Assembly (NCBI GenBank): GCA_000934665.2
Contig: KZ538674.1
Span: 1-54,955 of the forward strand
Length of the DNA stretch: 54,955 nucleotides
Direction of reading: 5' to 3'
Source of the DNA: Catajapyx aquilonaris
Taxonomy: Eukaryota
Below the pieces are notes generated by a model. That model ran no database searches. It was not told where the DNA came from and worked only from the letters and a program-made list of their open reading frames with translations. How positions within the stretch are numbered: position 1 is the stretch's first letter; every line of letters begins with the position of its first letter. This document shows, one piece after another, positions 1-54,955 of this stretch. Made by a program: the position numbers and the translations under genes.

Positions 1-237
1 CACAGACTCCGTTTCATCTTGTCCACACGTGTCATGTCCTACCTGCCCTCTAAAAAAAATCAGGCCTTTAGGGCAGGTACAGTATACCCGAAAAGGTCAG
101 TGATTTCGATGAAAATGAGGGGGGGAAAGTTGCCAATAGTCGGGCAGGAAAACATGGTCACGGGTAGGTTAACCTATTGTTCACATGTTTGGGCTGCCCA
201 TTGTTTCCTTTGTGTTGGTATTTATTATTGTACTGTA

Positions 238-501
238 CAGTGTTGGAGGGTCATACTGCTAGCGACATTTTTCGATGCGGAAGATGTGCGAATCGAAGTG
301 ATAGAGGGTGGGCCGTGCGAATAAGAAGAGGTAGGCCTTGGGTGACGTCACTGGCTGGGGGGGGGGGCAATGGAGAAAAAGTCTTGTTCCCAGCCAGTGA
401 CGTCACTCAAGGCCTACTATTTCTTTCTCGCGTGGCTCGGTGCACGTCTGTCGCATCGAAAAATGTCGCTAGCAGTACGACGCGATTAATGTCCAACACT
501 G
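238..501. mobile_element. Palindromic MITE family A, copy 1 (Tc1/mariner/pogo-like, TA TSD)
   Basis: Begins TA|CAGTGTTGGA and ends TCCAACACTG|TA. Nearly the whole element is an imperfect inverted repeat (GCTAGCGACATTTTTCGATGCG / CGCATCGAAAAATGTCGCTAGC; GTAGGCCTTGGGTGACGTCACTGGCTGGG / CCCAGCCAGTGACGTCACTCAAGGCCTAC). Homologous to copies at 2573, 21495 and 48527. Superfamily is inferred only from the TA TSD and CAGT terminus. Confidence 0.9.
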
Positions 502-2019
502 TACTGTACATATGGGAGAGTCGTTTGAAGATTGTGCAGCACACAGTGTTTTGTTTATAACAGTTGAAGTCATTGGGTTAGACGCTACTGGATTAGAGCG
601 AAAGAAGATTGGCTGAACCGTATCCAGTCAGCGATTGGCTGTACCGTTGCGTCGTCCAATCAGCGTCGGGATAATCCCTCAGGTCGTTACTTCTGCAACA
701 CTTTCTAGGGTCAATTCTCCGTGGAATCTTGGCAACCAGCGTCGCTTATGCGGTAATAATCGGGAAGAGCCTGAGGTTGCAAACATGACATGTTAATTGG
801 GGGGAGGGAGGATGGAAAAGCGGGGAGGAATGGGAGGTAGGGGAAGGTTGCGGTGGCTTTAAGTAGTCAGGATCTCCGGGCTTTTCTCTCTAGCTGCCGG
901 AGACGGAAAATAGAATTGGGACGCTGGATAAGTTACTTAGTTTAATTGCTAATGTAAAGAGGCGGGGATGCTATAAAAGCTTTAGACGCTGCGTAATCAA
1001 ATTCAGAACGTTTCATTATGTCACAGTCACCTGAAAAGTTTGAGGGGAGTTGCAGCATCAGCGGCCTACGATTCAACGAAAAAAGGTTAGTAGGAAGAGG
1101 GGGTTGTGCAAACTAATTTTTTGAACAAACATTACCTAGCATGTACTGAGAGAAGACGTTTTTTTTGGGAGGACACTAGAGATAGAGGACGCCGTTTTTT
1201 TCTTCTTCAGGTTTTTCCTTTGCCTTTCTAGAAGAAACTCATGAGGAATGGGCTTTAGATCGAGAATCCCTGGGAGAGTGGGCCGTATTCCAAAGTCCAC
1301 ATAGGGTCCAAGAGAGCTCTCTTTTGCTCTAAAAGGATAGGATGTGGGGGGTGGCCAGGGGATAAGACGCGCTTAAAGTGAAATCCGGTTTCTAGTTGAT
1401 TGGGAAGACTTTCTACGGGTAATGGATGTACCTCTCCCCCGATTTCTCAATTCGGATATATTTTGGTCAAGCACCTTTTAGTGCTTTCTTCCTGTTCGCT
1501 GGAGAGTTCACTACCGGTGAGTCAGAACGACTTTTCACCTCGTAACAGAGGATTATTTTTACTCTGGACAATGCATACTATTACGCTGAATATTTTCGTA
1601 CCTGTTTATTTTCATATAATTTCTCTCTCATCAACTGGAAAACCCATTCTTTTGTATTATTCTTTGTGCCCGGATTTTTAAGCCGGAATATAGGGACTGT
1701 AGACGAAAAGGCGATGGCTTCCCCCTTGGCTTTTTGGGGGTAAAATTTTAATTAAATTTCGGTGAGGCCTCTAGTACCCCCAGGACCATTGGAACCGCCA
1801 GCTGTTGGAGCGGAATGAAGAGGGAAAGGGGCAGAATGTGGCCGCAGTCTCGGTACCACACGACCAAACCACGAGCCGCCATTTTTGCTTCCACCAAAAC
1901 ACGTGCATTTGGCAGACTCTGTACGGTTGGAAAGTGATCATGCTTCTCTGAGAAACACGCATCGGATTTCACACTGTTGGCCCTGGGGGAAAGTCTGATT
2001 AGTCTACGGGCCTCCCATA

Positions 2020-2048
2020 TACGGGGGTTGCCCCGGGCAACCCCCGTA
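2020..2048. repeat. Perfect GC-rich palindrome with 14-bp arms
   Basis: TACGGGGGTTGCCC-C-GGGCAACCCCCGTA. Confidence 0.8.
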
Positions 2049-2572
2049 CTTCGATCTGTAGTCTACTCATCCAATAAACAGGGTAAAACGGAATTTATAT
2101 GGCCCTCCTTGTACGGGGGATTCTGCAGAAGGCAGAGGGGGGTATTTTTTGTGCAGTGGGGGGCTATGGAAATTCCTAACCCCGCTCCGTTTCCTAGAAA
2201 AAGTGCATGTCCAATGAGGCTTCTGCTATCAAAGGAAAGGAGAGTTTAGTTCCATTCAATTGGGCAATTGGAGGGTGATTCGATTTGGGTGTCGTTTCTT
2301 GGCCTTGCAGAATGTTTGTGCAGCCAGGAGCTATTGCCGGGTTTGTACAATGATGGGCTTAAAATTAGGTGTGCAATTGAAAGTACATGCTGTTGTTGTT
2401 TCAGCAATTTCCCATACTCTTTGTGTCATGTGCCTTTTACTTTGTTATGTCCTGGCTGAACATGCTGCATCATTTTGAGTGTTATTCTACACAATATCTT
2501 ATAGGCCCAACACACACACACACAGTTCAAGAGAGGTGTGGATAAGTTGTTTATCATAGCAAATGGTTTGTA

Positions 2573-2847
2573 CAGTGCTGGACATTAATTCCGTCATACT
2601 TCTAGCGACATTTTCCCATGCGACAGACGTGCAAATCGAAGTGCGAGCTGTGCGAGTAAGAAATGGTAGCCCTTGGGTGACGTCACTGGCTGGGGATAAG
2701 CCTTTTCTCCATTGCCCCCCAGCCGATGACGTCACTCAAGGCCTACCTCTTCTTACTCGCGCGGCTCACACTCTATCACTTCGATTTGCACTTCTGCTGC
2801 TTCAGAAAATGTCGCAAGCAGTATGACGCGATTAATGTCCAGCACTG
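2573..2847. mobile_element. Palindromic MITE family A, copy 2 (opposite orientation to copies 1, 3, 4)
   Basis: TA|CAGTGCTGGACATTAAT ... ATTAATGTCCAGCACTG|TA gives a perfect 17-bp TIR and TA TSD within a TGTACA target. The central loop GGGGATAAGCCTTTTCTCCATTGCCCCC is the reverse complement of the loop in copies 1 and 3. Confidence 0.93.
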
Positions 2848-3215
2848 TACAGGATGTGCCAGAACTGAGTGGATTTGGGCAATGCACTGCAATCAGTTGA
2901 CAGTCAGCGGTTATTCACACGTCTGCAACATTTTGGAAATAAATTACCACATCTGTCTTGCACTTACCCTATTTTGCACTCGCCTTCGTGACACTTCCGA
3001 CACACGTTATCCCCACCTGACATCTGCCTAGTGTGTACTAAATTAAGTGTTGGACCTTCCGATGTGCCAGTTGTAATCGATATCTGTCCGACTAATACTT
3101 GATCATGACAAAGTGCCGGGGGTCCACGTCCCGCTGGAGGGTCGTTACCTGTTGACTTCCAAATCAGCGCCTTCGGGGACTTCTAATTCATGGCAGAGTT
3201 CGTACGATAAAAAAC

Positions 3216-3237
3216 GAAGAAGAAGAAGAAGAAGAAG
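3216..3237 (+). repeat. (GAA)n microsatellite
   Basis: About 7 tandem GAA units. Confidence 0.85.
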
Positions 3238-4824
3238 AGAAAAGAAGGTCTGAGGATCCAGTCAGCTTCAAAAGTATCGATCATTCTTCCAAAACTGACT
3301 TCAGACTGATTTAGAGTGTCCTAATGGTTTTCCTGCAGCTTTTTGGACCTTGGCCCGTATGGACATTCCAGACAGGCCATGGGAAAAACTTTGGTAGGCA
3401 TAATTTCCTTTCGTCTTGGGCACCGTCCAAGAAATGAGTGCATATAGTAGGCGTGGTCAGGGATTCGTCTGACCTAGAATGTTGGAGCGTCTGAGCAAAA
3501 GGACACATTTGAATCAAGTTTAACAAATCAATATGTAGAGGTTAATTGCCCAAAAATTAAAAATTGCCTGAATACATTATATCCATTAATTTGTAAATGA
3601 TGAAAGTTATTGTTTCTGGCATATTAAGAATTTGTATGACCTTATGTGCCTGTACGAGTACTTGAGTTATTTTACTAATGAATGTTTCAGTTTTATGTGC
3701 ATGACATATTTGCCATTTTAATATGATAGTCTTTAGCATATTTTGTTTATGCTAGACCTCCCTCCGGTATAGATCATCATGATAGCAGATCAAATTTATT
3801 GATATTGGGGATGGTGCCATTAGGTTTAGGGTTATCAGACGTGAGGGTTGGATTTTGAAAGCTGTCTTTTTTTTTTCATCGCATCGGTGGTCAGGAATTA
3901 TTAATGTTAGTGTACGGATAAACCTGGTGACTGTGCTACACGGTCCAGTATGCATTAAGCTTATTATGAACTATCCCACTTTGCTGCATTGCAGATCTGT
4001 ATTGGAAAAATACCATGTTCAGCCAATTTTTCGATAAACCGAACTCTGATATGGGGTGGAAATAAGGTTGTGTTATTTAATGGCAAAAACTGGTTCATGA
4101 ATGTACTCGTTTTCACCTTGATAAAGCCTAATTGCAGCACTAACAAGTAAGTGCGCAGTAATAGATGTAGGTCAAGTGCTTTCCAGCCAGAAATTATACT
4201 GAAAACTATGAAGTTACTCCGAAGCTAATTTATTATATCCTCCCCATAGGCGGCATGTATCGATTATCCAGGAAAGTGCCTTCCGCCAGCTTAAATCGAC
4301 AATTATGAAACTGGTTTTACCCGTAAGAACTACCCGTGAAGTATCAAGTTTACAGGTGGCGAAGCTAACTGATGTCATTACCTGCCAGCTAGTTACGTGC
4401 ATCTCCGACTTTTCCAAACTGCCATTTATGATTGCTAGTTAACAAAAGCGTCAATTTCAATTTCACTCTCACAATGAATACGCATAGTTCCATATAATCA
4501 CATGATTGCTCAGCCTTTCTGTACTGGGTGTCTGGTCCATGTGTTTCCCAGTCTCTGTAACACCCGTTAGTAAATTCAGGGTACAAATCCGAGAGAGTTT
4601 CACGGACTTCATCAGTGCCGGAAATGTCGACTCCCAGATCACGTCCGGCACTTGAATTACAATACCACTCGACATCTGTATCAGGATCCCCTGGAGATCA
4701 TTTGTGAGGCTGTGCAAGTGGCTGCCAGGGCGAGTTCATGAAAATAAATAAGGCTCCATTGCATAACGGGGAGGTGCTGTATAAGGCTTGTGGTGGACGA
4801 AAGTTTGGGGGGGGGGGGGGGGGG

Positions 4825-5200
4825 NNNNNNNNNNNNNNNNNNNNNNNNNNNNNNNNNNNNNNNNNNNNNNNNNNNNNNNNNNNNNNNNNNNNNNNNNNNN
4901 NNNNNNNNNNNNNNNNNNNNNNNNNNNNNNNNNNNNNNNNNNNNNNNNNNNNNNNNNNNNNNNNNNNNNNNNNNNNNNNNNNNNNNNNNNNNNNNNNNNN
5001 NNNNNNNNNNNNNNNNNNNNNNNNNNNNNNNNNNNNNNNNNNNNNNNNNNNNNNNNNNNNNNNNNNNNNNNNNNNNNNNNNNNNNNNNNNNNNNNNNNNN
5101 NNNNNNNNNNNNNNNNNNNNNNNNNNNNNNNNNNNNNNNNNNNNNNNNNNNNNNNNNNNNNNNNNNNNNNNNNNNNNNNNNNNNNNNNNNNNNNNNNNNN
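4825..5200. other. Assembly gap (376 N) flanked by a G18 run and a C16 run
   Basis: N run; G tract at 4807-4824, C tract at 5201-5216. Confidence 0.99.
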
Positions 5201-6792
5201 CCCCCCCCCCCCCCCCAACCTCCTCTCCCATCAGCTCCCACCATTTTTTTTCTTTGGTTCCGGATTAAGTTTTTTTGCGAAAATATTTGAGGAAGAACTT
5301 GAGGCTTCGCCTTTATTAAAATGTCAGTAGCGATCAATTTGTTCCAATTAGTCTGGTTGGTGCAGTATTTGAATCAAAGGCTGGCTGTTCTGGAGGTAAT
5401 AGGAGCTTGAAAATTATTGTACTGCATTATGTTGAAAGAGGAAAAAAAAATCGTTAATTGTACAGGACATGTATTGGGACATGCACTAGAGAGCCTGAAT
5501 TGTAGAGTACTGAAAGCACTATAAATAAACCATTCCAGCCTGGAAATGTACATGGCGTTAAACCCTCCTCCTATTGGCATTTTTGTCATGTAAAAGGGCC
5601 ATACATGCATTACATGAATGGTCATTGGGATTTTTTTTAAAGCACTGCAATGTATTGTAAAGTTCACTTTAAAAAGATCGATATGCACAGTACGAAATAT
5701 AGAGTATGATCTAAATGCAGATTTTCCAGTAATATTCAAGCAATGTAACTAACGCACGCTCTTAATTAAACCAGGTTGAACCCTCCCAATGGCTATAAGA
5801 CCCCCCCAAACCCACCTTTCTGCCAATTTCACGAGCGTCTAGGTTCATGCTACATCCGTATAGGAACATAAATTAACCAGCCAGTAGTCCGCACTCTAAT
5901 TACTAGCGCACTTAACGTTCATTTTAAGGAGCCATCGGTTTCGCCCAGGAATTCGAATTCAGCTACTGCTATTAGCCCTGTTATAGAAAGACGATAGTGA
6001 AACTCACCGTGTGTGTTTTTTTATTTGGGTCGTAAAGCAGGCTCATAACGTACTTGCTCAGCTGGCCATTAGAAATGAGCGAATGAGTCTACATTCCTGG
6101 CCCTTTTTTTGGTTTGAAAAAAAGGGGGCGATAGCTGTTATACAGCTTGCCTATACTAGGAAAAGAAAAACGACGTTCCATCCAATATCCGACGTGAGGT
6201 GGAAGTTTGGGATAAATCCCTCCAGGCAACCAGAAAGGTGGGATAGGAAGAGAGAAGAGAGGGCTTTCCTACCAAAAAATGAGAACAAGTTCGATTTTTT
6301 TTTTTTTTGTTGAAGGTTTTCATACTTCTCTAGCCCTTTATTGTTCCGCAGGTTATCTGCAGTTATTGAAAAACAATGGTGCTTGAGTGTGGTGGGTGTT
6401 GGAAGTATATAGGACATAGTGAGTGAAAAACTATACAAACGAAATTTTGTGCAGGTCGGATCAAAATGAACAATTTTGCATATTGTGCGTCCCCTTGATT
6501 TTATCTGCTTTTTTTGAATGAATGACATTCGCAAACAAATGGGTAGCGTAATCCGTTGAGTTTAATCTGTGACAATACAATGCGGAATTCATTGATTTTG
6601 CTGTCCACCGGTTTGTATTGCTCCATATAAATTGCGGTGGAGTGCATCATACACCTTACTGGATGTAATTGCAGGACATTTTTTCCCCCGTAATTAAAAC
6701 GGCGGTCAGTGACACTGCTCTAAACCTGACCTCGCTCTATACAGAGAACGGATGAAAAGAGCTTGAAAAATTCGAGTGAAGTATGAGAGTTG

Positions 6793-6902
6793 GGGGGAGG
6801 GGGGGGGGGAAACTAGCTCTCACAATACTATATTTGAAGCAACGCTCGCGTGCATGCGGGTCGGTCACAGAACCATAAATTAATTTCCCCCCCCCCTCCC
6901 CC
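6793..6902. repeat. Inverted repeat built from G/C tracts
   Basis: GGGGG-A-G11-AAACTA (6793-6815) versus TAATTT-C10-T-CCCCC (6881-6902), about 65-bp spacer. Confidence 0.6.
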
Positions 6903-9099
6903 TTCTGAAAATGACCCAAGTGCGTGCCTATCTATTTTTCTCCCTTCTATACTATTTTTTTGTGGGAGGTGTGTGATTCTACTGTCCTTGTCGGATCTAA
7001 TGGATATTTTATTGGTTGCCCCCGAAAAAAGTGGGGAGATAATTGTTGCTCCCACAAATATTTTGGGCAGATAGGACAGGATTTTTGTGAGTACGCCCCC
7101 CTTCGAATGGAATATCTAATCGGTTGTCAAAAGCACGCGATCTAGCGATGAGTCTCCGAGTGATCAGTGTGAGTGGCCTGAATAGTTTTTTTTGGCGCTG
7201 AGTTGTCCAGTGACGTCATATCCGGATGCTATTTTCTGGCGCCATGACAGATGTTTATGGCAGATACGAAACTTGGGAAAGAATCGTGGGTAAAGGCAGA
7301 AAATAGGAATAGGATCATGTGAGACTGTGATCCTAGTTCGATCCCAATCCTTAGGATTTCCATGCTCATTTGTGATGGGTTAGAACCCTCTTCTACTCAA
7401 TCTATGCACCATTGAGCTAAGTAGTTCCTATCCAATCGCTTCTAGTATCAGGATAATTGGTGCAGGGCCATTATGGTCGGATCGCCGTACCTCTGACACA
7501 GTATCAGGAAAAGGAACAGTGCAGCAAAAGACCACAGTGAAAATATAACGATTGTGGTAGAAAATAACTGTGAAGTAGAAGAATGCGAAAAACAACGGTT
7601 TTTTTTTCAGCTCTAAAAATTCAAAATTGAAAAGAATTGTTCCTCGATATCTACCTATATATAGTCCACTTTGTATTTTCTGCCTCGAATCGGGATTAAA
7701 AAACTGAGTTCTTTTTTATTTGAAAAGTTTTGCTAGAATCTTCCGTGAAAATTATTTGCAGAAGGCAGGTTAGTGAAGCGTTTCTCGGATCGTAATTAAT
7801 TCTTGGTTGATTGAGCAGGAAATAATGAAATGAAAACGAAGCTTGTGTATATTAGTTCGAGTGCGAATCCTTACTGCGCAAAATGGCCGCTCCAGAGTTT
7901 TTTTTTTTTTTAAAAAAAAGGGAATAATAAGGAAATGTAAGTAATGGTACCGCATTTTGTGAACTTTGTTTTTTCTCATTTCGTACTTCATAATTAGTCT
8001 TGATAAACCTGTGTGGAAGAGCAAGAAGAAAGTTGGGAAAATAACATGTACAGAGAAGAGCAATTTCTTTACTTACTTCAACTGAGTTATAGTAGAAAGG
8101 AATGGANCCCCCCCCCAAAAAAAAATACCCACTTTTTTATTTGCTGGAAGGGAATGTGGAGCTGGAAAAGTTGAAAGAGGCAGAAAACTTTTCGTCAATA
8201 TCGGTCCCAGAGTTGTGGGAATGTGTGGCTGTAAAGAGGGACCGAAAAGGTGGGGTTTTTGCGGTGCAGCAAGTTATATGATCTTGTTTTTTACTGACGA
8301 GGTTTGCATGACAGCCTTGCCTCAAAATTCCTTGATAATTACATTTTCTTTATTGGAGAGTAAGTTCGAAAACTTAATTTTGTACCCCAAGAATTCCTTC
8401 TCGAGTACTGTTGACCTAGATGTATAACTTTGTCTGTGATATTATCGGAAGAAAACATGTCTCCAAAATTGCATTACTAATTACACAAAAAAAAGCCTGT
8501 CGATATGCAGTTGTTACATGGAGCAGTCCTGACACTTGAAACATGTTTATTTAGTCCCAGACAGGGTTTTAGAGCAGACCGCATCAAGGCTTGCAGAAAC
8601 GGCCTCCTAATGCTTCTGTACACAAATTCCCCATCGAGTAATTCGAAGGAGTTTATGGAGGGAAGTAATCTTGCAACGGAAGCCAAACATGAGAGCCGAA
8701 GAGGCCTGTGTATAAGGCGAGAGGAGACTTAGATGGCTTGTGGGTCTGATTCCTTCTCAGACCCAATTAGGTACCTGAAATTTGGGTCTGAAAAAAAAGA
8801 GGAACCTAGGCTTGTTTTGCACATCCCGGAAGGTTTCAGGACATTTATTGTGACTTGTTTGTGGAAGGGAAAGCACAGGGTTAAAGCTGTTTGCTGTCTG
8901 TATTTATAGGAGTTGTTTTGAACATTCGCGCCTAATTAAGGATATGTTCATTGATTTTATGTGAAAGTAATTTGAGGTAGTGGGGGTTTACTACCTAAAG
9001 GCTGTTTCGGGTCCTGTAGTTTCTATATATAGTTACAGACCTCATTGGGAGGTAATGCCTTGACTGAATTGCGCTGAGACTTGGTGCCCGATGTATATA

Positions 9100-9224
9100 C
9101 TATGGGGCTCAAATTGGTTTGGCCATTTTATCCTGATCTTGAAGCAACCCTTCGCACAGAGGATGTGTGTGAAGGGTTACTTCAAGATCAGGATAAAGCG
9201 GCCAAAACAATTTGAGCCCCATAG
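9100..9224. mobile_element. Palindromic MITE (family B), TA-flanked
   Basis: TA|CTATGGGGCTCAAATTG...ATCCTGATCTTGAAGCAACCCTTCGCACA, short loop, then TGTGTGAAGGGTTACTTCAAGATCAGGAT...CAATTTGAGCCCCATAG|TA; about 60-bp arms. Confidence 0.82.
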
Positions 9225-10403
9225 TACGTATCTACACCATTTGAATTGGTTGAATCGCATACTACCTGCCACGAATATTCTGTGGTTATTTTGAAAAAAC
9301 ACCGTACTTTTTCGAACCTATGTTTGGCTAATTTAAGCAGTTCAGTCACTATGTTTATAGAGGAGGTGTAGGATGACAGTTTAATGTGCTTAATTTTCTA
9401 TAACACGCAAACTTTTGGCGTTTTTCATAAGGCCGCTTCCTCAATCTGAGCTCTTTAAAAATCACTTTTAAAGGATTCGTGCGAGCCTCCCCCTCCGTTC
9501 GAGAGAGTCGAAGAAGAAATATGGGACTTTCGCTGCTGTGAATATAAGGAATGGGGAAAATTGCAGGAGAGATTCCCCCCATAAGGCCCTTTGGAGTACG
9601 TGTGGACGTTACAAACATGCAATATCTGGACCGGTCGCGAAGGGCAAAATTACATTGGAATTTTTCTCCTGGCTGCCAAGAAAGAAACGACTTTATAAAC
9701 TAGTTTCAATCTTCAGTGAAGTAAAAAAAAAACTGTTGTCTGATTAGAATTTATTGCCAATATTCCAGAGGTTTAATACGCTAAATGGCGTTCCCCGGAT
9801 ATTAAAAAAAGGGGAGGGAAAAGTGTGAAATTACCAGTTTTTCACATAACATGGCGGCTAGGTGTAAACTTCCCCACGAAGGTTATGAATTTCCAGTTAT
9901 TTTTTGGCCCACGGCTTCAGTTTAAGGGCGTTAATTTATGGATAATTCGTAGCTCCTCTTGATTAATTTTTTTAAAAATAAGCCATTGGGAGTCAAGGCT
10001 TATATGTAAATGTGTAAATGAGCAGTCAACTGAATATAGTGGCATGCGGTAATGTGGTGGTGAAAGTGTACGTAGTGTTGGGAATGGAATTGCGTGTTAC
10101 AGTACACTCTGCTTATGTAAATATGAAATCAAGTGGGTAACTTGGAGTCACATAATACAGTATTTCGTTATTTGCTTATACTGATTTGGCAACAGCCTGC
10201 GGTATCCACTGGGATTTGCTGTACAGCCACGGATGTCGACTGTTAAAATATAGTTAAAATATATGTGTTCTTTGTGGGATATGCTGGCTGGGATTTGAAT
10301 GTGTAGAGTGTAGATCCTAATTAACTGGTGCATACAATTAGACATCAGGAAGTGTATTGAATTTCCATGAATATTGAGGCGACTGTTTTCATGGTTTTTG
10401 TGA

Positions 10404-10480
10404 TACTAAAAATGCATTTTTATTCTTTGCAGGTAAGCTGCTGACGAACATGTACCGATTCCTGGTCATACAATGTAAGT
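10404..10480 (+). promoter_or_regulatory. Candidate recursive splice site (AG|GT at 10432/10433) with 42-nt exon-like segment 10433-10474 and downstream GTAAGT donor
   Basis: TACTAAA branch-like motif (10404-10410), TTTTTATTCTTTGCAG acceptor immediately followed by GTAAGC, and a second donor CAAT|GTAAGT at 10475. Confidence 0.6.
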
Positions 10481-13400
10481 TTAAGAATGGAACTATTTGA
10501 AAGCCTCCATATCTACATAATTTGCAAGGAGATGAACAATGGATGAATTCTGGCTGAGGATAATAAATGCAGCGTTGTACTAGAAATGGGCCTGAGGCTT
10601 ATCGGTATTCATAGCTTGCGAAACTCAATATGATGAGTATTTAATTTCAATGCGGGTTTTTTATTGCTACTGGCGGAGGCTGGATGACAGTCGAACATGT
10701 ATTCGCCTGCTGGGCAATTTTTTCGGAATTTAGTATACATATGTGTAGGTATTTAATATGGTCAGTACAAACGTGAAGTTAGGCCGCTGTGAAACACTGC
10801 TTCTCAGTACATACATGGCTATATCGCAGACGATAGTGACCTGATATATGTGGTATGTCAGAGACTGTGTAATTATCAATTATTAGGATATCGAAACGAT
10901 CCTTCATGAATGTCGCAGTATTCCGACCAGCTGTGTTTGTGCATCCAGTGAGAAGTACTGATTTATTTATTACTGTCCATAAATATTGCTGTTGCTCGTA
11001 TTTGGTGTGTGCGTTATTTGCCAACTCTCTCCGGTCAATCCAAATTGTTTCGGGGGGACCCTTCTGAAAATCACCCTGCCCTGAGGAAATTGCAATTAAA
11101 TTTATGGCATTACCGATCAGTGTCACAAATGGCTGCGGTTCCTATACCTTCCGAATTTGCTACACCCTGTTTGGTGATATAACGCGACAGCTTTATGATG
11201 ATTGATTATTCAATGTCACGCTGGATTACACAGCTACAAGTTGAATTTGCTGAATAATGGTTTTTACCACGAAACGATGAGTTACTGATGAGCTTGGAAG
11301 CGGAGGGAAATAAATTAGTCTTCAAAGAGCAGGTCGTGATTTGCCGAATTTTGAATTCCTCCGCTTATTTGGAGCCGTTTAGTCTGGTCCAATTGGCAAA
11401 AGAAAGTGAGCTTGAGCTCGATTGTTATTTGGATCGGAATTGTCAATTTGGTGTAATTGTGTATTAGCATTGATGGGCCGTCGATCTTCTGTGTTTGTAT
11501 TGGAAAATGTTCTGCGGTTTGCGTATCGTGTAATGTTTAATTCAGTACAAACAAACGGCGTTCCCGGCAGGCATCAACACTAGCGACGCTCTGCCGGCCG
11601 TAATGTGAAGCTGGATCGCGCCGCAGAAAACATTCCCTCCACAATATTGTGGTTAAGTCTACCCCTTGGGAACCGATGGAGTCGGAACGCGAACCTTCAG
11701 ACACGCAATTGTTTCCACTCCCAGGACTCAACCTGGATTTCCGAGACGGGATATATAGGAACCACCGGGTTAGATCCTGGAGATGAAGGTGTCCTCCCTT
11801 CCCCGTGTTGCGAAAACGTGACCATGAGGACCTGGAAATGGCCTGCCAAGCTGGCCAAACAAGACTTCGGTCGATAAGTGCGATGGAATTCTACCCAACC
11901 CTTGTGCCTCTCACACATTTCTACCACGGAAATCTGCCCAACAATCCCTGTTGTCAGAATTATTCTGAAACACCCTGTGAAATTTCAGCCCTTTGTTGGG
12001 GTATGTATATAGGATGACCCATCCTATAGCTTGGCCAAAGTTTCCGATGGCCTGAGGAGTCTCACTGTAGCTTTTTCATTCGCTTGTCAATATAATTAAG
12101 CGGAAAGGAAAGCTATCAGGTGTTGAATGGAGCATTTGGAGAGAGAGAGGATGGTTAGATAGAAGAAAAAGGGGGCGATGAGTTTTCCCAGAATGCCGAA
12201 AGCTATACCCCCTCCTGTTGGCTTGCGAAAAGGATTGATCAGGAGAAGTTACGGGGCTTATACGGGGAAAATGTTTTAGGGATTTTTTTTTTTTCTCTCT
12301 TCGTTGCTTCCAACCGGGTTCTTTTCTTTTAGGGGTAGTTACACGGTATACTCCAGACTTGAATCAATTTTGGGCTGGTTCATACAACTCCTGTTGCCTC
12401 AGGTGTTTTGAGGGGATGTAAATGGGTTGTTGAAACTGTCATGTTAAGTTTGGATGTAAGGGGAGTCAACTGTAGCTGGCAAACTGTATACGAGCAATTA
12501 TGCAGCGGCACAACGACCCATAAGGTACTTCATACAGTACACTTAACCCAGATATGGAAAGACATTTGTGGGCAGCACCACTGACATTATGTCACGGGGT
12601 GAGCATCATTTTGAAGATGCTATACTGCATAAGGCTTGTAGTGCCGGAAAGTTATGGGGCGCACAGTTTGCTGATGATGCTGCGGGGTTATTATGATCAA
12701 ATGGGGGGTACTCTGCAGCATACGGATGGCGATGATTAGGGAAGTTATCTGCACCATTACCTACACTGCTGGTCCCAAATAGAAATGCATGAAACTGGAC
12801 TGGGCACAACTATTTTGGTGGGGAAGGACACACCTCATCATAATATTGCGGCTAATGCGGGTTTGTGCAGGAAAGTAATCGCATCATATGTCCCCAAGTT
12901 GCTTTTCGAACGATGTTCAGTTTTTCTTGAATGGTATATGATTATTGATCTGATGTGAGGTACAATGGCCGCTGTTGGGTGGGATCTAGGGGTGAACAAA
13001 CTTTTGTGCAACTGTGAGATTATGGTGTCCGGTGTCCTTTAAACTTTCGGATAAGTCATGACGCTTTGCCACTTAGATCGTCAGCTTGGCACCTACTCCA
13101 AACTTAAGAAAACTGGTGAGCTTGTGATATCTCAATTTGGCATGAACGCCTGTCGTCGGGACGCCTGCTGATATGACCCTACTTTTTTTTGGAGGAATCC
13201 CTGACAGAGAGTTCAGGATGAGCAATGGTCTGGCTATTCATCCCTAGGGGCATGCAACCCAGTTTTATTTGGGCTTCTGGACTCTTATCAGAAGCCTGAC
13301 TTCCCCTTTTTTGACGCATCAAAGTGGACGTTTGTCATCCTGGAGCGACGAAGGAGTTTGAACACACAAAAAAAGCTGGTAAAAAATAGTCATTCTCGCC

Positions 13401-13788
13401 TTTCAACGTTTTTTTCCAGCCTCGTGTCGGTACTTCCATTGTCACTTCAAATGACGACAACTGTCCAATCAATTACAGGGTAACGAATTTTCGGGCTGCA
13501 GCCCCCGCCATGCTCCATTATGCAAAAATCTTTCCCCCCAGATTCTTCCCCTCCATTCCTTCCCCCCCNCATACCTTTTTCTCTAACACTGAAAACTGGA
13601 AAAAAAAGTCTTGATGGCGGAAAGCCTCAATTTGCAGTTCAAAGTACAGGATATGCGAATTCACGAACGAAAAAATATATAGCGCAGCCTAATTAGAGGA
13701 ACTAGAATATTGATTGTCGCCTAAAGAAAATGTCCAGGAGGTTGATCCACTAATTAGAAATTCCATGCTGAGGTGCATAATGGATATA

Positions 13789-13856
13789 ACTGACCTCGTT
13801 TCTATGTGCAGGTGTTGATTTTTTTTTTCGCTGGAGCTGTAATAAAAGGCGTAGGT
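13789..13856 (+). promoter_or_regulatory. Candidate splice acceptor with possible 39-nt micro-exon 13812-13850
   Basis: ACTGAC branch consensus, CTCGTTTCTATGTGCAG acceptor, then GGC|GTAGGT donor-like site at 13851. Confidence 0.3.
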
Positions 13857-15409
13857 TGAATGTACAGCGGCGCCGATGGCATCAAATGAAATAAAAAATT
13901 AGAGATGTACTGCGCTTTGAAGGACCTTTTCACATGCATGGCGAAAAGCAGGGGATTGCTAAAAAATTTGCGATAGCCATCGCAATGGTGACAGCTCTCT
14001 CATATAGCCTTCCCTCAGGCTTTCCATCACCACTCTCACTTGCAATTAGCCGCCTGGAATCGCCCGGTAATCTGGTTTGTTCCTACTAACCCCCACCCCC
14101 ATCTCCCATCCCCTTGTCGCCACCATCCCCCCCTGAAAACTCCGGAAAACCTCCGCTAGTGCCATTAGCAGAACTTTCTACACGTGCTATTCCCATAGCC
14201 ACACCTTTACCAAAAGTGCCCAGAGACTGGACTGTACCATTTGGGGTCACTAGAAAATTGCTTTTCTCTTTTTTCCTGCTCTGAAATGAAGTAGGAAATT
14301 CCGTCAAGATACTGAGCATGCTGTGGTTACAAGTCGGTTGAGGCAAAGCCAGATCCGCCATTTTGTGGTCCTCAGGAAAGAATAGTCAGAATGGCGATGG
14401 CTCTAGGCGTGTAGACTACAAATGTTTTCACTCATCATATGATTGCAATGATATAACATGTGATTCTCTCACTATAAAGGGCTGGGTGTGCAGTCTGAAC
14501 CTGTTGTATCATTATTGGACGGTGACCTGTAAATTCATGATATTGTAGACACGACTTTTTCATGGAGAATTCCTCCGACTAGCTGTGAAGTTAGCGGTGA
14601 GAGCAATAATATTTTCTGCGTTTTTTTTTGCAGAAAAAAAGAACCTAATCCCTGGAAAGTACGTGCCAAATGACATGCACGATCTTGAAAGGCATGGCTG
14701 TAATCCGCGGCAGGAATTCGCGCGATCCGTGGAAATTGGGGAAGACAAAATGTCGCCCATTGCCCACGTTGGAAAAGTCTTATCGCTGTAATTCGGGGCC
14801 CCATGTCAGCTTCAATAATAAAACTCGTCCCCAGGAGTTTTAGCAACCATTCGGGGTTCTCCCCCTACACCAAGGACTCCCTTCTTTTCTTTCTTTTGCT
14901 GGAAGTCTTCCAGAAAGTCATTCCAGTGGGGGTCTTGGAAGCAGGAAAAAAATGCAGGGGGGGGGGGGGGGNAGGAGATTCTAGTGAACTGCGGACGAAA
15001 TAACGTCTTTTTTGATGGTTTCAGAGGGGTAGGAAAAGGGGTGTCCCCGAGGCCGAAAGCATTCTTTTAATTTCTTTTGAAATTCCGCCACGGAAGATCG
15101 TTTCTCTTTCCTCTCCCTCCCCCAACTTCCATTCGTTCATGACCGGTATAATGAGTAGGGGGGTTGACTTGATGAAAATTTCCAACTTGTGCGGCGGGGT
15201 TCTTTAAGTCTGTATTATGTTCGTCAATAAACATCAGACTCCTTTTTCTACAAGATAAAGAAAGAGCCGTCTTTTGCTATCTAACGTGCTATAGAAGGTC
15301 GAAATTTAGATGTGTAATTTAAAATGGCGTGATGTTATTGTTATAACGCTGTGTCTGGCGTCCTATACAGTTCGTCGGTCGTTTTTTAGACTTTTGCGAA
15401 GAAAAAGTC

Positions 15410-15470
15410 TTATAGAACGGCTGTCTGTCTGTGGACAGGTATCAGACAGACAGACAGAGCCGTTCTATAA
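15410..15470. repeat. Hairpin / small MITE remnant with (CTGT)n-(ACAG)n arms
   Basis: TTATAGAACGGCT-GTCTGTCTGT ... ACAGACAGACAG-AGCCGTTCTATAA. Confidence 0.7.
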
Positions 15471-17101
15471 TAATTCAGGAATATCAGGGTCAAACGTATC
15501 ATGCTACATATTGATGACATGTTTGTATTTTCTTGCGCATAGTATGTGACTGACGGTGTAGTACATAACAGTTGTCCTATTTGAAGGGCGTGTGTCACAC
15601 AACTTTTGAGACATGTAACTTTGTGCTTTTGCAATATTTTTTTTCCTTCTTCTTCTTTTCCTCTTTGTGGACCTTAGTGCAGAGAATCAGTGGACTGGTG
15701 ACAAATGTGTCCCAGAAAGGTCCGGCAGTCGGACTGGCGGCGTTTGTCAGACGACTCCCCTGCGCCCTTTCCTCGTCTTTCCACTCGGCTTGAAAGCGCC
15801 TTTAGCACTGCCATACGATTACTTTGAAGGCAGGACGACTGCAATATCATTTTCCTTTACTTCGCTGGCGTCCTTTGTATTGCCAGGTCGAAGCCTATCT
15901 TGAGGGTGGTCACCGTCTGCAGAAGGGAAAAATCCCGGTGAAAAAGGTGGCACCTGGGCAAAAACACGATGCATTCGGACGCGGCCGGGGGTGGTGACGT
16001 GTAACGGACGACCAATCCCACGGGTCGAAGGCGGCTTCCGATTGGCGGGAGCGCTCACTGGTCCGAGTCCGAATTTACACCGCCAGTGTGTACAGGAATC
16101 GCAGGGTTTTAGTAATGGAATGTGATAGAAATTCACTTGTGGCAAATGGGGCGAAGTCTTTATAGCCTCGAGTTATGACTCTTCTCCTTTCCCATGGCGT
16201 CTGGTTTATGGACGGGTTTATGCCTCCCCGTTTTTTTGAGGGGGGGTCTCTGTTGCGATCCTCCCAAACCCCCACCTTGTCTCCATTCTCAGCAAGATGT
16301 GCTGGTTGTTAGATTCGGTTACGACAACATGTCGACGAGAATATGGCACTCTTGGCAGGTTTCTATCAGCCCTCCGGAAGGATGAGCTTCCTTTTTTACT
16401 CGGTGCTGGGAACAGTTGTGCACAACATGTAACAGCAGCCTGTAATTGTAGCGACCACTTTTTTTGTGCTGTTGATATATTGTCACTGGAAGCGAAAGAA
16501 TAGGACGGGATATCAGAAATCGATATATCCGCAACTAGTTTCTCTCTAGGGGAGTTTTTGGCCGAAGAATGACATTATTATATTGGGTCACCATGGGGTG
16601 AGTAGATCCCAGTTGGAAAGTAGATTCTGCCCCTCAAATAGGCTCAAAATGGCCCAGTGGTTGCGACTATATATTTTTAGGCAGGTTAGGAAGGAAGGCA
16701 GGGGGAAAAGGCCTCCCCTTCTCCCTCCTCCTGGATGGATTTCCATGCAATTTTCATGCAGAGTTGAGCAAAATCTCGGCCCCGAAGAGGTGTCTGCTGT
16801 GACGGGTTCACGCCTCGCCACGCTCGCCCCACGGTTTTGGAAAGATCCATGGAGGGAAACAGGGTAAAGTGGTAAATAATTTCCTGCCTTCGCTTCTCTG
16901 CCGTCACACTGAAGTGACTAGTGCTCTACGAGAATAAAAGTACACTGGTAGTTTTGCCCGGAAAATGTAGTATTTAGGAGGCAAAAAAAGGAGGGCGTAA
17001 CAGCCTGTGCGATACTTGGGGAAGTTCGTAAAATATGGGGCAGAGAAAAGTTATGATCTATTTCTTTGATGAGTGTTTGACTAGCCTAGAATCGTTCAGA
17101 A

Positions 17102-17188
17102 AATAATAATAATAATAATCAGGGTGTCTAGCAACCTGGAAAATCTGGAAATATCAGGGAATTTTTTCCTTATGTTGGCTAGACACTC

Positions 17189-17260
<72 letters not shown>

Positions 17261-17277
17261 CAACAACAATAATAATA
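17102..17277 (+). repeat. (TAA)n/(CAA)n microsatellite interrupted by a 71-bp element
   Basis: AAT repeats at 17102-17119 and a long TAA tract at about 17189-17277 with a few CAA units; this explains the poly-Leu ORF 17096..17317(-). Confidence 0.95.
17120..17190. mobile_element. 71-bp internally deleted TIR element (hAT-like)
   Basis: CAGGGTGTCTAGC ... GCTAGACACTCTA termini, internal CTGGAAA repeats, flanked by ATAATAAT on both sides (8 bp, but uninformative inside a microsatellite). Confidence 0.6.
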
Positions 17278-18326
17278 GGTAATGAAAACTGATTTTTAAG
17301 TACATTTTGAGACACATAGGTCAGCAGCTAATACGAATATTTGAGTAGGCCAGTATCAAAATCATGGTGTGAAAATTGTCTTAATTCCTGGTTACAGGTG
17401 TCAGCTCAAAGTTAAATTCCTATTTCCAATATATGAAATATTTTCACAATTGGTTCATCTCCCATTGGGCAAGGTCACTTAATCTTTGAAGTGTTCTACC
17501 TGAAGCTGATAGCCTGGATTTGATAATGACCGACATGTCAGCTTTTCTTATTACTGATTCGTTAGTCTGATCAAGTAAGAAAATAGGGAATCAAACGTAA
17601 TTTCATTTAAAAAATTGACATCTAAAACTCAGTGAATTTTATCACCTTGTATTTAGATTGGGACGAAGGATTGGAATTCACACCATAACTTTCCAACTCA
17701 GGGCATGCACGACTTTGATAAACAGGGCATTTAGTCACACTTTACCTTAACGAGGGGTCATAAAATTTATTCACGTGCTACCCCCCCTCATACCTCCCAC
17801 TTTCTCGACCTCTTTGGTCTTGCAGTCTGGCATTCGGCATGAAATCGATATTAATTAAACCATGAGAAATCTCCAAGCACAACGTTCAAGACTTTAAGAG
17901 CTCGTTAATGGAAACGGTTGGAATTCTACTCAACTCAACTACGTGGTGCGGCTTATTATCGGTAAACGCATAAGTTAGAGCTGAAATAAGCTGCACACTA
18001 AAAAAAATTGCCAGAGGTATTGGCATTTGTCGTGCCGACCCTATTTTGAAGGGGGAGGGATTATTACTGGGGATACCGCACGTTGTTTTCCCTGAAATGT
18101 CGCATGGAGTTTTGGGAGTGGAATTTACCACGCCCATGCATTGCTGTGGCAGCATATTGCGGAAACGTGCAATAAAGTGCACTCACATCTCACACGTTCA
18201 GAGGGGTCGTCATAATTCAGGAGTATGGTGTAAGTCGTTGTATTACACGTCTGGAGAGGTATACATTGCCCGTGTATTTTCTGGAGATTGTCAACGTTAC
18301 GATAATCTCATTATGACTGAACATGT

Positions 18327-18504
18327 TGCCAAAATTTGTCAAAACCTATAATTAATGAGCAATTTAATGAGATGGCCCGCCGATTTGCCATTTAGTATTT
18401 TTCGTCATGCATAGATGGCGCATAGATCCTCTGCACACTACCGCCACCTCAGATCGTGCGAGAGATAGCGATACTATAAGGTCGGACAAACATCCACCGG
18501 AGAG
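18327..18504 (+). repeat. Dispersed repeat family C, copy 1
   Basis: Shares colinear blocks TGCCAAAATTT..CAAAACCT, ATGAGATGGCCC.CCGATTT.CCAT.TAGTA, TCCTCTGCAC and GCGATACTAT.AGGTCGGACAAACATCC..CGGAGAG with 42457-42609. Confidence 0.85.
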
Positions 18505-19409
18505 AATAAGCACATTATTAATATCATATTAACAATAATTAATATTAGGAGCATATTGATACTTAATATTAATAGGATATTAATAATTAATATTTACAGC
18601 AAATTATTTTTAATAGGAGAAAGATGAACCAGCTGGAAGTATAAGCGGTTATTTTAAAATGCTACAACATAATCCGTTTGGAAAGCTGTTCAATTTTTTG
18701 TAAGCAGTATGATTCTTCGTATTAGTTTCTTCTGGCTGTGTAGGACGGATCTGAGGATAACAATGTTTCGACACCACTAGGGTTGTCACCATGCGTGTTG
18801 TGAAATGCCACACATGTCAACATCAATCTGATTAACTGTATGGGGTCAACACCTTTTTTTGAATCCGGCCCAGCCCTTGATTCACTCCCACCCACGTTTT
18901 TCCACTCCCAGATTACAATCCTTTTTCTTGTTGGAAGGTAGTAAGAGGGGTTGGGTTTTTCTTGAGATAGAGCCGGATCACGCATAGAGGAAAGGGGCAC
19001 CCACCCCCACCCTAAAGTCCTCTCTCTGCTCGAGGCCAGCCCTGTCGCAATGCGCCTCTTGCACGCCTCCTACTATCTGAAGCTCCCCCCTGCCAGGCCC
19101 AACGGATACCAAATCACACACACGGATCGGTGTTAGAAGAAAGTGGGGATGTTATTTTGGGGTGTGGCAACCCCCTAGTCCGCTCACGCCATCCTGGTTC
19201 GATATTACACCTAGCCTTAATTCGCTCTTCGCGTCTCTAGGTCCGGTTGATATAGCACTCGAGAACTGATTTTGAGGATTGGGATTTTTTGTAAGGTGCA
19301 GGCAAGATGGCATGTGGACAGGTACTCATTTGTCGTCTAGGGTCGTTGCACCGGATTCTGACGTCACCGTAGCAATACTACATATTAGAAAACCCATGTC
19401 CTTATTTTT

Positions 19410-19536
19410 AAATGAATTTTGGTGTTTTCGAGCTATGATCTACCTAAGATCATAATCGTATTGTCAGCTGACGTCACTGGTGCCAAACAGATCGGTGCAG
19501 AGGTATGAACGTACCCGAGATGCTTTGTTGGCGACC
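19410..19536 (-). repeat. Dispersed repeat family D, copy 1
   Basis: Reverse complement matches 33449-33609 (AACAAAGCA..CGG..CGTTC..CCTCTGCACCGATCTGTTT.GC..CAGTGACGTCAG...CAATACGAT...GATC..AGCTCGAAAAC). May extend to ...AGGTACTTCATACTG|TA at 19559. Confidence 0.8.
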
Positions 19537-19963
19537 ATTAGTTTAGGTACTTCATACTGTATATAAATTATGATCAGCGAAATTGATTTAGCTCATCCCC
19601 CTGAAGGCGGTTTGAGCTACCTGGCCATCATGTTTACCGTGGGCGAGCAAGCCCTCTTGGGAAGAGTTAAGTCAATCATGATGGAACTGATGTGATGGAT
19701 TGATATGACGTGAATTTCATGAGTTATCTCCCTTTAACAGGGGAATGTGCTTATTTCACATCAGAAGCTTCAGTGGGTATTTTTTTCATATTTTGAAGGA
19801 AGGGACGGGCCTTTTTATAGTAGATATTTATTTATGTTTACATAATAGCGTTCTGCAGATATTGCTTCTTTGCTGGGAACCTTACTTTATGGCGGCTCTC
19901 ATTGAAATTTATACCCCTAGCGTATATTCCTTCCTTTTTGCGGGGTAAGGAAGCGTGTAGGAA

Positions 19964-20002
19964 GAGAGGGTGTGGGTGGAGAGGGTGTGGGTGGAGAGGG
20001 TG
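19964..20002 (+). repeat. 15-bp tandem repeat (GAGAGGGTGTGGGTG, about 2.5 units) matching the G-quadruplex consensus
   Basis: GGG-TGT-GGG-TGGAGA-GGG-TGT-GGG-TGGAGA-GGG. Confidence 0.8.
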
Positions 20003-20547
20003 AGAGGTTGTTACTTCCAGAACGAATTTGACAGTCGCTTGACAGTTTAGCATTAGTCTTAAATGATCGATAGACTTCTCCCTGGTTCCCATTCTCACCC
20101 GAAATGGGATTTCAAGATGGAGGGGGTAAGATGGATATGACAGTGTAATCTTCGACTGCTCACAGATGGTGACCAGGCCATGACCTCCCGAAGATGGGGG
20201 GCAAAAGCAACGAGAATGAATATACGGTGGTGACCAATGCCCGTGAAGAACCTGCTGAAAGGTCCCATTTTTTTCGCTTAGTTATGCCAGACCTGACGTG
20301 GGCTTTGAGATGCTTAGCCAGAGGCCAGCACATGACGGTGCACTCTGCTGTGCATGACATCGTTTTCAGGCTCTGACAGGTAACACTCGATGCATAAAGC
20401 AGCGATGCAGCATATATTATACAAAGTAGCGTTGTATGAGGTATACCCTGCATACAGGATGTTTCCAGACCAGTCACAAATGAGGTCAAGCTTATGGGCA
20501 TCAGTTGGTCTTATAGGCTGGCAACCTCAAGCAGTGGGGCGATGGGG

Positions 20548-20624
20548 AAATGTGATGGATTACTCTCTCCAGTCGCACATGCGCACTGCTACCTGACTGG
20601 AGCGAGTAATCCATCGCCATATTT
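20548..20624. repeat. Hairpin / MITE core
   Basis: GATGGATTACTCTCTCCAGTC (20554-20574) / GACTGGAGCGAGTAATCCATC (20595-20615), 20/21 complementary; loop contains CATGCGCA. Confidence 0.75.
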
Positions 20625-20706
20625 GGAAATATCAACAGAGACAGTTCCAATAGCATGCTTTCAAAATATATGTTTAACATATATGTCATTGTGCAGTTAA
20701 AATGGA

Positions 20707-20970
20707 CACTTTGCCAGGGTTGTGCGCAGTACCTTTTCATTATCCACATAAAACGGTCCTCCAGTATACCCAGGAACCTATCCTGAAAGTTCGTGACAAG
20801 CGTTTTCAAACGCTCTGTATATACACCACGCCCCATGCTCCGGACTCCTAGATTGAAAATCGCGGCGTCCAATTTTGGTTAGCGCCCCGGATTATTACGA
20901 CGCAAACTTTAAAATTTGCAGGCCTCGAAACGCGATTACAGGCGCAAAATTGAGAACCCTGGCAACACTT
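20707..20970. mobile_element. Degenerate hAT-like non-autonomous element
   Basis: TTGCCAGGGTT (20711-20721) inverted to AACCCTGGCAA-CACT (20955-20969); resembles CAGTGTTGCCA-type termini; no TSD recoverable. Confidence 0.45.
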
Positions 20971-21494
20971 TGAGATTACCTGGGGTATGCACCAGCACAG
21001 TGTAAATTCAGGGGGATGGGGGGGCGATGAAATCGATATTAATTGGGGTAAAGTACAGCGGATTTTCGTCGCGAGTACGCGACCATACCCCCACTAGGTT
21101 CTCACAGCTGGGCTTCCCATAATCCCCTGCGTGACTGGTTTGCATGGAGGGGGCCCCTCGGAATTAGCTCCACCTCCACCCAAGTCAATCATAATTAGGG
21201 GGGAATATTGCCGGTTATGAGGGAGCATGTCGGGAAACAAACCCGCCGGGACTCGAATCATGGCTTACCAAGTGGGGGTTTCTATAGATAGGGATTGCCT
21301 GCAGGGGTAGAGGATACTTGACTCTATACGCATGGAATGTGTTTTGTTCATAATGCAATAATGATGGTGTAGCTAGCGAGCCCTGAAAGCATTTTATAAT
21401 ATCCGGATAAAAAAAAAGGCTGAATAGGTAGTCTAAAAACATTAGAGCCAAGCAATCTGACAAATCCCATACTAGTGCACTGTAATGCCATGTA

Positions 21495-21735
21495 CAGTGT
21501 TGGACATTAATCCGTCATACTGCTTGCGACATTTTCTGTTGCGGCAGAGAAGTGACAGAGTGTGAGCCAGGTGTGAGCCGTGCGAGTAAGAAGAAGTAGG
21601 CCTTGAGTGACGTCACCGGCTGGGGGCAATGGCGAAATGGCTTGTCCCCAGCCAGTGACGTCACCCAAGGCCTGCCATTTCTTACTCTCACATCGGAAAA
21701 TGTCGCTAGCAGTACGGAATTAATGTCCAGCATTG
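21495..21735. mobile_element. Palindromic MITE family A, copy 3
   Basis: TA|CAGTGTTGGACATTAAT ... ATTAATGTCCAGCATTG|TA; same internal palindrome with two TGACGTCA; deletion in the right arm. Confidence 0.92.
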
Positions 21736-22336
21736 TACCGACTTGGATGTGTTATTTTGTGAACAAGTACCGTATACAAGTCGGAAGACGGTCTTCGTCT
21801 TCCGAAAGGCGTAGGCATTTTCTGCAGAAATGACATGGCCGCTTCTGCAGACGACTTGTTCCTGCTGCTGGCTGGAAACTCCATTTTCATCCGCCTTCAT
21901 AATGCAGCAGCTTGCATACAAAAGGGCGAACCCTGGAAGGGTTGGGTGGGGAGTGTATAAGGGGAGAGTTGGAAGGAAGTGATTTGATTGTGAAGCCGCG
22001 CACTCCGGACGTTAAAAGGAGGGGACAGGGAGCCTTCCATCTGTGAGACGAAACCTCTTTCTTTTTGCCATAAAGATCGACTTGGATTGCGCTATTTGCC
22101 TCCCCCTTTTTCTCGAGACATTGGACTTGGGACTACCGTCACCTTCTTCGCAGAGAGTATGGATTCCAACTTACGTTAAAGATGCGATTGCCCTGGTCTC
22201 CGTACCATTGAACTGCTCCGGAGCAGTAAGATCCGACAGTTCGGACGTGAGTACGCACCTGAGTCACTTGATTCGTAACATATTGGCAAGTATCGATACT
22301 TCATCTGAACAGGGAGTTAGTACCGGGCAAAAACCG

Positions 22337-22477
22337 GGAGAAGCACTATCTCCTAAACTAGTAAGGGTGAAAGTCGTATGCATGCCCTGGAATAATCCCT
22401 CCTGAATCAGTGGGGATTAGTGCAGGACATGCATGCGACTTTCACCCTTACTAGTTTTGGAGATAAAGTGTTTCTCC
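22337..22477. mobile_element. Palindromic MITE-like element (about 65-bp arms)
   Basis: GGAGAAGCACTATCTCCTAAACTAGTAAGGGTGAAAGTCGTATGCATGCCCTG...TAATCCC / GGGATTA...CAGGACATGCATGCGACTTTCACCCTTACTAGTTTTGGAGATAAAGTGTTTCTCC; termini and TSD not resolved. Confidence 0.75.
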
Positions 22478-25162
22478 TTGGGATGGCGGTATAGAACTCT
22501 TCTACTCCTGACAAACTGACACGGCGGCCATTTTGGTAATCTGGAGTGCCATTTGCAACTCTTTTCAGTTTTCCTTATACCATGGAGGTATCACACGCAC
22601 ACAAAAAACTCCTATCACTGAGGCAGGTTCGTCTGGAAAGGAATAAAACACTCGCCCATTTTCGGGAGGCCGTTTTCGCCCCGGCCCATTTTGGACCGCC
22701 TTATCTCTCTCCCCAGATGTGACTTGCAAATGTCGGAGGATGAAGTGTGACAAGTCGAGGTCCAAAATGTCCCCGAGAGAATTTTGTTCCCTGGCACACT
22801 CTTCCTTCTCCCGAGACAAATGCACATCCTGGGGACAAAGAGTTTTCAGTCTCATGTGTCGTCGAGAGTTTCGATCTCTTTTCTCTTTCTCTCCGTGATG
22901 TCTGAGTTCGCAAAATGGCGTCCTTTTCCATGCAGCCATGTCTAATTAGCGCGAATCCCAACTCCAGGAGAAAAGCCGCACCATGTGCTTGACACAAGCC
23001 GTTTCCACTCCCAGTAGAAGATTAATGGGATTCTGTGACGAAATAATGGATGGAGAACCCCGAGATGGCTGGAGTGCTCCGGATCCACCGGAATTTAAGA
23101 CCTTCCCCCACAGAAAACGAATTACACAAGATGCAAGGAGAAATGTCTCCACCAGCATAGAGACACAAGACTCAGTTCTCCTGGCGTTTAACCTTCCCTG
23201 ACTCACAAATTAGGGCCTGATTGAGGATGCGAGCCTGGTTGTTGCAGTGTAACCGGAGGGTGTCTAGGTTATGCTGCTTTTGTGTACCAGCCAAGTAACC
23301 CAGTTTTGTGGTCTGTAAAATTGCTACCTGCTGGCTGTATAACTTATGCCTTTTACACCCATCCGTTAAATGTAGCCACGCCCAGATTCAAATATGAATT
23401 CTTAAGTTATACTGGTTCATTCTCACCACCTTCTCTCTCCTGCTAATTAGTCCCTTCCTCACCCCCTCATGTTTCCACCCTTCCCCTCCTCTATATCTTG
23501 TCATGTCCCCGCGTCCTTCTTCCAACCCTATCTACCCCCAACTTGACCCCCGGAGTGAGGGGCTTTCCATATATACGAGGTGTACTTGGGGGCTCGCCCT
23601 CTTTTTCTCACTATATCCTTCCTTCTATACTCACTGTATTAGGCTATATGTACAGTCCCATATTGTGAATCGTAGTAGTTATTAGCACTGATTCCCCTTG
23701 AATCCCTACCATATTGGTATAAAGTAAGAAGGTCGGTTACTGTACAAAGCTGATACAGCCAGCGTGTGACGTCTCAGTGGCTTTCAAATTATCGGCCAGC
23801 ATACCTGGCGTTGTTTTTCTAAATCTCATTATTCCGCACTGCAAGGGCTTCATCATGTGGGGCTACACAACTTGGAAACAAAAGGGCCTCCCCGTAATAT
23901 CTCCCACGTATTTGCATGAAAGTTAGGCTTAGCACGCGGTAATATGAATCATAATGAGCGAGTTTGCAACGCCTGGGAAAATTCAAGAAGGATAGGTGCC
24001 CCTATATATCCGGGCAGGACAGAGTATGTATAGTGCAGGGGCTTTTCATGGAGTTTGGTCACAGTTTCGTCGTCGGTTCCCTGTTTTCCGCTTCTGAGCT
24101 GCTGCTCAGCAACCAATTGCGAGGTTCAAAGCCTCAAAACCTGTGCAAACATTTGGTTCAATCCGAACGTAGAGTTGATTCGCGTAGGACTCTATTAATG
24201 GAAATCCTCTCCACCCTACCTTCCACCCCCTCTGTTGAGTCCCATCTCATCCAGAGTCGTATAGAGGACACCATTATTCCAGCTTGGCTGGTGGTTTCCA
24301 GGAATTGTCTTGCAGGCTGTTTCGTTCTTCTGTGTGTTTACTGGCTCTATTGGTAGCGAAGTCGTAACCAGAAGGGAATGGCTCTTGCGTGATTCTATGG
24401 GATTGGATAGAAAGAAACTTACTAGGTGCTATTGAAATGTGGAGTGACGTGTGGGGAAATGGAAGACGAGAATTTTTGCTGGAAGAATTTAGGTCAAGAT
24501 TATAAGGGAACTGTCGGTTGAAGTTTCAGCTGTAACCAATCAACAAGGGGGCACTAAAATTTTAAATGTAATATGTGAGTGAAGAAGAATTGAATTTAAA
24601 TAATTACCTGAACGTGGCAGATTACTAACATGCTGTAATGTGACAATTAAAATTGCAGGTTTACAATGTAGATATCAATATTAAATTAATGACCCGATAC
24701 AGTGTCGGTATTATGAATTTTATGAAACTCGACATTATTTGCGTAATTCTCTCGACCTAATTACAGTACATGCATTGATGCTTATCAGACTGTAAGACTT
24801 CATTAATGTCTGGTAGTGCCATTTCAGTCTCTGAGGTTATGTAACTACAGTGCGCGGATTTGGCAAGCCATGTTAACTTAATCACTTGTATAATTATTCG
24901 AGGGAGATTAATGACTGGGGCAAGATGATGAGAATTTGAACTCGGATGATACAGTTAGTCTGTCATTTCTGGACGTGCATATGTCATCAGAGACATGGAT
25001 GTTGACGAGGCAACAACTGTAAGAGATGAATGCCACAAGGTTTCTTTTAGTTGCTAAAAAAATTGCCCAACTAGTTTCTTTTCCAAAAGATGAAATGACA
25101 TTCGGAAGGAAATGTCTTTTTGAGAAACTTGGTTTACTACAGATGGCCATGGTCCACATTTT

Positions 25163-25187
25163 CTCTCTCTCTCTCTCTCTCTCTCTC
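25163..25187 (+). repeat. (CT)n microsatellite
   Basis: About 12 CT units. Confidence 0.9.
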
Positions 25188-28100
25188 ACTCACTCTTCCC
25201 ATGGCGTTCCTCTCAACTTTCATTTATATTTTCGACTTTCCTTCTCTGTGAAATTGACTTCACAGATAGCGTGCTGAGTGGACTTTGGAAGCTTTGAAGA
25301 ATACAGTACATTCGTGACTAAAAGTTTTCTTGCAGAAGCTCAAATTGGTTCGGATCAATTGCTTAGAAGTTCTCGTAATGCGAAGAAATATGCGACAGGT
25401 TTAGTACCTCACTTACGACCCCCCAGCAAAGAAAAGCCTGAAGGGGGAAAAAAAAAGTGTAATCGATGTTTAGACGCTTTAAACAAGACCTCGGTATAGA
25501 CAAAGCGAGGAGATTTGTTTCCATGGCGAAACTCCGCAGGGAGGCTTATAAATATCCGAGTAAAAGGCAGAAAACGTGTAGACTGTGGGGGTCTAGGATG
25601 GTATAAAAAATAAAAAAACTAGGTTTTTAAGTTTTCTGGTCACGCCTCGCGTTGTTTCAGAGTAAACAACGATCGTGGATGTAATTTGGGTTTCCACTCT
25701 CTTTCAGGGGGGCGATGGGAAATTATTTCTGCCTGGGATTTGGCGTTGATAATTTTCAGTGGGGGTGAGGATTGTAATTCACATCATTTGTGATAATAAT
25801 TGAGTGAAATGTTGGGGGCCATAATTTTTTTTGAAGCGGTGCAATAGGCGAATGCGGAAAGGTCGTTGGTAGCCAATCGCTTGTAATGAAATTTCCCGAT
25901 GTGGAAAGTATCACCCTTTCAGGATTGTAATCAGGCAAGCTTTTGTGAACAGCGTTTTAATCCTCAGTGTGTCAGTGGGTATTAACAGCAGGTAAAAATT
26001 TTTATGTTTTAAGAAAATTATTTAAATACATTGATAATACTGTTTTCATTGGGATAATCAGTGCCTGAGGAACATGTGACTATTTTCAGTTCTGTTCATG
26101 TCATAAACAACAGATTTCCACCCCCTTTTTTTGGAAGGGTTCGGGGTTCTGTTAACAACGATTTTCGATTCATCCATATTGATTTGCGAACTAGGTTAGA
26201 GGGAAATGGGCATTGTCAGGAACTGAACTGTGGGGGGACATGCATTTGGCAGATAAATGTCATTAAAAAGCAATCATAAATGGGGAGCTGGCTGGCAAAA
26301 TGTGGGAAGGGCTGGAAATGGGATTAACATGGAATGTTTTTATGGAACGTACAGAGGGAATAATAATGCATGTGGGAAACAGCGTCTAATAAGCGTGGAA
26401 AACATGAAGTAAATTATTGAAGCACAAGACACGAACGAACTAAAAAAGAAAATGTTAAGAAAACCGAGCGTCTTACCTTACTTGGGAGAGATCATTACTA
26501 ATTCTACTGGTGTTCATTTCTCTCCGCGAACGGATTGTGAAGTTAGCTAATCCCAATAAAAGACATCCTTGGGTGGAAATTATTTCGTGTACTGACTTCC
26601 AGCCAAGCGAAATTACCTCCGTGGCTAAACACAGACCCTTCCTTTCCCGTTCTATACACCCCCCCCCCCCCCCNNNNNAACGAAACATTTTCTCTGCTTT
26701 TTGGGGGAGTGTTCGGAAATTGAGAAGTTATGCTCAGATTCGTGGATTTTAGGCGGAGAGTTTGTCGCGGGAGTTTGTTGTCGTTTCCACCTGGTGGATT
26801 TCGCGAAATGAAATTTGCGGAAAGGAGGAAGTTGGGGGTTTGAAGCTTTGCAGAAATGGAGGGGGGGGGGTTATCGTTATTGGAGGTTGTGAGGGGGGTG
26901 TGGGAGGTGGTTATGAATATGCACATCTGGGACTCATTTTGAGGTATCCGTGTTTGATCTGGGGAGTAGTGTTGCGAAATTGCGAATCAACAGGCGCAGT
27001 AAAGAATTTGCGCAATCTCATTACGTGATATTTTTAATTTTGCGATTAATTACAGTCATTGTGAGGTTTTTTAAACAAGTATTTTGCAACGGATGGTTAC
27101 ATATTCATGGAAATCAAACTAGTTTTTGCTGGGATAATGATTTGAAGTGCTCTTTTCCACTTAGGATCAGTCGTATAAAATCAAATTAGAGAAAATCGCC
27201 AATTTTGTGCAGAGATTCAGATAATTTCTTCTTAATGTGTGTTCTTATAACCGATTAGTAATTTTTTCCAGTGGAATTATAATTTCCCATGCATATAGAA
27301 AAATGTGCAAAATTTTCAATTCGTAGTTAATAAGTGGCATGATTAGTCACTTACAGAGATAACTGTATTCACCAACATTATTTCAGTGGGTATTGACTGT
27401 GAGTGTAATAAAGGCTCGAAGTTAGATTGATCGGAACATAGCATACACGTTCTTTTTATTACAAAGTTGATTTATTGGTTCGGCACGTCTGGAGAATATC
27501 AGCTGACCTCCTTTGTTTTCTCCTGGCGGTTTAAGTGGAAGGTAATGAATCTCTCGCACTTGATTGGCCAATTCTGCAGTTGAGAGAGTGGAAGGGGGGA
27601 CGGTAAATAATCTGCTAGCGCCAGCAGATCTATTCATTTAAATTCGACCATGGGAGAGATGGGCTGGTGTGGGCATCAGCAAACCTGTTTGTTCGCAGAA
27701 TTTGAAGTGGATGTCGGGTGGGGTGGAAGGTGGGGTGGGGTTCCCTTTTGGCTGAATTAAATTCTCAATTTTGTTTTAATTAATCCCGAAATCGCCCGAT
27801 TTCAAGTGGGTACGGACCTCATTCGGGGGAAAGCCAAGTTGTTTTGTGTGGATTCCGAGTGTTTCTGTCATTCAAATGAGAGTATTTTGGATCCATCAAT
27901 CAATAGTAAATATTGCTCTGCTCCGAACTGAATATGATGAAATCCAGCAGCACCTTTGCCAGTTGGCACCACCTTGCATATGCGCTGCTTTAGGCACACA
28001 TCAGCGAGGTACAAAAAAATATCATTAGGAATCTGATTACGATAACCGGATTATGGAATTGTGGTTTTGCTGAATGCGGCTTGACACACATAGCATGCTG

Positions 28101-31100
28101 CATCAATATACCAGCACAATTCTGCTGTTCTGAACCCGTTGTCTGGACAGCACCATTGTGTCGATGATAATATTTTGAGAACAAATGATAGCCCTCGATA
28201 TATAAAACTGGGGAGGGGAGCATATCATCCATTTTATAGAGCCCAACTTGTCAAAAGTAGAAGCTGGCTAAAAAACCATGAGGCTTGCTGGAGCGAGCCT
28301 GGAACCAATTCCTTTTCAGAAGGAGGGCGATGGGAATAATCCCATATTGATTAAGGCGGGGAACTGCCGATGGGATGACCTTTATTCCTCCTTTTCCCTC
28401 CCTTGCCTCTGCTCTCAAAATCCGCTCCTCAATATAACGAATAGGCTTCGTCTACTATAGTTTGGTCTTCGGCGCTCCTGAAGATGGACTTAGTACCGTC
28501 TTCACGCCCGGGGAGATAAAGCAAAGACCGCAATCCTGCCTGGAGTTATCTGTAATCCCAATGGCGGACCTTGGGGATTTAACTGGATTCACTCACTATC
28601 TATATCTGCCCACACAAGTCCCCCCCCNCCCCCGAAAAAAAAGTTCCGACCCCCTTAGTAGTACTGTCACAAATCGTCTAACTGTAAATTAGCAATATTT
28701 AATTACAATGTTTGCGAAAATTTGGCTGGTTTTTTTGCGCATTTGTTCATTACCACTATTAAGCCTCGTGTGTACCGTATCCTTGTAATTATGTTACGTT
28801 AATGGCTGAATAATTACTCATATGTAGGAGGCCTGAGACAGCCTTCAGTTTAATTTATTATAGTTCTGCCATTAGAGTGTCGCGTCGTAATTTGTAGAAC
28901 CATAATTTAGAGGATCACTGGTGCAGTATGAGTATATTTTAGAGGGGCGGAGTTGGTTGCTTGCACAATAGATGGCGAGAGCTGGTATAATACCCGAATT
29001 AGTACTGGGTTACTTATTAAGTTTATGTCGAATATTTGTACCTGATTGGTCACATATTCTCACATAATATTAATTAATCGAAAGGCTGTAGGTTTGCTGC
29101 GAGCCATGTTATAATGAAGACCTCTGACATTTTCAGGAGACTTATTGGATAATAATTATATTATTGGTAAATATTGCGGAAATAAATTGCACGAGCCGGG
29201 TGACAATATGCGCATCATTGTGTTGCCACTAAGCAGTGTAAGCTTCTGAAATGAGCTTATGATAAGTAGCTGAAAACTTGTCGAATATATACGTTGTGAA
29301 TACCTGCTCTTTACAAACTCTAGCTGTTTCATTAATTTTTTGAGACACATTTTCGCATCTGACTTATCAATTGCTGTTAAATCGACTGATTAATTAAGAA
29401 TTGAATTTTTGTAAAATTGATCGGGCGAAGGAATTTTCGATATTGGCATCAATTCCAGCTTGTGCAAATTTTGCACGCCAGCTTGACTCTGATTGGGAAA
29501 CCTGCTCAAGATTTGTTAAGGAGGGTAATATTGTCTTCCTTCCCCTTCCTCTCTCCGGGAAAACGAGCAGTACTCAATCGTCATCACTAGGACGGCTTAA
29601 AAGGAGGCCTTGCATGGCTGCAGCAAGCCCCCCAATAATTGCAGGGATTACAAGCATCCTATTTGGGCTGGATACAAGACCTCTAAACAGGGGGCTGGGT
29701 CCCACCCATTTTCATAGACAGGCCACAGGAACTATAACTGGAAAGGGGGGGGGGGGTAAGGATGCAAGGGGGGCCTAATTAGTAATTACTTTTCGGAAAA
29801 GGTGGAAAGTTGTGTTATTCTGGTGGTATTCCCAAAACCCTATTGTAAATCCCATAATGAAATTAACAGCTTCTCTGTAACTGCCATCCGGTCCCAATTA
29901 GCATGCCGCCACCATTAGTTTCGTTAATTCGTTTGGGCAAAGGCGCAGTTTTGGGTTAGCCAAAGGGAGTTCGAGGGGGTAACTGTCTAGGAAAACCCCC
30001 CCTCTTGGAAAGTCCCAGGGCTATTAGTTACTTTCTGGATAGATCGTAGGGTCTTTGGGGGGAGATTTTGGGATACTTAGGCTTTGGACTATTTTAAGAA
30101 TTTTGTGAAGCGTCTTATAGGGTCGAGTCACTGCCAATGAGTATTCTTGCTTATTCGACCAAACTGTGGTGTACTACTGTCCAATTGTTGCAGACACTGG
30201 TACATTGTGAGTGCGTACTTTTCTATGGTGGTTGGTACTGGCACTTATGTAGATAAAATGTACTATATAGTGGCAGTTGCTCCATTGCTCTCTTGCTGTC
30301 TCCCGGATTTCCCGTCTGTCAAGAGGAGCACCCCGTGTCAGAACCCGTTTGTCTAACAATAGGCTTAAAATCTGAAATCCGCAAACGAGGGCCTCTTTTT
30401 TTTTGAGAGAGAGAGAAAAGTCGAAAAAAAAGTGGAAAGCTGAAAAAAAAACTCCAGAGACTCTTGAGTTCATCTTCCTTGTAAGCTTCTTAGAGACTTC
30501 GTCTTGCCTTGACTTTGTTGCGGGCTTTTGCTACGAATAGAATTAGCCTCCTTCTCTTTTGTGATTTCTTTCCTCGGCTGCAACCGTTTCGGGGCGGAAA
30601 TTTTCAAAGAGGGAAAAAAAGATGGGGGAAGGTAGTGGGGGAGAAAAAAAAGGGAAGCCCCGAGTGGGTTTGCAGAGTCGCGCTGTCAGCTGGATTCTTT
30701 GGGAACATTTGATACTCCGCGCGGGAGAAATTTGAGGTCCGGAGGGCGTTAGGAGTGGTACAAAAAGAACAATTCTTGTTAGTCGCGCAGGAATTGCATC
30801 TGCTTGTGGAGCAAGGGTTTAGAGCCCCTAGGCACCCACACCGCACACCGAACCGTATAAAAGCCTGGCTAAACAAATGCACTCGTATATCACTCCTGTG
30901 CTCATCTTGGCGTAAAAAGTGTGGTTAACCGCCTGCGCACATGACCACGGAATTACTGCTGCATTACCAGGGACATGCGGTTATGCTATACTGCTGGATG
31001 GAAGAGACAGTAATCCAAGATGGCTGGCAGAATGTTTCAAAATGGCTGTAGAACCCCCCAAAATTGAGTTTACAGGATGTCATTAGCGCTTGGTAGGTGG

Positions 31101-31329
31101 CAAATCTTGTTTGATGGAAGTCTTGATTTTAGCATCGAGGGACCTGAAATGGGACGAGGATTCGGTTATTGGGAGACTGGTTTCAAGCAAATGGATATTG
31201 GATTCGCTGGTTGCAATATGTCGATTGCCATTTAACGTCTGGAAGGTAGGTAGGCCAAGGTCGATTACATTGGAGAAATCAAGTTTAGTGTCTTTTTAGC
31301 GATATGAATAGACGACATCGGCTTGATAT

Positions 31330-31514
31330 TGTGACGACCCCGGGTCCGCCCCGCGCCCAACCCCCAAGAAAACCAAGGCCACCTCCTTAGTACACCTCCT
31401 TAGTACAGACTCTCTCGACTCTGGATACAACTTTACTCTCCCCTGGCCAAGGCCAGGGAAGCAGTGCGCATGCCCCGCCCACATCACATGACCTGTAGGT
31501 GGCGGGTCCTCATA
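31330..31514. mobile_element. Probable solo LTR (185 bp, Gypsy-like 4-bp TSD ATAT)
   Basis: Starts TGTGACGACCCCGGGT and ends GGGTCCTCATA (9/11 match to the GGGTCGTCACA inverted terminus). Flanked by ATAT at 31326-31329 and 31515-31518. Its first 16 nt are the exact reverse complement of 45769-45784, which abuts a tRNA-Lys PBS. Internal 13-bp tandem duplication CACCTCCTTAGTA. Confidence 0.62.
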
Positions 31515-33448
31515 ATATGGCGACGGTGACTAAGGCGTGCCCATGCGCATATGCAGTATCCATACTCGCCCATGCGCATAACGTTTGAGTGGGTGGAGTC
31601 TAGTGAATCGTCGGACTGAATCCACGTGGCGAATTCCTGCAATCTCGAGCTAGATTTAACGTCCAAAATGCACGACGCGATTGGCATTAATTTGCATAGC
31701 AGTCGCCCAAAGACCGATGACCGACTATAACCTTAGTCAAATCAGCTTTCCAGGTCTGGAATCTGGGGGGGGGGGTCCTGATAAATGAGTGCTTCTGCGA
31801 GAGAAAAAGGAAACTGTTCTGATTTACGACGGGGCTACCAATGCGATTGGAATCTCATGGCACCTGAGAGAATTACACATCGTACTCAGAAGCACTTCAT
31901 CTGCGAAAAGTCGTTGGCGTAGTATCGAACAAGTTGGGATGGAATGAAATGGGTATAGTGGGAGGAAACACATCCTCCTCCCAGGTCTTTTAGCGCGTAC
32001 GATACGACATGAGCTCTCTAGATATTTGATTATCCTCCGCTTCTCTTGGGGGGCATTTCACGTCTGCGCCTTTATCTATTCCTGGCGTGTTACCCCTCCT
32101 TTTCGGCGGCGATTTCTCCTGGTTGCCACGGTGAGAGCTCCCTGATTTATTCCTACTGTAAGACGAGTGGTCGAAGAACTAGAAGAAGGAAGGAGGGGGA
32201 TGGTGGAAGGAAAGAGGAGGGGAGAAAGATGTGGGGCATTTCCAGAAAGCGAAACTTTCCACTTCCACTTCATTCTCGCCTTTTGAATAACTAATGAGGT
32301 CGTTTCCGATTCTGATTTGCGCCCGAGGAGATAGTTGGTTTAAAATTGGCCTGTCGTGAAGATGCCAAAGCTTGCTGCCGAGGAACGAATGCGTTTTTTT
32401 TTCCCCCCGGAAGGAGAACCGTCCTTTCCTGTTTGCTTATACATGAGCAAGTTTTATTATGAGACACGCCCGCTACATTTTCAGGAAGGTGCGTTTTGAG
32501 TGATGGTGTTCGGGAATATGTGCGAATTTATAGGCCAAAAATGATGCTGTTGAACAAAAGTTTTTGGAGAAGAAAGAAAACCATTTGAGATGAAGGAAAT
32601 GTCAGGAGACTTATCTTTTAATGTAACCCTGGACTACTGAAGTATTACATTTCAAACCGGCCAGGAATTTCCCCATAATTTTGCATTCGCATTAATAACT
32701 TCCGCCGCCTTTGTCTTTTTTTCGCCCCTTTCTCTTGATGTACGAACAAAGACCTAATGACACACCTCCTCCATGGAATTCCATCCCCATCTCCCCAGTA
32801 GTTCTAATTACATCATTAATGAATCCAGATTCGAATCCCATTCAAGACTTTGGAGTCAGAAATGGTCGGAGGGGTCCATGGAAAAAAGCACCTAGACAAA
32901 AGGCAAGATGTCAACAAAAGGGGGCGAAATAAAGTGCCTTTGCTCGTCTCCGGTTTTCCAACGGCAATCGGAGAGCCTCCCAAGAAAATGGGCCCTGGAG
33001 AGGGATGTGTGCAGCCCTCGAGACAAATCGGTTTCATTTCCGCGCCTAATTGAAAAGGTCTGGCACTAACCAGATCCCTGATTCGTCCTGAAGATTGTTA
33101 ACTAAACTCTGAGCTGGTTTAATTGGCGATTTATTGAGGGGGCAGGGACTTAAGTTTTGGGAGGAATTTTGCACCCATAAGGTTGAGGAATGGGGTCCTA
33201 GCTAGTCTTGGTCTGGGATTTGGGAAATTTGTACACGAACAGCTCAACCATACATGTAAACAAGCATTCCACCACTTTTCAGCACCTAAATGTCACAACT
33301 CGATCAATTATCGCGGGTTTAAATGCCGCTTAAAATTGGCGGGAAAAGGGGGCGTGGCCTAAAAGGCGCATTCCTGTTCCTGCCTAACCACGATGACGTC
33401 AGCAGACCGGTGCATCTGCTTTACTTGGTCGTTCGATTCCGTTGGTAG

Positions 33449-33609
33449 GGTCACCAACAATGCAAACAAACAAACAAAGCAGCCCGGATGCGTTCCTGCC
33501 TCTGCACCGATCTGTTTAGCCTCAGTGACGTCAGAGGGCAATACGATACCTGTACCGTATAATAAGTATGATTTTAGATTGATCGCAGCTCGAAAACTAA
33601 TATGCATTT
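33449..33609 (+). repeat. Dispersed repeat family D, copy 2
   Basis: Inverted homolog of 19410-19536 with a (CAAA)n expansion and an insertion of about 19 bp. Confidence 0.8.
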
Positions 33610-35063
33610 CTTCAAACAAAAAAACATCAAAATTCTTCTAAAAATTATGACGATTATTTATGGGAAGTAGGCTAAGACCCAATTATTGCGATGTCGTTCG
33701 ATCGTTAGTTGTTCAGGTACTATAACACGCAAAAAGATTGTCTTCACAGCAAATTGGAATATTGTATAGACATGACCTTGTTTTCTGTTTATCCTGACTG
33801 TTCAGGGCAGTCCCGTGAGCCTCTCTTGTGTTGCGGGCATGACTAACAGGCAGGATGAACCTGTTTTCAACTCGTACATGATTTTTTGGTCGTGGTTCCC
33901 CGTTCGAAATGTGGGCGCATTGATTGAGATTCAGCACCAAGTTTAATTGAGTGTGATTCGCCTAATCTGCTTACATTTGCCACGGACTAGGTGCTGAGAA
34001 GGAAGAGGGCGTGTGACACGATCCGGCACTTTACAGGGGAGGGGTTACTCAATATTCCGGAAATGTACTGGACATCCATTATCTTGATGTGTGTGTAACG
34101 TAACACTATGATAATGTGTCTTGCAATATTTAGGCGACGTTTTTTTTTCGTCTGGCTTAAATAGATAGACTTCGGATAATTGGGCTGATTTAGCATTAAT
34201 CATGCCTTCCCCTGGATGCAGCGAAGGCTACTCATTAATCTGTTTATCTGGTTAGCGTTCTATAGCCACGGATTAGCCGACTATCGGTAAATAGCGGGGG
34301 CATTGATTCGGCAGCAGTTTGCCTTGGCGTCCGAAATTACTCCGGTTTGCCTTTTACGAGAGGAACCGTATACCCGGAGTTGACCACCAGTGTTGACTGC
34401 CCCTAGCCCAATCAATGCGCACAATTTTGCGAGTCAACACGCCTGCAGGGAGGATTATCTGCTGATTATCGCAGGAGGAACACAGTTATTTACAACCCAA
34501 TGCACAAAAGCTCTCAGTTTCCCCTACCCTCTCTGCTTTTGTGTGCAACCGGTTTTTGTAATGTTGTTAACTGCATTGCTGTTTAAAAAAAAAACTGGAG
34601 TTTACACTCGGATGGTCATATGGGTACAGCCCTGGTCAAATTCGTGTGGTATTTTCCTGGGTTTGAAATATGATTGGGAAACTATATAGATGGGGACATT
34701 TCTCTGGTGGAATCCGTCTCAGTCCCGTGAAAAATGCCTCCCACAGAAAAAAAACACCCTCTCTTTCCACTACATGTTTTTCAACCCCCGAGCCCAATCA
34801 CGCGGACTGCAAGTTTGGGTCTGGCTGCGGTCGTTTTGGTCGCTGAGATTGACGGGAATGTTGCCTCCATGGGGGGGGGGGGGGTGGAACTGAGCTTGAG
34901 GGATTTCGATGGGGGCATTTTCACAATCAGTTCCAACATAGTCGGATACCCCCACAAAATGTATATGCTCCCAGGGTTCTAATGTATCTGAAATTCGGGG
35001 GGAAAGGTATTGATAGGTTACGTTTTCACCACGTGGTTCGAATGGGCTTGAATTGATTTTGGT

Positions 35064-35101
35064 AGTGCTGGACATTAATGGCGTCACTAATGTCCAGAAC
35101 T
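35064..35101. mobile_element. Collapsed family A element (two TIR tips only)
   Basis: AGTGCTGGACATTAAT-GGCGTC-ACTAATGTCCAGAACT: both family A TIRs separated by 6 bp. Confidence 0.7.
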
Positions 35102-35840
35102 TTATACGTATAAACTATAGAGATGGACACCTAATTGACAAATTGACACTTTGGGTCGATGACAAAGTGGGCTAACCTTCTCCACCGGATGCTGAGATGG
35201 ATTGGGAGCACTTTTCTTCCAAGGTGATTGATCTTGTTCAACTGATTGCCTGTTATTGCCTGGTTTTTTTTGACCGGTTGCTTCAACTTATAGGTCTATT
35301 TGCTGATCCTTCATATCCATGCAGAATCCTGACAATGTCAGCATTATACGAAGTGATTCCAGCAGACGTAGATTTTTATTTCTCTCTAGAATTTCGATCC
35401 GGGAACATGAGCAGTGAGGCGCAAACGACGTTAATTCCGGAAAATTCACGGTCCAGAGGTGACGGCGGTAATATTCCGGGTCATCAATGGCCTAATGAGA
35501 ATACAAATTTGTGTGGGGTGGGGGGGGAAGGCTTTAGTTCGGGTATGGTCGTTAGTCCTCCGGAACTATGGATTGCTGAGGGGTGGAAGTTTGGACTCGA
35601 ACTGAATTTCTGACAAACCCCCTCCCATGGATTGTGTCCAGGTGCAGCGTTTTTGATGAATGTTTTTTATACTCTGGTGCAGGTGTGGATGGGTTCACTT
35701 TATGGTCCGGGCGAGCCGGGACAGGACCGCATTCAGTGATTTTTAAGTCATAAAAATTTCCGCCCGTTTGGAAATAATGCATGGTTGATTCCCAAGCCAC
35801 CATGTTTCAAATGAAAATTTTCGCACGAGTTAGGGTATAT

Positions 35841-35893
35841 GGGGACATCATGTGGATGGCACATATGGAGACATCATGTGGATGGCACATATG
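35841..35893 (+). repeat. 26-bp tandem duplication
   Basis: GG(G/A)GACATCATGTGGATGGCACATAT twice. Confidence 0.9.
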
Positions 35894-36950
35894 TCATCCA
35901 GATGTAATTACGAGAATTGCTGAAAAGCTTGAAGCTGCCAGATTGCTCAATTTTCTTTCCTTAGAAGCCAACTCGATCCGTCAATTGGCACCTCAAGATT
36001 GTGTTGGAAATAAGACAGAAATCCAGTAGAAAATCCTTTGTCACGGAAGGATTCTCGGAACAAAAAGGGGGGAAGGTGGGGATATACGTTTCGACGGCCA
36101 CTCACAAGGAGCAACCTACCTTTTTTTCCGTATTTTATCCGGAAGCTCACCTCCCAAGAGGCAGTTGGAGGTCTGCCCCAGTTCGGCAATCAGGAGGGAT
36201 TTGGGCCGTGGTTGCGGAGAAGAATGGCACCGACGTGAGAGACATGTTCCTATAGAGAGAGAAAAAAAAGAAGGAATGGGGNGGGGCATTTCCTCCAAGT
36301 TAGGATGGATCTCATGTCGGGGGGCTCTGAATCTCAACGAGAGGAGATGGCCCCGGATCTTTTCCCACCCTGCCACCCTCACTTTCCGGATTCTTCCTCT
36401 TTTCTTCGCCCACTGGAAATAAGCTTCATTTGCTACTGATGAAATGGGAGCTGAACGGAATTTGTTGCTGGAGGTTGCTAGAGGAGGGGGATTTTCACTT
36501 GGTGTACTCCCACCATGTCTGTCGTATATAGGCGACCGATTTGGGTCGTGGCCAAATTTGAAGAGGATCGATTGTTGTTTCGTGACCTGTTGGTTCGGAA
36601 GTAATGAGCGTGGAACTGCGGCATTTGGACGCCATGTTGGCTCCACGTGGAAGATGCCTTTTTTTGTTTTTTTGTTTTTTTGTTTTTTTGTCAGGCGCTT
36701 ATGTGCGGCCAAGGGATTGGTTCTTATGGTGGGGCTTATGGCAAATCATTAGCCCTATGATATGTTGAGGGTGAGCACAAAGCATCAACATTATACTTGC
36801 ACAAGTGCAGAAAATACTGACAAAATGTAAAACGCTTTGGGAAGAAATGGTCCATTGTCACTTTGTAGGATTTAAGCTCGCTCTAGTGTGTTGTAAGTTG
36901 TCAGTAAGCGATCCTCTTATGTTTAGGAGGATTTAATTCATGCGCGCATA

Positions 36951-36986
36951 TTAATCCTCTCTATTTTTCTCTCCTTCCAGGTAAGA
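36951..36986 (+). promoter_or_regulatory. Candidate recursive splice site / strong splice acceptor (AG|GT at 36980/36981)
   Basis: TTAAT branch-like motif, long pyrimidine tract CCTCTCTATTTTTCTCTCCTTC, CAG immediately followed by GTAAGA. Confidence 0.65.
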
Positions 36987-37831
36987 CCCGAGCCTCTTCA
37001 ACCCGACATGATGGTCAACATCCAGCAAGAGCCGTTTAAAAGGTCTCATTTCCTAAACGAGTTGCAATTTTAATTGGATTGACAGTTTCCATTAGTGAGA
37101 TAGAACTTGGTCGGAGATGAAAGGAAGGCTGAATCGATTCGGCAGGGCACATGTGTGTTAAAGGCAGATGTAATGTTACAAGGGGGTGGGGTTCGGGAGT
37201 GTGCATGTGAACCGCTAAGGGCTGGCAGTCTCATGTGATAAATGCAATGCATGCATTATCATGGCCGGTAATGACGCAGCTAAATATTGATGAATGAACG
37301 GCGGTAACACTCATCAATTAAAATGATAATTGGCGTCAACACATGCAATTTTTATCATGGTAGACGACCCCCACGTTTTCGACCCTATAGATAACTATGC
37401 AACTCTGCGTTTGATTTATGCCCCTAAACGACTTCGATAAGACTTTCCCCCAGCGCCGAAATCATTTCCAAGAGAGAGGATGACGAGGACGGGTCATAAT
37501 GGCGGCAGCAAAGTCTGTTGGGGAAACTCCCTGTGTTAATACAGGTATTCCGTAGTGGGTGGGTTGTGTATAGGACTAAAGCCACAGCCCAGTTTCTGCG
37601 GTAGAGCCAGCTAACGATCCAATGTTCCTTAGTCCCTTTTGAGATGAGTCCAGGACACTGTCGAGTCCCAGCAGGATTTGCGCCAGAGCGGATTATGCAT
37701 AAGGTTCCTGGAGCTCAGTCAAGAACCTGGAGGGGGGAAAAAATGCGATATTATCTAACCAGATGACAGGATTGAAATTGTAATGCTTTAATTTATAACA
37801 AGATTCTCGGAAGCGGGATGAGAGTATTGTA

Positions 37832-38202
37832 CAGGGTGGTGCATTGACCCTGTGTACACTGTACAGTTCAGGTGGAAGAAATGGGCGGATTATTCATTCC
37901 TGGGACTATTTACTCACGAGATTATTTTTCTATTGGTTTTTCGCTCAATTTGAATTACAGTGTGCTGTTTCTATATGCTCGTTCATATTGGTTTTGTCCT
38001 TGCTTCCTGCTGAATTAGAATTATCTGCCAACTCTCTAAATTAATATGAATTTGAAGGAAATTACTGTGGAGAGTAGAAGTAACTACACTATCGAAATAA
38101 CGTCAAGGGAGTGAAGAATATGTCGGGAATTTTCATTATTTTTAAATAATTGGTAGAGTATACTTGTAACTTCTGTTGAACCTGGGGCAGTGCACCACCC
38201 TG
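37832..38202. mobile_element. 371-bp non-autonomous TIR element
   Basis: CAGGGTGGTGCATTGACCC (37832-37850) versus GGGGCAGTGCACCACCCTG (38184-38202), 17/19 complementary; AT-rich interior; TA on the left flank only. Confidence 0.6.
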
Positions 38203-39877
38203 CTGTGCATATATACCTATAGAGACCCCATCTTTTCCTGAGCCCAATGCACCGTGCGAATGCCTTCTCGAGAAAGCTTGTACGCATCTTATCAGTTGGC
38301 CGATGCATGAAACGACCCCGGTCCCCCTTCTCGTCATTTGCCGAGGGTGTTTTCCAAGCAGCACCCCAGCCGCCTTCTGATCTAAGTAAGAGCTGAAATT
38401 ACTCTGTGACGAAGGAATGGAAGGCATGTTCCTGCAGGCTATTTGCCTCCTTCAGGCGTCACCAGAACACTACTGTGGAGACCTTAGATCTTCCCCAGTT
38501 GTGTTTTCAGAGAGCACAGATTAGAAACCTGAGAAGGTCATACTATACAGATGCTTCTGTAAACTAATCAGGGTAAGAGACCTGTTGTTTTACATGTACA
38601 TGGAGCGAAAATTTGGGACGGCGAAAGTGGTTCGATACACAAAGGAGGGTTCGCACGTGCGGATTATTCATTTTGGCAACCAAAGGAAAGCTCAAAAACA
38701 ACCCTCTGGGCAAACAGGAGGGGATGATGAGGCAGTGGTTGAGCACAGGAGATAAGGCTTGAAGGAGAGTGTACACGAACACCTTCCTTCCCCTCTCATG
38801 TTCCAAGTCTCCGGATTTGCACTCTTTGTTTGTTCTCCTGAGATCGAGTTTTCATGCGGGGAGGAAACACTAGGAAACACTGGAGGTAGTCGTAGGACAC
38901 ACACGTATCATTCAATGGTGTTTTTAGGTAAAATATAGCCATGACACTGAGTTACTGGGATATGTTTATTAACATAATGCGTTTGCATTGTTTATAGCAG
39001 AATACACTCACAACTCATCTCTGGATGCAGTGCATGTGACCCTCCATGTACCGCTCTGGACAGGTGGGTTTGCCGCAGAGTGAAATATTAAATTACATTA
39101 TCCATTAACGCCGCGTAGTGGAGCGGGAATATTAAATCACCCCGCGGTACAGTTGGGTGGAAATTAAAACGAGAACGTTAAAATAAACGGGGAGAAATGC
39201 AAGGCAGGAGCACATTTATCGCATTTTCTGTACAATTTCCCGACCTCGAGAGTGACTTACAGGCTCCGGAAAAGCAAGGTACTCTCAGAGCAAATTGAGG
39301 ACGGAAATGTCGCAGCGTAATAATTTGCATACCCATTTGTACGTTCCGGTTTCCATTCTGCAGCTTGTACATCACACAAACTTCAAACCCTGTTTCCTCA
39401 CATATACCCCGGATTATTTTGAGGGGGGGAGTAGGCCTTATAGGGGGGGCTATACATTTACAACCGAGCTTAATTATAGGTTGTTTACGCAAGTTGAAAC
39501 CTTCCCTCCCCACTCTGGCCCCCTAGGGGCTCGTAACTTCCCTCCCAGTAACATGTCATGTTCCATAAACAGTCGATGATACTGCATTCACAAAATTGCA
39601 TCAGAATAGAGCCAAGGGTCGGAGAGTTGGGCGGATGTGTTTACTGTCCTCTGAGGGAATGGAGTTAATGTCGTTGGCCTCCCTTCTTAGAGCCCGGGCA
39701 GGCTTAATTGGCTCAAGTCGAGGATTGCACCTTAGTGGGGCATGAATCTGCATGCGATCATGGGGAAGGCCTGCTGGATGATTTCTGGGGTCCTAGCCAT
39801 GTGTTGCCGGCCTTAGAATATAGAAATTTTAGGATGATCTCTACTACGCGACGAAGAAGTCCGCTAAACCCGGTTAA

Positions 39878-39972
39878 ACCAAAGAACGATCTGACGTCAC
39901 GTTCAGTCCCGCCTCCCGAATCACTGCGCATGCTCAGAAAACACCTGCTGTGACGTCAGACCGTTCTTTCTC
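39878..39972. mobile_element. Short TTAA-flanked MITE (Kolobok/piggyBac-type target)
   Basis: TTAA|ACC-AAAGAACGATCTGACGTCAC ... GTGACGTCAGACCGTTCTTT-CTC|TTAA; 19/20 arms; TGCGCATG in the loop. Confidence 0.7.
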
Positions 39973-42456
39973 TTAACCTCGACGAACAAACACGGACCAA
40001 CATTTTAAGATTTTTTTTCAAAAAATCTATAAATCATAAATGAATGCGGTTTTCGTCACATTCACAAGCAAAACTCGCAGAATTCAACACAAACATCACA
40101 TGCTGAAGTACTTTGTCGGACTTTTCCGTATGAAGTCATCTTCCGGCGGCCTTATTGGAAAAAGTTCTATGCACAATGATAGAGATTGTATGAAGTCTAG
40201 CTCAATTATTATGGGAATTTAGTAATTAGTTAGATCGCGATCAGGTTCTCAGCAATATTCTGCATAGGTTAGTTTTTTTGATCCCGTATAAAAGGACTGT
40301 ACGTTTTATGGCGCCACGTAATAAAGATCTTCCAAATTTTACACGCCTCAAAACGATGTTAGTGTGACATCCATCTTTTTTTACAGGAATTCGCCTTATA
40401 AGCGTTCTAGAAAAGCTTTTATCTGTCGGAATATTTTTACAGAAGTCAGTCCCCCCAGCTTATGTGATTGTCTTTTCACGAAAGGCCTTTATTCGACACC
40501 CCCCTTCACTTCAGGAAGGACTTTATCAAATTCGGGTTGAAGGCTTGGGGTGTCTCGAAATGGATGGGGGGAGAATTAATTATCGAGCTGCAAAAGTGCT
40601 CTGGCGATTTTCAAAATCCATCTTCTCACTTGGATTGAGCTAAAATGAAGCATGGAGGGGAGGGTAGTTTCAATAGACTGTGGGTAGAGATGCATTAAAA
40701 CATGTCCGGGTCCATTGATGGAAAGGGTTGACTCAAAGGGAAGGGGGTCCACAATACAAGAGAGAGCCTCCCGGGGGGAAAAAATACTTGCACTCATGTA
40801 TTCGCTTTGAGAGAACATCTTTTGACACGGTGTTACCACCCAAATTGTTATATACGACTCGGATTTTTGTGGCTAGGAAACTAATAGCTTCCTGACCAAC
40901 CTTGCCAAAAAAAAAAAAAGTCAATAGGGCTTGACCTGGAAAATCAGCGGGGTCCTTGACATGGTTGAGTGGGTTGTGGCGAAGGGTTACAAATATTTTA
41001 GTTACACCCGTAGTTTCGGGTTGTTTGGTCCTACTTAGTCCTCAGAGGGGCTTAACTCTGATCTCTAATTAATCAGGACTAGGAGTCACGTGCAATGGCG
41101 GACCAATCAGAGCAATGGCCGTGTCCAAAAAAAATCCCAGGTTGTGCTGACGCCATCTGATATTCTGGGTATCTGGACAATATCCTGGCTTTTGAAACTC
41201 TTCCTGTGGGGGCCCTTTTTTGGCGAGAGCTTCATGAATCGAACAAGGACGCGCGGCCATGAACCGAAGGAAATCAATGCGGAATTTTGTGCTGAGCAGG
41301 CAAGAAAAGAAGCTGGCAAAGATAGCGAATATATATTTAAAAAAAGTGCAGGAAAAGGCGAGGAGAAGAAAACAAAGAAGGGTACACTCAGGACCAGACC
41401 CGTGGGTTTGCCCATCTGAAAGTAGCAGTTCAATTTCAAAGCGGTTCCCTCTGGAGGTTGGTTCTGAAAGGAAAGGGGAAAAGGCTAACTGGAAGCTGCT
41501 ACACTATTTTTTATTTTTTTTAAAATGGCATTTAATTTTGGATTGTAGTGTACACATGCCTATTGAATCGCTATAAATCAAGCCTAGGCAGGGGTTCCGG
41601 ACACTAGCCATTCCCAGTTCCGATGGATTAATGTGAGCTGAGGGAGGATTTTGTCCACTGGAGAAGGATCCAATAGTATAGCCTCTATAGAGATAGAGAA
41701 ATATTTAAGCATGACTGCATATAAAATGTAGGATATATGCACAGCATATTTATTGATTCCAAATGGATTCCTTTTCATCCTCACCCAAAAAAGCTGGCCT
41801 ATGTGCATATTGGCCCAAAGTAGGAAGTATTTTGGCACTTTGGAGCGGGGAATTGCCATGCAAACAGTCTCGGTTACCGCAGCAAAGCGATTTGGAAATT
41901 CCACCATTTGAAGGGTTGGTCACCCCCCCCCCCCCCCCNCCGCCCTCCATTTCGCTGAATTCGAAACTCCTAGAGCCAAACTGCGAATTGTCATCGAGAG
42001 AGAGAAAAATAGCTTCGAAAACCCAACTAACTATTGCGGGTCTCAAATTGCTGCAGTTTGCTATTTTTTTTTTGTCATTAATTTAATTTTTTGTCGTCCC
42101 ATAGCCGTTATTCCCAGCTGGTGTATTCATTTTTACTGGTGCACTGTACAATCAAACGGTATTGGATGCTTTTGAATTGGAAGATATTTTTGGGCCGCCC
42201 CTGACAATTATTGTGGCTCTAATAAATTTATGTGACAAAAACAGAGGGTTAAGTTCGTGTTTTTTTTTGCTGCGGAGTAACAAATGGTTAGCGACCCATT
42301 GATGCTCATGTAATCATTCCATTCTTTTTTAACGTGGTAACATAACCAGATACTGAGAGTGGTTCAGTCGATTCCAATTGCCACTAAAGAACAACACATT
42401 GTAGGGGGGGAAATAACATTTCTGGTCATATCATTGTTTAGAATTGGTGAACTCGG

Positions 42457-42609
42457 TGCCAAAATTTAGCAAAACCTCAGTGATGAGATGGCCCACCGAT
42501 TTACCATGTAGTACTCTTCTTCGTGGATAGATAGCGCTGACTTCCTCTGCACTCCTGCCACCCTCGGGCAGTGCGATACTATCAGGTCGGACAAACATCC
42601 GACGGAGAG
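42457..42609 (+). repeat. Dispersed repeat family C, copy 2
   Basis: Colinear similarity to 18327-18504. Confidence 0.85.
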
Positions 42610-43649
42610 CCAAGTTACATTTGCTCTAGATGCAGTACTTTACCTTAGCATCAGTCACATCCGACTGCCCTGTTTTATAGCTCCGTATGCGGACTTTAAA
42701 ATGCCAATCTCAGCCAAAATATGCGTATTTCCTGGCAAGTAACACAACATCAAGGATCCTGGCAATATGGCGGATATGTTCCCATCTAGGCGCCTATCTG
42801 CTTCCAAATCCCCGCAGGAGACTGCTACTGGTGAAAAGTCACATCTTCCTCTTACACAAAGTAGTTTAGGTCTGGGTAGCTGGGATGAAGAATCCTGCAC
42901 ATGCATGGAAACACCCTCATCTTGCCATCTCCTGAACCATTTTTCATGACTCCCAATCCGGGGGTCTACGCCATCGTCGCAAATCCTCCATTTTTTTTTA
43001 CTACCCTCTAGGGTCCTCTTTAAGTGTTTCTCAATATGTATAAGAAAACTGCAAAGGACATAATTGGTCCTGGGAGTTACAGAATCAATGACAGTTCGAT
43101 AGCACAATTTCTGCTGGGGGAATTTTAAAAATGTGTACATAATCGATTTTGTACTTCCGGGTTTTTTTTTTTTCTTTCGGATGGGGACAGGATTAAAAAC
43201 CGCACCCATGTTCCTAGCTGAAACCACTTAAAGTTTTATCGAGGGTGGCTTAACCAATCGCGTTTAATATATGGATGATGGCAAGAAGTTTTGTGGAGAG
43301 AAGTATTTTTTTTTAGCTTTCCCCTCACCCTTGGCTAGGCTTGTGGTGATGAATGATTACTTTAGTCAAGCCAGATGGGGAGGGAGAGAAAAAAAAGGGG
43401 TTATTTCCACACGATAAAGAACATTTGGGAACGATGGAGCATTAAGGGTAAATCCAACAAACGCAGTGGCTGGGCATAAGAAATATGTGGCGGTTGCAAT
43501 TTTTCGTTGGGGATATCGGAGGCGGATTTGCGGCGACAACGTAGGGCTGTTGACCCAAATGGTCATGATGATTCATCCTGAGAAGTATGCAACAGCACCT
43601 CTGCGCAATTGGAAGTATAACAGTCAGGATCAAATTGTCTGCGGATATA

Positions 43650-43764
43650 GTACCGTATAAGCAAATCGTATAGGTGGTATCCGCTGAAGATAGGGCTGTA
43701 TCCGCAAGGAAGGTTAGGTTAGGTCCGGTTGCGGGTACCACCTTCGATTTGCTTATATGCGTAC
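43650..43764. mobile_element. MITE-like inverted repeat with AGGTTAGGTTAGG in the spacer
   Basis: TATAAGCAAATCG-TAT-AGGTGGTATCCGC / GCGGGTACCACCT-T-CGATTTGCTTATA. Confidence 0.65.
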
Positions 43765-45709
43765 CGTATAAAACAAGTGTGATTCGAGTCGACTTTTTCT
43801 CAATTTGGTTTAAAACCAGGAACCGGCTGCTTAATTAAAGCCAGCAGGAACGACCGTAAGTGGACATTTGAATTCATGCTTTCAGCAACTTGGCCCCGGA
43901 GAATCCCCCGCATATATTTGTGACATCCGTAAAATTGGTCTGACGGCTTTTAATGGGCTAGGAGACTACAGTGTAATACCGTGTCTTCTCGTTTCTACCT
44001 CGCTTTGTTGGACTCGGGCAGATATTGCTGATCTTTGCCTGGTGCTTTCTCCCTCAGATAATGAGAACCTAATGTAACCTAATGTAATCAGCGCTATCTC
44101 AGCATCGCACCCCCCCAAAAAATGAACCCCCGGCGCACTTAAAACGTGGCAACACAATTTCAGACATCGCATTTTACGCCTCTTTGATGCGGAAATTTGA
44201 GTAAGAGGATCGCAAACAGAATTTAGCATTTTCCAGAATAAACGCATATTTTTCAGTTTCTGTGTGAGTGGGGGTTCGCTCCTTGCACAACCCGGTTTTC
44301 TCCTCGGTTTTAGAGAGAAGCTTGGTCACGCCATGTGAATAGAAGCCTCCCCACCACCACCTACCAGGGGTCTGCTTTTAATGCACTTTCAATGTAATGC
44401 AGAGGAAAAGAGGAGCCTTGGGAAGTGCGATTTTAATAATGGATGGTTCCCCGGATTATATGTCTACAAGGCGGCCCCGAGGAATGATGAGAGTTATTTT
44501 TGCAAGCGCAGCTTTCCGGATGTACGGTACGTAAATATGGCCCACAGGAAAGTCGTAAACTGCGCTGTGGGAGAGATTACGCGATTTTTTTTTCCACCCT
44601 CTGATACATGAAATGTAATTTGCGAACGTCTCCACACTATCTAGTATGCACATTTCAAATTGGGTTGATAATATTTGGAGGAAATTAATTCCAGTTTTAG
44701 GCAAAAATAAATATTGGCTGACCTTAGTGCATATCTTCCCTAGTCTCTCTCTTTCTCATGGCTGCTCTTACCCTGCATATTAATGATGTCATTTGCAAGC
44801 ATCCGAACCGTGGCGACAAGAAAACCCTTTCGCCACCCTCAAACAAAAGGTTCTTTGTGCCAAAAGCGTGATGAGGATCACCTACCTTTTCTCTCTTCCT
44901 TACAACCCTTCTTCAAGCAGCGAAAAAGTCGATATCTACACAACGTGCACGAATTTATACACGTTGCCAAATGATTCGCGGGAGGAAAAAAATCTATCAT
45001 TCCCTAGGCAGGGTTACAATCTTGGAAATTGTTGGCCATGATGCTATTTTCTGCAGCCTCCCTGGCAATCTTTTGATGCTCACCAGCTTCCTTATAGTAT
45101 AGTATATCTGGAGGCTATCGATTATGGTCGTAAGTTGGATGTGGGCGAATCAAGTTTTGGCGGTGAAAAAGATACTATACGGGTATGACAGATTGTTGGC
45201 ATTTTGGATATACCTGGGGATCTTGCAAGTTGTGGCCTTTAGGCTTCTTGTGAGGCGATTTGTCACTAGGTCATTAGGTTCAGGAGACATTTTCACGCGG
45301 GGGGTGTTCCGTTTGGGCTGCCAAGACGCCAGGTCATTTGGTTCACAAGGCATTTTTGTTCCGGTCGGATCCTCCTGGTCTTTTGTCCCTGTCGGATGGG
45401 TTCCCATGGCTGCGCGTCGGGCGTTATTTTCTACCAGAACGTTCGCTGTTTGAAATGGAAACGTCTGATTAGCTGATTTGGATGTTCGTTTAAATTCCAT
45501 GCTCATGACAATTGTTGTCATGTTTCACGTCCAATTTGTCAATGTACTAGTAGCCATCTGCTGTGTTCGCATGCATCTTATCGATGCCACCGAGACATTT
45601 CACTGTCAACCGTGTTTGCAAAGTGATTACAATCATGTGCATGGATTAAGCCGAAATTTTCCGGGACACGATATGTCTCCATTAATTGCAAACCTCTTAC
45701 CACTACTTA

Positions 45710-45742
45710 GGGTCGTGGGTTCGGGCCCTAACCTGGGCCCTA
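45710..45742 (+). pseudogene. Degenerate tRNA-Lys(CTT) 3'-half copy (left arm of palindrome)
   Basis: GGGTCGTGGGTTCGGGCCCTAACCTGGGCCCTA versus the canonical animal tRNA-Lys(CTT) 3' end GGGTCGTGGGTTCGAGCCCCACGTTGGGCGCCA (recalled, not searched). Confidence 0.75.
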
Positions 45743-45743
45743 T

Positions 45744-45784
45744 TGTGACGACCCCAAGCACTGGGCGTACCCGGGGTCGTCACA
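45744..45784. mobile_element. 41-bp TG...CA LTR-terminus remnant
   Basis: TGTGACGACCCC-17 nt-GGGGTCGTCACA; same terminus as the element at 31330; followed after 1 nt by a PBS. Confidence 0.7.
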
Positions 45785-45785
45785 A

Positions 45786-45818
45786 TGGCGCCCAACGTGG
45801 GGCCCGAACCCACGACCC
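45786..45818 (-). pseudogene. tRNA-Lys(CTT) 3'-half copy including CCA (perfect 18-nt Lys1,2 primer-binding site plus 15-nt extension)
   Basis: + strand TGGCGCCCAACGTGGGGC is the canonical tRNA-Lys1,2 PBS and continues C-CGAACCCACGACCC, i.e. 32/33 identity to the reverse complement of the mature tRNA 3' end. The 5' half of the tRNA is absent, so this is not a functional tRNA gene. Confidence 0.9.
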
Positions 45819-48526
45819 AGAAATCTTGCAGTTAGTACCAACGATGTACAACGTGCTAATCCCCTTGGATTTTGATGGCTGTCCTGTCGACATTCGGACA
45901 ATTAAATGTCCTCTCCCACCCAACCTGGCTCATTTGCACGAGGTCAATTTCCTCCGGCCGCGGTTCGCGGCTGCGAAAAATCGTTTGAAACGGGTTTCAA
46001 ACAGCATTTTCCAACCGGCCACAGTGTGAGCATGTAAATTTAGTGGGGCAAGAATTCCGGGTGCGGACGTGCTTCTTGCGTCATTAATTATAACAACCGT
46101 GGAAAACAAACAGTTCCCCCCCAGTAGTAATTTGCCCATTGGGCATACCAACAATCGAGCAGTCTCTTTTTTAACGTATATGTTTAAATGATCTCGTTCC
46201 ATTGCAGGTGTAATCGCACACAATAGACCTCCGGGTAATTAGGCTCCAGGCTGTATTTAACCCCCCCTGCAAATATGTCGATTTATGTTATCCGGGGTGT
46301 AATGTCCCTTGCAGTTACTTCAGCTCGATATTCGGCCAATTACACGCCAAGTATTCCAGGGGAAAAAGGGTTCATTTTGAGACCTCTTTTTAGCGTGCAA
46401 GAAAAAAAAAATCGAATCGCATTTTAGGCGTTGCTCAGATAATCGCATCAAAGTAATCGTTTCAAAAAAAAAAAAAAAAAAAAAATCCTCTGGGCGTAAA
46501 GTCAGCTGTGTTAGAAGTGATTACAGTGGTGGTGGGCAAAAGCACGTCTAATCAAAATCCGGGGGTAGCACAGGGACTAGAGGGAGACCCGGAGGTGTCC
46601 GGATGATGTAACAAAGTTGTACTTACCTGCAGTACTCATGAGACTTGTACTGCGGTTGGATGATTTATCAGGTTTTTTGGAGCTTAGGGGTAGGGGGGAA
46701 GGTGAGAAATTCGGCAATGTAGCTGATTGGACCAGAACTGACGGATTTTGCAATTGGCTGACCATCCTGTTGATTGGACCACTTTTCAGATGATCTGAAC
46801 TGTAATACTGGTTCCAGATTGGCTTAAACAAGGTGAAGACATTACAACATAGATTTTGCCGAACTATGCAATAAAAATGCAAATGACCCCGAGGAATGAC
46901 CTTTTTTTTGATCCAGAACACCATTTTGGCCCGGTTGGTGGAAAAGTTATTAAGTGTAAATGCGGCTTATTTTCTCGGCCACCTTTTATCGCGCAGGAGA
47001 CCCCCTAGGTTTATATCTGCCCTCAGCTTGCCCTGCAGAAAAGGCTAATTATCCTACCATGATAATGAACTTTCCTTGGGCGCAATTAAGGCTTATTATT
47101 AATCGAGGCCAAGCAATAAAAGAGGAGAGTTCCGTCATGAAACTTGGCAAAAAAAAATTTGTTGGAGAGGACTTGCTCTTTGCAAAGGAAAAAAAAAGAA
47201 GAAGTACTGCATAAGTTTTGCCTGGAATAGAACTCTGGAAGGAAACAGACGAGTCTTCGTTTGCCGGCAAGAAAACCTAATTGCTTTGCAGATAACAAGG
47301 AGACGGAACACTTATGCGCAAATTAGTAGTAAAAGTTTTCAAGCCTCGCTTCATTTTCGGAGACGCATTTGTCAGCCGTTTACGGGGGAAAGTAATTAAA
47401 TAAACACGGATTAGAGAATAAATCTTCCGGAATTGGCGTTCCAAACCATTGTTTTTGCTACTTTTTTAAGGGGGGGGGAGGAAAAAAAGGAAGGTTACTT
47501 TTCTGGGGACTGGTGTGAGGAATTTGGAAGTAATGAAATAGGACATGTTTGTGCCTTTAAAAATCCAAAAAAAGTTTGTTATTCACTGTTGACAATTTTT
47601 TTTCGGTTGAAAATTTGCAATGTCGTACTAACACTGATGGTGAATATTTTAATATTCGTTCCGCATACCAGCGTTAATGAGGCATATGTTTCACGCCAGG
47701 CTCGTATCGTATTACCATTTACGTCATTGGCAGCACTATGTTTTTGGCAGGTTGTTGTGGTCCACAATACTAATTGAGTAAGCTGTAAGTGAAACCCCAC
47801 GCAAATGTTGAACGCTGTTTAAAAACATTTATATTTACCTTCAAACACTATGAGGACAAAATAAAGAAAATGGCATCTGGCACACACCTTTTTTTTTGCG
47901 ATTGTTTCGTATTGTTCAATTTGACAATCGTATATAAGAAAAAGGGCTGGAGATAAGAGGGTGGGGTTCGGAGAAGAAGACATCGACTATTCTGGGCAGG
48001 TTGAAAAAGTTTTCTCGCCTGTCAGAATAACAGAAATGCCTCTCTCCTCAGCCTCTCGCCATCAAAATGTGAGATTCCAAGAACAGAAAAGGCTGCAAAA
48101 AAACCGAACCTGAAGGAGGTTGAACCAGAGGAGTATATAAAAAAGGAGGGTACGACTGATTGATGATCTCCTTATTCTTGCGGTGCTGGTACAGTACTTT
48201 CCTTCAAGTTCATTCTGCGCCCCATTTCCTTCAGCGTGTCTCTTCGGAATTCTTTTAGGGGGTTGCCTTTCACATATTGGGACCGATCCAGACCTTGGCA
48301 GGAATGAATGAGGAAGCCACTCGCTTTGGTTGCAATCCGACATGTACACAGTCACCGCCTTTCAATTATTCGAGGGACTGATGTCCCTCTGAGCTTATGT
48401 GGACAACTAGGGAACGTGTGGTAGGTGTGGTGCTGAATAGTTAAATGTCTCGCGAGAAGGATACCAACATGTGTGGTATAACTCATTGTCGGCTCACCGT
48501 ATAGCTCTAGTTGGCGATATGTTATA

Positions 48527-48761
48527 CAGTGTTGGTCATACTGCTTGCGACATCTGTTGCGGCAGAAGTGCATATCGAAGTGTGAGCCGTGCGAGTAAAA
48601 GGTAAAAGGTAAAAGTGTGAGTAAAAGGTAAATCGTAAAAGTGCGAGTGACGTCACCCAAAGGCTACCATTTCTTACTCGCACGGCTCTATCACTTCGAT
48701 ATGCACGTCTGCCGCATCAGAAAATGTCGCTAGCTGTATGACGGAATTAATGCCCAGCACT
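48527..48761. mobile_element. Palindromic MITE family A, copy 4 (centre deleted and replaced by repetitive filler)
   Basis: TA|CAGTGTTGG-TCATACTGCTTGCGACAT ... AATGTCGCTAGCTGTATGACGGAATTAATGCCCAGCACT; the central hairpin is missing. Confidence 0.88.
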
Positions 48762-50761
48762 ACAATGCAGTTATTTCAATATGTGGACGCGGCAGGGTTC
48801 CATTTGGACTGTATTGTTTATGAGTAATCCCAGAAATTATGGAGCCCTCGGTGAAATTTGCGTGCAGTTGTTGAATTGGTTTCAATCATTAATTTCGACA
48901 TTAGAATATTATTAAATGGCAGCAGCAGGCATTTCTGGCACTGCGGATAGCGATGTTAATAATAATCTCACTTTTCCGCTTGGTTTATTACGTGGTGGAG
49001 TTATTTCCACCTGTTTTAAGCCAATTAATAAGTTTTTAACGGATCACTAACCAACGTTCGAAGGTTTGTGTGCCTGAGCGAACATTCCGGTTGTGTTAAC
49101 CCCCCGGTTTTTGGCAAGTGATGTACGGAAAACCTCAGTGGCGGAAGGGATATATAAGAGAGGGTGTGCTCTCCGGATTCACAAAGCCGTCCTTTGTTCT
49201 GAGACCGCAAGGAAAAGTCGTCTCATCCTTCCCCTTGGCTCGTTTGCATGGTAATCATTTCCTCTGCGGAAAACGAGATTGACCGTCTCTAATTTGAAGG
49301 CTGGCGTTGGCAGGGCCCAAGAGATAGAGACGTGATCCTCCCCAGCACCTTCTATGGACACGGATCCGGGAGATGTTCGGATTCAAAATTGCGAAAAATC
49401 TATGTCCGGAACCGGTCTTCCGGCCGGAATCAATCATGTGGATACGCTTTTTTTATATATAAAAAAAGAGAGAGAGAGAAAGAAGAGAGCCTATACCTTT
49501 TCAAAAGGGTGGCTCTCGGCACGTGGACTTGAATGTGGATGGGGTTGAATGGAGGCCCGAAATTTTTGTGAAGTTTTTGAGTCGGAAGAGGAAAATGGCG
49601 AAGTTTGCATGTAGTTATGTGAGGAAATTTGCTCGGATATTATTTTTGTAGAAAATTTTTCCCCCACTTTTAATATGTGTTACCTGCATAGTGATGTGTA
49701 TACACGAGCGGAAATATGCATAAATTTTTTAAAAACTTTTTGACCATTCAAAATGCAACTTTGATCCCTGCAGGTTAATAAATTACGACCGGTTTTTTTT
49801 GTCGGCCTAAAAATCAATGCAGCTTACGGTACAAACCTCGGTTTGAAAATTATGCGTAAATCCTCAGAATGACATGAACCATGTGCAAAACGCGAGCTGT
49901 AGCGAAAAGCCAGTCATATGGAAATATTGTTGCGTGCACTCTATAAATATTGCATGAATATTAATTCGAATGAGGGAGGGGTAGTCGTTTGCGTTCTGTT
50001 GACGCTTAATACGGAGATTTGATTTTTTTTTTTTTGTGAATCAATAATGCAGAGATTAGTTGCCGGAGTTTCCAGAAATTCTGAAAGCTTGAGTTATCTT
50101 CGTCTCTCCACACAGTTGTCAAAAGTAGGCCAGCGTTTGTTTTCCTTCTTCTTGTCAATCAATATTTCAGCTCCTAAGAAGGAAACTTTGCCTCCTTCTT
50201 TGCCTCTGCGAAATTTTGGCATTGTGAATAGCAGCCATATATTGTATTAATGTCAGTTCTTGTATTGTCAACATTAGACATGCCGCTAGAAATTCACTAT
50301 TACGTACCGGTATATGTCCTTTTAAAAAAAAACATGAGAAAAATTTACGCGTAGGGAAATTCCCCAGACAATTTGGTAATTCAGCGTCGCTTTCAACCCC
50401 TGACACTTAATGGTCCCCAAACATGAGCGCGACGGACAATTGCCCCGTAATTTCAAAGAGGGTGGGAAGGACTTGCAAGTTTGCGATAATCAGTTTTCTT
50501 CCCCCCTCTCCCCCCCCCCCCTTCCTCCACTGGCCTATATACGGGGCTGGAGGAGAAATGAGGAGAAGCTGGTCTTTTCTTTGATGCCCCCATTTGCTTG
50601 TCTTATGTGGCGACACGGAACGCGGGAGGAGTGGTAATTATTCCGGAGAGAAGTTCTTTTTGTCACAAGCCATGTGACATCACTGTCGAGGCTGGAGTAA
50701 AGGACGGTTTCTTATTAGGTAGCTACCAGCGACTTGATTGGTGGATAGCAATTATAGCGTC

Positions 50762-50792
50762 ACTATAGCAGGATACCCGGCATTGCTCGGGT
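50762..50792 (-). mobile_element. Helitron-like 3' terminus
   Basis: Minus strand reads ACCCGAGCAATGCCGGGT-ATCCTG-CTATAGT: a GC hairpin a few nt upstream of a degenerate CTAG|T end; the 5' TC end was not located. Confidence 0.45.
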
Positions 50793-51158
50793 TATGAAAG
50801 ACTTTACCATAGGATTTGGTATAGTTACCTTTGGAATAACCTACCTATACATATACATACATTTATTATGTTTGCATACCTGTAACATGGAGTATATTGC
50901 ATGTGCATGAAGTCCCTATTTTCTCTCTCGATCCCCGATTTCTCCCTCCCCGATCTCTCCCTCGAACGATGCTACGTCCGGGGTTCTTGCTTTCCTTCCT
51001 TTCGCCTCTGCCGCCAAGGATGACCTCGGAGGTCAAGTCCAATGTGCTAAAAACCTTCCCACTTAAAAACTACCCCTAATGATCCCCCTGGGGCATACGT
51101 CGAGGCCTCCGTATTGATTTGCATCGGGAACGCATCGACATATACGTCTTGAAATATA

Positions 51159-52092
51159 CTTGCTCTGATCTGAAAATATTGGGACACCCCCAAAAAATGG
51201 AGTGGTGGGGTTATACACAGGATGTGATAAAAAGTTTCCATTAAGATTATCTGGACTTTAGAATGGATAATTATGAATAGTAACAATTGAGCTAGGAGGA
51301 TACCAAATTTGAAGTTCATTTGACAGTTAACAACTGAAATAAATACGATTATACCTTGGACAGTGAATTTCTGTGGGGTCTGGTAAAAATTGCTGCCACT
51401 CTGTTTATTTCTTACTTAGCGGGATGTAAATGTTGATAATGAACCTGAGGGGCCGCACAAACCCAAAAACAATTATGACATTAATTACAAAAAATCTAGC
51501 ACAAAATTAAAAAATATTTATCATGGCTTGCAGATGTGCCCTTTTCTGTGCATTTTTGAATTAAGGAATATTTAAAGCCATTTTACTTTAATTGCAATGA
51601 AATTTTTTATCATAGCACATTGGACTGAGTTCTAGATAAACAATACTATCACATTTTAATTTATTAATAAATAACACCGTTAAATGTGGTACAGCCAAGT
51701 GTATCAATTTCTGAAAAAATCCACTTGCGATAAATATTTTTAAATTTTGTGCTAGATTTTTTGTAATTAATGTCATAACTGTTTTTGGGTTTGTGCGGCC
51801 CCTCAGGTTCATTATCAACATTTACATCCCGCTAAGTAAGAAATAAACAGAGTGGCAGCAATTTTTACCAGACCCCACAGAAATTCACTGTCCAAGGTAT
51901 AATCGTATTTATTTCAGTTGTTAACTGTCAAATGAACTTCAAATTTGGTATCCTCCTAGCTCAATTGTTACTATTCATAATTATCCATTCTAAAGTCCAG
52001 ATAATCTTAATGGAGACTTTTTATCACATCCTGTGTATAACCCCACCACTCCATTTTTTGGGGGTGTCCCAATATTTTCAGATCAGGGCAAG
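51159..52092. mobile_element. 934-bp foldback-type non-autonomous DNA transposon with about 364-bp TIRs
   Basis: Arms 51159-51522 and 51729-52092 are about 99% reverse-complementary (4 mismatches seen by eye), with a 206-bp AT-rich spacer, flanked by (TA)TA on both sides; explains the mirrored ORFs 51047..51319(-) and 51932..52129(+). Confidence 0.95.
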
Positions 52093-52203
52093 TATATTAG
52101 ATATATTTGTAGGACACTTCCACAGTTAGATTTTTAGTTATTCGTATGCTGTAGTAATAGTAATTGGAAACAATAATAATGAAAAACTTTGGCTTATTGT
52201 TTT

Positions 52204-52265
52204 CGAGGCGTGATTGGCCACCTCAGATGAGGTATTCCTCATCTGAGATGGCCAATCACACCTCG
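52204..52265. repeat. 62-bp near-perfect hairpin
   Basis: CGAGGCGTGATTGGCCACCTCAGATGAGG-TATT-CCTCATCTGAGATGGCCAATCACACCTCG; 29-bp arms with 2 mismatches. Confidence 0.88.
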
Positions 52266-53465
52266 GTCAAACTTTTTTAAATAAAAATTAAACAAAAAAA
52301 TAATCGGGCACATTTGGGTTAATAAAGAGCTTAACAGTAGAGACCTGTCCGTCTCCTGAATCGCTTCAATTCCACCTGAGTTGACATATAGTTTACATCA
52401 GTGATCAAGAGCCTGTCAGGACCGACGTTCCAGCCACATTGTCATTAAAATTTAGATTGCGTACGTCCCTCGCGGTATTTTTTCGGCACCCACATCACGG
52501 CCCTAAGTAAGACCCCAACCCAATGTCAACAGAAATCTACAGACACGGTAATATTTCCCTCCCTATGATGTGGATCGCCTCGGGTGACATGGATTTGGAC
52601 CACAGCAGCTGCGGTAGGGGCTTCCTGCTCGTTTATAAAGGCATTTCTTGCAGCCCCGAAGGCCTCTGCGATGTCAATAAATATTCGGAGAGAGCCACGA
52701 AAGGTTCCAGATACAAACAAGGCCCGTTCCCTTTGAGCTCGCAGATCACAAAGAAGGCTCTGAGATCAAAGGTTGCGGTCCAAGACTCATTCTGATACAT
52801 AGGATTAAACCTGCAGGTGAAAAAAAAAGCAATTGGGATTAAATAATTTAAGAAGGGACATCCGGTTATAAATGGCTGCTTTAATGGATTGTTGATAGTG
52901 GTCTGGGTTAGATAGACCCGCATGCTTCTTTTCGAGTGAGTGAACTCCAGGTCATCAATCTCTTTCGGCCACCGCCAAAAAAAAAAAAAAACCCCCAGGA
53001 AGAGTCCGATTCCACTCCATTCTGCTGGCTGCCCAGCATCATGAAATTTGCAAGACATTCCGTTTGTAATAAAAGTTCGATTCCGTGGTATTCATGGGAT
53101 CTGGAGCATGTGTGGTCCCACCCCGGACTGTACTTTTTTCCCCCTCTCTTTTTAGGAGAGGTTCAAATAGAGTGTGGTTGGGGAGGGAGGGGGGGGGGGG
53201 TCCTGTACGGGCAGTTTGGCACAGAATGGGTCTCATTGCAACCTGTTCTGGGCGGGGATTTGGTTGCCATCAAAGTGAGGACTTAAGAGCCGGACAGGAG
53301 TCGTGCGGACTTTTACGAGTAACTGCTGGGTTTTAATTCAGCGTATCTGGTTTTTGGGTTAGATTTTTCCTGCTGGTTAATTCTCTGAATAATTATGATC
53401 GGGACATTCCGTTAATTGATGTGCTGTTTATAATAGGAGTTTAGGATGGCAGTTATACAGAAGTT

Positions 53466-53527
53466 GCGGACACCGTGGCTCGCAGCTGCGAGCACGGCTC
53501 GCAGCGGCTACGAGCCACGGTGTCCGC
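53466..53527. repeat. GC-rich hairpin with internal GCTCGCAGC repeats
   Basis: GCGGACACCGTGGCTCG ... CGAGCCACGGTGTCCGC (17-bp perfect arms). Confidence 0.85.
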
Positions 53528-53585
53528 GGACAAGCGAATCCCGAGAAAACCTGCTCGAAAGTTATTGAACTATTTTTTTGCTTAA

Positions 53586-54087
53586 AGGGACACTCCACTC
53601 AAAATACAAGTTGATCTGTAAAAATCTGGCAAAAAATCCTGATTCCGGTGATACCATCCGTTTATCTATGAGACGAACGGTAATGTCAGGGGAAGAGACG
53701 GAAGTCGGAAAAAATTCGAGGTCTGTTCGAGAGTGGCGCCGCCTGACCACCTGGCCAAGTTAGGCGACGTTGGATAGTAGCGCCGCCCTTCCCAACGGCG
53801 ACTTGGATAAGTTGCCTGCGGGTATGGGGATCCGTGGGGATCTGGTTGTGTCCGAAGCCAACTTCCCCTAGTGCCCGTTGGGAAGGGCGGCGCTACTATC
53901 CAACGTCGCCTAACTTGGCCAGGTGGCCAGGCGGCGCCACTCTCGAACAGACCTCGAATTTTTTCCGACTTTCGTCTCTTCCCCTGACATTACCGTTCGT
54001 CTCAGAGATAAACGGATGGTATCACCGGAATCAGGATTTTTTGTCTGATTTTTACAGATCAACTTGTATTTTGAGTGGAGTGTCCCT
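53586..54087. mobile_element. 502-bp palindromic non-autonomous transposon, Kolobok-like (TTAA TSD, AGG...CCT ends)
   Basis: TTAA|AGGGACACTCCACTCAAAATACAAG ... CTTGTATTTTGAGTGGAGTGTCCCT|TTAA; about 210-bp near-perfect arms, then degenerate arms toward the centre. Purine (RR) termini with TTAA fit Kolobok rather than piggyBac (YY). Confidence 0.92.
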
Positions 54088-54638
54088 TTAATATTGTAAA
54101 CCTGACGCTCCATTCACGAGCAAAACAGTCCCTCACAAAAAAAAACCACAAGCGATTTACGAAAAGTCCTTAGGAACAGACGGCAGTGTTTTACAACCGT
54201 GCCTTAAAAATAAAAAAAGAACGTTGGCGTAATCCAAAGCAGACGGGTAGGACGCATCTCTAGAAAACCGTTCCTAACGAACCATCTCCCAGTTGGTGGG
54301 CGGGACATAGATTATGCACATTACGAGCTATTCGAGCGCAGGAGGAAACCCTTTTTTTTTGCTGTCAGACTCTTTACTTTATGGCTCCAAAGTCCGAAAG
54401 AGAAGCTCCTGACGTGTAAAACTCCCTTCGGATTAAGTATCCGGATTACTTCAGGATCACTTGAGGGTAAAGCAGGGTGGTTAGGGAATAAAATTTCCTT
54501 TTTTGCGGGCGGCCATTTGCAATCCAGGCGCCCGATGCGTAATTTCGAGACGTGGATGGGCGAGCACCGGGCGCTTTGGCGCTTTGGCACCCTATCATCG
54601 CGGATCCGGCACGCATGCGCTCTCTGCGCTACGCCNAA

Positions 54639-54730
54639 TAATGGTACTTTTTGCGTACCATTATGGTACATGGTACGGAACCCGAAATTATGGTATGAAT
54701 ACCATAATTATGGTACATCTGGTAACACTG
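54639..54730. mobile_element. hAT-like right end with ATGGTAC subterminal repeats
   Basis: Several ATGGTA(C)/(G)TACCAT motifs in both orientations, ending CATCTGGTAACACTG (reverse complement CAGTGTTACCAG); matching left end not identified. Confidence 0.5.
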
Positions 54731-54955
54731 CTGACGCGATTCGCGAATGGCGGTAATAGTTCTCGGAATGCCCGCCGAGCCACTCGAGCGCTGAAATCGC
54801 AGTGCGTGACTCGCGCCTCGTTCCAGGGGGGGGGATTCCGGAATATCGCATGGCGCGCTGGTGTATAGCTGGCACAGCTGATCTATGAGCTGCCCCCCGT
54901 GCCAGGAGCCAACGCGAGGCCAGACGCCCAGAGATCGCGCGGAGCCAGAAGCCAG

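Follow-up and report, generated by a model that had tools for sequence, protein, structure and literature searches.

A candidate recursive splice site with a 42-nt RS-exon and a second ratchet-point-like site in intron-like DNA

RNA evidence for recursive splicing comes mainly from Drosophila and vertebrates. Duff et al. (10.1101/006163) report a TT at positions -5/-6 for 196 of 197 ratchet points of Drosophila, compared with 43.76% of all introns, and recursive segments of flies that measure 2,596-63,580 bp, with a mean of 17,953 bp. The host introns of fly ratchet points span 11-133 kb. The cryptic RS-exon that follows a ratchet point is described by Joseph et al. 2021 (PMC8605326) as short (~50 nt) and provided with its own donor, and its recognition is needed before the first splicing step. 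The same source calls cryptic RS-exons 'generally out of frame' and the ratchet-point donor generally stronger, in flies and mammals; this greater strength underlies zero-nt splicing. In flies, conservation peaks sharply at the SA|SD core of ratchet points, and the bodies of the RS-exons are poorly conserved. Expressed RS-exons are known from the Ubx gene, whose microexons m1 and m2 of 51 nt lie in an intron of ~73 kb (Hatton 1998, as cited in PMC8605326). In vertebrates (Sibley 2015; Blazquez 2018), the RS-exon is defined first, and the rebuilt 5' splice site then competes with the downstream one. For other invertebrates, an enrichment at the sequence level was reported in 2009 for mosquito, bee, beetle and sea urchin (PMC2773006, Table 2).

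We analysed a stretch of 54,955 nt, hereafter the window, in which the original prediction had pointed to a recursive splice site on the + strand (site 1). It had described a branch-like TACTAAA, a T-rich tract and a CAG directly followed by GTAAGC, with a perfect GTAAGT 42 nt further downstream. All these elements were found to the base; the GTAAGT occupies 10475-10480, and the segment in front of it (10433-10474) measures 42 nt. The RS-exon architecture claimed for the site is likewise present, as the acceptor adjoins a regenerated donor and is followed by a short segment with a donor of its own. Site 1 consists of the following features:

10379..10430, + strand: AG-free zone of 52 nt on the 5' side of the acceptor AG; the next AG in the upstream direction stands at 10377
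10404..10410, + strand: branch-point-like TACTAAA, with the candidate branch A at 10409, 23 nt before the G of the 3' splice site
10415-10429, + strand: T-rich tract CATTTTTATTCTTTG, 12/15 pyrimidines, separated from TACTAAA by an A-rich gap
10430-10432, + strand: CAG acceptor with TT at -6/-5 (core TTGCAG)
10433..10438, + strand: regenerated 5' splice site GTAAGC, the candidate ratchet-point donor
10433..10474, + strand: candidate RS-exon of 42 nt (3 x 14), frame-preserving
10475..10480, + strand: candidate RS-exon 5' splice site AAT|GTAAGT, matching 6/7 scored consensus positions

Acceptor and donor of site 1 together read TTCTTTGCAG|GTAAGC. The branch-like motif is imperfect, having an A after the branch A and not the usual pyrimidine, and the tract is moderate when taken over a longer span (13/20 pyrimidines at -23..-4). 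The 12-mer TTGCAGGTAAGC, which forms the TTGCAG|GTAAGC core, occurs once on the + strand of the window and zero times on the - strand. Within 200 nt downstream of site 1, AAT|GTAAGT is the only donor-like GT that scores above 3/7. The rebuilt GTAAGC matches the consensus at 5/6 positions versus 6/6 for the downstream GTAAGT, a comparison that covers the intronic halves, the exonic half of the rebuilt donor being set by the upstream exon.

A second ratchet-point-like site, absent from the original prediction, was found at 36981 on the + strand, 26,548 nt downstream of site 1. Its features (site 2) are:

36930..36980, + strand: AG-free zone (49 nt), pyrimidine tract, and a CAG acceptor whose positions -6/-5 are TT
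36954, + strand: A of the branch-like motif TTAAT, 27 nt upstream of the junction
36981..36986, + strand: regenerated donor GTAAGA, with the junction CAG|GTAAGA

Acceptor and donor of site 2 read CTCCTTCCAG|GTAAGA, and CAGGTAAG at 36978-36985 is the other copy of this motif on the + strand. Pyrimidines take up 19/20 positions at -23..-4 and 14/15 at -18..-4; only 0.6% of the 20-nt windows on the + strand contain at least 18 pyrimidines. Within 120 nt downstream of site 2 there was no strong donor; AAG|GTCTCA, 62 nt away, and TTA|GTGAGA, 114 nt away, both score 3/7. The 48-aa frame at 36927-37070 after site 2 yielded no candidate among proteins of up to 2000 aa. Of the two, site 2 makes the stronger ratchet-point candidate. 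Metagenome contigs scanned for exact copies of the site 1 and site 2 cores gave 0 and 0 matches.

Two more motifs of the same kind, GTAAGT (36893) and GTAAGC (36904), are present on the + strand, where they precede the site 2 acceptor by 88 and 77 nt. Three GTAAG thus fall within 94 nt around site 2, versus 37 on the whole + strand (55 kb). Dual-specificity AG|GURAG sites, which can be used as donor or acceptor, are known to exist. We nevertheless consider it highly improbable that the observed motifs reflect another + strand feature, namely the end of a short intron running from the GTAAGT at 36893 or the GTAAGC at 36904 to the site 2 acceptor, or a dual donor/acceptor site. The two upstream GTAAG are what speaks for this explanation, but their exonic sides (GTT| and TCA|) are non-consensus, and the 100 nt on the 5' side of site 1 are free of donor-like motifs. 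Moreover, we estimate the chance of such a GTAAG cluster among 37 sites at ~0.08, and hence the cluster is not significant.

The locus resembles the Drosophila ratchet points with cryptic RS-exons (Burnette 2005; Duff 2015; Joseph 2018, 2021; Pai 2018) in several respects. These are the juxtaposed (Y)nNCAG|GTAAG, the TT at -5/-6, donors of the forms GTAAGC and GTAAGA, a short segment that lies downstream and has its own donor, a spacing of tens of kb between sites, and non-coding surroundings. The spacing of 26,548 nt between sites 1 and 2 falls in the range of fly recursive segments, and the 42-nt candidate RS-exon at site 1 fits the published length of ~50 nt. In the table of Drosophila recursive sites from Pai et al. 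2018 (PMC6110457, supplement 5, 539 rows), AGGTAAGC occurs 43 times, AGGTAAGT 37 times, AGGTGAGT 51 times and AGGTAAGA 7 times, while the site 1 core TTGCAGGTAAGC is found in 21 of the 539 rows. A hand tally of 47 of these 539 rows gave 15 GTGAGT, 13 GTAAGT, 11 GTAAGC, 3 GTATGT, 2 GTAAGA and 3 other donors. Because GTAAGC is frequent in this table, the C at +6 of the site 1 donor is typical and does not represent a defect. Both GTAAGC and GTAAGA are documented ratchet-point donors.

We compared the two sites with chance expectations. The bare 7-mer AGGTAAG occurs twice on the + strand and twice on the - strand, versus ~3.4 expected in a uniform 55-kb sequence (our own arithmetic), and is not beyond chance. 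Likewise, plain exon-like triples of an acceptor, an open frame and a donor are common, with 10 on the + strand and 17 on the - strand. The rare element is the AG|GTAAG juxtaposition, i.e. a good acceptor abutting a good donor. This composite was defined as YAG|GTRAG with at least 12/15 pyrimidines at -18..-4, a threshold chosen after site 1 had been seen, and was counted in 1000 order-1 and 1000 order-4 Markov simulations. The simulations gave an expectation of 0.076 (order-1) and 0.079 (order-4) sites per strand, whereas two were observed on the + strand and none on the - strand; the probability of at least two composite sites was 0 and 0.002. When a GTRAGT at 21-106 nt downstream was added, 0.001-0.002 sites were expected and one was observed, namely site 1. 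An analytic estimate agrees with these results, as the + strand has 48 acceptor-like sites and the chance that GTRAG comes next is 0.001-0.002 (3/2843 when pooled; Markov-1 gives 0.0020). With looser cut-offs of 10/15 or 11/15 pyrimidines, the number of acceptor-like sites increases to 244 or 114 and the expectation rises to ~0.4 or ~0.2 (our own arithmetic, at ~0.0015 per site). Two sites on one strand are still unusual under these looser thresholds. Hence, the sequence anatomy of the sites and their statistical excess are both observed, and the composite architecture is more than chance.

Two further features were also compared with the acceptor-like sites of the window. Both sites have TT at -6/-5, which is found in 12/48 acceptor-like sites on the + strand and 22/66 on the - strand. 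An AG-free zone of at least 49 nt precedes 8/48 of these sites on the + strand and 10/66 on the - strand (~16%).

These counts bear on the explanation that the two sites are chance pseudo-sites, that is, motifs that drifted together in T-rich non-coding DNA and are left unused by the spliceosome or used as noise only. The explanation draws on the chance frequency of AGGTAAG, with two copies per strand, and on the many exon-like segments of both strands. Furthermore, site 1 was picked as the best-looking site in 55 kb, and the thresholds were post hoc. We consider it rather unlikely, however, in view of the simulated probability of two pyrimidine-rich YAG|GTRAG on one strand and a - strand control free of any such site. 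The TT at -6/-5 and the AG-free zones of ~50 nt at both sites also argue against it, as does the perfect GTAAGT at 42 nt from site 1, with its low composite expectation.

Published densities provide a second yardstick. Across 13 animals, the strands complementary to large introns carry ~0.1 RP-sites per 100 kb (PMC2773006, Table 2). Sense-strand densities per 100 kb in the same study are 2.2 in fruit fly, 1.03 in mosquito, 0.81 in beetle, 0.54 in sea urchin and 0.48 in bee, whereas the large introns of vertebrates have almost no sense-strand excess (ratios of 0.9-1.5). The mosquito, beetle, bee and sea urchin of Shepard 2009 (PMC2773006) share with our window an excess on one strand, which amounts here to two sites in 55 kb versus none on the complement. 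Two sites in 55 kb match the sense-strand densities and not the background, with the qualification that the published sites were scored by a position matrix, given as a figure, with an 80% threshold, so that our counts are not on that scale.

The window is eukaryotic and animal-like, and as a whole it looks like an intron or other non-coding DNA. Its GC content is ~43%, and no CpG island was detected in it. None of the 351 stop-to-stop ORFs of at least 60 aa had a Pfam match above the cut-off. The sole Pfam hit, zf-CCCH_PARP12 at 9458-9649 on the - strand, was rejected as sub-threshold (17.9 bits versus a cut-off of 27). Over the whole window, Rfam at the gathering threshold returned no family and ARAGORN no tRNA.

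The + strand has an excess of T over A (+0.035) and of G over C (+0.073) in 11/11 bins of 5 kb. This persistent skew suggests a single direction of transcription or replication across the window, and it could also stem from replication. Human and mouse introns show an enrichment of G and T on their non-template strand (PMC10030826), while Drosophila introns have, on the coding strand, T>A but C>G (PMC5786239). As T>A is common to both published patterns, the T>A skew weakly favours the + strand as the sense strand under either of them. The G>C skew, likewise weakly, favours the + strand if the mammal-like pattern applies, but in a fly-like organism it would point to the opposite strand. Since fly introns have the reverse G>C skew, the source is probably no drosophilid. 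The numbers of PAS, donor-like and branch-like motifs on the two strands were dropped as evidence, as the differences were about those predicted from the base skew (our own arithmetic).

The segment between the two donors of site 1 deserves separate consideration. The original prediction had described these 42 nt as open in one phase, and the segment is indeed open, only when read as GT|AAG..., where it encodes KLLTNMYRFLVIQ. The other two phases are stopped by a TGA at codon 4 and a TAA at codon 1. Inclusion of the 42 nt would therefore bring in a stop codon in two of three phases, as with vertebrate RS-exons. In contrast to fly cryptic RS-exons, which are generally out of frame and have the weaker donor, the candidate described here keeps the frame, with a donor that equals or surpasses the rebuilt one.

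Accordingly, the segment may act as an alternative exon. It could even be an ordinary small exon, i.e. a constitutive or alternative 42-nt cassette (coding, UTR or in a non-coding RNA) that is spliced conventionally and starts with GTAAG by accident. The length in multiples of three, the phase that stays open through 14/14 codons and the strong downstream donor are in line with such a cassette. Moreover, expressed exons that start with a donor do exist, as exemplified by the two Ubx microexons (PMC8605326), and thousands of annotated mammalian RS-exons have been reported (PMC6224609). Nevertheless, we regard this explanation as distinctly improbable. A stretch of 42 nt is open in at least one of its three phases with a chance of ~90% (our own arithmetic), an accidental GTAAG start is rare, and the presence of a second such site 26.5 kb away lowers the odds further. 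No other coding signal was found in the window. The 40-aa stop-to-stop frame at 10378-10497 had one word-sharing candidate and no match at E<=10 among proteins of 71-2000 aa, which argues weakly against a coding exon and carries little weight given this length limit and an organism that is maybe unannotated.

A close known counterpart of a retained segment is found in the Ubx microexons. Like the 42-nt segment, they have a length that is a multiple of three and a donor motif at their start, and because of this motif a small exon of the Ubx type can be kept or re-spliced away. The first full codon of the 42-nt segment in the GT|AAG phase is AAG (Lys). The peptides of the Ubx microexons also start with Lys. 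Beyond that, KLLTNMYRFLVIQ presumably has no likeness to these peptides, and we tentatively rejected homology of the segment to the Ubx microexons.

On balance, we favour the reading that the junction 10432|10433 functions as a ratchet point followed by an RS-exon of 42 nt, located on the + strand in a long intron that would span most or all of the window. The 42-nt segment would first be recognised as a small exon by means of the branch region, the T-rich tract, the CAG and its own donor GTAAGT (10475). The upstream exon would then be joined to 10433, by which the first intron segment would leave as a lariat and a donor ...|GTAAGC would be rebuilt. If the rebuilt donor is used, the 42 nt would be excised together with the following segment and be absent from the mRNA; if the downstream donor is used instead, they would be retained as an insert of 14 codons. 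The following ratchet point would be site 2 at 36981, at a distance of 26,548 nt. In this mechanism we infer that the strand is transcribed, in which order the steps occur and what becomes of the 42 nt.

Full skipping of the segment is not predicted, as the downstream GTAAGT is perfect and the rebuilt donor has a C at +6, whereas the ratchet-point donor of published systems is generally the stronger one. With a strong downstream donor and a preserved frame, the 42 nt may, if the site is functional, stay in some of the transcripts in a Ubx-like manner, and these two properties do not constitute an argument for chance.

The CpG observed/expected ratio of the window is 0.77. This exceeds the level typical of vertebrates. 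We take this ratio and a G>C skew that differs from the fly intron pattern as grounds for a bolder reading, which we hold to be doubtful. According to this reading, the animal is neither a drosophilid nor a vertebrate, its giant introns are removed by ratchet points of the fly type with TT at -6/-5, and site 1 is a Ubx-like expressed RS-microexon that provides an optional insert of 14 residues. If it were true, the TT signal and the stepwise removal of introns would have a greater age and a wider distribution than the two lineages with RNA evidence suggest.

If real, site 1 adds to a known class of recursive sites, for which a sequence-level enrichment outside flies has already been published. 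If the sites are used, they offer two precise and testable positions in a non-model genome. Moreover, site 1 would then provide nearly matched rebuilt and downstream donors, a situation in which the competition model predicts regulated removal versus retention of a frame-preserving microexon. If they are unused, they remind us how splice-like non-coding DNA can appear.

Several other features of the window were recorded. An assembly gap of 376 N (4825-5200) is flanked by 18 G on its left and 16 C on its right (span 4807-5216), and seven more N runs, of which six are single Ns and one is 5 long, lie in or beside runs of G or C. These N runs at homopolymers look like an artefact of assembly or polishing. 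Two foldbacks were found near the end of the window, one at 51153-52098 with arms of 370 nt that are 99% complementary and 206 nt apart, the other at 53582-54091 with arms of 240 nt that are 95% complementary and 30 nt apart. Neither contains a Pfam-recognisable ORF, and both may be non-autonomous foldback or MITE-like elements. An interspersed repeat family occurs in both orientations at 250-504, 2569-2851, 21622-21692 and 48686-48761, in pieces of 60-113 nt with 74-92% identity, and no tRNA-like part was detected in it by Rfam and ARAGORN. Finally, a (TAA)n microsatellite with ~30 copies and 97% matches extends over 17189-17277.

Follow-up and report, generated by a model that had tools for sequence, protein, structure and literature searches.

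During reverse transcription of a long terminal repeat (LTR) retroelement, only the primer binding site (PBS) is copied from two templates: its plus strand is templated by the tRNA and its minus strand by the genomic RNA. Most of what is known about primer-tRNA read-through, self-priming, and aberrant strand transfer comes from in vitro and cell-culture work on a few retroviruses, and the resulting products are usually described as dead ends that are unable to integrate. In yeast, cDNA of the retrotransposon Ty1 is captured at chromosomal double-strand breaks. Ohshima and Okada reportedly proposed that tRNA-Lys SINEs arose from strong-stop DNA together with its primer tRNA. According to one account, plus-strand strong-stop synthesis is halted by m1A58 and, one base ahead of position 54, for a second time by m5Um54; cDNA made without these stops is noncomplementary once transferred and reportedly fails to integrate (PMC8599865). 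Another source describes m1A58 as only a partial stop, with reverse transcriptase (RT) being able to reach A37 (PMC1785368), and m1A is further reported to cause both arrest and misincorporation (PMC4787781). In self-primed minus-strand strong-stop synthesis, the nascent DNA folds on itself and is extended towards the primer, which gives a dead-end hairpin (PMC6088434).

Here, a palindrome of 109 bp was investigated at positions 45710-45818 of contig KZ538674.1 of Catajapyx aquilonaris; the whole stretch of DNA analyzed, 54,955 nucleotides long, is called the window below. Like read-through plus-strand DNA and the retroviral clones with tRNA sequence between their LTRs, the palindrome contains an LTR end, a tRNA complement of more than 18 nt, and a misreading at position 58. 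However, the known read-through cases have a direct arrangement and are unintegrated or cloned viral DNA, whereas the palindrome is inverted, keeps 12-29 nt of LTR, and is a chromosomally fixed single-copy insert. Among the titles and abstracts of the papers listed by searches of an open-access library, we found no description of a genomic palindrome composed of an LTR end and a primer tRNA.

A repeat search of the window identified an inverted pair at 45710-45755 and 45773-45818, with arms of 46 nt that are 87% complementary and are separated by 17 nt. The chance expectation for so good an inverted pair in the whole window was about 8e-12. A direct recount gave 40/46 between the arms, and it also confirmed the TG..CA core (45744-45784) and the spacing of 1 nt on each side (T at 45743 and A at 45785) that a preliminary description of this DNA, made from the sequence alone, had reported. 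Its statement of a 41-bp core holds as well, with the refinement that only 12 nt of the LTR end are duplicated in inverted form and that 22 nt (45763-45784) are recognizably LTR-derived. Read along the plus strand, the palindrome begins with the tRNA-like part of the left arm (45710-45742), which runs in the tRNA sense over positions 44-76 of tRNA-Lys(CTT), its CCA having degenerated to CTA. The spacer T (45743, the complement of the A at 45785) is followed by the terminal 12 nt of the LTR in inverted form (TGTGACGACCCC, 45744-45755), which were recovered by both the repeat search and a motif search. A 7-nt centre piece, which may be further U5 (3/7 match to a solo LTR described below) or filler, occupies 45756-45762. 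The U5 3' end of the resident LTR family, terminating in ...GGGGTCGTCACA and placed by its match to the same solo LTR, extends over 45763-45784 on the plus strand, and the sequence then reads the 1-nt spacer A (45785) between LTR end and PBS. A perfect 18-nt PBS (45786-45803), complementary to tRNA-Lys(CTT) 59-76 including CCA, is continued by a 15-nt extension (45804-45818) that is complementary to tRNA positions 58-44 at 14/15, its first base being mismatched (C opposite A58). The unpaired 17-nt centre consists of 45756-45762 and 45763-45772, and all bases of the palindrome but 7 can be assigned to LTR end, spacer, or tRNA-Lys sequence.

The reference for the tRNA comparisons was a 76-nt tRNA-Lys(CTT), CCA included, from an ARAGORN call on a public contig (locus L004) rather than the host's own tRNA, and tRNA position numbers were counted along this sequence. 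The right arm (45786-45818) agreed with its complement at 32/33, and the sole mismatch was PBS+1, that is, tRNA position 58, with C in place of T. The CCA complement, the perfect PBS, and the 15 further nucleotides with position 58 as the only exception, all of them noticed in the preliminary description, were thus reproduced against L004. The left arm (45710-45742) agreed with the tRNA sense strand at 26/33 and bears the identical change at position 58, as had also been noticed; positions 44-58 are identical between both arms. The tRNA homology ends at position 44 on both sides, and when the flanks were aligned with the tRNA, 809/2000 and 1870/2000 shuffles scored as well. When up to 3 mismatches were allowed, the perfect PBS (45786-45803) and the variant PBS of the left arm each matched the window only at their own position, and ARAGORN found zero tRNA genes in the window.

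The LTR identity of the core was supported by other sites in the window. TGTGACGACCCC occurred 4 times in the window at up to 1 mismatch, compared with 0.13 expected, and positions 31328-31351 matched the reverse complement of 45763-45786 at 23/24. This match lies at the terminus of a 185-bp solo LTR of a related family on the minus strand (31330-31514), whose plus strand reads TGTGACGACCCC...GGGTCCTCATA and which is flanked by a 4-bp target duplication (ATAT/ATAT). Its U5 end is at 31330 in the minus-strand reading, and the reverse complement of this terminus is identical to 45763-45784 at 21/22. The terminus of 45763-45784 was also present in other contigs of the host genome (Logan). Positions 45763-45784 are therefore the U5 end of an LTR family living in the host genome, and its junction with the PBS has the expected composition: a CA-ending family LTR terminus, a 1-nt spacer, and an 18/18 complement including CCA. 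None of the 30 window ORFs of at least 120 aa contained a Pfam family (0/30), so there is no retroelement coding sequence near the palindrome. The LTR end plus PBS of the palindrome's family had 0 matches in a viral contig collection, and the 26-mer with the C variant and a 20-mer had 0 matches in a prokaryote genome collection.

Because the tRNA-like segments include the CCA and keep PBS spacing beside a genuine LTR terminus, they are reverse-transcription products and not tRNA genes, which agrees with the first proposal. The statement made along with that proposal, that eukaryotic tRNA genes do not encode CCA, was too general as written; there are exceptions, and in our survey of public contigs (see below) 14 tRNA-gene-like loci were followed by CCA. 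The tRNA-derived arms, the LTR core, and the reverse-transcription origin are well supported. The SINE proposal of Ohshima and Okada has in common with the palindrome a tRNA-Lys with CCA that is joined to U5-derived sequence and kept in the genome. However, SINEs are multicopy and nonpalindromic, with a whole tRNA, pol III boxes, and a LINE-type tail, whereas the palindrome is single copy and contains tRNA 44-76 only.

To judge the assembly, Logan contigs from three runs of one sample, which may be the assembly's source, were placed on 45300-46300. A contig of 2107 nt spanned 45300-45801 with 0 differences, at depths of 28, 28, and 17 in the three runs, and passed from the unique left flank through the left arm and the centre into 29 nt of the right arm. 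The remainder was bridged by a 41-nt contig (45773-45813) and by another contig covering 45784-46300. As contigs run through left arm, centre, and right arm, the inversion is present in the reads. The covering runs exclude a scaffolding error but, being from the same possible source sample, do not count as independent evidence; the coverage of run X5, from a second sample, is limited to 46026-46262. That the palindrome is an inverted chimera made during assembly or library preparation, which the preliminary description had named as a possible refutation, is very unlikely. Palindromes are indeed a classic class of artefact, and the covering runs may be the assembly's own source, but a de Bruijn contig goes through the inversion at normal, single-copy depth without differences, the rest is bridged by two contigs, and the Logan contigs on 45300-46300 revealed no joint or alternative path that bypasses the palindrome.

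The left arm and both flanks had single-copy depth only, whereas the depth sum in the bin 45776-45809 was 459, about 16-fold. Therefore, the U5 end with the PBS belongs to a repeated family, while the whole palindrome is unique. Other contigs matched 45763-45800, 45774-45813, 45776-45807, 45778-45810, and 45780-45816 with 0-3 differences and then continued into unrelated sequence. Several of these copies thus extend past the 18-nt PBS, and one contig is identical throughout 45780-45816; this evidence for a shared extension comes from contig alignments of 32-40 nt with 0-3 differences, read as match coordinates. At a likeness of at least 90%, the left arm was matched by no other contig of the covering Logan runs. 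Of the two natures first considered for the locus, a one-off aberrant cDNA agrees with the single copy, and a repeated tRNA/LTR hybrid element does not.

These copy numbers also bear on the view that the locus is a mobile or functional hairpin, either a miniature tRNA/LTR hybrid (MITE- or SINE-like) or a miRNA-like locus with small RNAs matching the family PBS, which we regard as highly improbable. The palindrome as single-stranded DNA has a very stable fold (-52.2 kcal/mol, z = -11.5, equalled by 0/200 shuffles), and a weak Rfam match to MIR5084 was obtained (38.5 bits, E = 2e-5). Nevertheless, the gathering threshold of MIR5084 is 110 bits, the palindrome's matches to MIR6450 (23.6 vs. 70 bits) and mir-1343 (20.3 vs. 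51) fell below their thresholds too, and no gathering-level match to Rfam appeared across the whole window. Against a MITE or foldback element are the single copy of the left arm and the absence of a target duplication; against a SINE is the restriction to the 3' part of the tRNA (44-76), so that the pol III A box is lacking. The palindrome locus alone gives no indication of function.

The two arms differ at six sites, corresponding to tRNA positions 63, 65, 66, 67, 73, and 75, all of which are within the canonical 18-nt PBS; the arms are identical over the 15-nt extension, the spacer, and the 12-nt U5 part. Confinement of six differences to one given 18-nt segment has P = 0.002, and the location of all six on the left arm relative to the tRNA has P = 0.03. 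Since the differences are confined to the PBS and the PBS is copied from two templates, the arms are best read as two differently templated versions of the junction and not as copies of each other. The extension is common to both templates, and so the extension with C at PBS+1 would already have been the element's own; its identity in both arms, together with the other contig that matches 45780-45816 with 0 differences, suggests that it was inherited rather than made in the palindrome event. Simple fold-back copying predicts identical arms, contrary to the 40/46 seen, and random decay after a plain duplication does not predict differences in the PBS only. The fold-back or inverted joining of two read-through ends that had been put forward at first is not supported in this plain form, as the arms are not identical.

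Taken literally, the first proposal amounts to a single event: the RT would have read the primer past m1A58 to position 44 and misincorporated at position 58, and either fold-back of this product or head-to-head joining of two of its ends would have made both arms copies of it, with the six differences arising later. Both arms do share the change at position 58 and end at position 44, and variable end points of read-through were common in the survey (22 loci, positions 47 to 1). The contig matches in the host likewise end variably, at 45807, 45810, 45813, and 45816. Several of them stop at 45807, the copy of tRNA position 55, one base before T54, and this fits the second stop before T54 in the account of PMC8599865. 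However, we consider a single event unlikely, because later random mutation should neither confine the six differences to the PBS nor place all of them on one arm (P values as above). Moreover, the C at PBS+1 is found elsewhere in the genome: a contig from another place matches 45780-45816 with 0 differences, so the C is not private to the palindrome locus.

Our preferred explanation, which we hold to be about evenly balanced between true and false, is that the palindrome is a hairpin-type dead-end reverse-transcription product of the resident LTR family that was captured without integrase, and that its arms keep a tRNA-templated and a differently templated PBS. An LTR retrotransposon family resident in the genome would prime with tRNA-Lys(CTT). 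At an earlier time, the RT of the element lineage would have read the primer tRNA past m1A58 and misincorporated there, leaving the 15-nt extension, which was probably in the lineage before the palindrome formed. The duplex of U5 end, spacer, PBS, and 15-nt tRNA-complementary leader would then have become the stem of a hairpin, the two strands being joined on the U5 side via the 17-nt turn. Unfolding and copying of this hairpin would give two inverted arms, one with the perfect, tRNA-templated PBS and the other with a PBS copied from another template, for which the element's own RNA is the simplest candidate. Integrase would have played no part in the entry into the chromosome, with capture at a break as the most likely route. 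In this scheme, we infer the hairpin intermediate, the two-template origin, the break capture, and the timing of the read-through. The extension of 15 nt with its sole mismatch at position 58 fits read-through of m1A58, and what lies past m1A58 is probably a genuine read-through fossil that predates the palindrome. The read-through suggested in the preliminary description therefore agrees with the sequence, and with the position-58 mismatch at 3/22 comparison loci, but with an identical extension and PBS-only differences it probably did not take place in the palindrome-forming event itself.

The preferred explanation is close to self-primed strong-stop DNA, which predicts the order tRNA - U5' - turn - U5 - PBS, the order seen in the palindrome. 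However, known self-priming concerns HIV-1 products, in vitro or in virions, that need the stable cTAR hairpin, whereas the turn of the palindrome is weak. A self-primed hairpin also requires an exact copy of the arm, and at 40/46 with a differing PBS, self-copying alone is a misfit. Between the ends of the 17-nt centre, 6 end-anchored Watson-Crick or G.T pairs are possible on the minus strand and 0 on the plus strand; this is a weak hint, as the fold of the 17-nt centre was not better than shuffles (33/200). The folds examined for hairpin priming, in which a 30-nt nascent strand was postulated, and for a stem of U5 and leader enclosing the PBS were not better than shuffles either (142/200, 42/200, and 33/200). 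Two further points speak against the preferred explanation: with 6/18 positions unlike the tRNA, the source PBS would prime poorly, and the variant PBS of the left arm had no other copy among the contigs.

The boundaries of the palindrome were different from those left by integrase. A target duplication, for which the preliminary description had suggested looking, does not exist around the palindrome, as the flanks (...ctactta | ... | agaaatc...) share none. The outer ends are GGGTCG...CGACCC and not TG..CA, and the LTR remaining amounts to 22-29 nt only, which does not correspond to an integrase-type insertion. Capture at breaks of the Ty1 type shares with the palindrome the insertion of partial cDNA without integrase, target duplication, or TG..CA ends, and it is the absent hallmarks only that point to break capture here. 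The arms terminate exactly at the 7-mer GGGTCGT, which is common to tRNA 44-50 and the U5 end, and the last 7 nt of the right arm (ACGACCC) are complementary to GGGTCGT in the U5 end. A homology-guided step, which the preferred explanation leaves unspecified, probably set the arm boundary. GGGTCGT was found at 14 sites in the window, compared with 3.7 expected, and apart from 18204 and 31334 the other sites had no obvious LTR or tRNA context. As a separate observation, the left flank resembles the 17-nt centre in inverted form at 7/10 in a post hoc comparison.

The same boundaries are relevant to a purely genomic rearrangement, in which replication or repair would later have reduced an integrated element with an inherited long PBS through inverted duplication and deletions, and no RT intermediate would be involved. 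Inherited long-PBS elements exist (L016), and U5-PBS copies are numerous in the host genome. However, this scenario is quite improbable, because both arms stop exactly where complementarity to the tRNA ends, nothing remains of a leader, LTR body, or target duplication, the flanks have single-copy depth, and the differences are confined to the PBS. Fold-back during replication would give long arms with arbitrary end points. The Pao-like L016 shares with the palindrome a contiguous tRNA-Lys complement of more than 18 nt beside an LTR, its complement of 30 nt being followed by a Pao-type gag (DUF1759, E = 1e-39), but it has a normal 5' LTR-PBS-gag order with no inversion and no truncation, unlike the palindrome.

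The survey scanned public contigs for a PBS plus 8 further tRNA-complementary bases, PBS+1 being left free, and yielded 45 loci (44 metagenome and 1 viral-contig). Since 26 bases were required, it gives no frequency of read-through relative to normal PBSs. Duplicates were dropped (L041 = L025 and L040 = L024), and the remaining 43 loci were sorted by the sequence upstream of the CCA complement. The largest class (22/43) had an LTR-like ...ACA end, 0-3 nt, and a tRNA-Lys complement of 30-76 nt, although about 3/45 could satisfy the ...ACA rule by chance and some full-length cases may be genes. A further 14/43 had A-rich conserved flanks, some of them in tRNA gene clusters (e.g., L029 with one tRNA-Asn and three tRNA-Lys), and were taken as tRNA genes with CCA following, while 7/43 fell in neither class. 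In the 22 LTR-like loci, the tRNA complement ended at positions 47, 45, 28, 26, 23, 22, 20, 19, 17, 14, 13 (three loci), 8 (two loci), 5, 4, 3, and 1 (four loci). Families with one LTR end had different lengths, namely 60/72/74 for L009/L031/L043 and 55/76 for L027/L039, and such differing tRNA' lengths on one LTR end read as repeated events.

The contexts of these loci show aberrant resolution. L034 was composed of LTR, A, a tRNA' of 62-64 nt (TG being shared at the junction), LTR, A, an 18-nt PBS, and an unrelated leader, amounting to a normal element preceded by an additional LTR-tRNA'. The arrangement LTR - tRNA'60 - LTR was found in L009, and in L043 a pol RNase H ORF followed immediately on a tRNA' of 74 nt. 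L008 had an LTR, a tRNA' of 69 nt, 16 nt, and an inverted LTR. The retrovirus record L045, with a TLV_coat env, had LTR, 12 nt, LTR, GT, a tRNA' of 64 nt, and an LTR without its first 22 nt or so. The arrangement of the window, with the tRNA outside and the LTR end in the middle, was present in 0/22 loci.

Position 58 was mismatched in 3/22 LTR-like loci (L037, L043, and L045), always as T>A; against a background of 19/790 mismatches at freely varying positions, this gives P = 0.015. The same position was mismatched in 0/14 gene-like loci and in 1/7 unclassed loci. Compared with the mismatch in the window, the tRNA-gene-like loci, all of which are from other organisms, had A58 in 14/14.

The palindrome is of greater interest as part of this recurrent pattern of LTR plus over-long tRNA than as a single locus. 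Together with the 22 comparison loci, it shows that aberrant products, be they inverted, tandem LTR-tRNA-LTR, or pol-fused, reach germlines and retain base-level traces of the tRNA template, including the recurrent mismatch at the m1A58 position. A more far-reaching proposal, which is possible but rather doubtful, is that the palindrome holds both strands of a reverse-transcription heteroduplex, one in each arm, with a tRNA-templated and an element-RNA-templated PBS, frozen by hairpin closure on the U5 side and subsequent copying, and that, more broadly, over-long LTR-adjacent tRNA complements are a genomic fossil record. If so, the palindrome would have preserved, in nature, the PBS heteroduplex predicted by the strand-transfer model, and the 22 loci, from unrelated eukaryote-derived contigs, would be a record of RT stops and misreads on modified tRNAs (m1A58 and before T54). 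Confirmation genome-wide would provide a sequence signature for the rate at which LTR elements fail at plus-strand transfer and for inferring primer-tRNA modification in past germlines, and it would invite a fresh look at the origin of tRNA/LTR hybrid repeats. As for the base read at the modified site, misincorporation in an m1A-G context is reported to give T or G and little C (PMC4787781). Position 59 of tRNA-Lys is G; at position 58 the window has G and the mismatched comparison loci have T.

Among the comparison loci, which were collected from public contigs by scanning for a PBS followed by eight further tRNA-complementary bases, three metagenome contigs (L034:1-1774, L009:1-2856, and L025:1-3026) carried a tandem arrangement in which a tRNA-Lys complement of 54-64 nt was placed between two LTRs. 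In L034, a normal 18-nt PBS came after the second LTR. These tandems resemble either circle junctions or the integrated outcome of an event in which read-through of the primer was followed by end-to-end template switching. Another arrangement was found at L045:800-1768, a record from a viral collection with a gamma-type env, whose 3' part reads LTR, 12 nt, LTR, GT, tRNA-Lys complement, and LTR. Its tRNA-Lys complement was 64 nt long and was misread at position 58, the m1A58 site of the tRNA, and the last LTR lacked about its first 22 nt.

Two other loci showed deleted or inverted architectures. At L043:1281-1852, the LTR end adjoined a 74-nt tRNA-Lys complement that carried the position-58 mismatch and continued straight into an ORF with RT RNase H domains; this element appears to have undergone a PBS-to-pol deletion at the tRNA junction. 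L008:1-1774 contained a 600-bp palindrome in which two LTRs face each other in inverted orientation, separated by a single tRNA-Lys complement (69 nt) and 16 nt, an inverted architecture that differs from that of the palindrome in the window (45710-45818).

The loci L029, L010, L005, and 11 similar ones, which the search pattern itself picked out, were tRNA-Lys(CTT) genes lying within tRNA clusters, with CCA next in the DNA and a 3' flank that is conserved and rich in A/T. As a rule, CCA is not encoded in the tRNA genes of eukaryotes, and these loci depart from it.

Within the window, a solo LTR of 185 bp (TGTGACGACCCC...GGGTCCTCATA) was located at 31330-31514, with ATAT at each side; this LTR and the core of the palindrome are members of one LTR family. 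The site at 18203-18214 (GGGGTCGTCATA) differs from the LTR terminus motif by one mismatch and may be a further LTR end; BLAST found no similarity between this site and the LTR at 31330. The 7-mer GGGTCGT, common to positions 44-50 of tRNA-Lys and the LTR end, occurred at 14 sites in the window against 3.7 expected, including 4 within the palindrome and 2 at LTR-like ends, and the context of the remaining sites, when inspected, revealed nothing obvious.

Copies of one repeat family (250-500, 2570-2850, 21514-21690, and 48627-48761; families D1-D4, pairs I14-I25) occurred in both orientations and contained the palindromic motif GTGACGTCAC; the family probably represents a short interspersed element or one of MITE-like type. 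The numerous "inverted repeats" at 4786-5235 were rejected as a gap artefact, as they fall on the N run at 4825-5200. Two large near-perfect palindromes were also observed, one at 51153-52098 (arms of 370 nt, 99% identity, 206-nt spacer) and the other at 53582-54091 (arms of 240 nt, 95% identity, 30-nt spacer), and both have a foldback- or MITE-like appearance.
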